From positions 41,602,001-41,666,000 of the forward strand of contig OZ024757.1 in NCBI GenBank assembly GCA_964016885.1: a stretch of DNA of 64,000 nt. Reading direction: 5' to 3'. How positions within the stretch are numbered: position 1 is the first letter of the stretch; each line of letters starts with the position of its first letter. Shown one piece after another: positions 1 through 64,000 of this stretch. The stretch is from Eledone cirrhosa. Lineage: Eukaryota. The translations under genes and the position numbers were made by a program. The notes beneath the pieces are model-generated. The model was not told the DNA's origin, ran no database searches, and saw only the letters and a list, made by a program, of their open reading frames with translations.

Positions 1-1092
1 ATGATGATGACGATGATAACTATAGTAATGAAAATGTTTCATTAAGAAATATTTTCTGTTTCCCATATCTTATTTTAATATTTTATTTCAAATATGATTT
101 GTTTTTTAAATTCAAATTATAGTTTTATTTAATTTTATAATATTTTTAGTGAGGACATATCACTTCAAAATGAGAATAACGACTTCAAAGTGAGTAGATT
201 CGTGTCTTTGACTTTCTTTATATCAGTAATGACAAGGAAGACCAATGTCTTAGTTTGATCTGATAATCAGTTTGTTTACTTTTTATTGTATCAACAATAT
301 AAAAACTAACAGACACAGTTTCTTTGGTCTCATCTATTAATCAGTGCCATTCCTTTCTGATTTAGCATCAATAATGGAAAGAAAGACCAGCGGAAACATA
401 TTTTCCTTGGTTCAATCTAGCAATTGTCTCCTTGCCGTTTGTTTTTTATAAATCAACAATGGAGAGAAAGACCAATAGAAACATATTTATATTGGTCTGA
501 TGTCATGAGGGACTCCTTTAGGATAGAAAGTCGAGTAGAAAGTAAAACCAGTAGAAAGACTAATAAAAACATACTCTTCTTGGTCTGATCTGGTCACCAG
601 ATCAACCCATTCCCTATCTTCATTCCAATACAACTATTAACCTTAGAATATACAGATTCTGCTAATCATTTAAAACCAAAATTTTAATTTTATTTGCTGT
701 ACAATTGCCAAATTTTATCCAAACTAATATGTAATGCAGTTCCCTGTACTCGATTGGCTCTGTATTTCCTCGATTGAATAAAGTATTAAGAGAAATCAAA
801 GATATTCAATACTGTTAGAGGAAATCTTGCCAATGACAGCATTAATCCAGACAAGAGTCACCCAGTATAATCAAACCACACATTCAGAATATTTAACGAT
901 ATAAGAAAGTTAAGATTGTGTACATATTGCATATATAGATCACACACACACATATATACAGGCGCACATGTATAGACACACACATATATATGTGCATTTA
1001 CGTGTATATATATATATATGTTATAGAATGCCGTTAGCTTCTTGCTAAAACAATCTCTATACCTCCCATTTATATATATATATATATATATA

Positions 1093-1560
1093 TACAATAT
1101 TAAATAAATGGAAAACTATATTTATAAAACCATATCTATTTCATTATATATATTTCGGGGATATCATATTAACAATATGTTATGCCTTCATCAGACAAAA
1201 TACAATATAAACAGTTTTATAGATAAATATATTCGACATACCGTAATAAACATCAACTTCATTTGAAGAGGTTTACTCTAGCAGAGTACACTGCTAGAGT
1301 AAACCTCTTCAAATGAAGTTGATGTTTATTACGGTATGTCGAATATATTTATCTATAAAACTGTTTATATTGTATTTTGTCTGATGAAGGCATAACATAT
1401 TGTTAATATGATATCCCCGAAATATATATAATGAAATAGATATGGTTTTATAAATATAGTTTTCCATTTATTTAATATTGTAAATATACTCCAAATATTT
1501 GTCGAGTGCTTTTATATCAGTTATAAATATTTACTAGTTGTAACCCAACAATTTTAAATA
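1093..1560 (+). mobile_element. Foldback Penelope-like/HHR element, family A: 192-bp inverted arms (1093-1284 / 1291-1482) plus unpaired 3' tail
   Basis: Arms read as exact reverse complements around the loop AGTACA; contains an HHR motif; flanked by (TA)n; homologous to 61763-61965. Confidence 0.8.
1371..1440 (+). ncRNA. Minimal type I hammerhead ribozyme (family A)
   Basis: TGTATTTTGT-CTGATGA-AGGC ATAACATATT GTT AATATGATAT CCCC-GAAA-TATATA-TA-ATGAAATAGA; stem I pairs with GU wobbles; palindromic stem III. Confidence 0.72.
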
Positions 1561-1933
1561 TAACTTTACATATATATATATATATATATTGCATACACAG
1601 ACGCACATATATATACATAGATAACCACTCACAAACACATATATATACGTGCATTTGTGTGTGTGTGTGAGTGTATGCATATATATTAATATATATATAT
1701 TATATATATTAATATATATACACATACACACATTGATGCATGTGCATTTGCACACACACACACACACACTGACACATATATTGAATCGATCGACAAGATC
1801 ACTTTTTGTCACATATATATATATATGTATGTATATATATGTGTGTGTATGTGTGTGTGTGTGTGTTTGTGTGGGTGTGTGTGTGTGTATATATATATAT
1901 ATACATGGATATATAGAGAGTGTCCCCAAAAAA

Positions 1934-1985
1934 GGCCTTCCTGATGATTTCTTTTGAATGAAACAGTTCTGGTCCTGTAGAAGCC
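1934..1985 (+). ncRNA. Type I hammerhead ribozyme with complete stem III, GUA cleavage triplet
   Basis: GGCCTTC-CTGATGA-T TTC TTTT GAA T-GAAA-CAG TTCTGGTC CTG-TA-GAAGCC; lies in a ~170-bp island between (TA)n tracts. Confidence 0.7.
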
Positions 1986-2941
1986 ATTTCTATATTAAAC
2001 CTTATATTTACACACTACAAATCTATTGAGTACCTTACTTAGTGTGGTTACCCCCCGACTGAACAGGGGATAAACTTATACATATATGTTATATTCTATT
2101 TGTCAGTGCAGTCTTCTCATAGTTTCTTTTCAATTCTTCTTTGCCCTCCATTACATAAAACATCTCTCTAGTTCTGACATTGATGTTCAGACACTTCATA
2201 TAAATAACACAGTATATATATATATATATACTGTGTATTTGTTTGTGTATATATATGTGTGTGTGCATATGTATGTATATGTGTGTATAAATCTCTGTGT
2301 GTGTATATATATGTATATGTGTGTGTATATAGTGTATGTTTGTGTATATATGTGTGTGTGTATATAGTGTATGTTTATGTATATATGTGTGTGTGTATGT
2401 ATATGGGGATGTTTATTTATGAGTATGTGTATGTATATATGTATGTGTATATATGTATGTATGTATGTATATATATATGTGTATATATATATATGTATGT
2501 ATATATGTATATAACTATATATATATGTGTGTGTGTGTACATATATGTGTATAACAATTCTCTCACTGCTGATCTTCTTTCTCTACCTTAGGTCAGTTTC
2601 CATGTCTTCTCTCTCTCTTTCTCTCCATCACTCCCCCTCTCTTTCTCAACCTCTTCCCCCTCTCTCGGTCTCTCATGCCTCTCTATAACTACTCCCTCTG
2701 TCTCTCAGCCTCCCTCCGTCTCTTTCTCAACTTTCTCTCTCCCTCGGTCTCTCACTCCCTCTCTCTATCACACCCCCTCTCTCAGCTGCCTCCTCTCTCT
2801 CTCTCTCAACCTCTCCCTCTCAGTCTCTCCAATCTCTAAACTATAAGACAGACAGAAACCTGTTCCATCTTCACCGTTCCATAGCATTAACACTTGAAAG
2901 ATATCGATATAAATAAATTTATGAGACAATATGGTTTTAGT

Positions 2942-2989
<48 letters not shown>

Positions 2990-2995
<6 letters not shown>

Positions 2996-3073
2996 TATAT
3001 GAATATATAAATATATATGATATATATGTATATATAATAAACATACAGAAATGTAGATATGAGTGTGTATATA

Positions 3074-3113
<40 letters not shown>

Positions 3114-3420
3114 TATAAGGTTATATGAATATATAAATATGATATATATGTATATATAATAAACATACGGAAATGTAGATATGAGTGTGTATATATATAT
3201 GTATATATATATATATATATATATTCATATAAGGTTATATCAATATATAAATATGATATATATGTATATATAATAAACATACGGAAATGTAGATATGAGT
3301 GTGTATATATATATGTATATATATATATATATATATATTCATATAAGGTTATATCAATATATAAATATGATATATATGTATATATAATAAACATACGGAA
3401 ATGTAGATATGAATGTGTGT
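2990..3420. repeat. ~118-bp tandem repeat, about 3.6 copies
   Basis: Recurring ATAAGGTTATAT...AAACATACGGAAATGTAGATATGAGTGTG unit. Confidence 0.85.
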
Positions 3421-3519
3421 ATATATATATATTTTTCATATATGCATGCATACAATGTTATATGAATATATATCTATATATATATATATATGAAAATGAT
3501 AATAATGATGAGCAATACA

Positions 3520-3569
<50 letters not shown>

Positions 3570-3673
3570 TGTATTGCTCATCATTATTATCATATTCATA
3601 TATATATATATAGATATATATTCATATAAAATTGTATGCATGCATATATGAAAAATATATATATATACACACA
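3414..3673. repeat. Palindrome centred on a (TA)n tract
   Basis: GATAATAATGATGAGCAATACAG vs CTGTATTGCTCATCATTATTATC; TTTTTCATATATGCATGCATACAA vs TTGTATGCATGCATATATGAAAAA. Confidence 0.85.
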
Positions 3674-4578
3674 CACACATATATACACTCGCTTGAGCAA
3701 TAAAGAGTCTTTTGCAGTAACATTTTTTTTTTTACATTTTGTAAGCCTAGAACAGAATAAATTCCCAAAAGTAATTAGAAAAAATAACAACAACAACTTG
3801 TAACAACAACAACAGCAGTAGCAACAACAGCAACAACTACAACAGTAACAAAATAATCATCTGAAGCTATTAATGTCTTTTAAGAGTGTGAAAAACTGAA
3901 GCAGAACAAGATAAATGTCCTTCGTATCTGTCAAAAGAGGTTTTTTTTCAAAGGAAAATATTAGGAATACTTCCTTAACCACCCCTACCCTACCCCATCC
4001 CACCAACCCACCTACCCACCCCTACCCATCTTTTAGTATTGTTAACAAATCATTTGATTTGTACAGTTGGACTGTAATCAAAAATGTTTCCCTTTCTGTG
4101 TTCGTTTGTTTGTATTTTGTGTTTGTTTGTCTGTTTGGTTGGTTGTTGGTTGTGTGTTTTTTTTTATTATATTTTTTATTTTTTGTTTTTTTGTTTTATT
4201 TATTTATCTTCCATTTGTTTTTTTGGGGGGGGGTTGACATTTTTTTCTTTATTTATCTTCCATTTTTCTATTTTTTCCCTTTTTTGTTTACTCTTTTTTT
4301 TGTATTTTTTGTATTTCTTTTGTTTTTTTTGTATTTTTTTGTATTTTTTTGTATTTTTTTGTATATTTTTTGTATTTCTTTCTTTACCATTCCTGCCAGC
4401 CTCTGCCATTTTTAAGCTGGGTTTAGATTTCCTATTTCTGTTATATTCCTATCTCCGTTGTGTCTGTCTTTTGTCTAGTTTCCTTTGATTGTATGGTAAT
4501 AGACTTAGCTATTTTGTTTTGTTAGTCAAATGTATACTTTGTGACATCCGTAGCTGGCCTTTGGCTATCTTGACACTT

Positions 4579-5092
4579 AACATCTTGTAATGATGTAGCA
4601 GAAAATATCTAAAAACAGGTTTGTGTATTCAAATGTTTAAAGTATCTTTACTAGTGGACAGATCGTTGTGAAAATTTACAGTATTAGAATAAAGATATAT
4701 GTCTTAATAACATCTTGTAATTATGTAGCAGAATATATTTTAAAATATGTTTGTGTATTCAAACGTTTATAGTATCTTTACAAGTAGACAGATCATAGTG
4801 AAAATTAGCTGTATGAGAATAAAGACTTCAGAATTTACCTTTTACCATCCTGCAATGATTTAGGAGAAAATATCTTTAAAAAAAGAGTTTGTTAATTCTA
4901 ATTAACAAACTCTTTTTTTAAAATTTGCAGTCAATAAAAATACAGATCTTAATTTTTAATATAATAAGGTCATAGAACTGTTTTCTACTTTCCAACTCTT
5001 AACATCCTGTAATGATGTAGCAGAAAATATCTAAAAACAGGTTTGTGTATTCAAATGTTTAAAATATCTTTACTAGTGGATAGAAAGTTGTA
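4579..5092. repeat. Degenerate ~130-150-bp tandem repeat, 4 copies
   Basis: AACATCYTGTAATGATGTAGCAGAAAATATCT...TTTGTGTATTCAAA recurs near 4579, 4708, 4845 and 5000. Confidence 0.75.
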
Positions 5093-5097
5093 GAAAT

Positions 5098-5162
5098 GTG
5101 ATGGTCATGAATCTTGGGTAATGACCGAAAGAATATGATCGTGAATACAAGTGGCTGAAATT
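5098..5162 (+). pseudogene. Tiny RTE (Expander/Rex3-like) LINE RT remnant
   Basis: Translates as DGHESWVMTERI*S*IQVAEI, matching the RTE YGxExWxMTER..SRIQAAE motif. Confidence 0.55.
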
Positions 5163-5329
5163 TCTGTGGTATACACAACCACTTTAGTTTGACTATTTAT
5201 GAGCTGGATGTTCAATTGATCAAATATCAGACAATATATTAAAAGTTATTCAATATTTCACCAATATTTTCACAGATTGATTTCATTCTGTTTCACACTA
5301 AATACTAAATTGTATCACTATGTACAAGA

Positions 5330-5398
<69 letters not shown>

Positions 5399-5644
5399 CA
5401 TATATTGGGGAGGTCAATGACCTCTTTTGCTCTCGTCCTCTCTTTCTTTGTCTCTTTCTCTCAATATATATATATACTGATATATATTTGCTCTACGGTT
5501 CTTATATATTTGATATATATTTATCTTTATCGAGCCCTCTTTGGATTTTAGTCTTCACATTTATTATTATTACTGATATATATATATTTATATATAATAT
5601 ATACATATGCAGATATATATTTACATACACACACGCACACACAC

Positions 5645-5679
<35 letters not shown>

Positions 5680-5765
5680 TATAATAAAAGAATGAAGAAT
5701 GACATGGTCGGCTGTACAATAGGGCGTATTTAAACGATATCTTGTTATTTTATATGTATATATAT

Positions 5766-6123
5766 GGAGGCATATGGCATATATATATATATATAGTGGT
5801 TAGAGCATTGGCCTTGCAATCGAAAGGTTGTGAGTTCAATTCTCAGACAGGGTGATGTGTTGTTTCCTTGAGCAAGACACTTTATTTCACATTGCTCCAG
5901 TTTACTCAGCTGTAGGAATGAGATGATAGGGACTGGGGTCCCTATAATTCCACTGCAAAGTGGACGTGTAGGTGCCACAGCAAAAAAGCACCCAGCACCC
6001 ACTGTAAATGAGGTTGGTGTTAGGAAGGGCATCCAGCTGTAGAAATCAAGCCAGAATCAGTCCCCGTCCCACCCTTGCAAGCAGGGAAATGTGGACGTAA
6101 AATGAAATGATGATGATGATGAT
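5766..6123 (+). mobile_element. Full-length tRNA-derived SINE with RTE-derived 3' tail
   Basis: A box (TGGC...TAGTGG) and B box (GAGTTCAATTC); central CCTTGAGCAAGACAC and GGAAGGGCATCCAGCTGTAGAA blocks; tail nearly identical to the LINE end at 63212-63277; (TGA)n terminus. Confidence 0.85.
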
Positions 6124-6530
6124 ATATATATATACATCATATAAACATAGATTTTTTTCCCATCTCAACATAATCCTGGGGTAATATGAGATAAAAATTG
6201 TATTAATATAATCTAATTATAGTTCCAGGTAAATAAAAAATAACATAGGTTTTATATGTTTTATATCTTTATTCTTTTATTCCATATTTGTGACATATTT
6301 TCCTTTGTTCTACATTGCTTTCACCACATCGCATTCTGATGTGTGAAATATGAAAAAATATTTTGAATTGTCACTTTTTTTAATTTTTCTTTAAAAGTAC
6401 AAGATTTCAGCTTTTTAATACGAAGTTTTTATTTTTTTGTATTCCTTGCTATTTTTTTGTTGTTGTCTTCAACAATGTCTCTAATATTATTAATATTAGA
6501 GACATTGTTATTCTTATTATTATCAGTAAA

Positions 6531-6925
6531 GGGCGGTGAATTGGAAGTATCGGTAGAGGGTCAGACTTGCTTTCCAGCATAGTTATGTCCCTTTACGATC
6601 TGAGTTCAAATCCCACTGAGGTTAACTTTGCCTTTCATCCTTATGGGGTCGATAAAATAAAATACCAGTAATACACTGGGTAATTGCTGGCCTTGTGCCA
6701 AAAGTAGAAACAATTATTTTCAGTAAAGAATGGCGGTGGATTGGCAGTATCGGTAGAGAGTCGGACACTATGCTTTGACGCATAGAGTTACGCCCCTTGC
6801 CATTCTGAGTTCAAATCGTGTCAAGGTTAACTTTGCCTTTCATCCTTACGGGGTCGATAAAATAAAGTACCAGTTATACACTGGGTAATTGCTGGCCTTG
6901 TGCCAAAAGTAGAAAGAATTATTAT
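6531..6925 (+). mobile_element. Two tandem OK-type (octopus-like) SINEs
   Basis: GGCGGTG..TGGCAG head, CTGAGTTCAAAT B box, TTTGCCTTTCATCC..GGGGTCGATAAAATAAAGTACCAG body, each present twice. Confidence 0.8.
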
Positions 6926-6930
6926 CAGTA

Positions 6931-7124
6931 AAGAAGTGTCAAGAAATACCAGTAGAAGGAAGACGCAGTAGAGGAAGACCACAAAAAACATGGGCGGAGG
7001 TGGTGAGGGCAGACCTCAGATCGCTGAAGCTCACGGAGGAGATGACGAAGGACCGTGATAGGTGGAGAGCTGCTGTGTTGAATAGGACAAGCGGAGAAAA
7101 GCGGATGTAAAATGATGATGATGA
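6931..7124 (+). mobile_element. RTE LINE 3' fragment
   Basis: Closely homologous to 63057-63270 (KCQEIPVEGRRSRGRPQKTWAEVVRADLRSLKLT); (TGA)n tail. Confidence 0.9.
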
Positions 7125-7503
7125 TTAGAAAATGCCCACTTTTTACAGCCAGCTTTCATTAAATTAAATTAAACTAAGAACTAGACAAGAGTGGAAGACC
7201 AAGTGATAGGAAGCTATAGTCTGCTAAATAATTCACTAAATACATTAACTATAGAATCATTGTTTCTCATCAAAAGAAGAAAAAATAAAAAATCTTTCAG
7301 GTGTTACACAACTTACTAAATTCTAAAGAAATAGAATTTCTTTTTTGTTAATTTTTTTTTTTTTGGGGGGGGGGTTAAATCAATACTTAACGAACCAAAT
7401 CACTCTGAGAGAGAAGATAAAAAGTTGTGCATTGAATATATATATATGTGTGTGTGTGTATATATATTGTATATATATGTGTCTGTGCATGTATTTTTAT
7501 GTA

Positions 7504-7544
<41 letters not shown>

Positions 7545-7645
7545 TATATATATATATATATATATATATAGGTATATATATATATATATATAGGTATATA
7601 TATATATATATATAGGTATATATATATGTGTGTGTCTCTGTGTGA

Positions 7646-7695
<50 letters not shown>

Positions 7696-7746
7696 TATAT
7701 ATATATATATACACATATATATACACATATATATATATATATATAT

Positions 7747-7793
<47 letters not shown>

Positions 7794-7804
7794 TATATAT
7801 ATAT

Positions 7805-7846
<42 letters not shown>

Positions 7847-8340
7847 AGAGTATATATATATATTGAGATGTGTCAAAGTAATAGACATCAGAAAAGGAAG
7901 GAGAGACCTCTTGTAAATGTAATAAACAATAACCAAAGGAAAGGTTAGCATGAATCATGACAACAAAGGAAAACTAGACACAAGGAAAACTCTACATACA
8001 AAGTATATATACACATGTATATATACACATGTATATATGTGTGTGTATGTGTGTGTGTATATGTATGTGTGTGTATGTATATGTATATATATATATATAT
8101 ATATACACATATATATATGTATGGGTGTGAGTATGTATGCATATATTTGTGTCTATGTGTATATATGCATATATATATATATATGTGTGTGTGTGTATAT
8201 ATGTATGCATATATATGTGTGTGTGTGTATATGTATGTGCATATATGCATATATATATATATATATGTGTGTATATATATATGTATGTGCATATATGCAT
8301 ATATATATATATGTGTGTATATATGTATGTGTATATATGC

Positions 8341-8372
<32 letters not shown>

Positions 8373-8387
8373 ATGTATGTGCATATA

Positions 8388-8432
<45 letters not shown>

Positions 8433-8609
8433 ATGCATATGTATATAAATGTATGTATATATATATGTATATATATATAATTTCATCATCATTGTTTAAC
8501 ATCTTATTGTCCATACCTTTTGCAAATGGAACTATATTTTGGTCAGTTTTTCCTACAGCTGAATGCCATTCCTAACATCAACTGCATATATATAGAGGCA
8601 CAAAAGAGA

Positions 8610-8806
8610 ACATAGTCATTGAGGAGGTCACAGAATGTGTGACAAAATAATTTGATGAACTAATGAATAACTAATGTAAAAGTGAAAACCATATGGTGCA
8701 TGTGTTTCTTTTTATTGGCAATACTGGTAACATGACTAAATATAACATACCAGTTTCAATATATGATTTCAAAGTAAGAATCTTCCAGAACAAATACATA
8801 AATTTA

Positions 8807-8810
<4 letters not shown>
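8610..8810 (+). mobile_element. Degenerate copy of HHR family E element
   Basis: GAGGTCACAGAATGTGTGAC, TGGTGC.TGTGTTTCTT..ATTGGCAA and the tail match 35416-35588 and 34726-34790. Confidence 0.65.
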
Positions 8811-8847
<37 letters not shown>

Positions 8848-9869
8848 TATCTGTTGAAATTCTAGGAGCTCAGCCATCAGGTTCCTGGCCCCTTCATATA
8901 TATATATACATATATAAATCAGGATAGATTATGTTTGAAACTGGTTAGACCATTACTCAATAGAGTACTCAATATTTACAAAAAACGAGGTAGTTTCGTT
9001 TACATGATAGATAGATATAAATATATATATATATAAATATATATACATGTATCTATATAAATGTTTGTGTAGTATAAATATACATGTATACATATATATA
9101 TGTTTGTGAATATGTATAAATATATATGTATGTATATAAATATGTTTGTGTATATATATAAATATATATGTATGTATATAAATATGTTTGTGTATATATA
9201 TAAATATAGTCCAGAATATATAAATATGTTTGTGTATATATATAATATAGTCCAGAATTAGCCGTCGAAGCGGCTTGAGCTCAGCCGTCGGGGTCTTACT
9301 GGTTCCTATAAATATATATGTATAGATATACTTGTATGTGTATAAATATATAAATATACATGTCTGTATATGCATGTATGTATATAAATGTGTTTTTTCT
9401 CCACCTCTGATCTTGTTTCTATAATTCAGTCTTAGTTAGCATTGCTTCGTTCTTTCTCAACCAATGAATTGAATTGTGGTTTCAAGCTCCTTTTCACATC
9501 CCTGTTGTCAAAGGTCAGGTCAAAAGGTCATGGCTACAGTCCCCCCACCCCCACCCCCACCCCCTGCCTACTCACCTCTAACCCTCACTAAACAAAGAAC
9601 AAACTATATATCTCTCAAAGGCACATGTATGACTTAGTGGTGAGATAATTGGATTCGCAATCATGAGTTTATGAGTTCAATTGCCAGATGAAGCGATATG
9701 TTATTTCCTCGAGGAAGATATACTTTATTTCACGTTGCTCTTTCTGCCAGGAACTGTGACTGGTAGATATCAGCAATGGAAATAACAATGGAAACATTGT
9801 TTCCTTGGTCCAATTTGACAAATTCCTTCTCACTCAGTAAACGAATGAGGTTTAATATTTTGTTGATTG

Positions 9870-9906
<37 letters not shown>

Positions 9907-9908
<2 letters not shown>

Positions 9909-11017
9909 GATAAATCTACCAAGAGTTTACGGTAGTGTCCAATCCGTATGAAGAACTCAATGTATTCCGGATATCATGGAAAGAAGAGATGTAATGAAAA
10001 TCCACTTTCAGTGAAAGATAAACGGTATACAGAGTCAAGATAAAATATTAAACAAATAATGAACAAACAATTCCTTATATTAAACAAAAAAAGTTCACTA
10101 TTTAACGATCGTTTCTAGGGTATATATGTGTTATAATTGGTATGCATATTTAACAGATCTATGTACAAAATTATACAAAATTATACAAATTATCAAGATT
10201 AAATATACATACCTAACTCATATATACGCCGTCTTCAGAAATAATGAAGTATATTTATTGATAATAACAACAATTCAAAATATCAGTTCAAAATTGACCA
10301 ATGAAAACACAAAGGGTTAAAAGCAGTTTGGTGTGTGTATATACATGTAAAAACCTTACACATATTTTACAATAATGTGTGTATAATTTGTATGTGCATA
10401 CTAAAAAGATGGATGCAAACACAAAATTTCAAGGTTAATATCTCTGTAAGCTTAATGCGCTGATAAGATACGCAATGATACTTATGGAGTCAAGCATATA
10501 AATTTATTTTTTTCATACTCACACATATCAGTATAATCACACATACATGTGCGTATATGCATAAATATACACATAACCACGAACATACAAACACACACAC
10601 TCCCCCACTCACATTTATATATGTGGATATAAAATCATAAGCAAATAGAAATTAAGTCACTCACATAAAACACTGGCACACACATTTTTCAAGATCAAGA
10701 TACAGAAATTAGGTGGGAGGGGGGGGGAGGGGTCAGTATTTGATTGTCAGACCAGACTGCCTAATATAAATGTATCTATAAATTAAGAAAAATAAAAAAA
10801 TAAAAACAATAAAATATAATAATTATAATATAATGTACATACACATACAGATATACATAGACATACATACATGTACGCGCACATAGAGATATCTACACAT
10901 ACATACATACACACATACCTATACAGTCATACACACACATACATTTACACGAACATACACATACACATATAAAAAGATATAAATACACACACACACACGC
11001 GCAACACATACACACAT

Positions 11018-11070
<53 letters not shown>

Positions 11071-11078
11071 TAGACTCA

Positions 11079-11118
<40 letters not shown>

Positions 11119-11171
11119 AACATATATATCCACACACTCATACCACCATAAATACACATACAAACACCCAC

Positions 11172-11205
<34 letters not shown>

Positions 11206-11409
11206 ACATACACACACTTACACATATATATACACACACATATATACACATACACATATATATATACACACACATAATAAAAAACAGACATGCACATATA
11301 TATATATATATATATATTTCATTACTCATATATATACACATAGTATATATACATACACAACCTCACTTATACACATATACACATAAGTTATATTACAATA
11401 ATAATAAAG

Positions 11410-11456
<47 letters not shown>

Positions 11457-11677
11457 CATACATACATATATACATACATACATACGTCTGAAGACGGCGT
11501 ATATATGAGTTAGGTATGTATATTTAATCTTGATAATTTGTATAATTTTGTATAATTTTGTACATAGATCTGTTAAATATGCATACCAATTATAACACAT
11601 ATATACCCTAGAAACGATCGTTAAATAGTGAACTTTTTTTGTTTAATATAAGGAATTGTTTGTTCATTATTTGTTTA

Positions 11678-11686
<9 letters not shown>
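9907..11686 (-). mobile_element. Penelope-like HHR element, family F: 200-bp inverted arms (10040-10239 / 11487-11686) and tail 9907-10039
   Basis: Arms are reverse complements (coordinate sums constant at 21726); HHR in arm; flanked by (TA)n. Confidence 0.75.
10094..10248 (-). ncRNA. Type I hammerhead ribozyme with very long stem II
   Basis: TTCATTATTT-CTGAAGA-[~115-nt hairpin]-GAAA-CGATCG-TT-AAATAGTGAA; 10-bp stem I; perfect palindrome ACGATCGT in stem III. Confidence 0.7.
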
Positions 11687-11711
<25 letters not shown>

Positions 11712-11996
11712 ACTTCAAAATATTAATAGACATTCATGTGATCAAATATATTTTATTAAACATATTTCAGAGATACTGAGCTATTTCAACAGTACGTCCC
11801 CATCAGATAAAATAACTTGATGCCTGAAGTATCTTTGAAACATGTATAATAAAATATATTTAATCACATGAATGTCTTTATTTATTAATATTTTGAAGTA
11901 ATATTAATAACTCCAGAAAACCTTCTTGTAGAGTGCTTCTAATCTATTGTGAAACTTTATTCATTGATGAATTCATTGAACCTTGTTAAACTTATA
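11712..11996 (+). mobile_element. Foldback HHR element, family C (diverged; minus-strand HHR at 11750-11813 has core CTGATGG)
   Basis: Inverted ends ACTTCAAAATATTAATA / TATTAATATTTTGAAGT; homologous to 31067-31460. Confidence 0.7.
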
Positions 11997-12742
11997 ATCA
12001 TAATTATATATATATATATATATGTGTCTGTTTACCCTAGCGTCCCCTTTATTTACGTGTCCCAACGACTTTTTTTAGCCGTTGCTCGCACCAACCTGAG
12101 GTATATGGCCTTTAATGCGACGAAATGCCTACGACGGTTGGAAGGCCACTGATGAGGACAAACTTTTTCATATGTAACCCATTTGCAGCGCCGCAGCTCC
12201 ATTATTATCATATTTACACACATATATCAGATAGTATCAGCAATAGAAACACAAGTGGAAACATTGTTTCCTTACTCCAATTCTATAAGTTCCACCCTAC
12301 TCTGTAGGCCAATAAGGTCTGGACCTTGTCCATTGATATAACTTTCTCATTCTATTCTAAGATAAGCAATAAACAAAACTACCTTGTTTTTTTATTATTA
12401 TCTTTTTGCAATTTCTTTTTTTTTGGGGGGGGGGGGGGGGGTATTGTCCGAATATAACGTGTATGCCCATATAAATATAAAATGTTGAACCCTAGTCTGT
12501 TTAAAACACCTTCTCATTCACAGATATGGTTGGGTCTAGGGCAGTTTGTTTTTCTTTCTTTCACTAAAGTCAAATCATTTCTGGCATATGATATAGTGTC
12601 CATTGTTATATTAATAATAATAACAAGAAGAAGAAGAGGAAGAAGACAGGAGATAAATATATAAAAAAATTGCTCTTCTACTCTTTTACCTGTTCCAGTT
12701 GACTAGGTGAGGCCATGTTGGGGCACCGGCAATTGTAATATA

Positions 12743-12798
<56 letters not shown>

Positions 12799-14089
12799 TG
12801 TGTGTATTATGTATATATATATATGTATATATGTGTATATATATATATATATAAAGTATATATGTGTATGTATATATATATATATATATATAAAACGTAT
12901 TATATATATATATATATATAAAGTATAAATGTGTGTATATATATATATGTATATATATATATGTATGCTTTTGCCAGAGAAAAACCTTTTAGTTCAAAAT
13001 GATATGGAACATTTTGTGGTTTCAACCTTGCTGACACAATTTTAGTTGGTCCCTTAAGCAAGGTAATCTAAGCCAGGTTGCACAGCCATTCAAATATAAA
13101 GGTAAAATAAACAGTGACTCTCTCTTTCTTCCACTGCGTAATTTACTTTACGCAGCCGACTGTGTATGTGATATCACCTTTGCACCGATATTTCATAGAA
13201 AATAGCTAGAACCTGAAAAAAAACCGATTCAATGCATGGTTAAACATATATGTGCTCAGTCCACGAAAACATTGGTTGATTGTAGCATTTGGGGGAGTGG
13301 AGGGCGATTGGGTTTTTGTGGTGGGGAAGGGCATTGAGGTTTGGAGGGGAAGGGTTATAGAGTGTTTATTGCAGTTGTACAGTTGTATGTTTTGTTGAGT
13401 ATATCATCATAAATAATATGTACTGGAAACGTTGAGGGGGGTGGGGTAGTGGTTGGTGGTGGAGTGGGGGGTTATTTACTTGTGTGTTTTTATTGAGTAC
13501 TTCATCACAAATATTCTGAACTGGAAAGTATCTTTGGTCACAAAAAACTTTCACCATTTTTTTATTTTGTTTATGTGTGTGTAAATGTATGTTTGTGTGT
13601 GTTTTGATGTGTGTGTGTGGGGGTTTGGATATATGCGCATATTTATTTGGATGTGTATGTATGTGTTTGAATGGTTTGTGTGTGTGTATGGATGTGTGAG
13701 AGAGAGTGTGTGTGTGTGGTAAGAAAAATTATGGAAGAAATTAAACAATAGAAGATGTATTTTATTCAGTTAAGAAGCCTTAAAAGAATAATAATAGTAA
13801 TAATAATAAGAAGAAGGAGAAGGTCAAGAAGTAGAAAGAGAAGCCAAGAAGAAGAAGAAACGGGGGGTGAAGGGGGATAAAAAGGGGTCATGGCAGCGAA
13901 TATGGAAATTTCTCAGCAGAGCACACATATGCACACAGGCATGCATTGAAAAAAAAATTGCATTCATGAATGCATCAACGTACATGTGTATGTATATATA
14001 CATATGTATGTGTTTTTATATATATATACACATTTGTCTTACACATGGTAGCGTAGAAAAATGGACATTAAACAGTGATGATATGTATG

Positions 14090-14370
14090 TGTATATACGC
14101 ACACATACCTATATATATATGTGTATATACACACACATACCTATATATATATATGTGTATATACACACACATACCTATATATATGTGTGTATATACACAC
14201 ACAAACCTATATATATGTGTATATACGCACACATACCTATATATATGTGTATATACGCACACATACCTATATATATGTGTATATACGCACACATACCTAT
14301 ATATATGTGTATATATACACACACATACCTATATATATGTGTATATACGCACACATACCTATATATATAT
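14090..14370. repeat. ~30-bp minisatellite ATATACGCACACATACCTATATATATGTGT
   Basis: About 9 tandem copies. Confidence 0.85.
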
Positions 14371-14460
14371 GTATATATACACATATATGTGTGCATGTGA
14401 AAGGAAAATTCAGCAAAATGATATCATAATCGTCATATATATATATATATATATATATAT

Positions 14461-14500
<40 letters not shown>

Positions 14501-15295
14501 CATACATATATACATGTATATAATGATATGTATATATGTTTACATATATATACACAAAAATCATACATATAAATATATATATATATATACATATACACAC
14601 AGTCAAACACAGACACGCACATATATATATATGTGTGTGTGTGTATATATATATGTGTGTGTGTGTGTGTACACATGTTTATCTGTTGTTAAAAAGGTCA
14701 TTTTTCTCAATGTAAACACTATTTATATGTATAACATGTATGCGTGAGTGTGTATGCTCTGTTTTTCTGTATGTTTACACGTGTGCATGTATGTGTCTCT
14801 ATGTATGTGTGTGTGTGTGTGTATGCATGCATGTGTGTCTCTATGTACGTGTGTGTGTGTATGCATGTATGTGTGTCTCTGTGTTTGTCTCTATATGTTT
14901 GTGTATATCTGTATCTGTCTGTGTGTCTGTGTGTGCATGTATGTATGTCTTTATATATGTGTCCCTATATGAGTATCTCTATATGTCTGTGTATTTGTGT
15001 ATATATCTGTGTGTGTCTATATATGTGTGTATGTGTGTCTGTCTGTGTATATCTATGTGTATATCTATGTGAGTCTCTGTGTATCTCTATATGTGTCTCT
15101 ATATGTATGTATCTGTGTGTGTATATATGTATATATGTGTATGTCTCTCTCTCTGTACAACCAATTATTATTTGACGGTGCTGTGATTGACATAACAGCA
15201 CAAACTTGACATGTAGATAGAACAACGTCAATTTTCCACTCTATCAATACTTAGATGTTTACTTCGCTGTCTTTTCTGGTCTCTATCTCATATTG

Positions 15296-15332
<37 letters not shown>

Positions 15333-15349
15333 AAAATATATATATATAA

Positions 15350-15392
15350 ACAAGCCTCTGTATAGAAATGCTTCCATACATGTAAATATATC

Positions 15393-15491
<99 letters not shown>

Positions 15492-15551
15492 ATATATATA
15501 TATATATATATATATTTATATGTATGGAAGCATTTCTATGCAGGGGCTTGT
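15350..15551. repeat. Inverted repeat around a (TA)n/TAATA tract
   Basis: ACAAGCCTCTGTATAGAAATGCTTCCATACAT vs ATGTATGGAAGCATTTCTATGCAGGGGCTTGT. Confidence 0.75.
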
Positions 15552-15595
15552 ATGGATATATATATATATAGAGAGAGAGATATGTGTGTGTGTGG

Positions 15596-15640
<45 letters not shown>

Positions 15641-15654
15641 TGTGTGTGTGTATA

Positions 15655-15905
15655 TCATCATCATCATCATCATCAACGTTTAACGTCCGTGTTCCACGCT
15701 TGCATGGGTTTGGACGGGGGTAGTCCCACTTGAGGCAAGAGTGATTGTCTTGCTCGCATAGGACTGTCTGGCAGGTTTTCTACAGTTGGATGCCCTTCCT
15801 AACACCAACCACATTTACAGTGTGGGTCTGGGAGGTTTTTACCGTGTTGCCTACACGGCCACATTACAGCGTGGACTGTGTGTTTTTTTGTCGTGACACC
15901 TACAC
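15655..15905 (-). mobile_element. SINE 3' part with RTE-type tail
   Basis: (CAT)n-TTTAACGTCC...GGATGCCCTTCCTAACACCAACC; near-identical to the copies at 22055 and 38105. Confidence 0.85.
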
Positions 15906-16513
15906 GGTATATAGATATATATATTTGTGTGTATGCATTTATGCGTATATGTATTTTGTATAAATGTATATATATGTATTTCTATGTATATTTATGTCTA
16001 AGTATTCATATGTATATAAGAAACACAGTGAGAGAGACTGAGAGTGAAATACAGATAGATATCACCATAATAACTAACTACACAGCAAATAATGCTGTCC
16101 TACCAATACTGCCAGCTTGTTGCCAACCATTGTTGCTCTGTTTAGATGTTCTTTACTTGAGACACTGTTCACAAACAGAGACATTTTACACTCAGGAAAA
16201 TTGTTCTTGATGAGAGGCATTTGTGAGCCAACGTTCTACTATAGCACAAAACATTTTATCCGACGCTCTAACAATTTGCCGCCTGTCTAGATTATATTCC
16301 ATATTTAATATAAATTAAATAATTTTTAAGAATAATCTAATAACAAAATAATTGATGAGATAATTATTAGTATTTGAGAAAATTGCCATTAGACGAAAAC
16401 ACTTTTAGGACAAACAGAAGTGATTTTCTATCAAAGACACATTTTTTCTTATGTATTTTTTTTTGTAAATTGTTTCAGTGAAATACATTTCCAGCCACAG
16501 ACACGTTGAGTCA

Positions 16514-16660
16514 TGGCTGTAGGGTTAAACAGCTTTGATTTGCAGCTATATGGTGTCAGGTTCAATCCCGTTGTGTGGCAACTCATCTACTTTCGGCCTA
16601 GCTTCAACAATTACTTCTGAGTGAAATTTGGTAGCTGGAAATTTGGCAGAAGCCCATCAT
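16514..16660 (+). mobile_element. OR-type (octopus-like) SINE, degenerate
   Basis: TGGCTGT.GGGTTAA head, GGTTCAATCCC B box, TGAGTGAAATTTGGTAG.TGGAA..AGAAGCCC end. Confidence 0.65.
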
Positions 16661-16667
16661 ATATATA

Positions 16668-16720
<53 letters not shown>

Positions 16721-17080
16721 ATATGTTGGCATGGGTTGGAATGGACTTTTTGAGGCAATATTTTACAGCTGGATACCCTTTTAGCCACTTCTTACAACAT
16801 GCATTATATATATATATATATCGACAGTCGGTCAACTTTCGTCAAATCAGACCAAGTAAACAATGTTTCCATTGGTCTTTCCAATTGCTAATACTATCTA
16901 TTGGTCACAACTCTAGGAAGAAGGAGCAACTATATTATAACATGTACAAAAAATTGATGTTAGCGAAGCTGGCTTTCTCCGTTCTTAGGTTTTCAAAACA
17001 TTTCTTATTAGGTTAAATTGTCCTTTCATTATATATACATACATGTGTGTACATATATGTATGTACCTATATATATATAT

Positions 17081-17365
17081 CTCAGACCGGGTGATGTGTT
17101 GTTTCCTTGAGCAAGGCACTTTATTTCACATTGCTCCAGTTTACTCAGCTGTAGAAATGAGATGATAGGGACTGGGGTCCATATCATTCCTCTGCAAAGT
17201 GGTTGTGGAGGTGCCATGGCAAAAAAGCACCCAGCACTCACTGTAAATGAGGTTGCTGTTAGGAAGGGCATCCAGCTGTAGAAATCAAGCCAGCATCAGT
17301 TCCCGTCCCACCCTTGCAAGCAGGGAAAAAGCGGACGTAAAATGAAATGAATGAAATGATGATGA
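17081..17365 (+). mobile_element. 5'-truncated copy of the SINE at 5766
   Basis: High similarity to 5841-6123. Confidence 0.88.
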
Positions 17366-18134
17366 TATATATACACATACATATATATTTATTAACATTT
17401 TTTTAAAAGATATTTTTTCAATAAATGTTTACAGGATGTTGGTAGATAATGTGGTAGAGTAGAGTAATAATGCCAGATTGTACTCTTCAAGAATGTCTTA
17501 GTAATGCAGTTCCATGTGGTACAGGACATTAATACTTAATATATATTTGCTTTGTGATTTTTCATACAAGAAAGAAACCATAAAAAAATAAAGGGGGGAA
17601 AAAAAAGAAAGAATATCTAGACAGCGAAATATCAATATTCCTTAGTTGACTTTTGCTGAACAAGTGTAATAGCCTACATCAACATTTTTGTATGCACTGT
17701 CAACCGACATTTGCGTAAACACACCATAAACCAGCTTCGCAAATTTTGGTGATGAAGATATAAAAACAAATGTAGTTTATAAAACAGAAAGCAGATCCTA
17801 TATTGATATAACTGGCGCCATCTAACCCAAACCGAAAGTCTCGGTGTACTGATGCGAAGCTTGTGAAACAACAATTTAGAAATATATTACCGAATTTAGC
17901 CCTCATTCGAAACAAATACAAATCTATTTACGATTCCAGAGTTTAAGTAGTTTCCTTATTCTTCAGAATTCTTCCCCTTCATTGAATAGTTCAAAGATAT
18001 CGTATCACTGGGTTCTCTCTCATCCTACTGTTCCTCCTCCTTCTCCCCTCCCACCTCACTAATGTTGATATATACATATATATATATATATATACAGATA
18101 TATATACAGATCTCTCTCTATATATATACAGATC

Positions 18135-18205
<71 letters not shown>

Positions 18206-18709
18206 CATATAATGTATATATATATATGTGTTGTCCATATAATGTATATATGTATATATGAATATATGTGTTGACAATGTTTATTTCCATATGGACATTA
18301 ATATATATACATATGTCTATATATATATATATACACGCACATATATATTCATATATATATATATATATATATATAGGTAATGCTTCTAATTCTTCCGGAT
18401 CATATAAAAGCTAGTGCTGTCATCGGGTAACAATGAAAAGGTTGGAGTCTCTAATAAGCTGCCAGTCCTTGAAGAGGATATTGCACTGACACAAGCTTTG
18501 TTATTATCTCCCATGTTATTACACTGACTTAACAACTCACTTCTACACCCAACACACATTGGATGTATGTGTATATATGTATATATATGTGTGTGGTGAG
18601 CGTAGACACGTGTGGGTAGGTATATATATATATATGAATATATGTATATGTGTGTAAATTATATATATATATGTGTATGTGTGTGTATATATATATATAT
18701 GTATGTATA

Positions 18710-18769
<60 letters not shown>

Positions 18770-18977
18770 TATATATACATATATATACATACATACATTC
18801 GGTAAACAAGGCTGCAATTCAATTAATAAAATACTCTTTAGCATCTACAATTTTACATTTTCCTCATTCTCTCTCTATATATATATATATATTGTTTATT
18901 ACATAATATTAATAATTACGCTCTGTTGCCTACATAGAGCACTCTTTTTTCCTGGACTTTTCCGATGGAATTACTTC

Positions 18978-19021
<44 letters not shown>

Positions 19022-19043
19022 ACATGAAGAATAAGTCAACAGG

Positions 19044-19104
19044 TTCTGTCTGATGAGGTCATAGCTGTTGCATAATAGTTATCACTGAAATATATATAAC
19101 AGTG
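19044..19104 (+). ncRNA. Minimal type I hammerhead ribozyme (family D) in a ~240-bp element (19020-19260)
   Basis: CTGT-CTGATGA-GGT C ATAGCTGTT GCAT AATAGTTAT C ACT-GAAA-TATATA-TA-ACAG; tail motif at 19160-19207. Confidence 0.75.
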
Positions 19105-19261
19105 ACTATGAATAAACAAAGTTAATTTTAACCCGTTGACTTACACTTCTTGTTTATAAATATACTCCAGAGTAAACAGACCCACCCGTGCACTTCGTAG
19201 AGTTCTCTACCTGTGTACTTAAGTGTTAGTGATTAAACAACATATACTCGAATTAATATTA

Positions 19262-19440
19262 TCATCATCATCATCGTTTAACGTCCATCTTCCATGCTAG
19301 CATGGGTTGGACAGTTTTGTCCCACTTGAGGTAAGATTGGTCAGGAGACTGTCTTGCTCGTACAGAACTGTCCTTGGCAGGTTTTCTACAGCTGGATGCC
19401 CTTCCTAACACCAACCACATCTACAGTGTGGACTGGCAGC
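19262..19440 (-). mobile_element. SINE 3' part with RTE-type tail
   Basis: CGTTTAACGTCCATCTTCCATGCTAGCATGGG...GGATGCCCTTCCTAAC. Confidence 0.8.
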
Positions 19441-19443
19441 CTT

Positions 19444-19500
<57 letters not shown>

Positions 19501-19575
19501 TTGATGAGGGTTTAGGTAGTAGTATGAATATAATTATTCATTTCTTTCTAGGTATATTGTGTTGACACTAGTAAT

Positions 19576-19840
19576 ATGAGGTTACATAACTACTATCAAT
19601 TAGTCACTACTATGAGATTATATAACTACTATCGATTAGTCACTACTATGAGATTATATAACTATTATCAAGTAGTCACTACTATGAGGTTACATAACTA
19701 TTATCGATTAGTCACTACTATGAGAATATATAACTATTATCACGTAGTCACTACTATGAGGTTACATAACTATTATCGATTAGTCACTACTATGAGATTA
19801 TATAACTATTATCGATTAGTCACTACTATGAGATTATATA
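19576..19840. repeat. 36-bp minisatellite, about 7 copies
   Basis: ATGAGRTTAYATAACTAYTATCRATTAGTCACTACT repeated. Confidence 0.92.
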
Positions 19841-19920
19841 TATTTGTCTTGTGCTGTAAGTTTTCCTGAGCCCAAATATGTGTAGTAACAAAAGCTAATT
19901 CCTTCAGCACACAGCCATAC

Positions 19921-19976
<56 letters not shown>

Positions 19977-20581
19977 CTTGGTGTGTTGTAACGTAGCTTT
20001 GTAAATTCGTTATTATGAACATTTTGATGTAACACATAAGATATCAAGTGTTATCTGCGTTTGTATTTTTACTTTCATGTGTGTTCTTTATATCAATACT
20101 CTAAACTCCAGATTAAAATTGCTTCTGTAGTTGAAAGGATAGTTTTTTTGTTATTCTTCACCAATTTATATGCTCTTATTTGTTTGTGAATTAAGTCATC
20201 TGTGGTTTGTATTTATTTCATATTATCTAATACACATTACATCAACCTCTGCTAATAAAACATTCATATACTGTTTATATTTTGTAGCTTCCTTTCATAT
20301 AAGTTGACGGTTTTTGTGTTGTATTTTTTTCTTTTTGGTAGTTGTTGGTGGTGGTTGTTGTTGTTGCTGTTTTGTTTTGTTAGTTGTTGTGGTTGTTGTT
20401 TAGTTTTTGTTATCAGTACATCTGTGATATTGGTTTAGAAATTGTATATATTTGAATGGAATGGAATGGAATGGGCCTTCATCTGTAGCAATGATGAGCG
20501 TTTCAGTGTTGATGAATGTGGTGCTAGTGTTGGTGAGACAATGGGATGAAGACATGTTAAAAACAGATAGCGTTAATATTA

Positions 20582-20762
20582 TGGCAGTGAATTAGCTGAA
20601 TCAGTAGAGCGTCAGACAACATAACATGCTTCACAGCACATAATGACATCCCTTTACGTTCTGAGTTTAAATCCTGCCAAAATTGTCTTTGCTTTTCATC
20701 CTTAAGGAGTCAATAAAATTAAAGTACCAGTAATGTACTGGGGGTTGATTTAATCAACTTTA
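20582..20762 (+). mobile_element. OK-type SINE
   Basis: CCTTTACGTTCTGAGTT.AAATCC..TTTCATCC..TAAAGTACCAG..TACTGGGG. Confidence 0.75.
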
Positions 20763-21666
20763 ATGAACTGTGGGAAAAGAATTCAAAGATGTTTGGACAA
20801 GTTATCTCATCTACAGCACTGAAGAGGTTAAATTTAATGCATATTGTGTGATGAGGGGCCGACCAAATAGCTAATACTCTATTCATCGGACTGACTAATT
20901 GGTAAGTAATTTGGCAATTTACCAGTCTTAATTCCAACACCAGAACATCTTAGCCTCCTATCAATCAATATTTATCTAACACAAGTGGGATAAATAGTGT
21001 CAATTGCTTGACGCTGCTTAATTAGGTTTTATCCATATTGATTTTAAACAGTATCTACAACACTATTTATATATTACATCATGCAAGTCGAACTTAATGT
21101 TGTAAATTATGTTGTTAAGGAGAACGCAGCAGCAGTAATCTGCAGGCTTCCCTCTAACTTGCTCTAAATTTACTGTTAGTTGAACTTTCCTCTAGGGCTG
21201 GATTTAATGGAGGGCAAGGGTAGCAATTTCCCTGGGCCCTCTGTAGTGGGGGGCTCCCCAGTGACAGCCATAGCAATTTATTTGTAACCCCAACTGGGCT
21301 TTTTAGTTTTAAGATGGTTTGAATTTTTGAAATGTATTACCTGTATGTAATGTATAAATTTTCAATTACTTACACCAAGCTAACTTTGATATGTAAAATT
21401 GGTGGGGTTTGCTGTGTATTCTAATTTTTTTGTATATAATAGCACTAGAAAGATTATTTGAGAATCAGTTATGTATAAGTGTGGTGTGATGTTATAATCA
21501 AATTGTTTGCTAGACATGAGAGATGTAAAATCTAATAAACTCTAGCTTTAATTAGCTGAAGAAAATATACTTGACTATAATATATCTAGTGTTGAAGTGT
21601 CCACAGAGAAAATACTGCAGATTTTAATTTGTATGTTTCATATATATGTGTGTGTGTATGTCTGTA

Positions 21667-21697
<31 letters not shown>

Positions 21698-21758
21698 ATA
21701 TATATGTGCATATATATACGTATATATATATATATATGTATATAAATATATGTATATG

Positions 21759-21903
<145 letters not shown>

Positions 21904-22054
21904 GTATATGTATATATATGTATATGTATATATATATGTGTATATGTATATATATATATATATATATCTAGGGGGTGTATATATATATATATATATATAT
22001 ATAAATATATGTATATATAAATATATATATATATATAAATATATATATATAAAT

Positions 22055-22332
22055 ATCATCATCATCATCATCGTTTAACGTCCATATTCCACGCTTGCAT
22101 GGGTTTGGACGGGGGTTTTCCCACTTGAGGCAAGAGTGGTTGTCTTGCTCGCATAGGACTGTCTGGCGGGTTTTCTACGGCTGGATGCCCTTCCTAACAC
22201 CAACCACATTTACAGTGTGGAACTGGGAGGTTTTTACCGTGTTGCCTACACGGCCACATTACAGCGTGGACTGTGTGTTTTTTTGTCGTGACACCTACAC
22301 GACCTCATTTGTTTCGGGCTGGATGTTGTGAT
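22055..22332 (-). mobile_element. SINE 3' part with RTE-type tail
   Basis: Near-identical to 15655-15905. Confidence 0.85.
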
Positions 22333-22358
22333 ATAAATATATATATATATATAAATAA

Positions 22359-22393
<35 letters not shown>

Positions 22394-22397
22394 AATA

Positions 22398-22772
22398 AAT
22401 ATATATATATATATATCTCCAGCCTGTATAGGTTGGCCACTGGTGTAAGAGGGAGTTTGTTGCTGCTGCCCTTAGGTTTCCCTCGTGCCTTGATGTGGGC
22501 TCATCCGGGATCCTGGATAACAAGGTGTCGAGATGTTTCTTGAAGACATCCACCTCTACGTCATGCAAATCTCTCAGATCCCTCGGCAGCTTGCTGAAGA
22601 GTTGAGGGCTCTTGAATCCCAGGCTATTGCAATACCTGCTCCTTATTCTAGATGTGGAAGACGGGACCTTTGGCACCACACAGTGACGTCCACAATGCCA
22701 AAGTTTGGTGCTAGTCCCTCCAGGATTTTCCACATGTAGATCACTGCGTATCTCTCCTGTCTTCGTTCCAAG
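22398..22772 (-). mobile_element. CR1-like LINE 3' end (C-terminus of ORF2)
   Basis: GRHCVVP...NSLGFKSPQLFSKLPRDLRDLHDVEVDVFKKHLDTLLSRIPDEP...RAAATNSLLHQ, typical of the CR1-group ORF2 C-terminus. Confidence 0.8.
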
Positions 22773-22844
22773 GATATATATATATATTTATGTATATGTA
22801 TATATATAAATATATATGTATATATATATATATATATATGTATG

Positions 22845-22875
<31 letters not shown>

Positions 22876-22926
22876 GTATGTATATATATATATATGTATG
22901 TATATATATATAAATATATATGTATG

Positions 22927-22957
<31 letters not shown>

Positions 22958-23450
22958 ATGTATATATATAAATATATATGTATATATACATATCTCATCA
23001 TCATCATTTCCATGTGTGTATATATATATATATGTATATATATAAATATATATGTATATATATGTATATATACATATCTCATCATCATCATTTCTATGTG
23101 TGTGTATATATATGTATAAATGTACAGTTTATTTGTTATATTTGTATATCAATGAGAAATGATGTCTATTTGCTGTAAATGTATTGTAAGCAGATGAGAT
23201 GCGAGATTGTATAGCATCTACAATATCTAATACTATAGTGAGAGAGCTATACTATATTTAATGCTTTCAAGTTTACATTTGAACTTGTAAATAGCACCAC
23301 GTATATCCAGAACCCATTCACTTTTTCTCGGTTTGTTCTTACTGAAGAGATTTATAATGTTTGCAAAATTTATAAGTATATATATAGTTATTATTAATGA
23401 GGTTTTACTATAACATCTAATGTAGATTGGTCTTTCATTTCATGAGCTTG

Positions 23451-23487
<37 letters not shown>

Positions 23488-23907
23488 ATTTATTTTGGTG
23501 TATATATGTATGTATATATGTATATATATATATAGATATATATATATTTATGTGCATATATAGAGATATAGATAAGAGTGTGTGTATGTGTGTAGGCTCT
23601 TAAATTATGATTATATATACATACGTATATATATAAATATATATATATATGTATATATTTATATATATATATATGTATATATATGTAAGTATATATATAT
23701 ATGTATATATTTATATATATATATATGTATATATATGTAAGTATATATATATATGCATATATTTATATATATATATATGTATATATATGTAAGTATATAT
23801 ATATGTATATATTTATATATATATATGTATATATATGTATATATTTATATATATATATGTATATATATGTAAGTATATATATATATATGTATGTATATAT
23901 ATGTAAG

Positions 23908-23938
<31 letters not shown>

Positions 23939-24105
23939 GAGTCATTGTGCATATGAGTGTATCTGTATATACATTCATTTATATAACCATGGACGAGTGG
24001 ACATAAAATAATGAGTGGGCATGTATATATATATATACACACATATATATATATATATATATACACACATTATACATATATATATATTATACATATATAT
24101 ATATA

Positions 24106-24151
<46 letters not shown>

Positions 24152-24699
24152 TATACATATATATATACATTATACATATATATATATATACATTATACAT
24201 ATATATATAAATACATTATATATATATATATATATATATATACATTAACTGGACGTTAAAATCACTAAACTATATACAGACGTTCTCACGCAGATATATA
24301 TATATATATACATCCATGTGTGTATATATATTTTATACCACATTAATCTATTCTATCAGAACGATATATTTCATTCATCTAATAGACTTTATTTGTGATT
24401 AGAGGATTTCAGTTCTTCTTATGTCTGTTGTGTTCAGTGAATCTGAATTTAGTTTATCTATTCTTCTAGATACAAAATGATCTCGTAAATAATTTCACTA
24501 GATTTGCTGTTGCCTAACATTTCATTTTGGGATTTATTGTGGTCTTTATTGTGGTTTTTCGCAGTCTAATGAATCTTCTCTACATATAACTAAAGTGCCA
24601 GTAACAAATACTGCTAACAAAGACTCCATCCAGAAGCTGTGACTGTGAATTCCAAGAAGTTTCACTGGATATATATAGTTAACTATTTCAAATAGCTCG

Positions 24700-25105
24700 G
24701 AGTTCAGGGAGTCACTCCAGGTAGAGCTGCTATTTCTCCCAATTGGGAGATCACAGCTCTGATACTATGGACATGTGGTTAGAATGTCTCAGGAAAGAAT
24801 CACTGGACAGATTTGTAGCTCAGAGATCAGTCACTCCAGGTAGAGCTGCTACTTCTCCAAATTGAGAGATCACAGCTCTGATACTATGGACATGTGGTTA
24901 GAATGTCTCAGGAAAGAATCGCTGGATAGGTTTTACAGGTGAAACCAACCAGCAGGGGACCCAGAGGTAGACCCACTCTGAGGAAGATGTTTGGATAACA
25001 TCCTTGAGCTTCGTTGGTCTCGCTTGGGGATCCAGCCTGATCAGTTGGAGATGGTTGCTTCTGACAGGACCTACTGGAAGGAGTGTTTGAAGACTCTGCC
25101 CCTCT
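24700..25105 (+). mobile_element. RTE (Expander/Rex3-like) LINE 3' fragment with a ~120-bp internal tandem duplication
   Basis: LQVELLLLQIERSQL*YYGHVVRMSQERI...RGPRGRP...WSRLGIQPDQLEMVASDRTYW; GTCACTCCAGGTAGAGCTGCTA block occurs twice. Confidence 0.8.
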
Positions 25106-26169
25106 TTTAGAAATTAGTGGGCTAGGAAGAAGAAGAAGAAGAACAACAACAAAAAGAAGACATCTTGGGGGACATTTACACCTTTCTGGTAGCTGGGTGT
25201 ATATAAAAGACAAGTTCATCTACAAAACACATTACATACATTTGAATTGAAATAACATATTATTAAAACTCTTGAAATAAATTACATTAGCCAGTAGTTG
25301 TAAATATAAATTTAAAATATCTCTGGATTTGAATCGTTTTTTTTTTTGTTTTGTTTTGTTTTGTTTTGTTTTGTTTTGTTTTGTTTTGATCCTTTGGGTT
25401 TTTGTTGGGCTTTCTTTTTTGTGCATAGAAAAAAAACTTTCCAGGAAGATACATCAACCTGTTTAGTTTTAACCTATACTTGGGGCTATAATTTATAACT
25501 TTTTCAGAATATACAAGAATCTATTATCCTTGTTCAGAATTTTATCAACAAGAGGGATGAACATGTATGTAGCTTAAAGCAAGGAAACATTATAATGTTT
25601 AGGTCGTCTAACTGCTTTAAAAACAACCCTAGGTAATTATATCAACATAGATAAATATATACTAAGCTGAAGGGGGTACTTTGTTTATGAGTGCATATAT
25701 AACATTCAGATATTTACTGAACATACAGATATTTATTCAATACATGTGAGTAGAATTAATTTCCAAACAGAAAAAGGTGGCATTCAGAAGCAGAAGAGAC
25801 ATCAAAGCTGAAACTTCGAAGTCACTATCAATTTTTTTTTTTTTTTTTTTAAATAAATATACAATGGACCCTTGGTTCACAAACATTTCACATGAATAAA
25901 TCAGTACACAAACAATTGTTCCGAGCATAAAATATTTATGTTAATAAACCGTATCTTGAGTAACGAACACACAAACTGGCAACAATGGTTGGTGACAGGC
26001 TGGTTGTATCGGTGGGAAAGCTTCTCTTGTTATGTAGTTAGTTACTATAGTGATATTTATTGGTCTTTCACACACACACACACTCTGTCTATCTATCTAT
26101 CTATCTCTCTCTCTCAATATGGGAAAAATAGTTTTGGTTTAAGAAAATTTCAGATGACGAACGGGTTAT

Positions 26170-26335
26170 ATGTTGTGTTCTTGAGTAAAACACTTCATTT
26201 CACATTGCTCCAGTATACTCAGCTGAAAATGAGTACCAGTAATATCTGGGGGTTTAACCCTGCGATGGACTAACATCCTATCCAGGAGGGTTGTCTTTTA
26301 CACTCAGTCGCTTCATGCCACGGAAACCAGGGTAA
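26170..26335 (+). mobile_element. SINE fragment (CCCTGCGATGGACT...GTCGCTTCATGC family)
   Basis: Homologous to 51622-51835. Confidence 0.75.
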
Positions 26336-26779
26336 TCATTATTATTATCAATATTATTATTATTATTAGTAGTAGTAGTAGTAGTAGTAGTAAATAATTA
26401 AATAGTTTTGTAAGTAAATACTTATCATTTCCTATTTAGAACTGTTAAAGCTTTTGGTTTTATTAGTTGCTAACTCTCTCTCTCTCCCTCTTTGGCTCTC
26501 TCTCTCCCTCTCTAGCTCTCTCTCTCTCCGCTCTCCCCCTCTGCCTCCCTCTCATATAACAATATATATATTATTTTTATCATTACTTTTTATTATTATT
26601 TTGTCCACTGTTTGTTTATTTGTTTCTTAAACGAGGACAACAACAACAAAAACAACAAACCAGACAGAAAAAATATTGTTATTACTAAATAATGAGTCTT
26701 TATTATTAAACCATAAAATAACAACAATAATAAGATGATGAAGAAGAAAAAGAATGGTAATAATAACAAAAAATAATAG

Positions 26780-27515
<736 letters not shown>

Positions 27516-27944
27516 ACAAAATAATAATAATAAGGTTGTAGTGCACCTGAGCACTGTTCACAATAATTTTCATTATTACTATTATTATTATTATCATAAT
27601 GATAATAATAATAATAAAATAAAACAAATAGAAACTAATAATAATAACAAGATAAATAAAACAAAGACAGACATAAAATTATTCACCTAGGACTCTAATA
27701 GCTATATTACACTCTGAGATATGAAAATTAAAGAAATATCTTTTTAAAAAGCAATATATATATATATATATTTGGATATATATATATATGGATATACATA
27801 TATATATATATATGGATATATATATGGATATACATATATATATATATGGATATATATATGGATATATATATATATATATATATTATTCATAAATATATAG
27901 AGTTAGTTCCACTACAAATTAGCAAACCATACTCGAGGACGCGT

Positions 27945-27995
<51 letters not shown>

Positions 27996-28772
27996 TATTT
28001 ATATAATAAAAATACAAGAAAATATTTATAAAAATATTTAAAAAATAATAATAGTAATAATAAAATATAAGGTGAATGGTAAATGGTTCGTTGGTCACAG
28101 TAACTAACCAACAACCATAAAATTAGTGCTTTTTATGCTGGTTTTTATATTATATCATATTTTTTAGTTTTAGTTTTTAATTTCATTATTCATTTTATTT
28201 TATTTTTTATATATATATATTTTTTTTTTTTTGGTCTGCTTTTGAATTTTGTATCCATTAGTCACAGAGCATTTTGGTTGAATGGTCGACTACCAGCATG
28301 AAGATATGATGGACATTTTAAAATATAAAATATAATATAATGAAATATGATAAAATATAAAATAAATACAAAGCCAGACTCAGTCTGATGGTTGTGATGC
28401 TGGCCTGACCTTTCCTAGGATGAAGCAATTGTGTAGAAAGAAATGTTTTAAAAGAAAGATAAACAAAAAAATTAAATTTAGCTAAAAACCCAAAAAAAAG
28501 AAAAATGAAGAATAATATTTAATGATGATTTTTTTTTTTTTCTGAACTGAAGATAAAAGCTACCGTGTGTGTGTGTCAGAGAGAGTGTGTGTGTGTGTGT
28601 GTGTTTTGCTGTTGCAATAAACTAGAAAATATGGCAAGAAAGTCAATTGGTTTCACCCTAATGTATAACAGGTACAAGTTTTAATTTTATGTATTAATGT
28701 ATTTTCATATTTGAGCAGCTGGTTGAATTCATTAAAAACAAAAAAAAATGATAGAATTTTTTAAATCTAGAC

Positions 28773-29157
28773 TGCATTGAACAAAATTGAAAAGATTTTG
28801 AAGTCAGATCTACCCAGAAAAATCAAAATATTGTTCTTCAGAACATGTTGGGTCAGTGTTGTATGGATCAGGTACATGGACCTTGACACAAGCACTTGAG
28901 TCAGTGTTGTATGGATCAGGTACATGGACCTTGACACAAGCACTTGAGTCAGTGTTGTATGGATCAGGTACATGGACCTTGACACAAGCACTTGAGTCAG
29001 TGTTGTATAGATCAGCTACATGGACCCTGACACATGAACTTGAAAAGAAACTGGGTGTGACTTACACTAAAATGCTTAGGGCTGTACAAAACATAAACTG
29101 GCATCAACATATTACAAATGAAAGTATCTCAGAGATCAGAGAGTCACTCCAGGTTTG
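28773..29157 (+). mobile_element. RTE-group LINE RT remnant containing a 48-bp in-frame tandem repeat (about 3.7 copies)
   Basis: ALNKIEKILKSDLPRKIKILFFRTC..(ESVLYGSGTWTLTQAL)n..LEKKLGVTYTKMLRAVQNINWHQHITNE. Confidence 0.8.
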
Positions 29158-29277
29158 AGTTTGGCTGTTAGACTAGATTCTTTGATCTAATTCAGTGATT
29201 ACCTGAATTCCTGTCACTGGTTGGCCATGACTTAACTCTTGAATAGCCCCAACATTAGTCTATTATTTTACACCAAA

Positions 29278-29590
29278 TGGCAGTGGATTGGAGGAGCATC
29301 AGACAACAAGCACAATATGTTTTGCAGCATATAGTTAAGGTCTGTTATGTTCTGAGTTCAAATCCCATCAAGGTAGATAAAATGTAGTACCAATAACACA
29401 TTGGGGTCGATTTAATCAACTTCCTCCTCCTTTAATATTGTTGGTGTTGTGCCAAAAGTATAAACAATTATTATAATTAGTATTTTTAATTAAAATCAAA
29501 ATAAAGTACCAGTAATATACTGGGGTCAATTTAATTAACTTCACCCTCTTCTAATATTGTTGGTGTTGTGTCTAAATCAGAAACCATCAT
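29278..29590 (+). mobile_element. OK-type SINE plus a second 3' half
   Basis: TGTTCTGAGTTCAAATCCC, GTACC...TGGGGTC.ATTTAAT.AACTTC present twice. Confidence 0.65.
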
Positions 29591-29969
29591 TATGTATCTA
29601 GATTTAATTAACATTACGCTCCCTTAATTAAATATGGACGTGATTGATTTAAGTAGAAGCCTTAATGATGTCATGTTCTTTAATTGGAACTGTAATTTAT
29701 ACTAATTGTATGATGTTTAATAGTTTTGCTGGGAATGTAGTTAATGATAATTTAATTAATTCTGACATAACATTAAATAACTGTTTTATTTTTTTAAATT
29801 AGACATCTGTTGGTGGTAACGAGATCATAAGATACATTACATAATGAAATCGTGTCCGTGTTATCTTCCTTTCATCATCATCATCATCATCATCGTTTAA
29901 TGTCCATCTTCCACACTAGCATGGGTAAAACAGTCTGTCCCTTTGTAAGAGATCAGGTCGGAGGACCGT

Positions 29970-30150
29970 ATATCACTCCCATAGAAACAACAAAGCAAAC
30001 AACACAGTACAATGAAGAAATATATCAGTTTAATGCTTGATATAGTAGGAAAAGAGTCTTTGAGTTTCAGACACTAGTCCTTCATCAGAAGCTAGAATGA
30101 GAAATAAAATAGAAAGTAGAAAGATAGAGAGTGAGAGGAGAAAGGAACGG
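29970..30150 (-). mobile_element. Penelope-like HHR element, family I (HHR at 30056-30093)
   Basis: Reverse complement GCTT-CTGATGA-A-GGAC TAGT GTCT-GAAA-CTCA-AAGAC; homologous to 56045-56165 and 62040-62185. Confidence 0.7.
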
Positions 30151-30384
30151 AAAAAAGATTTTATTGGTTTGGTTACTATGACTGGATGCTCTTCTTAACA
30201 GCAACCATGTTTACAGTGTATGCTGGGTAAAAACCTTCAGTGATGTATATATATGTTTGTATGTATAGTCCCGAAACTCCTGATAGAGTCGTAGGGGTGT
30301 CGTATTGACATTTCTTGGGTGTTTCTTGGGCATTTTAAGTCTAGCGGAGCCCATCCCTATACAGGCCTGAGTATATATATGTGT

Positions 30385-30439
<55 letters not shown>

Positions 30440-30560
30440 CAGCAGCTGAAAATCAATTCTCCAGGCACATAGCCATGGTCTTTCGAGACCAATGGATGCC
30501 AATAATAATAATAAATATATATATTTATATATATACATATATATATTATATATATATATA

Positions 30561-31012
30561 TATATTAATAAGAGGAATTCCAACTTTGTCTGACTTACTC
30601 GTTTTATTTACAATCCTTTAAAATATATATAATGGTATTATAATGAAATAGTATGATAGAATATTAAATTCTAAGTGTTAATTGAACAAGTACTTTTATG
30701 CTTTCGCAATCTTCAGGTTCATGATATGTGGTGACAGTCGAGTTTGCAATTTTCAACTGCAATTTTCAACTTGCAATTTTCACAGTTGAAAATTGCAAAC
30801 TCGACTGTCACCACATATCATGAACCTGAAGATTGCGAAAGCATGAAAGTACTTGTTCAATTAACACTTAGAATTTAATATTCTATCATACTATTTCATT
30901 ATAATACCATTATATATATTTTAAAGGATTGTAAATAAAACGAGTAAATCAGACAAAGTTGGAATTCCTCTTATTAATATAATCTTCTATACACAATCAT
31001 ACACACCCGTGT
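30561..31012 (+). mobile_element. Foldback HHR element, family B: 199-bp inverted arms (30561-30759 / 30783-30981) plus short tail
   Basis: Reverse-complement arms with 2 visible mismatches; homologous to 55763-56013. Confidence 0.82.
30821..30859 (+). ncRNA. Minimal type I hammerhead ribozyme (family B)
   Basis: TGAAC-CTGAAGA-T TGC GAAA GCA T-GAAA-GTAC-TT-GTTCA; perfect 5-bp stem I, GNRA-capped stem II, palindromic stem III. Confidence 0.8.
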
Positions 31013-31066
31013 ATATTTACCTATCTATATCTATATATATATATATATATATATATTTATTTATAT

Positions 31067-31460
31067 ATATTAAAATACAAATATTAATAAAATAGATGTT
31101 CTTTTGATCAATTAAATTTTGTTATACATATTTCAGAGGTACAACAGTACGTCCTCATCAGACAAAATATAATGATAAATGACATACCCTGAGATGTTAA
31201 ATGGTTACGATTTAATCAAGGTAACCATTTAACATCTCAGGGTATGTCATGTATCATTATATTTTGTCTGATGAGGACGTACTGTTGTACCTCTGAAATA
31301 TGTATAACAAAATTTAATTGATCAAAAGAACATCTATTTTATTAATATTTGTATTTTAATATTAATAACTCTGGAAAATTATTTTTTGTAGAGTACTTCC
31401 AATCTACTGTAAAACTCATTCTTTGATGTACTCATTGAATCTTGTTTAACTCTTTAATAT
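31067..31460 (+). mobile_element. Foldback HHR element, family C: 142-bp arms (31067-31208 / 31221-31362) plus ~100-bp tail
   Basis: Reverse-complement arms with a 12-nt loop; (TA)n on both flanks. Confidence 0.82.
31261..31313 (+). ncRNA. Minimal type I hammerhead ribozyme (family C)
   Basis: ATTTTGT-CTGATGA-GGA C GTAC TGTT GTAC C TCT-GAAA-TATGTA-TA-ACAAAAT; 7-bp stem I. Confidence 0.82.
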
Positions 31461-31465
31461 ATATT

Positions 31466-31511
<46 letters not shown>

Positions 31512-31515
<4 letters not shown>

Positions 31516-32332
31516 AGAGTATTGAAGTTTGCTTGAAGCATTGTGGAACAATAAGTAGATATCTTTAAGTCGTTTGGAAGCCTCGACAATGCAAATGGGT
31601 AAATCTCCGGGTAACAAGGTCCGTGGTGGAGAGAGAGATGTAAGTGGGTGTACGTTGAGATGCGTGGTGTGTATAAGATGTGTGAGATGTGTAGAATGAA
31701 GGGAAGAGTATAAAGGACAACACAAGAGAGAGTTACCTTGGGAGAGATTTAATAGTCCCTATATATTTCGGATTCACATCCATCAACCGGGGTTTTTTCC
31801 CCGGGGTGGGCAACAACACACGCACACACACACACACACGCTCAAGCGAGACAACAACACACGCGCACACACACACAGTAACATTTAACAAACAGGCAGA
31901 GAATGGACTGACAACTAGCGCCATCCCACTCCCTCATTCGGCCGCTGACCTCTGTACGACCGACCCCATTTCACGCGCACGCGCGCTCTGCCGAATACCT
32001 CAGATATTCAAAACAACAAACAACGAAGGACGCGTTCCGCACTTGTCCGACAGACAACCTTTTCCTCCACCCCGGGAAAAAAAACCCCAGTTGATGGATG
32101 TAAATCCGAAATATATAGGGACTATTAAACCTCTCCCAAGGTAACTCTCTCTTGTGTTATTATTTTTATTTTATCCTTTATACTCTTCCCTTCATTCTAC
32201 ACATCTCATACATCTTATACACACCACGCATCTCAACGTACACCCACTTACATCTTTCTCCACCACCAGACCTTGTTACCCGGAGATTTACCCATTTGCA
32301 TTGTCGAGGCTTCCAAACAACTTAAAGATATT

Positions 32333-32334
<2 letters not shown>
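31512..32334. mobile_element. Inverted-repeat element, family Q (arms ~31556-31809 / 32067-32334) with CpG-rich spacer and HHR-like fold
   Basis: Arms are diverged reverse complements with indels; CCC-CRGTTGA-T-GGAT GTRA ATCC-GAAA-TATA-TA-GGG in each arm. Confidence 0.72.
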
Positions 32335-32365
<31 letters not shown>

Positions 32366-32526
32366 GCATATATATATATATGTATTCATATACAAATATA
32401 TATATATTTGTGTGTATATATATATATGTATTCATATACAAATATATATATATTTGTGTGTATATATATATATATATATATTTATATACAAATATATATA
32501 TATTTATATACAAATATATATATATT

Positions 32527-32568
<42 letters not shown>

Positions 32569-32588
32569 TATACAAATATATATATATT

Positions 32589-32629
<41 letters not shown>

Positions 32630-33084
32630 GTGTGTGTGTACACTTACACACACATACACACATATATATACACTTGTATACATACACCAAGTCACACTTT
32701 TCCTCTTCATCAAATTCTCTGCATGTATCGTTTCCAGGATTTGAATTTATTTTAGCTTTTATTTTCCAAATTGCTTCAAGAAATGTTTATCTCTTTTGGA
32801 AGAAAACTTCATTTCCATATATTCAATACAAAAAACATAACAATGATAATAATAATAACAATAATAATGATAAATATAACAATGGTGGATATATTTGTGC
32901 AAGCCTTAAGGTTTGGGGCTTATCTATTCTCATACTTGATGTAAGGAACCAATCTCAAAATGAATAAACACACATAACATTGTATATATATATATATATG
33001 TGTGTGTGTGTATAAAGTATATATCATCATCATCATCATTTTACGTCCGTTCTTCCAGATATATGTATATATCTGTATATATAT

Positions 33085-33320
33085 ATATTTAAGTTTGTTG
33101 GTTTACCAGTGGATAGAACTGGTCATTCCGTATGGTCAATCTCGATGTAATATTAGGGAGAGCACTCAACGTAATGCAACTTACCCGTCTTCGTTTGTGA
33201 AGTTGGTGGTGCGAGTACGCAGTGAATTATTATATATTATATATATTTCATATATTTTATATTATATATTATATATATGTCTTCCTTCAATCCTTTACTA
33301 CTGAAGAGTAATGAATTGTT
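33085..33320 (-). mobile_element. Probable PLE 3' tail remnant
   Basis: Reverse complement GTACTCGC...GTTGAGTGCTCTCC motif ~80 nt from a (TA)n junction, as in the HHR elements. Confidence 0.4.
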
Positions 33321-34058
33321 GTTATTATTATTATTATTATTATTATTGTTGTTGTTGTTGTTAAGAATTTGCCTGTGATCAGGTGGTGAGAATGTATCGC
33401 AGAATATATTGCAGTCCTTACATTATCTTTGTCATGTTAATATGAAAGCCACTTCTATCTTCATCTGATATGACGTTATTGTCATGTCATAACCAATTAA
33501 TTGTACACCGAAGAGGAAGTGGAGGTGTTGTACTGTTGTGTCAGTTAGTTCAACAGAAGAATCTTTAATCCAGAAAAGTTGATGAATATTGAGTCTTCTT
33601 GCACACCAACATATCATTGGATAAGTACTATGTGTGTGTATGTATATATATATATATATATAGTAATAATAATATATTTGAAGACTAAAATCCAAAGCGA
33701 TTCTTTGCTTAAACTTTAATCTGTTATTTTAATAAATATATATATATATTGTCATTATCGTCATTGTCTTGTGAGGACGTTAAAAGGACAATGATATATA
33801 TATATACACACACATATATATAAATGTGTGTGTGTGTATATATAAACATATATATATATACATATATAGAGAGCGAGAGAGAGAATAATGAAATACAAAG
33901 TAGTTTAGATGTTAAAATTCCTATATTTAAAAGGACGTTATATATATTTAGATGACAGCTGAGGCCACGTAATTCCATGTTAAATCCAATGCCATGATCT
34001 CATCAGACAGCTTCTTATATAGTAAGGTTACTTTTATTAGGCAATCCAAGTCCGAAGT

Positions 34059-34105
<47 letters not shown>

Positions 34106-34150
34106 TAATTCAAAATATTAACAAAAATAGACATTCGTGTGATCAAGTAT

Positions 34151-34215
34151 ATTTTATTATACATATTTCAGAGGTACTGAGCTATCTTCAACAGTACGTC
34201 CTCATCAGATAAAAT
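34151..34215 (-). ncRNA. Minimal type I hammerhead ribozyme (family C) in element ~34100-34270
   Basis: ATTTTAT-CTGATGA-GGACGTACTG..CAGTACCTCT-GAAA-TATGTA-TA-ATAAAAT. Confidence 0.8.
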
Positions 34216-34611
34216 AAGATGATGCATGACATACCCTGACATAGTAGATGGTTAAGATTCAGTCATGGTAGTGAATATGATATGACAAGACTCAATATTT
34301 ATATACCTTAAGATTGAGACATGAAAAAATGTACATATAATACAGCGGGTGCGTGTGAGAAAGCTTAAAAATACATAATAGCAATTTACATAACTGTTAG
34401 AGATTCAAATAATTTAAATTATTGAAGAAAGAAGAAAGAAAGAAGAAAGACAGAGAGAAACAGATGAGGAAAAATATAGTTACTAGAAGTATAGAAAGCA
34501 AAAGAGAATTGATTAAAGATAGAGAGGCAAAGAGGAATAATTTTTATTTTATAATTTTCATTGAACCTTGTTTAACCTTTAAATATATATATACATATAT
34601 GTATATGCATA

Positions 34612-34780
34612 TATTGTTATATTAGAGGAGGGTCATATTGTTATAATATTGCCAGAAATAATAATAGAACATACTCACTGTTCTGTTATTATTTCTGGCA
34701 ATATTATAACAATATGTCCCTCCCTAAATATAACATTTGTTTCAACACACGATTTCATATCAAAAACCTTGCAAAACAAA

Positions 34781-34790
<10 letters not shown>
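34612..34790 (+). mobile_element. Small foldback (family E-related terminus plus tail)
   Basis: GGAGGGTCATATTGTTATAATATTGCCAGAAATAATAA / TTATTATTTCTGGCAATATTATAACAATATGTCCCTCC hairpin; tail has an inverted copy at 36141-36206. Confidence 0.7.
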
Positions 34791-34811
<21 letters not shown>

Positions 34812-34813
<2 letters not shown>

Positions 34814-35590
34814 TTAGTTTCTGAATTTGTTTAGCAAGATTCTTTATCTGAAAACGTGTGTTGAAAACGATATTGTTATACTTTGGGAGGGTCATGTTGC
34901 CAATAAGAAACACACGCACCAGTTGCTTTCACTTCAATTTATTATAAATTAAATTTATAAATTTATTAATTTATAAATTTCCGGTTGGTTCGTTGGTTCC
35001 ACAACCAGACGATTGTTCATATATTGTTAAAGTTCTTTCGTCACACATTCTGTGACCTCTTCAGAGACGGGATTCTTTTCTTTGTTTTTATGCCTCTCCT
35101 TTCTTCTGTCCTACGCCATGTTTAGACAAATCACAGAGACAATAAACATAAATGAACTCCAACCAAAATTAAATAGAAAGCATGAATGGAATAGCAACAT
35201 CACAATTTACAATTAAGGACAAAATGAAAACACACACACACATAGAACAAACAACCAACCAGTAACATGTAAATAAACAAATAAATAAACAAATATAAAC
35301 ACACACAGACACCTGGATGTAACACATGTGCAAACTAAGCACACAACACACACAAAAACAAGATGGCGTAGGACAGAATAAAGTAGAGGCGCAAAAACAA
35401 AGAAAAGAATCCCCAGTCACTGAAGAGGTCACAGAATGTGTGACGAAAGAACTTTGACAATATATGAACAATCGTCTGGTTGTGGAACCAACCAACCGGA
35501 AATTTATAAATTTAATTTATAATAAATTGAAGTGAAAGCAACTGGTGCGTGTGTTTCTTATTGGCAACATGACCCTCCCAAAGTATAAAA
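34812..35590. mobile_element. Inverted-repeat HHR element, family E (arms 34876-35119 / 35363-35588); HHR at 35416-35458 (+)
   Basis: Reverse-complement arms; GTCA-CTGAAGA-G-GTCACA GAATG TGTGAC-GAAA-GAAC-TT-TGAC. Confidence 0.75.
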
Positions 35591-35616
35591 ATATATATAT
35601 ATATATATAATATGTA

Positions 35617-35680
<64 letters not shown>

Positions 35681-35695
35681 GTACATATATATATA

Positions 35696-35726
<31 letters not shown>

Positions 35727-35872
35727 CTATGTACATATATATATAATATGTATATATATATATATATAATATGTATATATATATATATATATAATATGTA
35801 TATATATATATAATATGTACATATATATATAATATGTATATGTATATATATATATAATATGTATATGTATAT

Positions 35873-35950
<78 letters not shown>

Positions 35951-36243
35951 ATATGTATATATATATATATATATATATAATATGTATATGTATATATATA
36001 TATATATAATATGTATATGTATATATATATATATAATATGTATATATATATATATATAATATGTATATGTATATATATATATATATATATAATATGTATA
36101 TGTATATATATATATAATATGTATATATATATATATATATACATATATTTGTTTTGCAAGGTTTTTGATATGAAATCATGTGTTGAAACAAATGTTGTTA
36201 TATTTATATTACATATATTTATATTATATATTATATATATATG

Positions 36244-36606
36244 GTGGATGGGTGCTACACGAGAATGCTGAGGATGGCTCTGAACATTAATCAGTATACA
36301 CTGAGGATGAAGAACTCAGAGCTGTATGGGAGCCTCCCAAAAGTCAGCTCAAAGGTGACACAGAGGAAACTGAGGTTAGCTGGACATGCTCACTGACATC
36401 CAGAGTTGACATTGCACTCAGTGCTCCTGTGGGAGCCCCTACATGGACACACTGGAAGAGGAAGACCAAGGTTAACGTATGTTGATGCCCTAAGGGCAGA
36501 CACTCGTCTGTTGAAGACGCAGGACATGGCAGCGATAATGAGGGACAGTGACCGCTGGAGAGACTCGTCCATGGATCTCGGGAATTTTACCTGCTCTAGA
36601 TAGATA
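36244..36606 (+). mobile_element. RTE-group LINE 3' end (one in-frame stop)
   Basis: VDGCYTRMLRMALNI...RKLRLAGHAH*HPE...LLWEPLHGHTGRGRPRLTYVDAL...MRDSDRWR; (TAGA)n tail. Confidence 0.85.
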
Positions 36607-36628
36607 TTATATATGTATATATACATAT

Positions 36629-36671
<43 letters not shown>

Positions 36672-37746
36672 GCATATTATATATACATATATATATATGT
36701 ATATACCCCCATCCACACCACCACGTCCACCACTACAAAATATTTTTTTAAAGTTTTCTCAAACAAAATCCATTGACTTACCTCCTTAAAATCCTTCTTC
36801 CTTGCCTAATAGTCCTTCCCTTTTCCTTCCTTTTCTTCTCATGGCCTAAGCCTGATCGCTGGAACAGGTAAAAGAATAAATAAAAGAAAAGTGTACACCC
36901 CAAACAATCCACCCCAATTTTCTACAAAATATTTTTCTTATGTTTTCTCAAACAAAACCATTACTTTTATCTCCTCAAATCCTTCTTCCTTGACTAATAG
37001 TTCTTGCTCTTTCTCTCATATTCTTCTCATTTATAGCATTTATAGTACTTTCCTTCACTTTCCTATTTATCTAGATCCAGCTTTCTCTATCTCTTCCCTC
37101 CTTTTTTATTTATTACTTTGTTTTGTTTTTAATCCCTTTTTTTTTATATTTTCCATCATTGTATAACTTCATAACTTTTGTTTGTAAAATATATTTGACT
37201 TTAAAAAAATATTATAATATTTATTCTTCCATCTTTGCAATTTTTGGAGAATCTTATATATATATTTTTTTTCATTTATTTTTTTTTTTTGTTATTTTAT
37301 TCTGTTCTTTGCTTATCCTTTCCCTTCCAAAACTAAATGGTTGCAAATAATTCTCGCTATCCTTTGCAAAATGATTTTCTAAAGTTTGTTTCTAATATTA
37401 GATTTTTGAAAAACATTTTCATAGCTTCTTCAGAAATGGTAAATGTAAAGAATTAATCCATTTTCTTACAGACAAGAACATCGGTAATGCACTTAAGTTA
37501 ATATTTCTGTGGTGAAATTATAGAGATTAATTCTAGTTACCATTTTGGCAGGACAAATGTACAAAGACATTATTTTACAATAGTAGAACTTACTATGCCA
37601 TGAAGTTCACCTTGCATTCTTGGAAGTAAAAACAGAATTTAATCCCACTGTTTTGCCAATCATTTTGGATTGTGCAAGGATTTGGAAACATTATTGCTGT
37701 CCTAGAAATGAATTAGTACATTAACTAAATGAGAAAATGCACAATG

Positions 37747-37787
<41 letters not shown>

Positions 37788-38018
37788 GCCTACGGAAGCA
37801 CCATAGCTATCACTATACACAAATATATATATATATATGCTAAGTTATACATACATATATGCTAAGTTATACATACATATATTCATACATTTATACATAC
37901 AGATGTGTATATATATATATATATATATGTAGGTGTGCCGTGCATTTGTGTGTGTATGTGTCTTTATAGATATGTATATATCTATGTATCTATATATATA
38001 TATTTATATATATATATT

Positions 38019-38082
<64 letters not shown>

Positions 38083-38104
38083 TATACAAAGTAAAACCTA
38101 CTAG

Positions 38105-38563
38105 TCAGTAGGCATCTCTAAGAAAATACACCCCCCGTCCCACCCCATCCACACCGCCCCTTTCAATGCAAAGTTATGTTGGTGCCACAACATCCAGGCC
38201 GAAACAAACGAGATCGTGTAGTTGTCACGACAAAAAAACACACAGTCCACGCTGTAATGTGACCGTATAGGCAACACGGTAAAAACCTGCCAGCCCCACA
38301 CTGTAAATGTGGTTGGTGTTAGGAAGGGCATCCAACTGTAGAAAACACGCCAGACAGTCCACGCTGTAATGTGGCCGTGTAGGCAACACGGTAAAAACCT
38401 GCCAGCCCCACACTGTAAATGTGGTTGGTGTTAAGAAGGGCATCCAGCTGTAGAAAACCCGCCAGACAGTCCTATGCGAGCAAGACAACCACTCTTGCCT
38501 CAAGTGGGAGAACCCCCGTCCACACCCATGCAAGCGTGGAACAGGGACGTTAAACGATGATGA

Positions 38564-38567
<4 letters not shown>
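38105..38567 (+). mobile_element. SINE with internal duplication and RTE-type tail
   Basis: Reverse-orientation homolog of 22055; ~117-bp internal duplication of the CAGTCCACGCTGTAATGTG..GAAGGGCATCCA block. Confidence 0.85.
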
Positions 38568-38599
<32 letters not shown>

Positions 38600-39125
38600 A
38601 GAGAGAGAGGGGGACAACTAGTTCTGCCTATACATTCATATGCCAACATCCAGGAAAAGAAATCTGGTTGATGCTTATATATATACATACATCTTATTGA
38701 TTTCAACAAATACTGAATTGTTTGGGTTTCATTAGAAATATGGTAATGAAAGGGTTAATGACATAGTCAGTGTCTTTTATTAGAAATATAACATGAAAAC
38801 CTCAATGAACAAGAACACATATGTTGTGTTCTATAAAACTGTATCTTGATGTCTTATTATTTTCTTCAATCATCTCCTCATATGTCCATAAACCACATGA
38901 TAACACAAGATATAATTTAACAACAGTTATGGTGTAAATGTAATACTTGATATAGACTCACATATTCTATTGAAATACTTTCTAATAAACCCATCAAGTA
39001 TTTAGTTGGTTCATTATATTCTATGGAAGGTTCTATATATTAGCTTGTGTCAGGTGTTTGTGTTTGACAGAAGTTTGATGTTTTCAATTAAATGTTTTTA
39101 TTCCTAACTAAACGAGGTTTCATTA

Positions 39126-39308
39126 TGGTGAATTGGCAGTATTGGTAGAGCGTCAGACATGCTTTCCAGCGTAGTTATGTCCCTTTACGATCTGAGTTCA
39201 AATCCCGCCGAGGTTAACTTTGCCTTTCATCCTTACGTGGTCGATAAAATAAAGTACCAGTAATACACTGGGTAATTGTTGGCCTTGTGCCAAAAGTAGA
39301 AACAATTC
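39126..39308 (+). mobile_element. OK-type SINE
   Basis: High similarity to 6531-6716. Confidence 0.85.
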
Positions 39309-39577
39309 TGTAAAGTGAAGCAGCAGACATTTTTGTGATGGTGGAGTGAGTAGCTTTAATTCCAGATGGTTTCCCTCTCAATCTCTGTCACATTGTTCCT
39401 CTATTTCACATTTTCACATCTGTCTCTCGTTCTTTTGGTGATGATGATGATATATAGATATATATAATATATAAGCACCCACACACATACACGTGTGTGT
39501 ATATATATAGATATATATATATATATAAGCATCCCCCCCCACACACACACACGTGTGTATCCTCTTCATCGTCGTCG

Positions 39578-39589
<12 letters not shown>

Positions 39590-39618
<29 letters not shown>

Positions 39619-39900
39619 GTTTAATGTCCATTTTCCATGGTAGCATGGGTAGGACAGGCTGTCCCTTTGTGAGAGATCTGGTTGAAGGACCATGTTTTGC
39701 TCATGCAGGGCTGATTTTGGCTTGGTTTCTATGGCTGGATGCCCTTCCTAACACCAACCATTTACAGTGTATGCTGGGCTCTTTTGTCATGACACTTACA
39801 CGGCCACATTACAGTGTAGACTGGGTACTTTTTGTTGTGTCATCAACACAACCGTTTCACAGTGTGGGCTGGAGGGTTTGCTGGATGTACACTTCAGCTT
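39590..39900 (-). mobile_element. SINE 3' part with RTE-type tail
   Basis: (CAT)n-GTTTAATGTCC..CCATGGTAGCATGGG..GGATGCCCTTCCTAACACCAACC. Confidence 0.75.
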
Positions 39901-40247
39901 GTGCTCATGAGAGATGTATGGGAGTGGGTGTGGAAGGTGGGGTGGTGCATGCTATATATATATATACTTCAGCTATGGACTGTTCCCGTGGGAATTCAGG
40001 TCTTCTATATATAGTGTTATGTATATATGTCTATGTAATTCTGAGTGTATTTAAGCAAATGTGCATCAAACTCAATATTTACAGTCAAGTGTATATTCAA
40101 TAGAATGTAAGCCAGTTTGGGATTATCTATATATATATATATGTTCCTGGAAAAAGTATTTTAAATTTTACATCAAAATATAATCACATGTTGTGTAAAT
40201 GTTTCTAGAGCAGGATTATAGCTATACTTCTCCCCACCCTCTCTCTT

Positions 40248-40284
<37 letters not shown>

Positions 40285-40312
40285 ATATACATAAATATAT
40301 AAATATCTCTCC

Positions 40313-40343
<31 letters not shown>

Positions 40344-40392
40344 CATAAATATATATATATATATATATATATACATCTATTATATCTCTCTC

Positions 40393-41125
<733 letters not shown>

Positions 41126-41394
41126 GTAATCCATACATCCAAGCATCTGAATAGATTTATAAATGTAGACATGTATTGAAGGGAATTATCTAAAATGTGG
41201 TTCGGTGGTGTGTTCTGCATACTTAATGTTTTATATCTAGTGTTTTCTGTGTATGTGTGTGTGTGTGTGGGTATGTGTGTGTATGTGTGTGGGTATGTGT
41301 GTGGGTATGTATGTGTGCGTGTGTGTATGTTCTACAATTTACAGTCATGCAGAAATATGTCAAAGAGAAAATTTTATGTCAACAATATGATATA

Positions 41395-41728
41395 CAACAA
41401 CAACCACCACAACCACCACCACAACCACCACAACAACAACAACCACCACAACAACAACAACCACCACAACAACAACAACCACCACAACAACCACCACAAC
41501 AACAACCACCACCACAACCACCACCACCACAAAAACAACCACAACAACCATCACAACAACCACCACCACCACAACCACCACAACAATCACCACCACCACA
41601 ACAATCACCACCACCACAACAATCACCACCACCACAACAATCACCACAACAACCACCACCACCACAACAACCACCATCACCACAACAACCACCACCACCA
41701 CCACAACAACAACAGTAACCACAACAAC
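41395..41728. repeat. (CAA/CAC)n trinucleotide repeat
   Basis: Direct reading. Confidence 0.92.
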
Positions 41729-42712
41729 TAACTATACCAAATCCTACAATGATTTCATTTATTAGCCACAAGGGCCGACATAAGACATTTTCTATTTGTT
41801 TATACAGAAAAAACCCTACATAATACAAATAACAACAATATCAACTTTCTGTTCTATTAAAGTGAAAAAAACACAAAAATCAACATTGAATACATAAAAA
41901 CTAAAAACACACAAAAAAAAATACACAAACTGAAGGAAAATTCTAGACAAAAATTTTTCTCAGTTTTTTTATTAAAAAAAAATTTATTTTGAATTACACT
42001 GTGTTGGTATATTGTATTTCTGTCTTTTAAATGTTTTTCAAGTTTACTTAAATATAAATAGTTTTGGTTCAGTGATTATAAACAATCTATTTTGACAATA
42101 ACAACAATAATAATAATAGTAATGATAAAAATATAATAATAATAATTATACATAGAATGACTGAAGGTATAATTTTGATTGTTTTTATTTTTATTTAATG
42201 TTTGTCTTGTATTGTTTGTTTACAAAATAAATTCTTTAAAAAGTTTTTACAGAATCAATCTCCATTTTATTATTGTTTTTATTATTATTATTTATGTGGG
42301 GTGGGGTGCAGTCTTTTAGTCTTTCACATATATGACACAAATATATATTTTGAAAAAAGACCTGGGATTTGAAAGAGAGATATACAGGCCAGCCACAAAC
42401 CCTCATACCGTGGCCCACAACGCAAGGGAAAGGTAGACAAACAAATACCGTGATTGTCTGGACACTTCCTCTTTGCATTGGTCACCACTTATTTACAGAG
42501 TTGCTGCCCTCCTAGACAGGTTGCCTTCTCTACAACTCACAAAACTCATATTTACCCCATACAGTCATATTTATTCAGAGTAACAGCTCCCCTAGACAGG
42601 TTGCCTTCTCTACAACCAACAAAACCACAGTCTACTCCTTAGAATCTTATTTACACAGAGTAAGAGTAATTGCTCTCTAAGATATGTTACTCAATTAATA
42701 TATTGACGTCTC

Positions 42713-42754
<42 letters not shown>

Positions 42755-43289
42755 GCTATCTCTCTCTCTCTCTCTCTCTCTCGCTCTCTCGCTCTCTCTC
42801 TCTCTTGCTCTCTCTCTCTCTCTCAGATATAAACATTCAGTTATTTTTATATTTTCCCCCTGACTGATGTTATAACATTTTCTTTTTTTTCCATTCCCTT
42901 TTATGTAACAGAATATTTAAATAATGCCAAATATTATAACACAGATATAATCTAGAATGGCCATTAGTGGTTCTATGTCTTTATATGAATACATATATAT
43001 ACACAGCTAGAGTATATTTATATATATATACAGCTAGAGTATCTATATATATATATACAGCTAGAAAATCTATATATAGAGACACAGCTAGAATATCTAT
43101 ATATATATACACACACTTAGAATATATATATATATATATATATAAACCCATGCTAGCATGGAAGATAGACGTTAAACAATGATCATGATATATGTATATA
43201 TATACAGCTATAATATCTCTCTCTCTATATATATATATATATACACAGTTAGAGTATCTATATATATAAATAAAGTGATTGAATAGGTG

Positions 43290-43587
43290 TTATGACAAGC
43301 CAGCACCCAGTCCACTCTGTAAAGTGGTCATGATGGTGTTATGTCAAAAACCACCCATTCCACACAGTAAAATGCTTGTGTAAGCACCACAGTAAAAAAA
43401 GCACCCAGTCCACTCTGTAAATGAGGTTGGTGTTATGAAGGTCATCCAGCTGTAGAAATCAAGCCAGAATCAGTTCTGTATGAGCAAGACATGGTCACCT
43501 GACCTGACACTGCCCACTACAAGACAATCTGTCTAACCCATGCTAGCATGGAAGAATGGACATAAACGATGATGATGATGATGATGA
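43290..43587 (+). mobile_element. SINE 3' part with RTE-type tail
   Basis: GCACCCAGTCCACTCTGTAAA..CATCCAGCTGTAGAAATCAAGCC..CCCATGCTAGCATGG..(GAT)n. Confidence 0.8.
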
Positions 43588-43599
43588 ACACCCACTAGA

Positions 43600-43623
43600 A
43601 TATCTATATATATGAATACACAG

Positions 43624-43686
<63 letters not shown>

Positions 43687-43695
43687 CTACAGCTA

Positions 43696-43738
<43 letters not shown>

Positions 43739-43860
43739 GCTAATATCTATATATATACACACAGCTAATATATCTCTATATATATAACTACAGCTAGTAT
43801 ATATCTATATATATATACACACAGCTAATATATCTATATATATATATATAACTACAGCTA

Positions 43861-43905
<45 letters not shown>

Positions 43906-43971
43906 GCTAATATCTATATATATATACACACAGCTAATATATCTATATATATATATATATAACTACAGCTA

Positions 43972-44014
<43 letters not shown>

Positions 44015-44083
44015 GCTAATATCTATATATATATACACACAGCTAATATATCTATATATATATATATATATAACTACAGCTAG

Positions 44084-44117
<34 letters not shown>

Positions 44118-44252
44118 GCTAATATCTATATATATATATATATATAACTACAGCTAATATATATATATATATATATATACACACAGCTAATATCTATATA
44201 TATATACACACAGCTAATATATCTATATATATATATATATAACTACAGCTAG

Positions 44253-44286
<34 letters not shown>

Positions 44287-44450
44287 GCTAATATCTATAT
44301 ATATATATATATAACTACAGCTAGTATATATATATATATACACACAGCTAATATCTATATATATATAACTACAGCTAATATATCTATATATATATATATA
44401 TATAACTACAGCTAATATATATATATATATATATATATATAACTACAGCC
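43600..44450. repeat. Higher-order array of ACAGCTA motifs separated by variable (TA)n
   Basis: AACTACAGCTAG and CACACAGCTAATATCT units alternate in a repeating order. Confidence 0.85.
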
Positions 44451-44619
44451 AGTAAATCTGTGAAGTCAGAAAGGTGAGGGTTAAAAGCTTCTTTGATTTC
44501 TTTCCACTATATTTGGTTCTAGGCTGTGATTCTGGTAGAAACTGAAATAGTGCCGCCATTATGTCTCATTATCAGAGATTATATGGTGAAGCAAGTGGAA
44601 ACTTCTTTCAACAGTACCA

Positions 44620-44980
44620 GTGGTGGTAGTGGTAGTAGAGTGGTGGTAGTGGTGGTAGAGTGGTGGTGGTAATGGTGGTAGTATTAGTAATAGAAGTGGT
44701 AGTGGTGGTAGTAGTAGCAGTAGTAGTAGTAGTAGCAGCAGTAGTAGCAGCAGTAGTAGCAGCACCAGCAGCAGTAGTAGTAGTAGTAGTAGTAATAGCA
44801 GTAGTAGTAATAGCAGTAGCAGTAGTAGTAGTAGTAGCAGTAGCAGTAGTAGTAGTAGTAGCAGTAGTAGTAGTAATAGCAGTAGTAGTAGTAATAGCAG
44901 CGGTAGTCACAGTAGTAGTAGTAGTAGTAGTAGTAATAGCAGCAGTAGTAACAGTAGTAGTGGTAGTAGTAGTAGTAGTA
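44620..44980. repeat. (GTA/GCA/GTG)n trinucleotide repeat
   Basis: Direct reading. Confidence 0.92.
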
Positions 44981-45280
44981 TTCCCAAAGATATTTTACCA
45001 TCTTCTGTTGTTCAGAGAAACAGGAATTAAAACAAATTATTCTTCATATATATCAGAGAAATAACCTCACCAACACGTGTGTCTATATATGTATATATGT
45101 ATATAAGTATGTATACGTACATACATATATGTATACAGACGTACAGTAGTATGTGTATATATATTTATATATATATACATACATAATATTTATGTGTGTG
45201 TGTATACATGCATATAGAAGACGGTCATGAAAATGACGAAGTTGATATGTATATGTGTGTGTATATATATATATATAAAT

Positions 45281-45360
<80 letters not shown>

Positions 45361-45604
45361 TTTACATCACTGCAGGCATTTCTCTCTACTTACACTGTCA
45401 CTCCCCACCCCCACACACACCTACAATCCACCACAGCCACACCCCACAAGACCCAGACATCGAGGCAGTAGGTATAAATATATCTCTCTGTCTTAATTAG
45501 CAATTAATGGCATGTTTCTATAATACAATCTTTTCTTCTCCTAACGAGGTTTATTAGGAGTATTAATTGTCTTCTCTGTTGGTATTGTCTGGAAGAATGG
45601 CTTG

Positions 45605-45664
<60 letters not shown>

Positions 45665-46151
45665 GACTTTAATAACTGTTTCTCTCTATATATATATCTA
45701 TACATCTATATATATATATACATCTTTCTTTCTCTATCTCTCTCTTTGTCTCTCTCTTTCTCTTTATCTATCTCTCTATCTAGCTATCTCTCCCTCTCTC
45801 TCTCTCTCTTTGTACTTGCTGTCTTTAATATTTCCCACCCACCCCACTCTCTCTCTCACCTTTGTTAAACTCGGTAGAGCCCATTTACCTCGGTGTTGTC
45901 ACAAAATACTGGAAATTGAATTATCTGATATATCCTATTGGACTAGCATTTCTAGATCTTGTTTACCTGTAGATTGGCGAAACATGTGTCAATTATATAA
46001 TAAATGTTAGACCTTTAATGGAAAAGGATGAATATTGACATCAATACTCATCCTTCTCTATTTTTTAGAGGTTTTAAACCCCACTATCAGGCTAAAATTT
46101 CTCTAGTAAAAAATACAAAGAAAGCTTCTATTTCTACTAAATATATATATA

Positions 46152-46650
46152 TCATCATCATCATCATCACTGTTTTACGTCCAGTCTTCCACGCTAGCAT
46201 GGGTTAGATGGGTTGTCCTGTTGTGGGCAGTGTCTGGTCGGCTGACCCTGCCTTGCTCATACAGGAACTGATTCTGGCTTGATTTCTACAGCTGGATGCC
46301 CTTCCTAACACTAACCTCATCTACAGTGAGTGCTGGGTGCTTTTTTTGCCGTGGCGCCTACACGTCCACATTACAGTGAGTGCTGGGTGCTTTTTTGCCG
46401 TGGCACCCACACGTCCACTTTACATTATGGGCTGGGTGCTTTTTTGCCGTGGCACCTCCATGTCAGCTTTACAGTGAGTGCTGGGTGCTTTTTTGCCGTG
46501 GCGCCCACACGTCCACTTTACAGTGTGGGCTGGGTGCTTTTTGTTGTGGCACCTCCACGACCACTTTTCAGTAGGAGGGTGTGGGGGCATATTGTCTATA
46601 TGCTTCAGCTTCGGCTTGAACCCGTGGGAAGTTGGGTCTTCTGTATTACT
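46152..46650 (-). mobile_element. SINE with about 5 internal ~50-bp tandem units
   Basis: ACAGTGAGTGCTGGGTGCTTTTTTGCCGTGGC unit repeated at 46322-46565; RTE-type tail at 46152-46205. Confidence 0.85.
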
Positions 46651-46673
46651 GTGTATATATATACATATTTACT

Positions 46674-46745
<72 letters not shown>

Positions 46746-47519
46746 TAAATATGTATATATATACATATACATATATAAATGTATATATATACATATATAT
46801 ATATATAGTTTATATTTCTCTTATTTATTTTTTAGTCACTTTCTATCTTCCTTGGAAGCATTCTTTCCTTTCTCAATTCTTAAGTTGTTATCTATTGATT
46901 TGGATAAAGAGAAACGAACAGCAAAAATTGGTGTTAATATCTAATTGTAGTAAAACATAGAATAACCCTCTGGTCAATTGGCATTACAATATGGAGGGGG
47001 GGGTCGAAATTGCTGGGTAATTGACTGTCAAAAATATTTATGTTGCACAAGTCTTATTGATTTTTTTTTTATCATCATCATCATCGTCATCATCATCACC
47101 ATCACATAAAATTTTTTTTTTTTTTCACCCAGATAAAGATGAAAAAATTTTTGGAAGCAGACAATCGATGTAATATCGATAAATACATCGACTTTGAAAT
47201 GTAAATATATAAGCGCAAACAACTTCATCATAACCGGGGTGGCGTGAGGGGGGTGATTCTATTTCGTCTTCTTTCGTCTTCTATCACTGAGTTAATTTTC
47301 TTATTTCTTCCTTCCTGTTTTTCCTTCTGTTAATTATTTGAAGTCGTTAGACTGTGGCCATGTTGGAGCCTCATCTTAAGGTAAGTCAACCAAATCAACC
47401 TTAGTAATTATTTATGTTTACTTATTTATGTTCTGGTATTTCTTAATTTATTGATCTCTCTTCATTGAACTACAGATTTATACAGCACAAATGGATATAT
47501 GGATATACCACACACACAT

Positions 47520-48477
47520 AGTAGACAGTGTCTTTCATTAGAAATATGGTAATGAAAGGGTTATTGACATAGACAGTGTCTTTCATTAGAAATATGGTAA
47601 TGGAAGGGTTAATGACATAGACAGTGTCTTTCATTATAAATATGTTAATGAAAGGGTTAATGACATAGACAGTGTCTTTCATTAGAAATGTGATAATAGA
47701 AGGGTTAAAGACATAGACAGTGTCTTTCATTAGAAATATGGTAATGAAAGGGTTAATGACATAGACAGTGTCTTTCATTAGAAATATGGTAATGAAAGGG
47801 TTAAAGACATAGCCAGTGTCTTTCATTAGAAATGTGATAATAGAAGGGTTAATGACATAGATAGTGTCTTTCATTAGAAATATGGTAATGAAAGGGTTAA
47901 AGACATAGACAGTGTCTTTCATTAGAAATATGGTAATGAAAGGGTTAAAGACGTAGACAGTGTCTTTCATTAGAAATATGGTAATGAAAGGCTTAAAGAC
48001 ATAGACAGTGTCTTTCATTAGAAATATGGTAATGAAAGGCTTAAAGACATAGACAGTGTCTTTCATTAGAAATATGGTAATGAAAGGGTTAAAGACGTAG
48101 ACAGTGTCTTTCATTAGAAATATGGTAATGAAAGGCTTAAAGACATAGACAGTGTCTTTCATTAGAAATATGGTAATGAAAGGGTTAAAGACGTAGACAG
48201 TGTCTTTCATTAGAAATATGGTAATGAAAGGCTTAAAGACATAGACAGTGTCTTTCATTAGAAATATGGTAATGAAAGGGTTAAAGACGTAGACAGTGTC
48301 TTTCATTAGAAATATGGTAATGAAAGGGTTAAAGACATAGACAGTGTCTTTCATTAGAAATATGGTAATGAAAGGGTTAATGACATAGACAGTGTCTTTC
48401 ATTAGAAATATGGTAATGAAAGGCTTAAAGACATAGACAGTGTCTTTCATTAGAAATATGGTAATGAAAGGGTTAAA
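47520..48477. repeat. 48-bp minisatellite, about 20 copies
   Basis: TAGACAGTGTCTTTCATTAGAAATATGGTAATGAAAGGGTTAA(A/T)GACA; internal hairpin CTTTCATTA/TAATGAAAG; dispersed unit at 38727-38790. Confidence 0.95.
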
Positions 48478-48886
48478 TTAGTTACTAGAAAATACAGTGA
48501 TGACATCAATATAAAAGAATCGGCATTTCCTAAGAATTTTCTGCAGCCAATGTGTCAGGAATGTTAAAACTCTGAATACAGGTTTTGATATTAAAATGTT
48601 TATATATAGCAGAAGATTAGATCATACTGAAGATTCTATGAATGGTTTTGAAGGGCTACAATAAGCCTTAACGTCGGAATATTTCACTGAGAACTTTATA
48701 GATGGCGCTGGTGCAGCTGTAAAATATAACATATTCACACATTGACAACAGTGTTTAATGTCAAAATCGTTATATATGATGTATATATATATATTAATAT
48801 GGATGAGGTGTTAAATTTTCATTATATGTATATATGTATATATATGTGTGTATATATATATATATATGTGTGTATATATATATATA

Positions 48887-48939
<53 letters not shown>

Positions 48940-48944
48940 TTATG

Positions 48945-48976
<32 letters not shown>

Positions 48977-49531
48977 TATAAGCATGGAAAAGCAGGCGTA
49001 AAAACAATGATGATGATGATGATGATATATACATATATCGAAATACACACACACATACACATACATATATTCCCAAATACACAGAAAAACACAACCATTT
49101 ACACACACATTCACATACACACACACATACACACACACATACACACACACTCATACACACGGATACTCTGTTTACATGACATGTCATAACATTATAATGC
49201 CGACAACATTTGTTGTATTTGAAAAGGTTAACCATGTTCCCAATTCAATAAATCTATAGAAGCGGACAGAACTTTGAGAGAAGGCAATTAAAATAAAGCA
49301 GCCATTTTTGTGGATTGGATGAGCTGCAATCTATGCTAAAAGGAAGCCTCATTGTTCTCAAAACTAAATCAAACTTGATAGGAATATATTTGGTGTGTAA
49401 AGCTCTATATAGATATGGATTTGATGTTGTGTGTGTGTCTCTGTAATGTGAATAGTGTGGAAATGGATGAGCATATGTGTATGCGTGTATGTGTATATGA
49501 GTATATATATATATATATATGTATATATGTG

Positions 49532-49562
<31 letters not shown>

Positions 49563-49660
49563 GTAACCAAAGATTAGTATGGTTCGTTGATTACTCAATG
49601 AATACAATTTTACAATAGATTAGAAGCACTCAACAAGAAAAGTTTTCCTTATATTAATCA

Positions 49661-49730
49661 TATATTTTGTCTGATGAGGACATACTGAAAAAACAATACA
49701 GTACCTTTGAAATATATATAATAAAGTATA
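49661..49730 (+). ncRNA. Minimal type I hammerhead ribozyme (family C, diverged) preceded by an inverted tail at 49608-49650
   Basis: TATATTTTGT-CTGATGA-GGACATACTG..CAGTACCTTT-GAAA-TATATA-TA-ATAAAGTATA. Confidence 0.72.
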
Positions 49731-49804
49731 TATTTTGATTATGAGAATATTTTTCATTTGTTTATATTTTGAATAATATATATATGTATATATATATATA
49801 TATG

Positions 49805-49835
<31 letters not shown>

Positions 49836-49938
49836 TTATGTGTGTGTGTGTGTGTTTGTGTGTATATATATGATATTATATCACCAGGAGAGGATATATA
49901 TGTATTTATTCATATATAAACATACAAATATATATATA

Positions 49939-49969
<31 letters not shown>

Positions 49970-50287
49970 CTAACCCATGCCAGTGTGTAAAAATGAACGT
50001 TAAACGGAGATGATGATGATATATATAATATATATATATATGTCCCACCCTTGCAAGCAGGGAAAAGCACACGTAAATTGATGATGATGTAAGTGTGGAT
50101 CAGAAGCTCTAAGTAATGGCAGTTGGTAGACAAAAGCCAGTAAAATGGATGCAGTTGTTATTTTTATTATTTGTATTGTTATATTCCCATGGTAATATCT
50201 CTAATATTCTGTTGCAATGAAAACAGTTTTTTATATTTAGCTGTCATGTATGACATTATGATATGAATAGTGAAAATTCAGCATATG

Positions 50288-50322
<35 letters not shown>

Positions 50323-51441
50323 ATATGCCCCCACACCCTCCCACTGCAAGGTGGTCGTGGAGGTGCCACGGCAAAAAAGCACCCAGAAAAAATCCAAAGT
50401 TCATTTCCAAACGAAGACAAGTAATCAACACATCAGGTTTAGGCAGAGTTTGAAATACTGAGGAGTATAAAATATATTTCTGAAGTTCTAATACTTTGAT
50501 GTTTAGAATATAGTTTTTGTTTGACAACTCCGAAAGATAATGTTGTTGTTGTTGTTGTGGTGGTGGTGGTGGTGGTGGTGCTGCTGCTGCTGCTGCTACT
50601 GTTGTAGATGTTGTGGTAGTTGTAGCTGTTGTTGTTTTGCATGGTCACCCCCTCCCTTCACCACAACAGCCCCTCATGCTGCCCCTGCACACATCTGCAC
50701 AATATAGGTTGTTGTTGTTGTGTTAAGATGTTAAGTTGGAACTGGTTTAGGTTTGGGGCATTTTGGAAAGAAAAGATTGTAGAAAAGAACTTTATATAGG
50801 GATTTATAGAGTAGGATAGAGTGGGAGATGGCTAGATGGTGGAGGAAGGGAGAGAGAGAGACAGCAAGATGATGGAGGGAGAGAGAGAGAGAGAGTCAGG
50901 GAGAATGAGAGAGAGAGAGACAGAGAGAATGAGAGAGAGAGAGAGACAGAGAGAATGAGAGAGAGAGCAATAAAATCAAATCAGAAATATGATTGAAAGA
51001 AAAAATCATGTCAGAGAATAACATGTATGTGTATACACATGTTTGTATGTGTATTTATGTATTATGTCTATGTGTATTTATGACTGTATGTGTATTATTT
51101 ATGAGTGTTTGTGTATTATTTGTGTGTGTATGTCTATTTATGAGTGTATGTGTATTTGTGTGTATGTGTATTTATGAGTGTATGTGTATTTGTGTGTATG
51201 TGTATTTATGTAATAAAAAGTTCAAATTATAAAAATTTGTTGGACATATTTTCAAGGCAAGTCATAAATAACACTAATGACTATGTAGTCATTGTAAAAA
51301 AATGTTTTGTTTTGAAACAATCACTCGACATATTTTAGTACCTTATTTACATAGAATCTGAAGTTGGGGAAAACTGTAAAATATATTGACCCTGAATATA
51401 AACGTAATTTCATACATTCATTCATACACACTCACACACAC

Positions 51442-51475
<34 letters not shown>

Positions 51476-51476
51476 A

Positions 51477-51510
<34 letters not shown>

Positions 51511-51621
51511 ATATTCCTGTGCATATATATTTACCCATTCTTGCACATGACACTGGTTTTGTTTCAATGCTTGGAAGAATCTGCAAATATGTCTTAAGAT
51601 TTATTCCTACTCGATTCCTGG

Positions 51622-51835
51622 GCTGCGTGTTGTGTTCTTGAGCAAAACACTTCATTTCACGTTTCTCCAGTATACTCAGCTGAAAATGAGTACCAGCAAT
51701 AGCTGGAGATTTAACCCTGCGATGGACTGGCGTCCTATTCAGGGAGGAGTCTTGTACTCTCAGTCGCTTCACGCCATGAAACGAGGATAAGCACCGGCCA
51801 AATGAACCTTCTGGCTTAAGACAAACTTTAGACTT
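51622..51835 (+). mobile_element. 5'-truncated SINE (CCCTGCGATGGACT...GTCGCTTCA family)
   Basis: GTGTTCTTGAGCAAAACAC..TACTCAGCTGAAAATGAGTACC..AACCCTGCGATGGACTGGCGTCC. Confidence 0.78.
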
Positions 51836-51840
51836 TTTTT

Positions 51841-51871
<31 letters not shown>

Positions 51872-51931
51872 ATCATCATATATGTATGTATATCATCATA
51901 TATGTATATATATCATCATATATATATATAT

Positions 51932-51984
<53 letters not shown>

Positions 51985-52061
51985 TATACATATATATACA
52001 CATACATGCAAAAGGCATATGGAAATAAAGCAATTGACACAGAACAATGAAGAATTATAAA

Positions 52062-52099
<38 letters not shown>

Positions 52100-52371
52100 T
52101 AAACACATAGATAGATAGACATCACATGCATGTATGGGTGGGTATATATACGGATATACATTAATCTTTCTGCACCGTCTTTTGTAACGATGTGCCTAAC
52201 TTTGCATATATTAGTCGACAATGAAAAAGAATTACTTATTTAAATATGTGTAAAATATTGGAATGAGAAAACAAAAAAAAATTTATTTATTGGAAGAATG
52301 GATGTAAAACAAGGATGATGATGATGATGATATTTATATATTATATATGTATATTTATGTATTTATATATA

Positions 52372-52590
<219 letters not shown>

Positions 52591-53102
52591 GTGTGTGTGT
52601 GTCTATATATATATATATGTATGTATTTTTATTTTATTCATTTATCATTAAGCATTTTTATTTTATATTAATTTTACTATCATCATCATTACTATCATTA
52701 TTATTATTATTATTATTACTATTTTATATTATTATTATATTTTAGATAATACATTTCCCAAGATAATATATTCTTTTCATTCTTTTGAATTTCACTAAAT
52801 AGAGCCTCTGTTTATAATCTTGTAGAAAATGAATGTATATTTTAATGTGTTTCTAAGGCTAATTTACAACACTGTTTTAACCTTCGTTTCTATCTTGGTT
52901 CTGCTTTTACAGTTAGATTCACATACGTTAGGCTTTTTGTTTAAATTGGCCGACATTTACCTCCCGTGACAATATATTACATTTATGTTGTTTTGTGAAA
53001 ATAAATGAAGTACTTTACAGTTTAGATGTTCTCTCTCCTCTCGCTGAATCATTACATGTATATATATTTATATTTATATATATAAATATATATATACATA
53101 TT

Positions 53103-53135
<33 letters not shown>

Positions 53136-53168
53136 ATTCATATATATATATATTCATATATATATTTA

Positions 53169-53212
<44 letters not shown>

Positions 53213-53268
53213 CATATTTATATATATATTTATATTTATATATATATATTTATATTTATATATATATA

Positions 53269-53307
<39 letters not shown>

Positions 53308-53308
53308 T

Positions 53309-53341
<33 letters not shown>

Positions 53342-53358
53342 ATTCATATATATATTTA

Positions 53359-53404
<46 letters not shown>

Positions 53405-53448
53405 CATATTTATATATATATTTATATTTATATATATATATTTATATT

Positions 53449-53501
<53 letters not shown>

Positions 53502-53540
53502 TTATATATATATTTATATTTATATATATATATTTATATT

Positions 53541-53571
<31 letters not shown>

Positions 53572-53904
53572 ATATATTTCAGTTTACATTTGTCTGCTTA
53601 CTGGTCTATACACATATTTACTTTGCTTATCATGACCCCCACTCCCACCCACCACCACTCCTTTTGTCTTCCTTCCTTCCTTCCTCTGTCTCAATTAACA
53701 TACATGCAAAACTACATCACTACCCATCAATTTAATCAGTCAATATGTCTTTCTATCTCCCACAATCCGATGCCTGACATCGGATAAGTTAACTTTTTAA
53801 CAAGTTTTCTGTGTAATCTTGAGATTCTATGTTCAATTCTGTCGAGGGGAGAGTCTTGTACTCTCAGTTGCTTAATGCTGAGGAAAGCAGGGATAAGCAC
53901 CAGC

Positions 53905-54590
53905 CTGGGGGAGGGGACAGTTGATTAAATTGACCAGTGCATTACTGGTACTTTAAAGACAAAGCCAACCGCAGTTGAACTCAGATCATGTAAAGGGCCA
54001 TACCTCTATGCCACAAAGCACGTTGTCCGATGCTCTACTGATTCCTGCTAATCTATAGCCCTAATATACAAGGAAATAATTGTTTCTACTTTAGGCACAA
54101 GGCCAGCAATTACCCAGTGTATTACTGGTACTTTATTTTATCGACCCCGTATGAAATAATTGTTTCTACGTTAGGCACAAGGCCAGCAATTACCCAGTGC
54201 ATTACTGGTACTTTATTTTATCGACCCCGTAAGGATGAAAGGCAAAGTTAACCTCGGCGGGATTTGAACTCAGATCGTAAAGGGACGTAACTATGCTGGA
54301 AAGCATGGCGTCCAACCCTCTACCGATACTGCCAATCCACCGCCCTACATGGTTTCTGATTTAGGCAGAAGGCCAATAATTTTTTTTGGGGGGTGGGGGT
54401 GGAAAGGAAAATCAATTAAATCGACCCCAGTGCATTACTGGTACTTTATTTCATCACCCTTCCCTGAAAGGATGAAAGGCAAAGCTAACCTTGGCGAGAT
54501 TTGAACCCAGAACATAAAGCACTGTAACTATATACCACAAAGCATGTTGCTCGACGCTCAACCGATCACTGATAATCTACCACCACCACC
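53905..54590 (-). mobile_element. Cluster of 3-4 OK-type SINEs
   Basis: Repeated GGCACAAGGCCAGCAATT..TACTGGTACTTTATTTTATCGACCCC..GGATGAAAGGCAAAG..ATTTGAACTCAG. Confidence 0.85.
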
Positions 54591-54766
54591 CCACCCTTAA
54601 TCTACCACCACCACCACCCCACCCTTAATCTACCACCACCACCCCACCCTTAATCTACCACCACCACCACCCCACCCTTAATCCACCACCACCACCCCAC
54701 CCTTAATCCACCACCACCACCACCCCCACCCTTAATCCACCACCACCACCACCCCACCCTTAATCC
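54572..54766. repeat. 25-28-bp minisatellite TAATC(T)ACC(ACC)nCCACCCT, about 7 copies
   Basis: Direct reading; C-rich strand, opposite strand has G-quadruplex potential. Confidence 0.88.
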
Positions 54767-55169
54767 AGATAAATAACGAGAAAGTTAATTATATTACTAA
54801 AAAAAAAAAAACCCTTTTCAAATTCTTGAATATATTTAAAATAATTTACATATCATAGTCAGTGTAATTTCTTAGAAATATTTCTAATCAATATATTTTG
54901 TACTGTTTCAATTAAATTGTCCACCATCTTGGTTTTAGTAATTATTAGAATAAATAGTATTAGCTATTCAAGTAACAACAACATATTGGAAAGACATCAA
55001 ATATTTTTTTTTTATCCTTTACCCTCCGGACACGAAACTAATAATTCTAAATAAATAAATATTGAATTTTATTTTATTTTTATTTTTTTTTATTTTTTTA
55101 TTTTATTTTACTATTTAAATGGGGAAAAAAAGGAGGAATTGTTTTGAATTCTATTGTTCTTTTTAACTT

Positions 55170-55400
55170 ATATGTTGTTGTCATTGTTGTTGATGATGTG
55201 TTCGTTGTGGTTGTTGTAGTTGTTGTTGTCATTGTTGTTGTTGTTGATGTAGTTGTCATTGTTGTTGATCTAGTTGTTGTTGTTGTTGATCTAGTTGTTG
55301 TCGTCGTCGGTGATGTTGATGTATTTGTTGTTGTTGTAGTAGTTGTTGTTGTTGTCGTTGATATAGCTGTTATTGATGTTGTTGTTGTTGTTGTTTTGGT
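55170..55400. repeat. (GTT)n degenerate trinucleotide repeat
   Basis: Direct reading. Confidence 0.9.
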
Positions 55401-55439
55401 TTGGTTTAAGTTTTTCAAATATGTTTTTCATTTTAAGAA

Positions 55440-55735
55440 GCAGGTGTAGGTGTGTGGTTAAGGAAGGGAGAGGTTCATTTCACAACCATCTGTTGCTGGG
55501 TTTAGTCTTGCTATATACAGTGCCACCTTCAGGCAAGTGTCTGTTACTATAGCCCCAGGTTGACCTATACCTTCTGGGTCAGTCCTACTGTAAGGCACCT
55601 CAGGTTGACCAATGTCTTGTGGGTCAGTCTGTCAGTCCCACTGTGTGGTACCTTGGGGTAAATGTCTTCTACTGTAGCCTTAGGTTGACTAATGTTTTGT
55701 GAGTGAAATTTGGTAGATGGAACTGCAGAGTTATG
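55440..55735 (+). mobile_element. OR-type SINE with internal duplications
   Basis: TGTGTGGTTAAG..CAACCA..CAGTCCCACTGTGTGGTACCTTGGG..TGTCTTCTACT.TAGCCT..TTGTGAGTGAAATTTGGTAGATGGAACTG. Confidence 0.72.
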
Positions 55736-55762
55736 TTGTGTGTGTATATATATATATGTATA

Positions 55763-56010
55763 TATATGTGGTGACAGTCAAGTTTGCAATTTTCAACTTT
55801 CAAACTTGACTGTCACCACAGAATATGAACCTGAAGATTGCGAGAGCATGAAAGTACTTGTTCAATTAACACTTGACATTTAATATTCTACCATACTATT
55901 TCATTATAATATCATTATAATTTTAAAGGATTGTAAATAAAACGAGTAAATCAGACAAAGTTGGAATTCCTTTTATTAATATAATCTTCTATACACAATC
56001 ATACACACCC

Positions 56011-56013
<3 letters not shown>
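55763..56013 (+). mobile_element. HHR family B element with short 5' foldback; HHR at 55826-55864
   Basis: TGAAC-CTGAAGA-TTGC GAGA GCAT-GAAA-GTAC-TT-GTTCA; hairpin TGTGGTGACAGTCAAGTTTG / CAAACTTGACTGTCACCACA. Confidence 0.8.
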
Positions 56014-56044
<31 letters not shown>

Positions 56045-56049
<5 letters not shown>

Positions 56050-56165
56050 GGACCAGTGTCCGAAACATTAAGGCTCTTTTCCTACAATATCAAGCATTAA
56101 ACTAATATATTTCTCCATTGTACTGTTTTGTTTGCTTTGTTATTTCTGTTTACTTTTTGCCTATA
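56045..56165 (+). mobile_element. HHR family I element, 5'-truncated within the core
   Basis: TGA-A-GGAC CAGT GTCC-GAAA-CA-TT-AAGGC followed by the body shared with 62098-62185. Confidence 0.65.
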
Positions 56166-56197
56166 TACATGTGTGCCTGTGTTTGTGTGTGTGTGTG

Positions 56198-56327
56198 TGA
56201 AGGCACATGGCCTTGTGGGTGGAGCATTCAGCTTGCAATTGTGAGGTTGTGAGTTCGATTCTTGGACCAGGTGATGTGTTGTCCTTGAGCAAGACACTTT
56301 ATTTCACATTATTCCAGTTCACTCATT
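56198..56327 (+). mobile_element. SINE 5' head (tRNA-like)
   Basis: GAAGGCACATGGCCTTGTGG..GAGTTCGATTC..GTCCTTGAGCAAGACAC. Confidence 0.75.
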
Positions 56328-56458
56328 GGTTTGGGGGAGTAATTGGTGGAGGAGGAGGGGAGAAGAGGGAGATGAGAGGGTATTATTTGATGGGGGAAGG
56401 GGGCTATCATTTGGCAGTGCTGTAGAATTTCTTGTATTAATTGTAATACCAACAAATT

Positions 56459-56511
<53 letters not shown>

Positions 56512-56939
56512 TTGTTTAATTATTTATTTAATTGTAAAACATTATTTCTGTTTTCTATCTTTATTATTATTATTATTGTGGTTAATAAAGAAATCATTAT
56601 TATTATTATTATTTCTAATGAATCAATTGCTGCTTTGTTATTTAAGAAGAAGAAAAACTAAATAAAGCAAAAAGAAAACAACAACAGCACCAGTAACAAC
56701 AATAACAACAACACAGAAAAACAAAGGTAAAAATATACAAATAAAACTTACAAAAATTCTACCCTACCCCTACCCCCAAAACAAAATTAGTTTTAATTAT
56801 GTAAGTAGCTAATAATGAGCTGGAGAAACAAAGTTTGATTAGTTCATAATTAATTGGTTGATAATTAATTAAAGATTTTCATAAATTAACCAAAAATATT
56901 TTAAAACAAAGAAAGACAAAAAAATTGTATCTGAAAAGG

Positions 56940-57440
56940 AAACATAACAACAACAACAACAGTAACAACAACATAACACAGGAGTAATGACAACGACAAT
57001 AACAACCACAACAATAACAGTAACAATAACAACAACAATGACAACAGCAACAATGACAAAAATTACAATAACAAGATAACAACAACAACAATAATGAAAA
57101 AACAACAATGGTAACAATAACAACAGCAACAATAACGACAACAACAACGACAAGATAACAACAACAATGACAAAATGACAACAATACAACGTCGTTAATG
57201 ACAACAGCAACAAAAAAACAATGACAACAATAATAACAACAATAACAGTACAAGATAACAATAACAACAGCAAAAACAATGACAACAACAATACAACAAC
57301 AAATGGCACCTGCAACAATAACAACAACAACGACAAAATAATAACAATAACAACCACAGCAACAAACAATAACAACAACAAAAACTACAACAACAGTAAC
57401 AAACAACAACAAAAGCTACAACAACAAATAATTACAACAG
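56940..57440. repeat. (ACA)n degenerate trinucleotide repeat
   Basis: Direct reading. Confidence 0.9.
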
Positions 57441-57446
57441 TACAAA

Positions 57447-57848
57447 GTAATTGTTTCTACTTTTGGCACAAGGCCAGCAATTATCTCAGTGTATTACTGG
57501 TACTTTATTTTATTGACCCCGTAAGGATGAAAGGCAAAGTTAACCCCGTAAAGGGCCATAACTCTGTGCTGTAAAGCATGGCGTCCGATGCTCTACCGAT
57601 ACTACCAATCCACTGCCCTAACAGTATCAAATAATGGTTTCATTTATTGGTCACAGAGGCGACATATAGGGGACAATACAAAGACAGGGACAGTGGGGGT
57701 GGGGAGTATAATAAAATTAAGTAAAAATACACAATAACAATTAATAATTGTTTCTATGTTAGGCACAAGGCCAGCAATTACCCAGTGTACCCAGTGTATT
57801 ACTGATACTTTATTTTATCGACCCCGTAAGGATGAAAGGCAAAGTTAA
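57447..57848 (-). mobile_element. Two OK-type SINE pieces (57447-57620, 57743-57848)
   Basis: Homology to 54155-54346. Confidence 0.78.
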
Positions 57849-57953
57849 TTAATAATGGAAATATATAAAATATATAAAAATATAACAAAATAAATGTTCT
57901 AGAAATACTGTATGTCATTATGACGTCCTTATGACTCCTCAGAAGTTTGGGTC

Positions 57954-58043
57954 CATATCTGAGGATCTTTCGATTCCAGAGTCAGCTTCGATCAACAATA
58001 GATCGTTCCTTGAGCTGATCGACAGTGAAACATATGTAATATG
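57954..58043 (+). ncRNA. Type I hammerhead ribozyme with multi-helix stem II (family N)
   Basis: CATAT-CTGAGGA-[61-nt structured stem II]-GAAA-CATATG-TA-ATATG; homolog at 63347-63431. Confidence 0.75.
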
Positions 58044-58104
58044 TTATTAAATATGTTATGATTCAACACTGACTTTTTGTTCCTTTATTCTTATACTATA
58101 TATA

Positions 58105-58311
58105 TATAACAAAGGAATTGTGGTAAGGAACCAGATGGACCATAACGCACCAGAGTACTCAATACTTAGGGTAGTAGAGTGGGAAATAGGAAAAAGTATG
58201 ACCCCGACGGCAGAGCTCAAGCCGTTTCGACAGCTATTTCTGGACAGAGTCCAGAGTCCAGAAATAGCAGTCGAAACGGCTTGAGCTCTGCCGTCGGGGT
58301 CATACTTTTTC

Positions 58312-58315
<4 letters not shown>
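58105..58315 (-). mobile_element. Foldback element (60-bp arms 58186-58245 / 58256-58315) plus tail; related fragment at 9248-9310
   Basis: Arms are reverse complements with one visible mismatch; contains a GTC-GAAA-CGGC-TT half-core; tail motif ACTC...TTGAGTACTC. Confidence 0.7.
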
Positions 58316-58367
<52 letters not shown>

Positions 58368-58981
58368 ATATATATATATATACCTGCTTCAGTCATCATT
58401 CCTTTTCCTTAAGTTTTTCTTTCTCTCTCTCTCTCTCTCTCCCTCTCTTTACCTTTATTTCATAACCTCACTCCCACTCTTCTTTCTTTCGTGCCTCATG
58501 AAGGACCAATATCCGATACTTCGTAGACATTTTACCTTTTTGAAGAGATGTGAACCTAATAACACATTTTGTAATTGTTGTCTCTGTTTGTTTGCACTGT
58601 TTTTATTGTTGACCTTGAACTATATAGATATATGTATGCGTGTGTGTGTGTGTGTGAGAGAGAGCGTTATGTGTGTGTGTGAGCATGTGTGTGTGTATCT
58701 AACCCTTGCAGGCAGAGAAACGGGCATCAATTATGTATGTGCTTATATATATATATATATATATATATGTGTGGTGGGGTGCATGTGTATGTATATATAT
58801 ATTCATACATATATATACATAGATATTTATATACATACATATATACATATACATAAATATTTATATATATATACATAAATATTTATATACATACATATAT
58901 ATATATGTACATATATACATATATATATATATATACGTATATAGGTATGTGTATATATATATATATATATACATATTTACG

Positions 58982-59013
<32 letters not shown>

Positions 59014-59312
59014 TACATACCTATATACGTATATATATATATATACGTATATATATATATATACATATATACGTATATATATATATATACATATATACGT
59101 ATATATATATACATATATACGTATATATATATATATATATATACATATATACGTATATATATATATATATATATACATATATACGTATATATACGTATAT
59201 ATATATATATATATACCTATATACACGTATATATATATATACATACCTATATACGTATATATATATACATAAATATTTATATATTTGCATACATACATTA
59301 AGATATACTTAT

Positions 59313-59369
<57 letters not shown>

Positions 59370-59736
59370 GAGTACTTGAACTTCCTCTAAATCACTAACT
59401 CCCATGATCCCTAGGGGGGCTTTGTAATTATCAATTGAAAAGGAGATTACCGATTTGTCATATTAGCCTTCAGCCATATTGGCAGTGATTAGGAAAGAGA
59501 AAAGGATTCTGGGAATCGGTTAATTGATTCAATGTGGAATTAAGGGGGAATAATCTGAATATAGAAAGCTTGGAGTTGAATTGTGGATTAGATTTGATTC
59601 AATAAAGGACATTTAAATGTTTAAGATGTTTGTCAAAAATTCTTCTTATAAAACTATTTCAGCAGCTACATAGATTGCAGTGTGGGTTTTACCTTAGGAC
59701 ATATAGGAGATACATAGGGAGAGACAGACATACTGA

Positions 59737-59789
<53 letters not shown>

Positions 59790-59955
59790 GTACATACACA
59801 CACATAGACTTAGGACATATAGGAGATAAGTAGGAACACACACTCATACTGATATACATATACATACACACACTTAGGGCATAGAGATACTTAGAAACTC
59901 ACACACACACATATATATATATATACCCACACATTTATGACAGAGATATACTGAA

Positions 59956-60046
<91 letters not shown>

Positions 60047-60193
60047 CACACTTAGGACATAGAGATAGACACACACACACTCACACACACACTTTTTTCC
60101 TCATGTGTTGACAGACTTGTAGTTAAAATTCTCCACGTTTTTCAGGTGACAACACTCTCTGCCTAATCTATCGTTTACACACACATACACACA

Positions 60194-60235
<42 letters not shown>

Positions 60236-60256
60236 CTCTCTCTGCCTCTCTCTCTG

Positions 60257-60293
<37 letters not shown>

Positions 60294-61685
60294 CTCTCTC
60301 TCTCAATCTTAAATCCTACTTTTTCCAAGTTGACAAACATTTTACACGACATGTACTACAGCTTTCAGAAAATAGATTTTTATAAAAATTGATGAAATAT
60401 TTTCTTTTAGTTTTTTCCTGCCAAGTTCCTTGTTCCTTATTTTTTTATCCGATTTCCAACATTTCCCTCACTTGAACATATTTCGCATTTTATTTTCATC
60501 TTTATTTTGAAAATTACATCTAAACAAATATCATCAGATTGGAACAAGGAGAAAATAATAGAATTTCAACAATTGAAATAAAATTTTAATTTGTATTTCT
60601 GCTTTTGTACCTTCTTCTTCTTCTTTGCCTTCTTCTCTTTGCCTTCTTTGCTTTCTTCTCTTTGCCTTCTTCTTCATCTTCTCCTTCTTCTTCATCTTCT
60701 TCTTCTTCTTCATCTTCTTCTTTTTCTTCTTCTCCTCCCCCTCCTCCACCTTCTCTGTTAGTCTTTTCCTCTATCTTATAAATTAGTCAAACGAAGAAAT
60801 TGTTTCACTCTTCTTCCGACATTTGGTGAATGGTTGGGTGGCTGGGTGGCTGGGATGTGGTGTGGTATGGACAGGGGTGGCTGGGATGGTTGGATGGCTG
60901 GGATGGATTTATTGGGGTATGGGAGGGCTTAGTGGTGGTGTAGGATGGTATGGATGGCTGGGGAGGCTGGGATGTGGTGTGGGATGGCTGGGTGGCTGTG
61001 ATGGCTTTACACTGGTTTGAAGGCTGTGGTGTGGTGAGATCGCTGGGTGGTGATGGTGGATAACTCCATGGGATGGGACTTAGTGCTAATACCCTACCAC
61101 CTCCCTTTCCTGGCTTAATACCTCCAACTTCACTCCCTAGCTAAATACTCTCCCCTCACATCCTTTCATGGCTATATACCCCACCACCACCCTGGCTAAA
61201 AGGTCTACTCTCCCCCACCTCCCTGGTTTAATACCTGCCCTACCCAATTGACATTTTGTTTTAGCTGTTGTTACTATTTCCTAAAATACAATATGTCTGA
61301 AACAGTCATTCTTTCCGTCTTCCATCTTATCTCTTCACACTTTAAACCTCCTCCAGCTCTCTCTCTCTCAACATTTGTGTCAGCAAATCCTGGCAACTTG
61401 TTAACTTATAATATAGAATAATTGTGAAAAGCTTCAAGGTAGGACAGTTTCAAAATAATCATTAAAATGCCACATTTGTTGAGAAAGTTCCATAATTTAG
61501 TTTTTAAAAGTTAATGTATTTTAAAATACACCATTGTCTTTAGTGTTATATTGAGATAATGAGGTGATTCTTTAAGAGATATTCTCCTCTAATTTAATAT
61601 TTATAAAGATATAATTGTTTTTAATAGAAGCTATATAGCATTATATAACTCCTTCACTCTCTTTCCCTCCCTCCCTCTCTGTATA

Positions 61686-61762
<77 letters not shown>

Positions 61763-61765
<3 letters not shown>

Positions 61766-61965
61766 TGATATTAAATAAATGGAAACTATATTTATAAAAC
61801 CATATTTATTCTATTATATATATTTCAAGGGTACCAAAAATTTTGGTACGCTATCATCAGATAAAATACAAAATGTTTTATAAATATTTGACATGACCAA
61901 GGATAATATACCTTAACGGTTCAAGTTATCCCTGGAAAGTCATTTCCATTTATTTAATATCAATT
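61763..61965 (-). mobile_element. HHR family A element with 23-bp inverted ends; HHR at 61805-61870
   Basis: Reverse complement TGTATTTTAT-CTGATGA-TAG C GTACCAAA ATT TTTGGTAC C CTT-GAAA-TATATA-TA-ATAGAATAAA; flank matches 1097-1156. Confidence 0.78.
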
Positions 61966-62039
61966 AATATCAAAAATCTGAATGAATACACACATGACTT
62001 TTTCTCAAATAATTTATTTTTTGTGATCATCTTTCTATT

Positions 62040-62181
62040 TCATATCTTCTTTCTCATTCTGTCTTCTGATGAAGGACTGGTGTCCAAAACGTAAAGACTC
62101 TTTTCCTACTATATTAAGCATTAAACTAATATATTTCTTCATTGTACTGTGTCATTTGCTTTGCTCTTTCCATTTATTTTT

Positions 62182-62185
<4 letters not shown>
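62040..62185 (+). mobile_element. HHR family I element (HHR at 62061-62098, G12 mutated to A)
   Basis: GTCTT-CTGATGA-A-GGAC TGGT GTCC-AAAA-CG-TA-AAGAC. Confidence 0.7.
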
Positions 62186-62230
<45 letters not shown>

Positions 62231-62232
<2 letters not shown>

Positions 62233-63250
62233 AACAGAGGAGTTTAAGACTGGCTGTCCATGGGAACTTCTCTATGCTGACGATCTGGCTCTTATGGCAG
62301 AATCAGTAGAGGAGCTAGAGAATAAATTCCGGCTATGGAAACAGCAGTTGGAAGCAAGAGGACTGAGAGTAAATCTAGCTAAGACAAAAGTGTTGATGAG
62401 TAGAAAAGAGGACAAAACCCTGATTCCGTCAGGGAAATGGCCATGTTCGATATGCAGAAAAGGAACTGGCATAAATTCTATAAAATGCACACAATGTAGG
62501 TCCTGGGTACACAAGAGATGTAGCGGGATAGCAGGCAAACTAACAGGTAGGGAGAAATATGTATGCAGTAGATGTACAGGGAAGTTAGACAGTAGAAGTC
62601 GCACTGATAGACACATTTTTCAAATGCGAGAGGGCGCTATAGAAGTGGTGGATAGCTTCCGGTACCTAGGAGATCAGATTAGCATGGGAGGAGGGTGTTC
62701 CGAGGCCATAGTATCTAGAATAAGGACGGGTTGGAAGAAGTTTAGGGAGCTGCTTCCTCTGTTGACGAAGAAGGGTTTCTCCCTGCGTACGAAAGGCCGG
62801 TTGTATGATGCCTGTGTGAGGAGCGCGATGCTGCATGGTAGTGAGACATGGGCAGCTACCGCAGAAGATATGCGACGGCTGGAGAGAAATGAGGCAAGCA
62901 TGCTCCGTTGGATGTGCAGTGTAAATGTGCGTGAACGACCCAGCATAAATGTGTTGAGAGAGAAACTGTGTCTGAGAGGGATAGAATGTAGTGTACGGGA
63001 GAGGAGACTGAGGTGGTATGGACATGTGATGCGCATGGAGGATGACCGATGGGTGAAGAAGTGCCAGGAAATGCCAGTTGAAGGAAGACGTGGTAGAGGT
63101 AGACCACGAAAAACATGGGCGGAGGTGGTGAGAACAGACCTCAGATCATTGAAGCTCACGGTGGAGATGACGAGGGACCGTGACGAGTGGAGAGATGCTG
63201 TGCTGAATAAGACCCGTCCCACCCTTGCAAGCAGGGAAAAGCGGACGTAA
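62231..63250 (+). CDS. 5'-truncated RTE-clade LINE ORF: C-terminal reverse transcriptase with an inserted PHD-like zinc finger
   Basis: ELLYADDL RT motif, GLRVNLAKTKV, CxxC..CxxC..HxxC..CxxC, FRYLGD, LHGSETW, RLRWYGHVMR, GRGRPRKTW; no stops in ~340 codons; (TGA)n tail to 63277. Confidence 0.92.
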
Positions 63251-63346
63251 AATGATGATGATGATGATGATGATGATATCCAGCAGGTGTAACGTGAAGT
63301 TACTGTAAGTTCACCCAGGTGAGCACTCCATCATTACAACAGCAGA

Positions 63347-63431
63347 GGTCTAACAAGCTTTTGATTCCAGAGTCGGGCCAGATCGTTACTGATCGAACCT
63401 TTAGCTGATCAATAGCGAAATGCGCATCACC
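63347..63431 (+). ncRNA. Degenerate family N hammerhead (core CTAACAA)
   Basis: GGT-CTAACAA-GCT T TTGA TTCCAGAG...AGCTGA TCAA T AGC-GAAA-TGCGCA-TC-ACC. Confidence 0.6.
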
Positions 63432-63502
63432 AATCAATAAACATAATGAAGGCTTAACAAATCATTCTTGTATTATTATATATATATCTATATATATGAT
63501 AT

Positions 63503-63735
63503 ATATTTAGTTAGAGAGTAAACAACAAAATATATAACTACTTCATTACCAATGTTAACATACGTCTAGTTGACTCATCAGACAGAGGGGTCACCCCTCT
63601 GTCTAGAGTCCTGAAACTTTTGGTAATGGAGTAGTTACATATTGTGTTGTTCACTCTCTAATTAGATAACTCTGTTTTATACATAGAGCGCTCTTTTTTC
63701 CTTTGCTTTTTCTTCGGAAATACTTAACATACTAT
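63503..63735 (+). mobile_element. Diverged foldback element with HHR remnant and tail
   Basis: Inverted arms centred on AGACAGAGGGG-TCA-CCCCTCTGTCT; TCATCAG (reverse complement CTGATGA) at 63575; tail AACTCTG...TAGAGCGCTCT. Confidence 0.6.
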
Positions 63736-64000
63736 ATATATACTCAGTAGGAGAGATGAATGGTATATAAAGGTGATCCAGTAGCCTGTTAGTTGACGAC
63801 ATGGTGTTAATTAACTCGACAGAAGGTGATCTCTGACTTTCACTTGATAGGTTTGATGCCGAGTGCTGCATGGCTGGAATAAAAAATCATTGCTGCGAAA
63901 ACTGAGACACTCGTCTTCTTAAGGAAACATGTGCAGTGCTCTCTACATGTAAATGGAGTTCCACTGAAGCTGGTAGAGAAGTTTAAGTATCTCAGGGCCA

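Follow-up and report, generated by a model that had tools for sequence, protein, structure and literature searches.

The window, a 64,000-nucleotide stretch of contig OZ024757.1 of Eledone cirrhosa, contains two copies of a hammerhead motif with a long, structured stem II (Table 1). The sequence GATTCCAGAGTC occurs at two places only in the window, one in each copy. Both copies are fossils, left by insertion of the 3′ end of a Penelope-family element (PLE) that is present in thousands of copies in the genome. Inspection of the flanks showed that copy 1 begins exactly with stem I and ends at (TA)n. Its start at 57954 is common to 83 paralog alignments, the ends of which cluster at 58097–58108, and two paralogs (L063 and L326) carry an ORF remnant upstream. 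The C at 57986 is a private change of this copy, as G accounts for 10,879 of a depth of 11,519 in one DNA run. Copy 2 is joined to an inverted piece of the element's tail, a sequence that also sits between the hammerhead and the ORF start in locus L181. Its catalytic box has departed from the form found in 19 of 34 copies of subfamily A, and the copy 2 hammerhead is predicted from its core letters to be inactive.

Table 1. Coordinates of the two hammerhead copies in the window and of their parts.
Feature	Position	Strand	Evidence or remark
Copy 1, 5′-truncated 3′ end of Hydra-clade PLE, subfamily B	57954..58097	+	paralog alignments
Copy 1 stem I, 5′ strand CATAT	57954..57958	+	partner ATATG 58039-58043
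Copy 1 catalytic box CUGAGGA, canonical (DNA CTGAGGA)	57959..57965	+	shared with 42/44 subfamily B copies
Copy 1 stem II, total	57966-58026	+	letters checked in window
Copy 1 lower stem II, 5′ strand	57966..57974	+	partner 58018-58026; U.U at base, pyrimidine mismatch at pair 4, then 5-bp helix
Copy 1 variable 2-nt bulge	57975..57976	+	TC, TA, TT, AG, CG in other subfamilies
Copy 1 upper module, sequence-conserved	57977..58017	+	subfamily comparison and folds; inner part: CAG/CTG helix, 2x1 loop, TC/GA, bulged pyrimidine, RG/CT pairs; outer part: variable 3x3 loop, then GATC-loop-GATC hairpin
Copy 1 GAAA box	58027-58030	+	
Copy 1 stem III CATATG	58031-58036	+	palindrome ACATATGT within 58027..58038
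Copy 1 predicted cut	after A58038	+	GUA (GTA in DNA)
Copy 1 stem I, 3′ strand ATATG	58039-58043	+	
Copy 1 ATTAAA, poly(A)-signal-like hexamer, then U-rich stretch	58046..58051	+	8 nt past predicted cut
Inverted piece of the element's downstream tail (its 5′ UTR), joined to copy 2	63276..63331	-	typical of PLE insertions
Copy 2, 5′-truncated 3′ end of Hydra-clade PLE, subfamily A	63331..63481	+	paralogs with upstream endonuclease remnant
Copy 2 stem I, 5′ strand GGT	63347-63349	+	
Copy 2 decayed catalytic box CTAACAA	63350..63356	+	G5 and G8 lost; family majority CCGACGA
Copy 2 stem II domain, 60 nt	63357..63416	+	same architecture, few private changes
Copy 2 GAAA, then stem III TGCGCA	63417-63420 (GAAA)	+	
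Copy 2 TC after stem III	site after C63428	+	
Copy 2 stem I, 3′ strand ACC	63429-63431	+	
Copy 2 AATAAA hexamer	63436..63441	+	present in 33/34 subfamily A copies

A previous sequence-only reading of the locus had paired these two copies, and the letters that it quoted are present at the places given. The likeness is not due to chance, since two exact stem II patterns occur at 5,500 and 3,326 places in the genome and their reversed controls at none. That reading did not recognize the PLE host or the dimer-type character of stem III, and it overlooked that the core of copy 2 is broken and that a poly(A) hexamer lies next to the motif. Output of repeat finders on the window was dominated by microsatellites, and the Rfam matches listed for the whole window (150 of 403) were all microsatellite-driven microRNA matches.

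Host element and insertion pattern

An 861-aa open frame in L181 contains RWR, DKT, CxCx5C (CNCKKRAEC), CxxC (CRLC), and CxH (CRH) motifs, and its RT motif DDAL is followed by a C-terminal NIVY..YIG endonuclease domain, which is the layout of a single-ORF PLE. One cysteine lies between the GIY-like and YIG motifs when these are read by eye against Craig et al. (2021). The motifs match the features described for the Hydra clade (RWK-type, DKT, CxCx5C, and CxxC/CxH around E and N, with no CCHH; Craig et al., 2021, PMC8557442), and insertion shows the (TA)n preference of that clade. A direct Pfam scan of the ORF pieces and of the full ORF gave no match, and therefore the RT/endonuclease assignment rests on motifs; homologs of the ORF mostly carry PF26215. 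On this motif and target-site evidence, the host is shown to be a Hydra-clade PLE.

The hammerhead lies in sense orientation, 0.3–2.3 kb downstream of ORF remnants and with an ORF start following about 175 nt later, and a pseudo-LTR (pLTR) is found ahead of the ORF in L181, L183, and L240. In the other lineage, the hammerhead is likewise present in four of 10 extended loci. Insertions follow the PLE pattern of 5′ truncation, an inverted partner (19/60 loci), and a long tail (18/60). Nearly all sampled copies (58/60) run through the predicted cut site, and 38 of the 39 measured end at simple repeats 41–64 nt past it. A poly(A) hexamer lies 7–9 nt past the predicted cut; A(A/T)TAAA is present in 198 of 222 copies representing 14 subfamilies, compared with a background of 2.8% per 22 nt. 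In an endonuclease tree that left out 84 of 104 matches, those without the motif in reach, and held no named Hydra reference, a clade of long-motif elements had support of 86/85 and included two rows with other labels; labels may come from nested insertions, and no order of events is claimed. Metagenome scans with a sequence pattern and with the endonuclease gave no match.

Two other sources of the copies were rejected. A Naiad origin (HHR_half_core, with N-terminal endonuclease and DKA) disagrees with the C-terminal endonuclease and the DKT motif. Non-LTR retrozymes likewise carry type I hammerheads in animal repeats and are related to PLE ends (PMC7229834; bioRxiv 10.64898/2026.07.22.740005), but they are non-coding head-to-tail repeats of 170–400 nt, whereas the Eledone copies are dispersed, 5′-truncated ends of coding elements and are tied to an ORF.

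Architecture and conservation of stem II

Stem II is 59–61 nt in length with about 20 pairs, and RNAalifold predicted a rod from two alignments. In the hammerhead alignment, 87.7% of cells are paired (28–39% in slid controls) and two-sided changes occur at 13 of 29 pairs, which supports three helices around the core with stem I open. The lower part of stem II covaries freely, with two-sided changes at six of nine pairs and 2.33 steps per column. Measured across 14 subfamilies of one genome, on a tree built from the same region and with HMM and pattern sampling that favors conserved modules and may miss remote subfamilies, the steps per column were 0.50 in the upper module, 0.25 in its GATC/GATC stem, 0.73 in the core, and 2.1–2.5 in the loops and lower helix. 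The upper module is thus as invariant as the catalytic core and 4–10 times slower than the adjacent loops and lower helix. Subfamilies A and B are identical at 30 of 37 module positions, while the linked endonucleases of the two lineages are only about 46–54% identical. Judged by these rates, stem II contains a conserved accessory domain under selection, and this central proposal of the sequence-only reading is upheld.

Base pairing within the module is uneven in its evidence. For 13 of the 14 subfamily majorities, the NAG/CTN helix has a probability >0.6, and the CAG/CTG helix of copy 2 has P 0.83. Most module pairs never vary and therefore yield no covariation. The central pairs rest on few events, namely C-G to U-A in one lineage and G-C to A-U in one subfamily, with three of 14 unpaired. 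One GATC pair is broken in the G lineages, and the CAG/CTG helix is weakened in subfamily E (P 0.04), which nevertheless has the longest open frames. Taken alone, neither window copy folds better than shuffled sequences, of which 9/200 equal copy 1 and 68/200 equal copy 2.

These data bear on the view that stem II is a tolerated insertion in which any stable rod suffices, the conserved letters being explained by common ancestry or by a function at the DNA level, e.g., as a pLTR promoter for the downstream ORF. PLE promoters do sit in pLTRs according to the accessible text of PMC6765202, and neither GATC/GATC nor CTCGAG shows compensatory change. Mechanical hammerhead matches in 664 kb of the genome also have stems II of 11–97 nt. 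Set against this are the slow rate of the module relative to its neighbors and the observation that those changes that do occur in it mostly keep pairing, and we regard a tolerated insertion as very unlikely. The same range of lengths fits growth of the stem in place. The idea of a grafted domain found no support, since in targeted scans no Rfam family matched the stem II domain (best E 0.54 and 2.5, with scores well short of the gathering thresholds). A K-turn, box C/D, SECIS, or other Rfam RNA was rejected as its source for the same lack of matching models, and by eye the domain does not have the geometry of a k-turn or a SECIS.

A different functional element had been suggested within this region, namely a bulge flanked by two helices in which TTCCAGAG would be invariant and single-stranded, and the lowest-energy fold of copy 1 stem II does have this form (P 0.60). 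Among 321 full copies, the 8-mer is exact in only 99, and TTATTGAG, TTACAGAG, ATCCAGAA, AAGTAGAA, GTCTAGAG, or TTTCAGTG takes its place in other subfamilies, contradicting the expectation that additional copies would keep the bulge. The segment is mostly paired, its first T closing the lower helix and its CAG pairing with CTG. In all 14 subfamily majorities the bulged fold has P ≤0.13; its closing pair is available in 8/14 and its fifth pair in 3/14. The accompanying six-pair TCAGCT/AGCTGA helix depends on the private C at 57986 and is 74% paired across 19 sequences, with no two-sided changes. Such a bulge is scarcely credible.

Catalytic core and predicted dimerization

Canonical CUGANGA and GAAA boxes with a UH site are found in copy 1 and in subfamilies B, D, F, and H, but not in copy 2, and the core box is variant in subfamilies A, C, E, G, I, and J. 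Whole subfamilies carry U4C, A6U, or an extra base after A6, and among 40 readable copies selected by stem II alone, 12 have a canonical core. Natural ribozymes with U4C, A6C, or an A6a insertion are slow but active; A6U is not mentioned in the accessible text on these variants.

The stem III palindromes are exact in some subfamilies (CATATG, CAATTG, CGCGCG), contain a G.U pair in CGATTG, and are imperfect in G. Three unrelated palindromes are represented, with duplex energies of −6.4 to −13.3 kcal/mol. Stem I had a probability of ≤0.38 in 13 of 13 monomer folds, and full-length monomers mostly folded no better than shuffles, the core often pairing with stem II. Cleavage is predicted to be slow and to require a dimer. 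The covarying stems of the sequence-only reading are borne out for stem I (two-sided changes in three of five pairs of the paralog alignment), for the lower part of stem II, and for the palindrome of stem III. The TGCGCA of copy 2 is best read as a CpG-decayed form of the CGCGCG of its family, and the CATATG/TGCGCA change would therefore be partly post-insertion mutation.

Core drift raises the question of whether several lineages are no longer ribozymes and keep the fold only as an RNA recognition signal for retrotransposition. Subfamily E, which has open frames of 660–861 codons, is fixed for CCGUCGA (U4C plus A6U; 20/23), and this box also occurs in 9/42 C-type copies on a separate branch; that copies span the cut site also favors this explanation. 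Conversely, the majority sequence of every large subfamily keeps C3, G5, G8, A9, GAAA, and the UH site, stem III has stayed palindromic while its sequence changed three times, and U4C and A6a have the active natural counterparts noted above. Loss of catalysis of this kind seems quite unlikely.

Long stem II may instead be a tertiary-docking arm that packs on stem I, e.g., on the A-rich hexamer loop, and stabilizes the active fold so that the core tolerates U4C, A6U, and the insertion without need of a protein. The near invariance of the hexamer and the pyrimidine mismatch at pair 4, which is kept in most subfamilies, are consistent with docking. The usual contact zone between stems I and II ends nearer the core, however, than the 10–25 pairs at which the conserved module lies. 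No convincing Watson-Crick covariation was found between the two stems in 14 subfamilies. Comparison of own and cross pairing for a long distal stem I gave a permutation p of 0.07, and this stem is absent from the RNAalifold prediction. For a canonical loop 1–loop 2 contact, there is no loop at the canonical place and no Watson-Crick signal between the arms. Natural hammerheads generally have stem I–II contacts, and these are thought to offset core variants (PMC3088659, accessible text), but docking remains an unlikely explanation here. Two further interactions were rejected. An anti-core switch, in which a segment pairs with CUGA, appears in the MFE folds of A, B, and F and is not conserved, because CCGA faces TCAG in C, J, I, and I2. 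A pseudoknot of stem I AGG with CCT has registers that differ between families, and the CCT is already paired.

Proposed function and relation to known hammerheads

On balance, we think it slightly more likely than not that the motif is a type I hammerhead of the PLE 3′ end (pLTR), predicted to be slow and dimer-only, with a stem II module that likely binds the RT-endonuclease. An 8-nt palindrome would pair between two motifs, in tandem pLTRs or two transcripts, forming stem III. U4C, A6U, and the extra base after A6 would slow cleavage, and most RNA would consequently stay uncut. Uncut read-through RNA would then be the template for reverse transcription, with starts about 50–60 nt and about 130 nt past the site. 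The lower helix would be a spacer that requires pairing alone, and the upper module would be recognized through its sequence. The element's protein is the most likely reader and would also aid folding of the motif, although the observations themselves do not favor it over stem I or a host factor as the partner. A cut would strip the hexamer and poly(A) tail from ORF-bearing RNA. Dimer cleavage by minimal PLE hammerheads was reportedly described by Lunse and coworkers in 2017, according to papers citing that work.

The accessible text of earlier studies describes PLE hammerhead motifs as slow and dimeric (PMC4209133) and a lizard PLE hammerhead as cleaving only with the PLE protein while being dispensable for insertion in vitro (PMC11167929). 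A bolder version of the binding model, which we hold to be rather doubtful, makes the hammerhead a protein-gated switch: PLE protein on the module would decide between a cut before the poly(A) signal and a whole template, and A6U lineages, having arisen twice, would have become non-catalytic recognition scaffolds.

Hydra-clade PLE hammerheads, including Hydra-1_Obim of Octopus bimaculoides, are likewise sense type I motifs near the 3′ end (Craig et al., 2021, PMC8557442, File S2). They share the short palindromic stem III, (TA)n targets, ORF motifs, and often a U.U at the base of stem II. In the 26 published Hydra rows, however, stem II has 3–7 pairs and loops of 3–10 nt, in contrast to 59–61 nt with an internal module, and the Eledone family also differs by its fixed U4C, A6U, or A6a. 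A search of the supplement of that paper for six short motifs of the Eledone family gave no relevant match. The Selaginella PLE-X1 hammerheads, marked as deviating in File S2, have a stem II of up to nine pairs plus a 35-nt loop, so that stem II length alone has precedent; they are single sequences from a different clade and kingdom, with no conserved module described. As far as the accessible text of Cervera and de la Pena (2014, PMC4209133) goes, minimal PLE hammerheads share the type I form, palindromic stem III, dimer dependence, slowness, and many sequence families per genome. Their helix II has 6–8 pairs with a highly conserved G10.1-C11.1, compared with about 20 pairs here and G-C at that position in only four of 14 subfamilies; a dimer-type helix II of 4–8 pairs is not found. 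In Poseidon PAc of Anolis (Frangieh et al., 2024, PMC11167929), reverse transcription uses uncut RNA and starts at two internal points, yielding a short end and a tail, and the two copy ends observed here suggest the same. Its ORF starts inside the ribozyme, unlike that of the Eledone element, and the accessible text mentions no extended stem II.

Hammerheads in PLEs cut poorly and inserted copies derive from uncut RNA, which raises the question of their role. The 14 subfamilies constitute a natural series: the core U-turn drifts, while a separable 40-nt module equals the core in conservation, and cleavage versus protein recognition is therefore directly testable. Searches by descriptor that allow only a short stem II would overlook thousands of motifs in genomes of this kind.

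Two hammerhead copies and their host element

Both copies in the window share a type I hammerhead layout, and the sequence letters on which the sequence-only reading drew were found there as quoted. A model built from 19 copies recovered both, a match by construction, and its scan of the window found no third full copy. Folded singly, neither copy did better than shuffled sequences.

Features located in the window
Feature	Positions	Observations
Copy 1, subfamily B	57954-58043	Full type I hammerhead layout; GUA site 58036-58038
Copy 2, subfamily A	63347-63431	Layout as copy 1; first box CTAACAA
LINE reverse transcriptase 3' fragment, presumably RTE	62230-63275	Open frame; YADD motif; terminates in (GAT)n; abuts copy 2 upstream
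SINE-like repeat	57440-57620; 57740-57850; ~62060-62200 region	Very abundant
Decayed short hammerhead	~62067-62098	AAAA replaces GAAA
Inverted pair from another repeat	58110-58315	Immediately after copy 1
Further type I hammerhead families	1194-1381 (inverted pair); 1941; 19050; 30716-30826; 31161-31268; 34208; 49671; 55831; 61860	Stem II 12-32 nt; palindromic stem III; often inverted pairs

Paralogs elsewhere in the genome had variable 5' truncation points, often an attached inverted 5' copy, and (TA)n at the end. Walking upstream from the family of copy 2 led to an endonuclease at the C-terminal end, with CxxC, CxH and a CxCx5C linker; subfamily E, sister to that of copy 2, contained an open frame of 861 codons in which RWR and DKT occur. 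These features match the description in PMC8557442 of the Hydra clade among Penelope-like elements (PLEs), and on them the host element is placed in that clade; identification of the motif as the hammerhead of a PLE is near certain. A Pfam scan of the ORF gave no direct match, and the best-ranking named protein relative came from Argonauta hians, which makes an octopod source likely. Loci of subfamilies A, E, F and B carried the hammerhead in sense orientation downstream of ORF remnants; where the arrangement was that of a pseudo-LTR, the hammerhead preceded the ORF start by ~175 nt. In the other lineage, whose endonuclease is about 46-54% identical, it was downstream of the ORF in 4 of 10 extended loci. 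One locus (L041) holds a non-autonomous form with an internal deletion, in which the junction after the first 57 ORF codons lies 64 nt ahead of the hammerhead.

DNA searches of the 3.0-Gb genome with four different copies as queries each returned ~1,800-2,900 first-look candidates, which are not copy numbers. Two exact upper stem II patterns gave 5,500 and 3,326 matches genome-wide (0 for reversed controls), and an HMM found 8 matches, 6 near full length, in 600 kb of unselected DNA. All loci pooled yielded 381 matches (321 full length), forming 25 clusters of two or more and 75 singletons; 14 of the 25 clusters were compared as subfamilies, the 11 set aside resembling decayed subsets of A, H or C.

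Stem II fold and conservation of its upper module

Additional copies overturned the original drawing of stem II, in which an invariant, unpaired 8-mer accompanied a six-pair central helix. The 8-mer is exact in only 99 of the 321 full-length copies, and its first T covaries with the base formerly given to the T of TCRG, pairing with it in 12 of 14 subfamilies versus 8 of 14 for the TCRG T. Completion of the helix depends on C at 57986, which is private to a few copies, a DNA run reading G at 94% of depth; the helix is 74% paired, with two-sided change at none of its pairs. A single-stranded bulge as the functional element is hardly credible.

With two alignments, RNAalifold instead gave a rod. 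Its lower part consists of two pairs and a mismatch, then a five-pair helix topped by a 2-nt bulge; above this come NAG/CTN, a 2x1 loop, TC/GA and a bulged pyrimidine, then RG/CT, a 3x3 loop that varies and finally the GATC hairpin. The rod pairs 87.7% of cells and shows two-sided change at 13 of 29 pairs, the sequences being related and each central pair having one or two evolutionary events behind it; CAG/CTG, for example, becomes TAG/CTA in the G lineage. By pair probability, the rod was the favoured fold for 13 of the 14 subfamily majorities, and the earlier fold won in window copy 1 only.

Parsimony steps per column were 2.33 in the lower helix, 2.50 in the 2-nt bulge and 3x3 loop and 2.12 in the terminal loop, against 0.50 in the upper module, 0.25 in GATC/GATC and 0.73 in the core, rates biased by the picking of copies by pattern and HMM. 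This bias is partly countered by a core-only census of unselected DNA, in which 61-nt stem II matches carried the module in 4 of 4. The contrast in rates indicates that the lower helix needs pairing alone, whereas the upper module is kept in sequence, with exceptions in E (NAG/CTN weakened) and G (one GATC pair broken). Such retention suggests that a protein or a tertiary partner recognises the module. A tertiary-docking arm is a minor possibility; a tolerated insertion, or a role at the DNA level, is decidedly improbable.

Published hammerheads already include examples from PLEs, from the Hydra clade and from an octopus element. The 26 Hydra rows of File S2 (PMC8557442) have a stem II of 3-7 pairs, and Selaginella PLEs in the same file provide a precedent for length with a long stem II region. 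Other hammerhead families in this genome reach 49-60 nt or longer as mechanical matches. No description of the conserved module was found in the literature listings searched, in passages of PMC7229834, PMC10085705, PMC13725137 and PMC13282606, or in the first part of bioRxiv 10.64898/2026.07.22.740005.

Core, flank and predicted activity

Three unrelated stem III sequences are each self-complementary, the signature of dimer-type PLE hammerheads according to passages of PMC4209133 and PMC6765202, and stem I seldom forms in monomer folds. Among 60 copies chosen on stem II alone, the core was readable in 40: 12 were canonical, 10 had CCGUCGA, which occurs on two separate branches, 11 had an extra base and 7 were other U4C forms. 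Passages of PMC3088659 list U4C, A6C, an A6a insertion and U10.1.U11.1 as natural variants, slow or tolerated; A6U is absent from the variants so described in them. That the motif is a non-catalytic scaffold is unlikely.

In 198 of 222 copies (background, 2.8%) the site is followed by a candidate poly(A) signal, A(A/T)TAAA, whose distance from it was 7-9 nt for 12 of the 13 measured. The site is read through in 58 of 60 copies (one is unscorable and one stops just past it), which indicates that the template was uncut there. Copy ends cluster 41-64 nt beyond the site, 18 of the 60 having a longer tail. An uncut template recalls the lizard PLE, whose ribozyme, according to passages of PMC11167929, depends on the PLE protein, and which can insert in vitro without that ribozyme. 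On balance, a slow hammerhead that would cut only as a dimer and with protein assistance is somewhat favoured; upper stem II would be the putative binding site of the element's own protein, and the predicted cut would remove the poly(A) signal. The uncertainty concerns the role of the arm rather than PLE hammerhead identity.

Other hammerheads nearby and in related loci

The further window families have the form expected of other PLE ends. Fuller copies of the repeat that follows copy 1 (loci L007, L101, L170, L186 and L343) look like hammerheads whose first box is unusual (CTTGANAA-like), whose stem II is long, at ~55 nt, and whose stem III is closed and has 5 pairs. Retrozyme-like tandem arrays at L248:6165-9714 with L249:184-4396 (G000:C3 near 200.07-200.09 Mb) and at L232 have periods of 468 nt and ~550 nt, with a short hammerhead in each unit. 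A Hydra-like family at L329, L234 and L241 has an 11-nt stem II and an endonuclease distant from that of the long family, although the CAATTG palindrome and the U.U base are common to both. Another long-armed family may be present at L325 and L083, where a hammerhead-like match whose stem II region spans 103 nt lies 551 nt past the end of a Hydra-like ORF.
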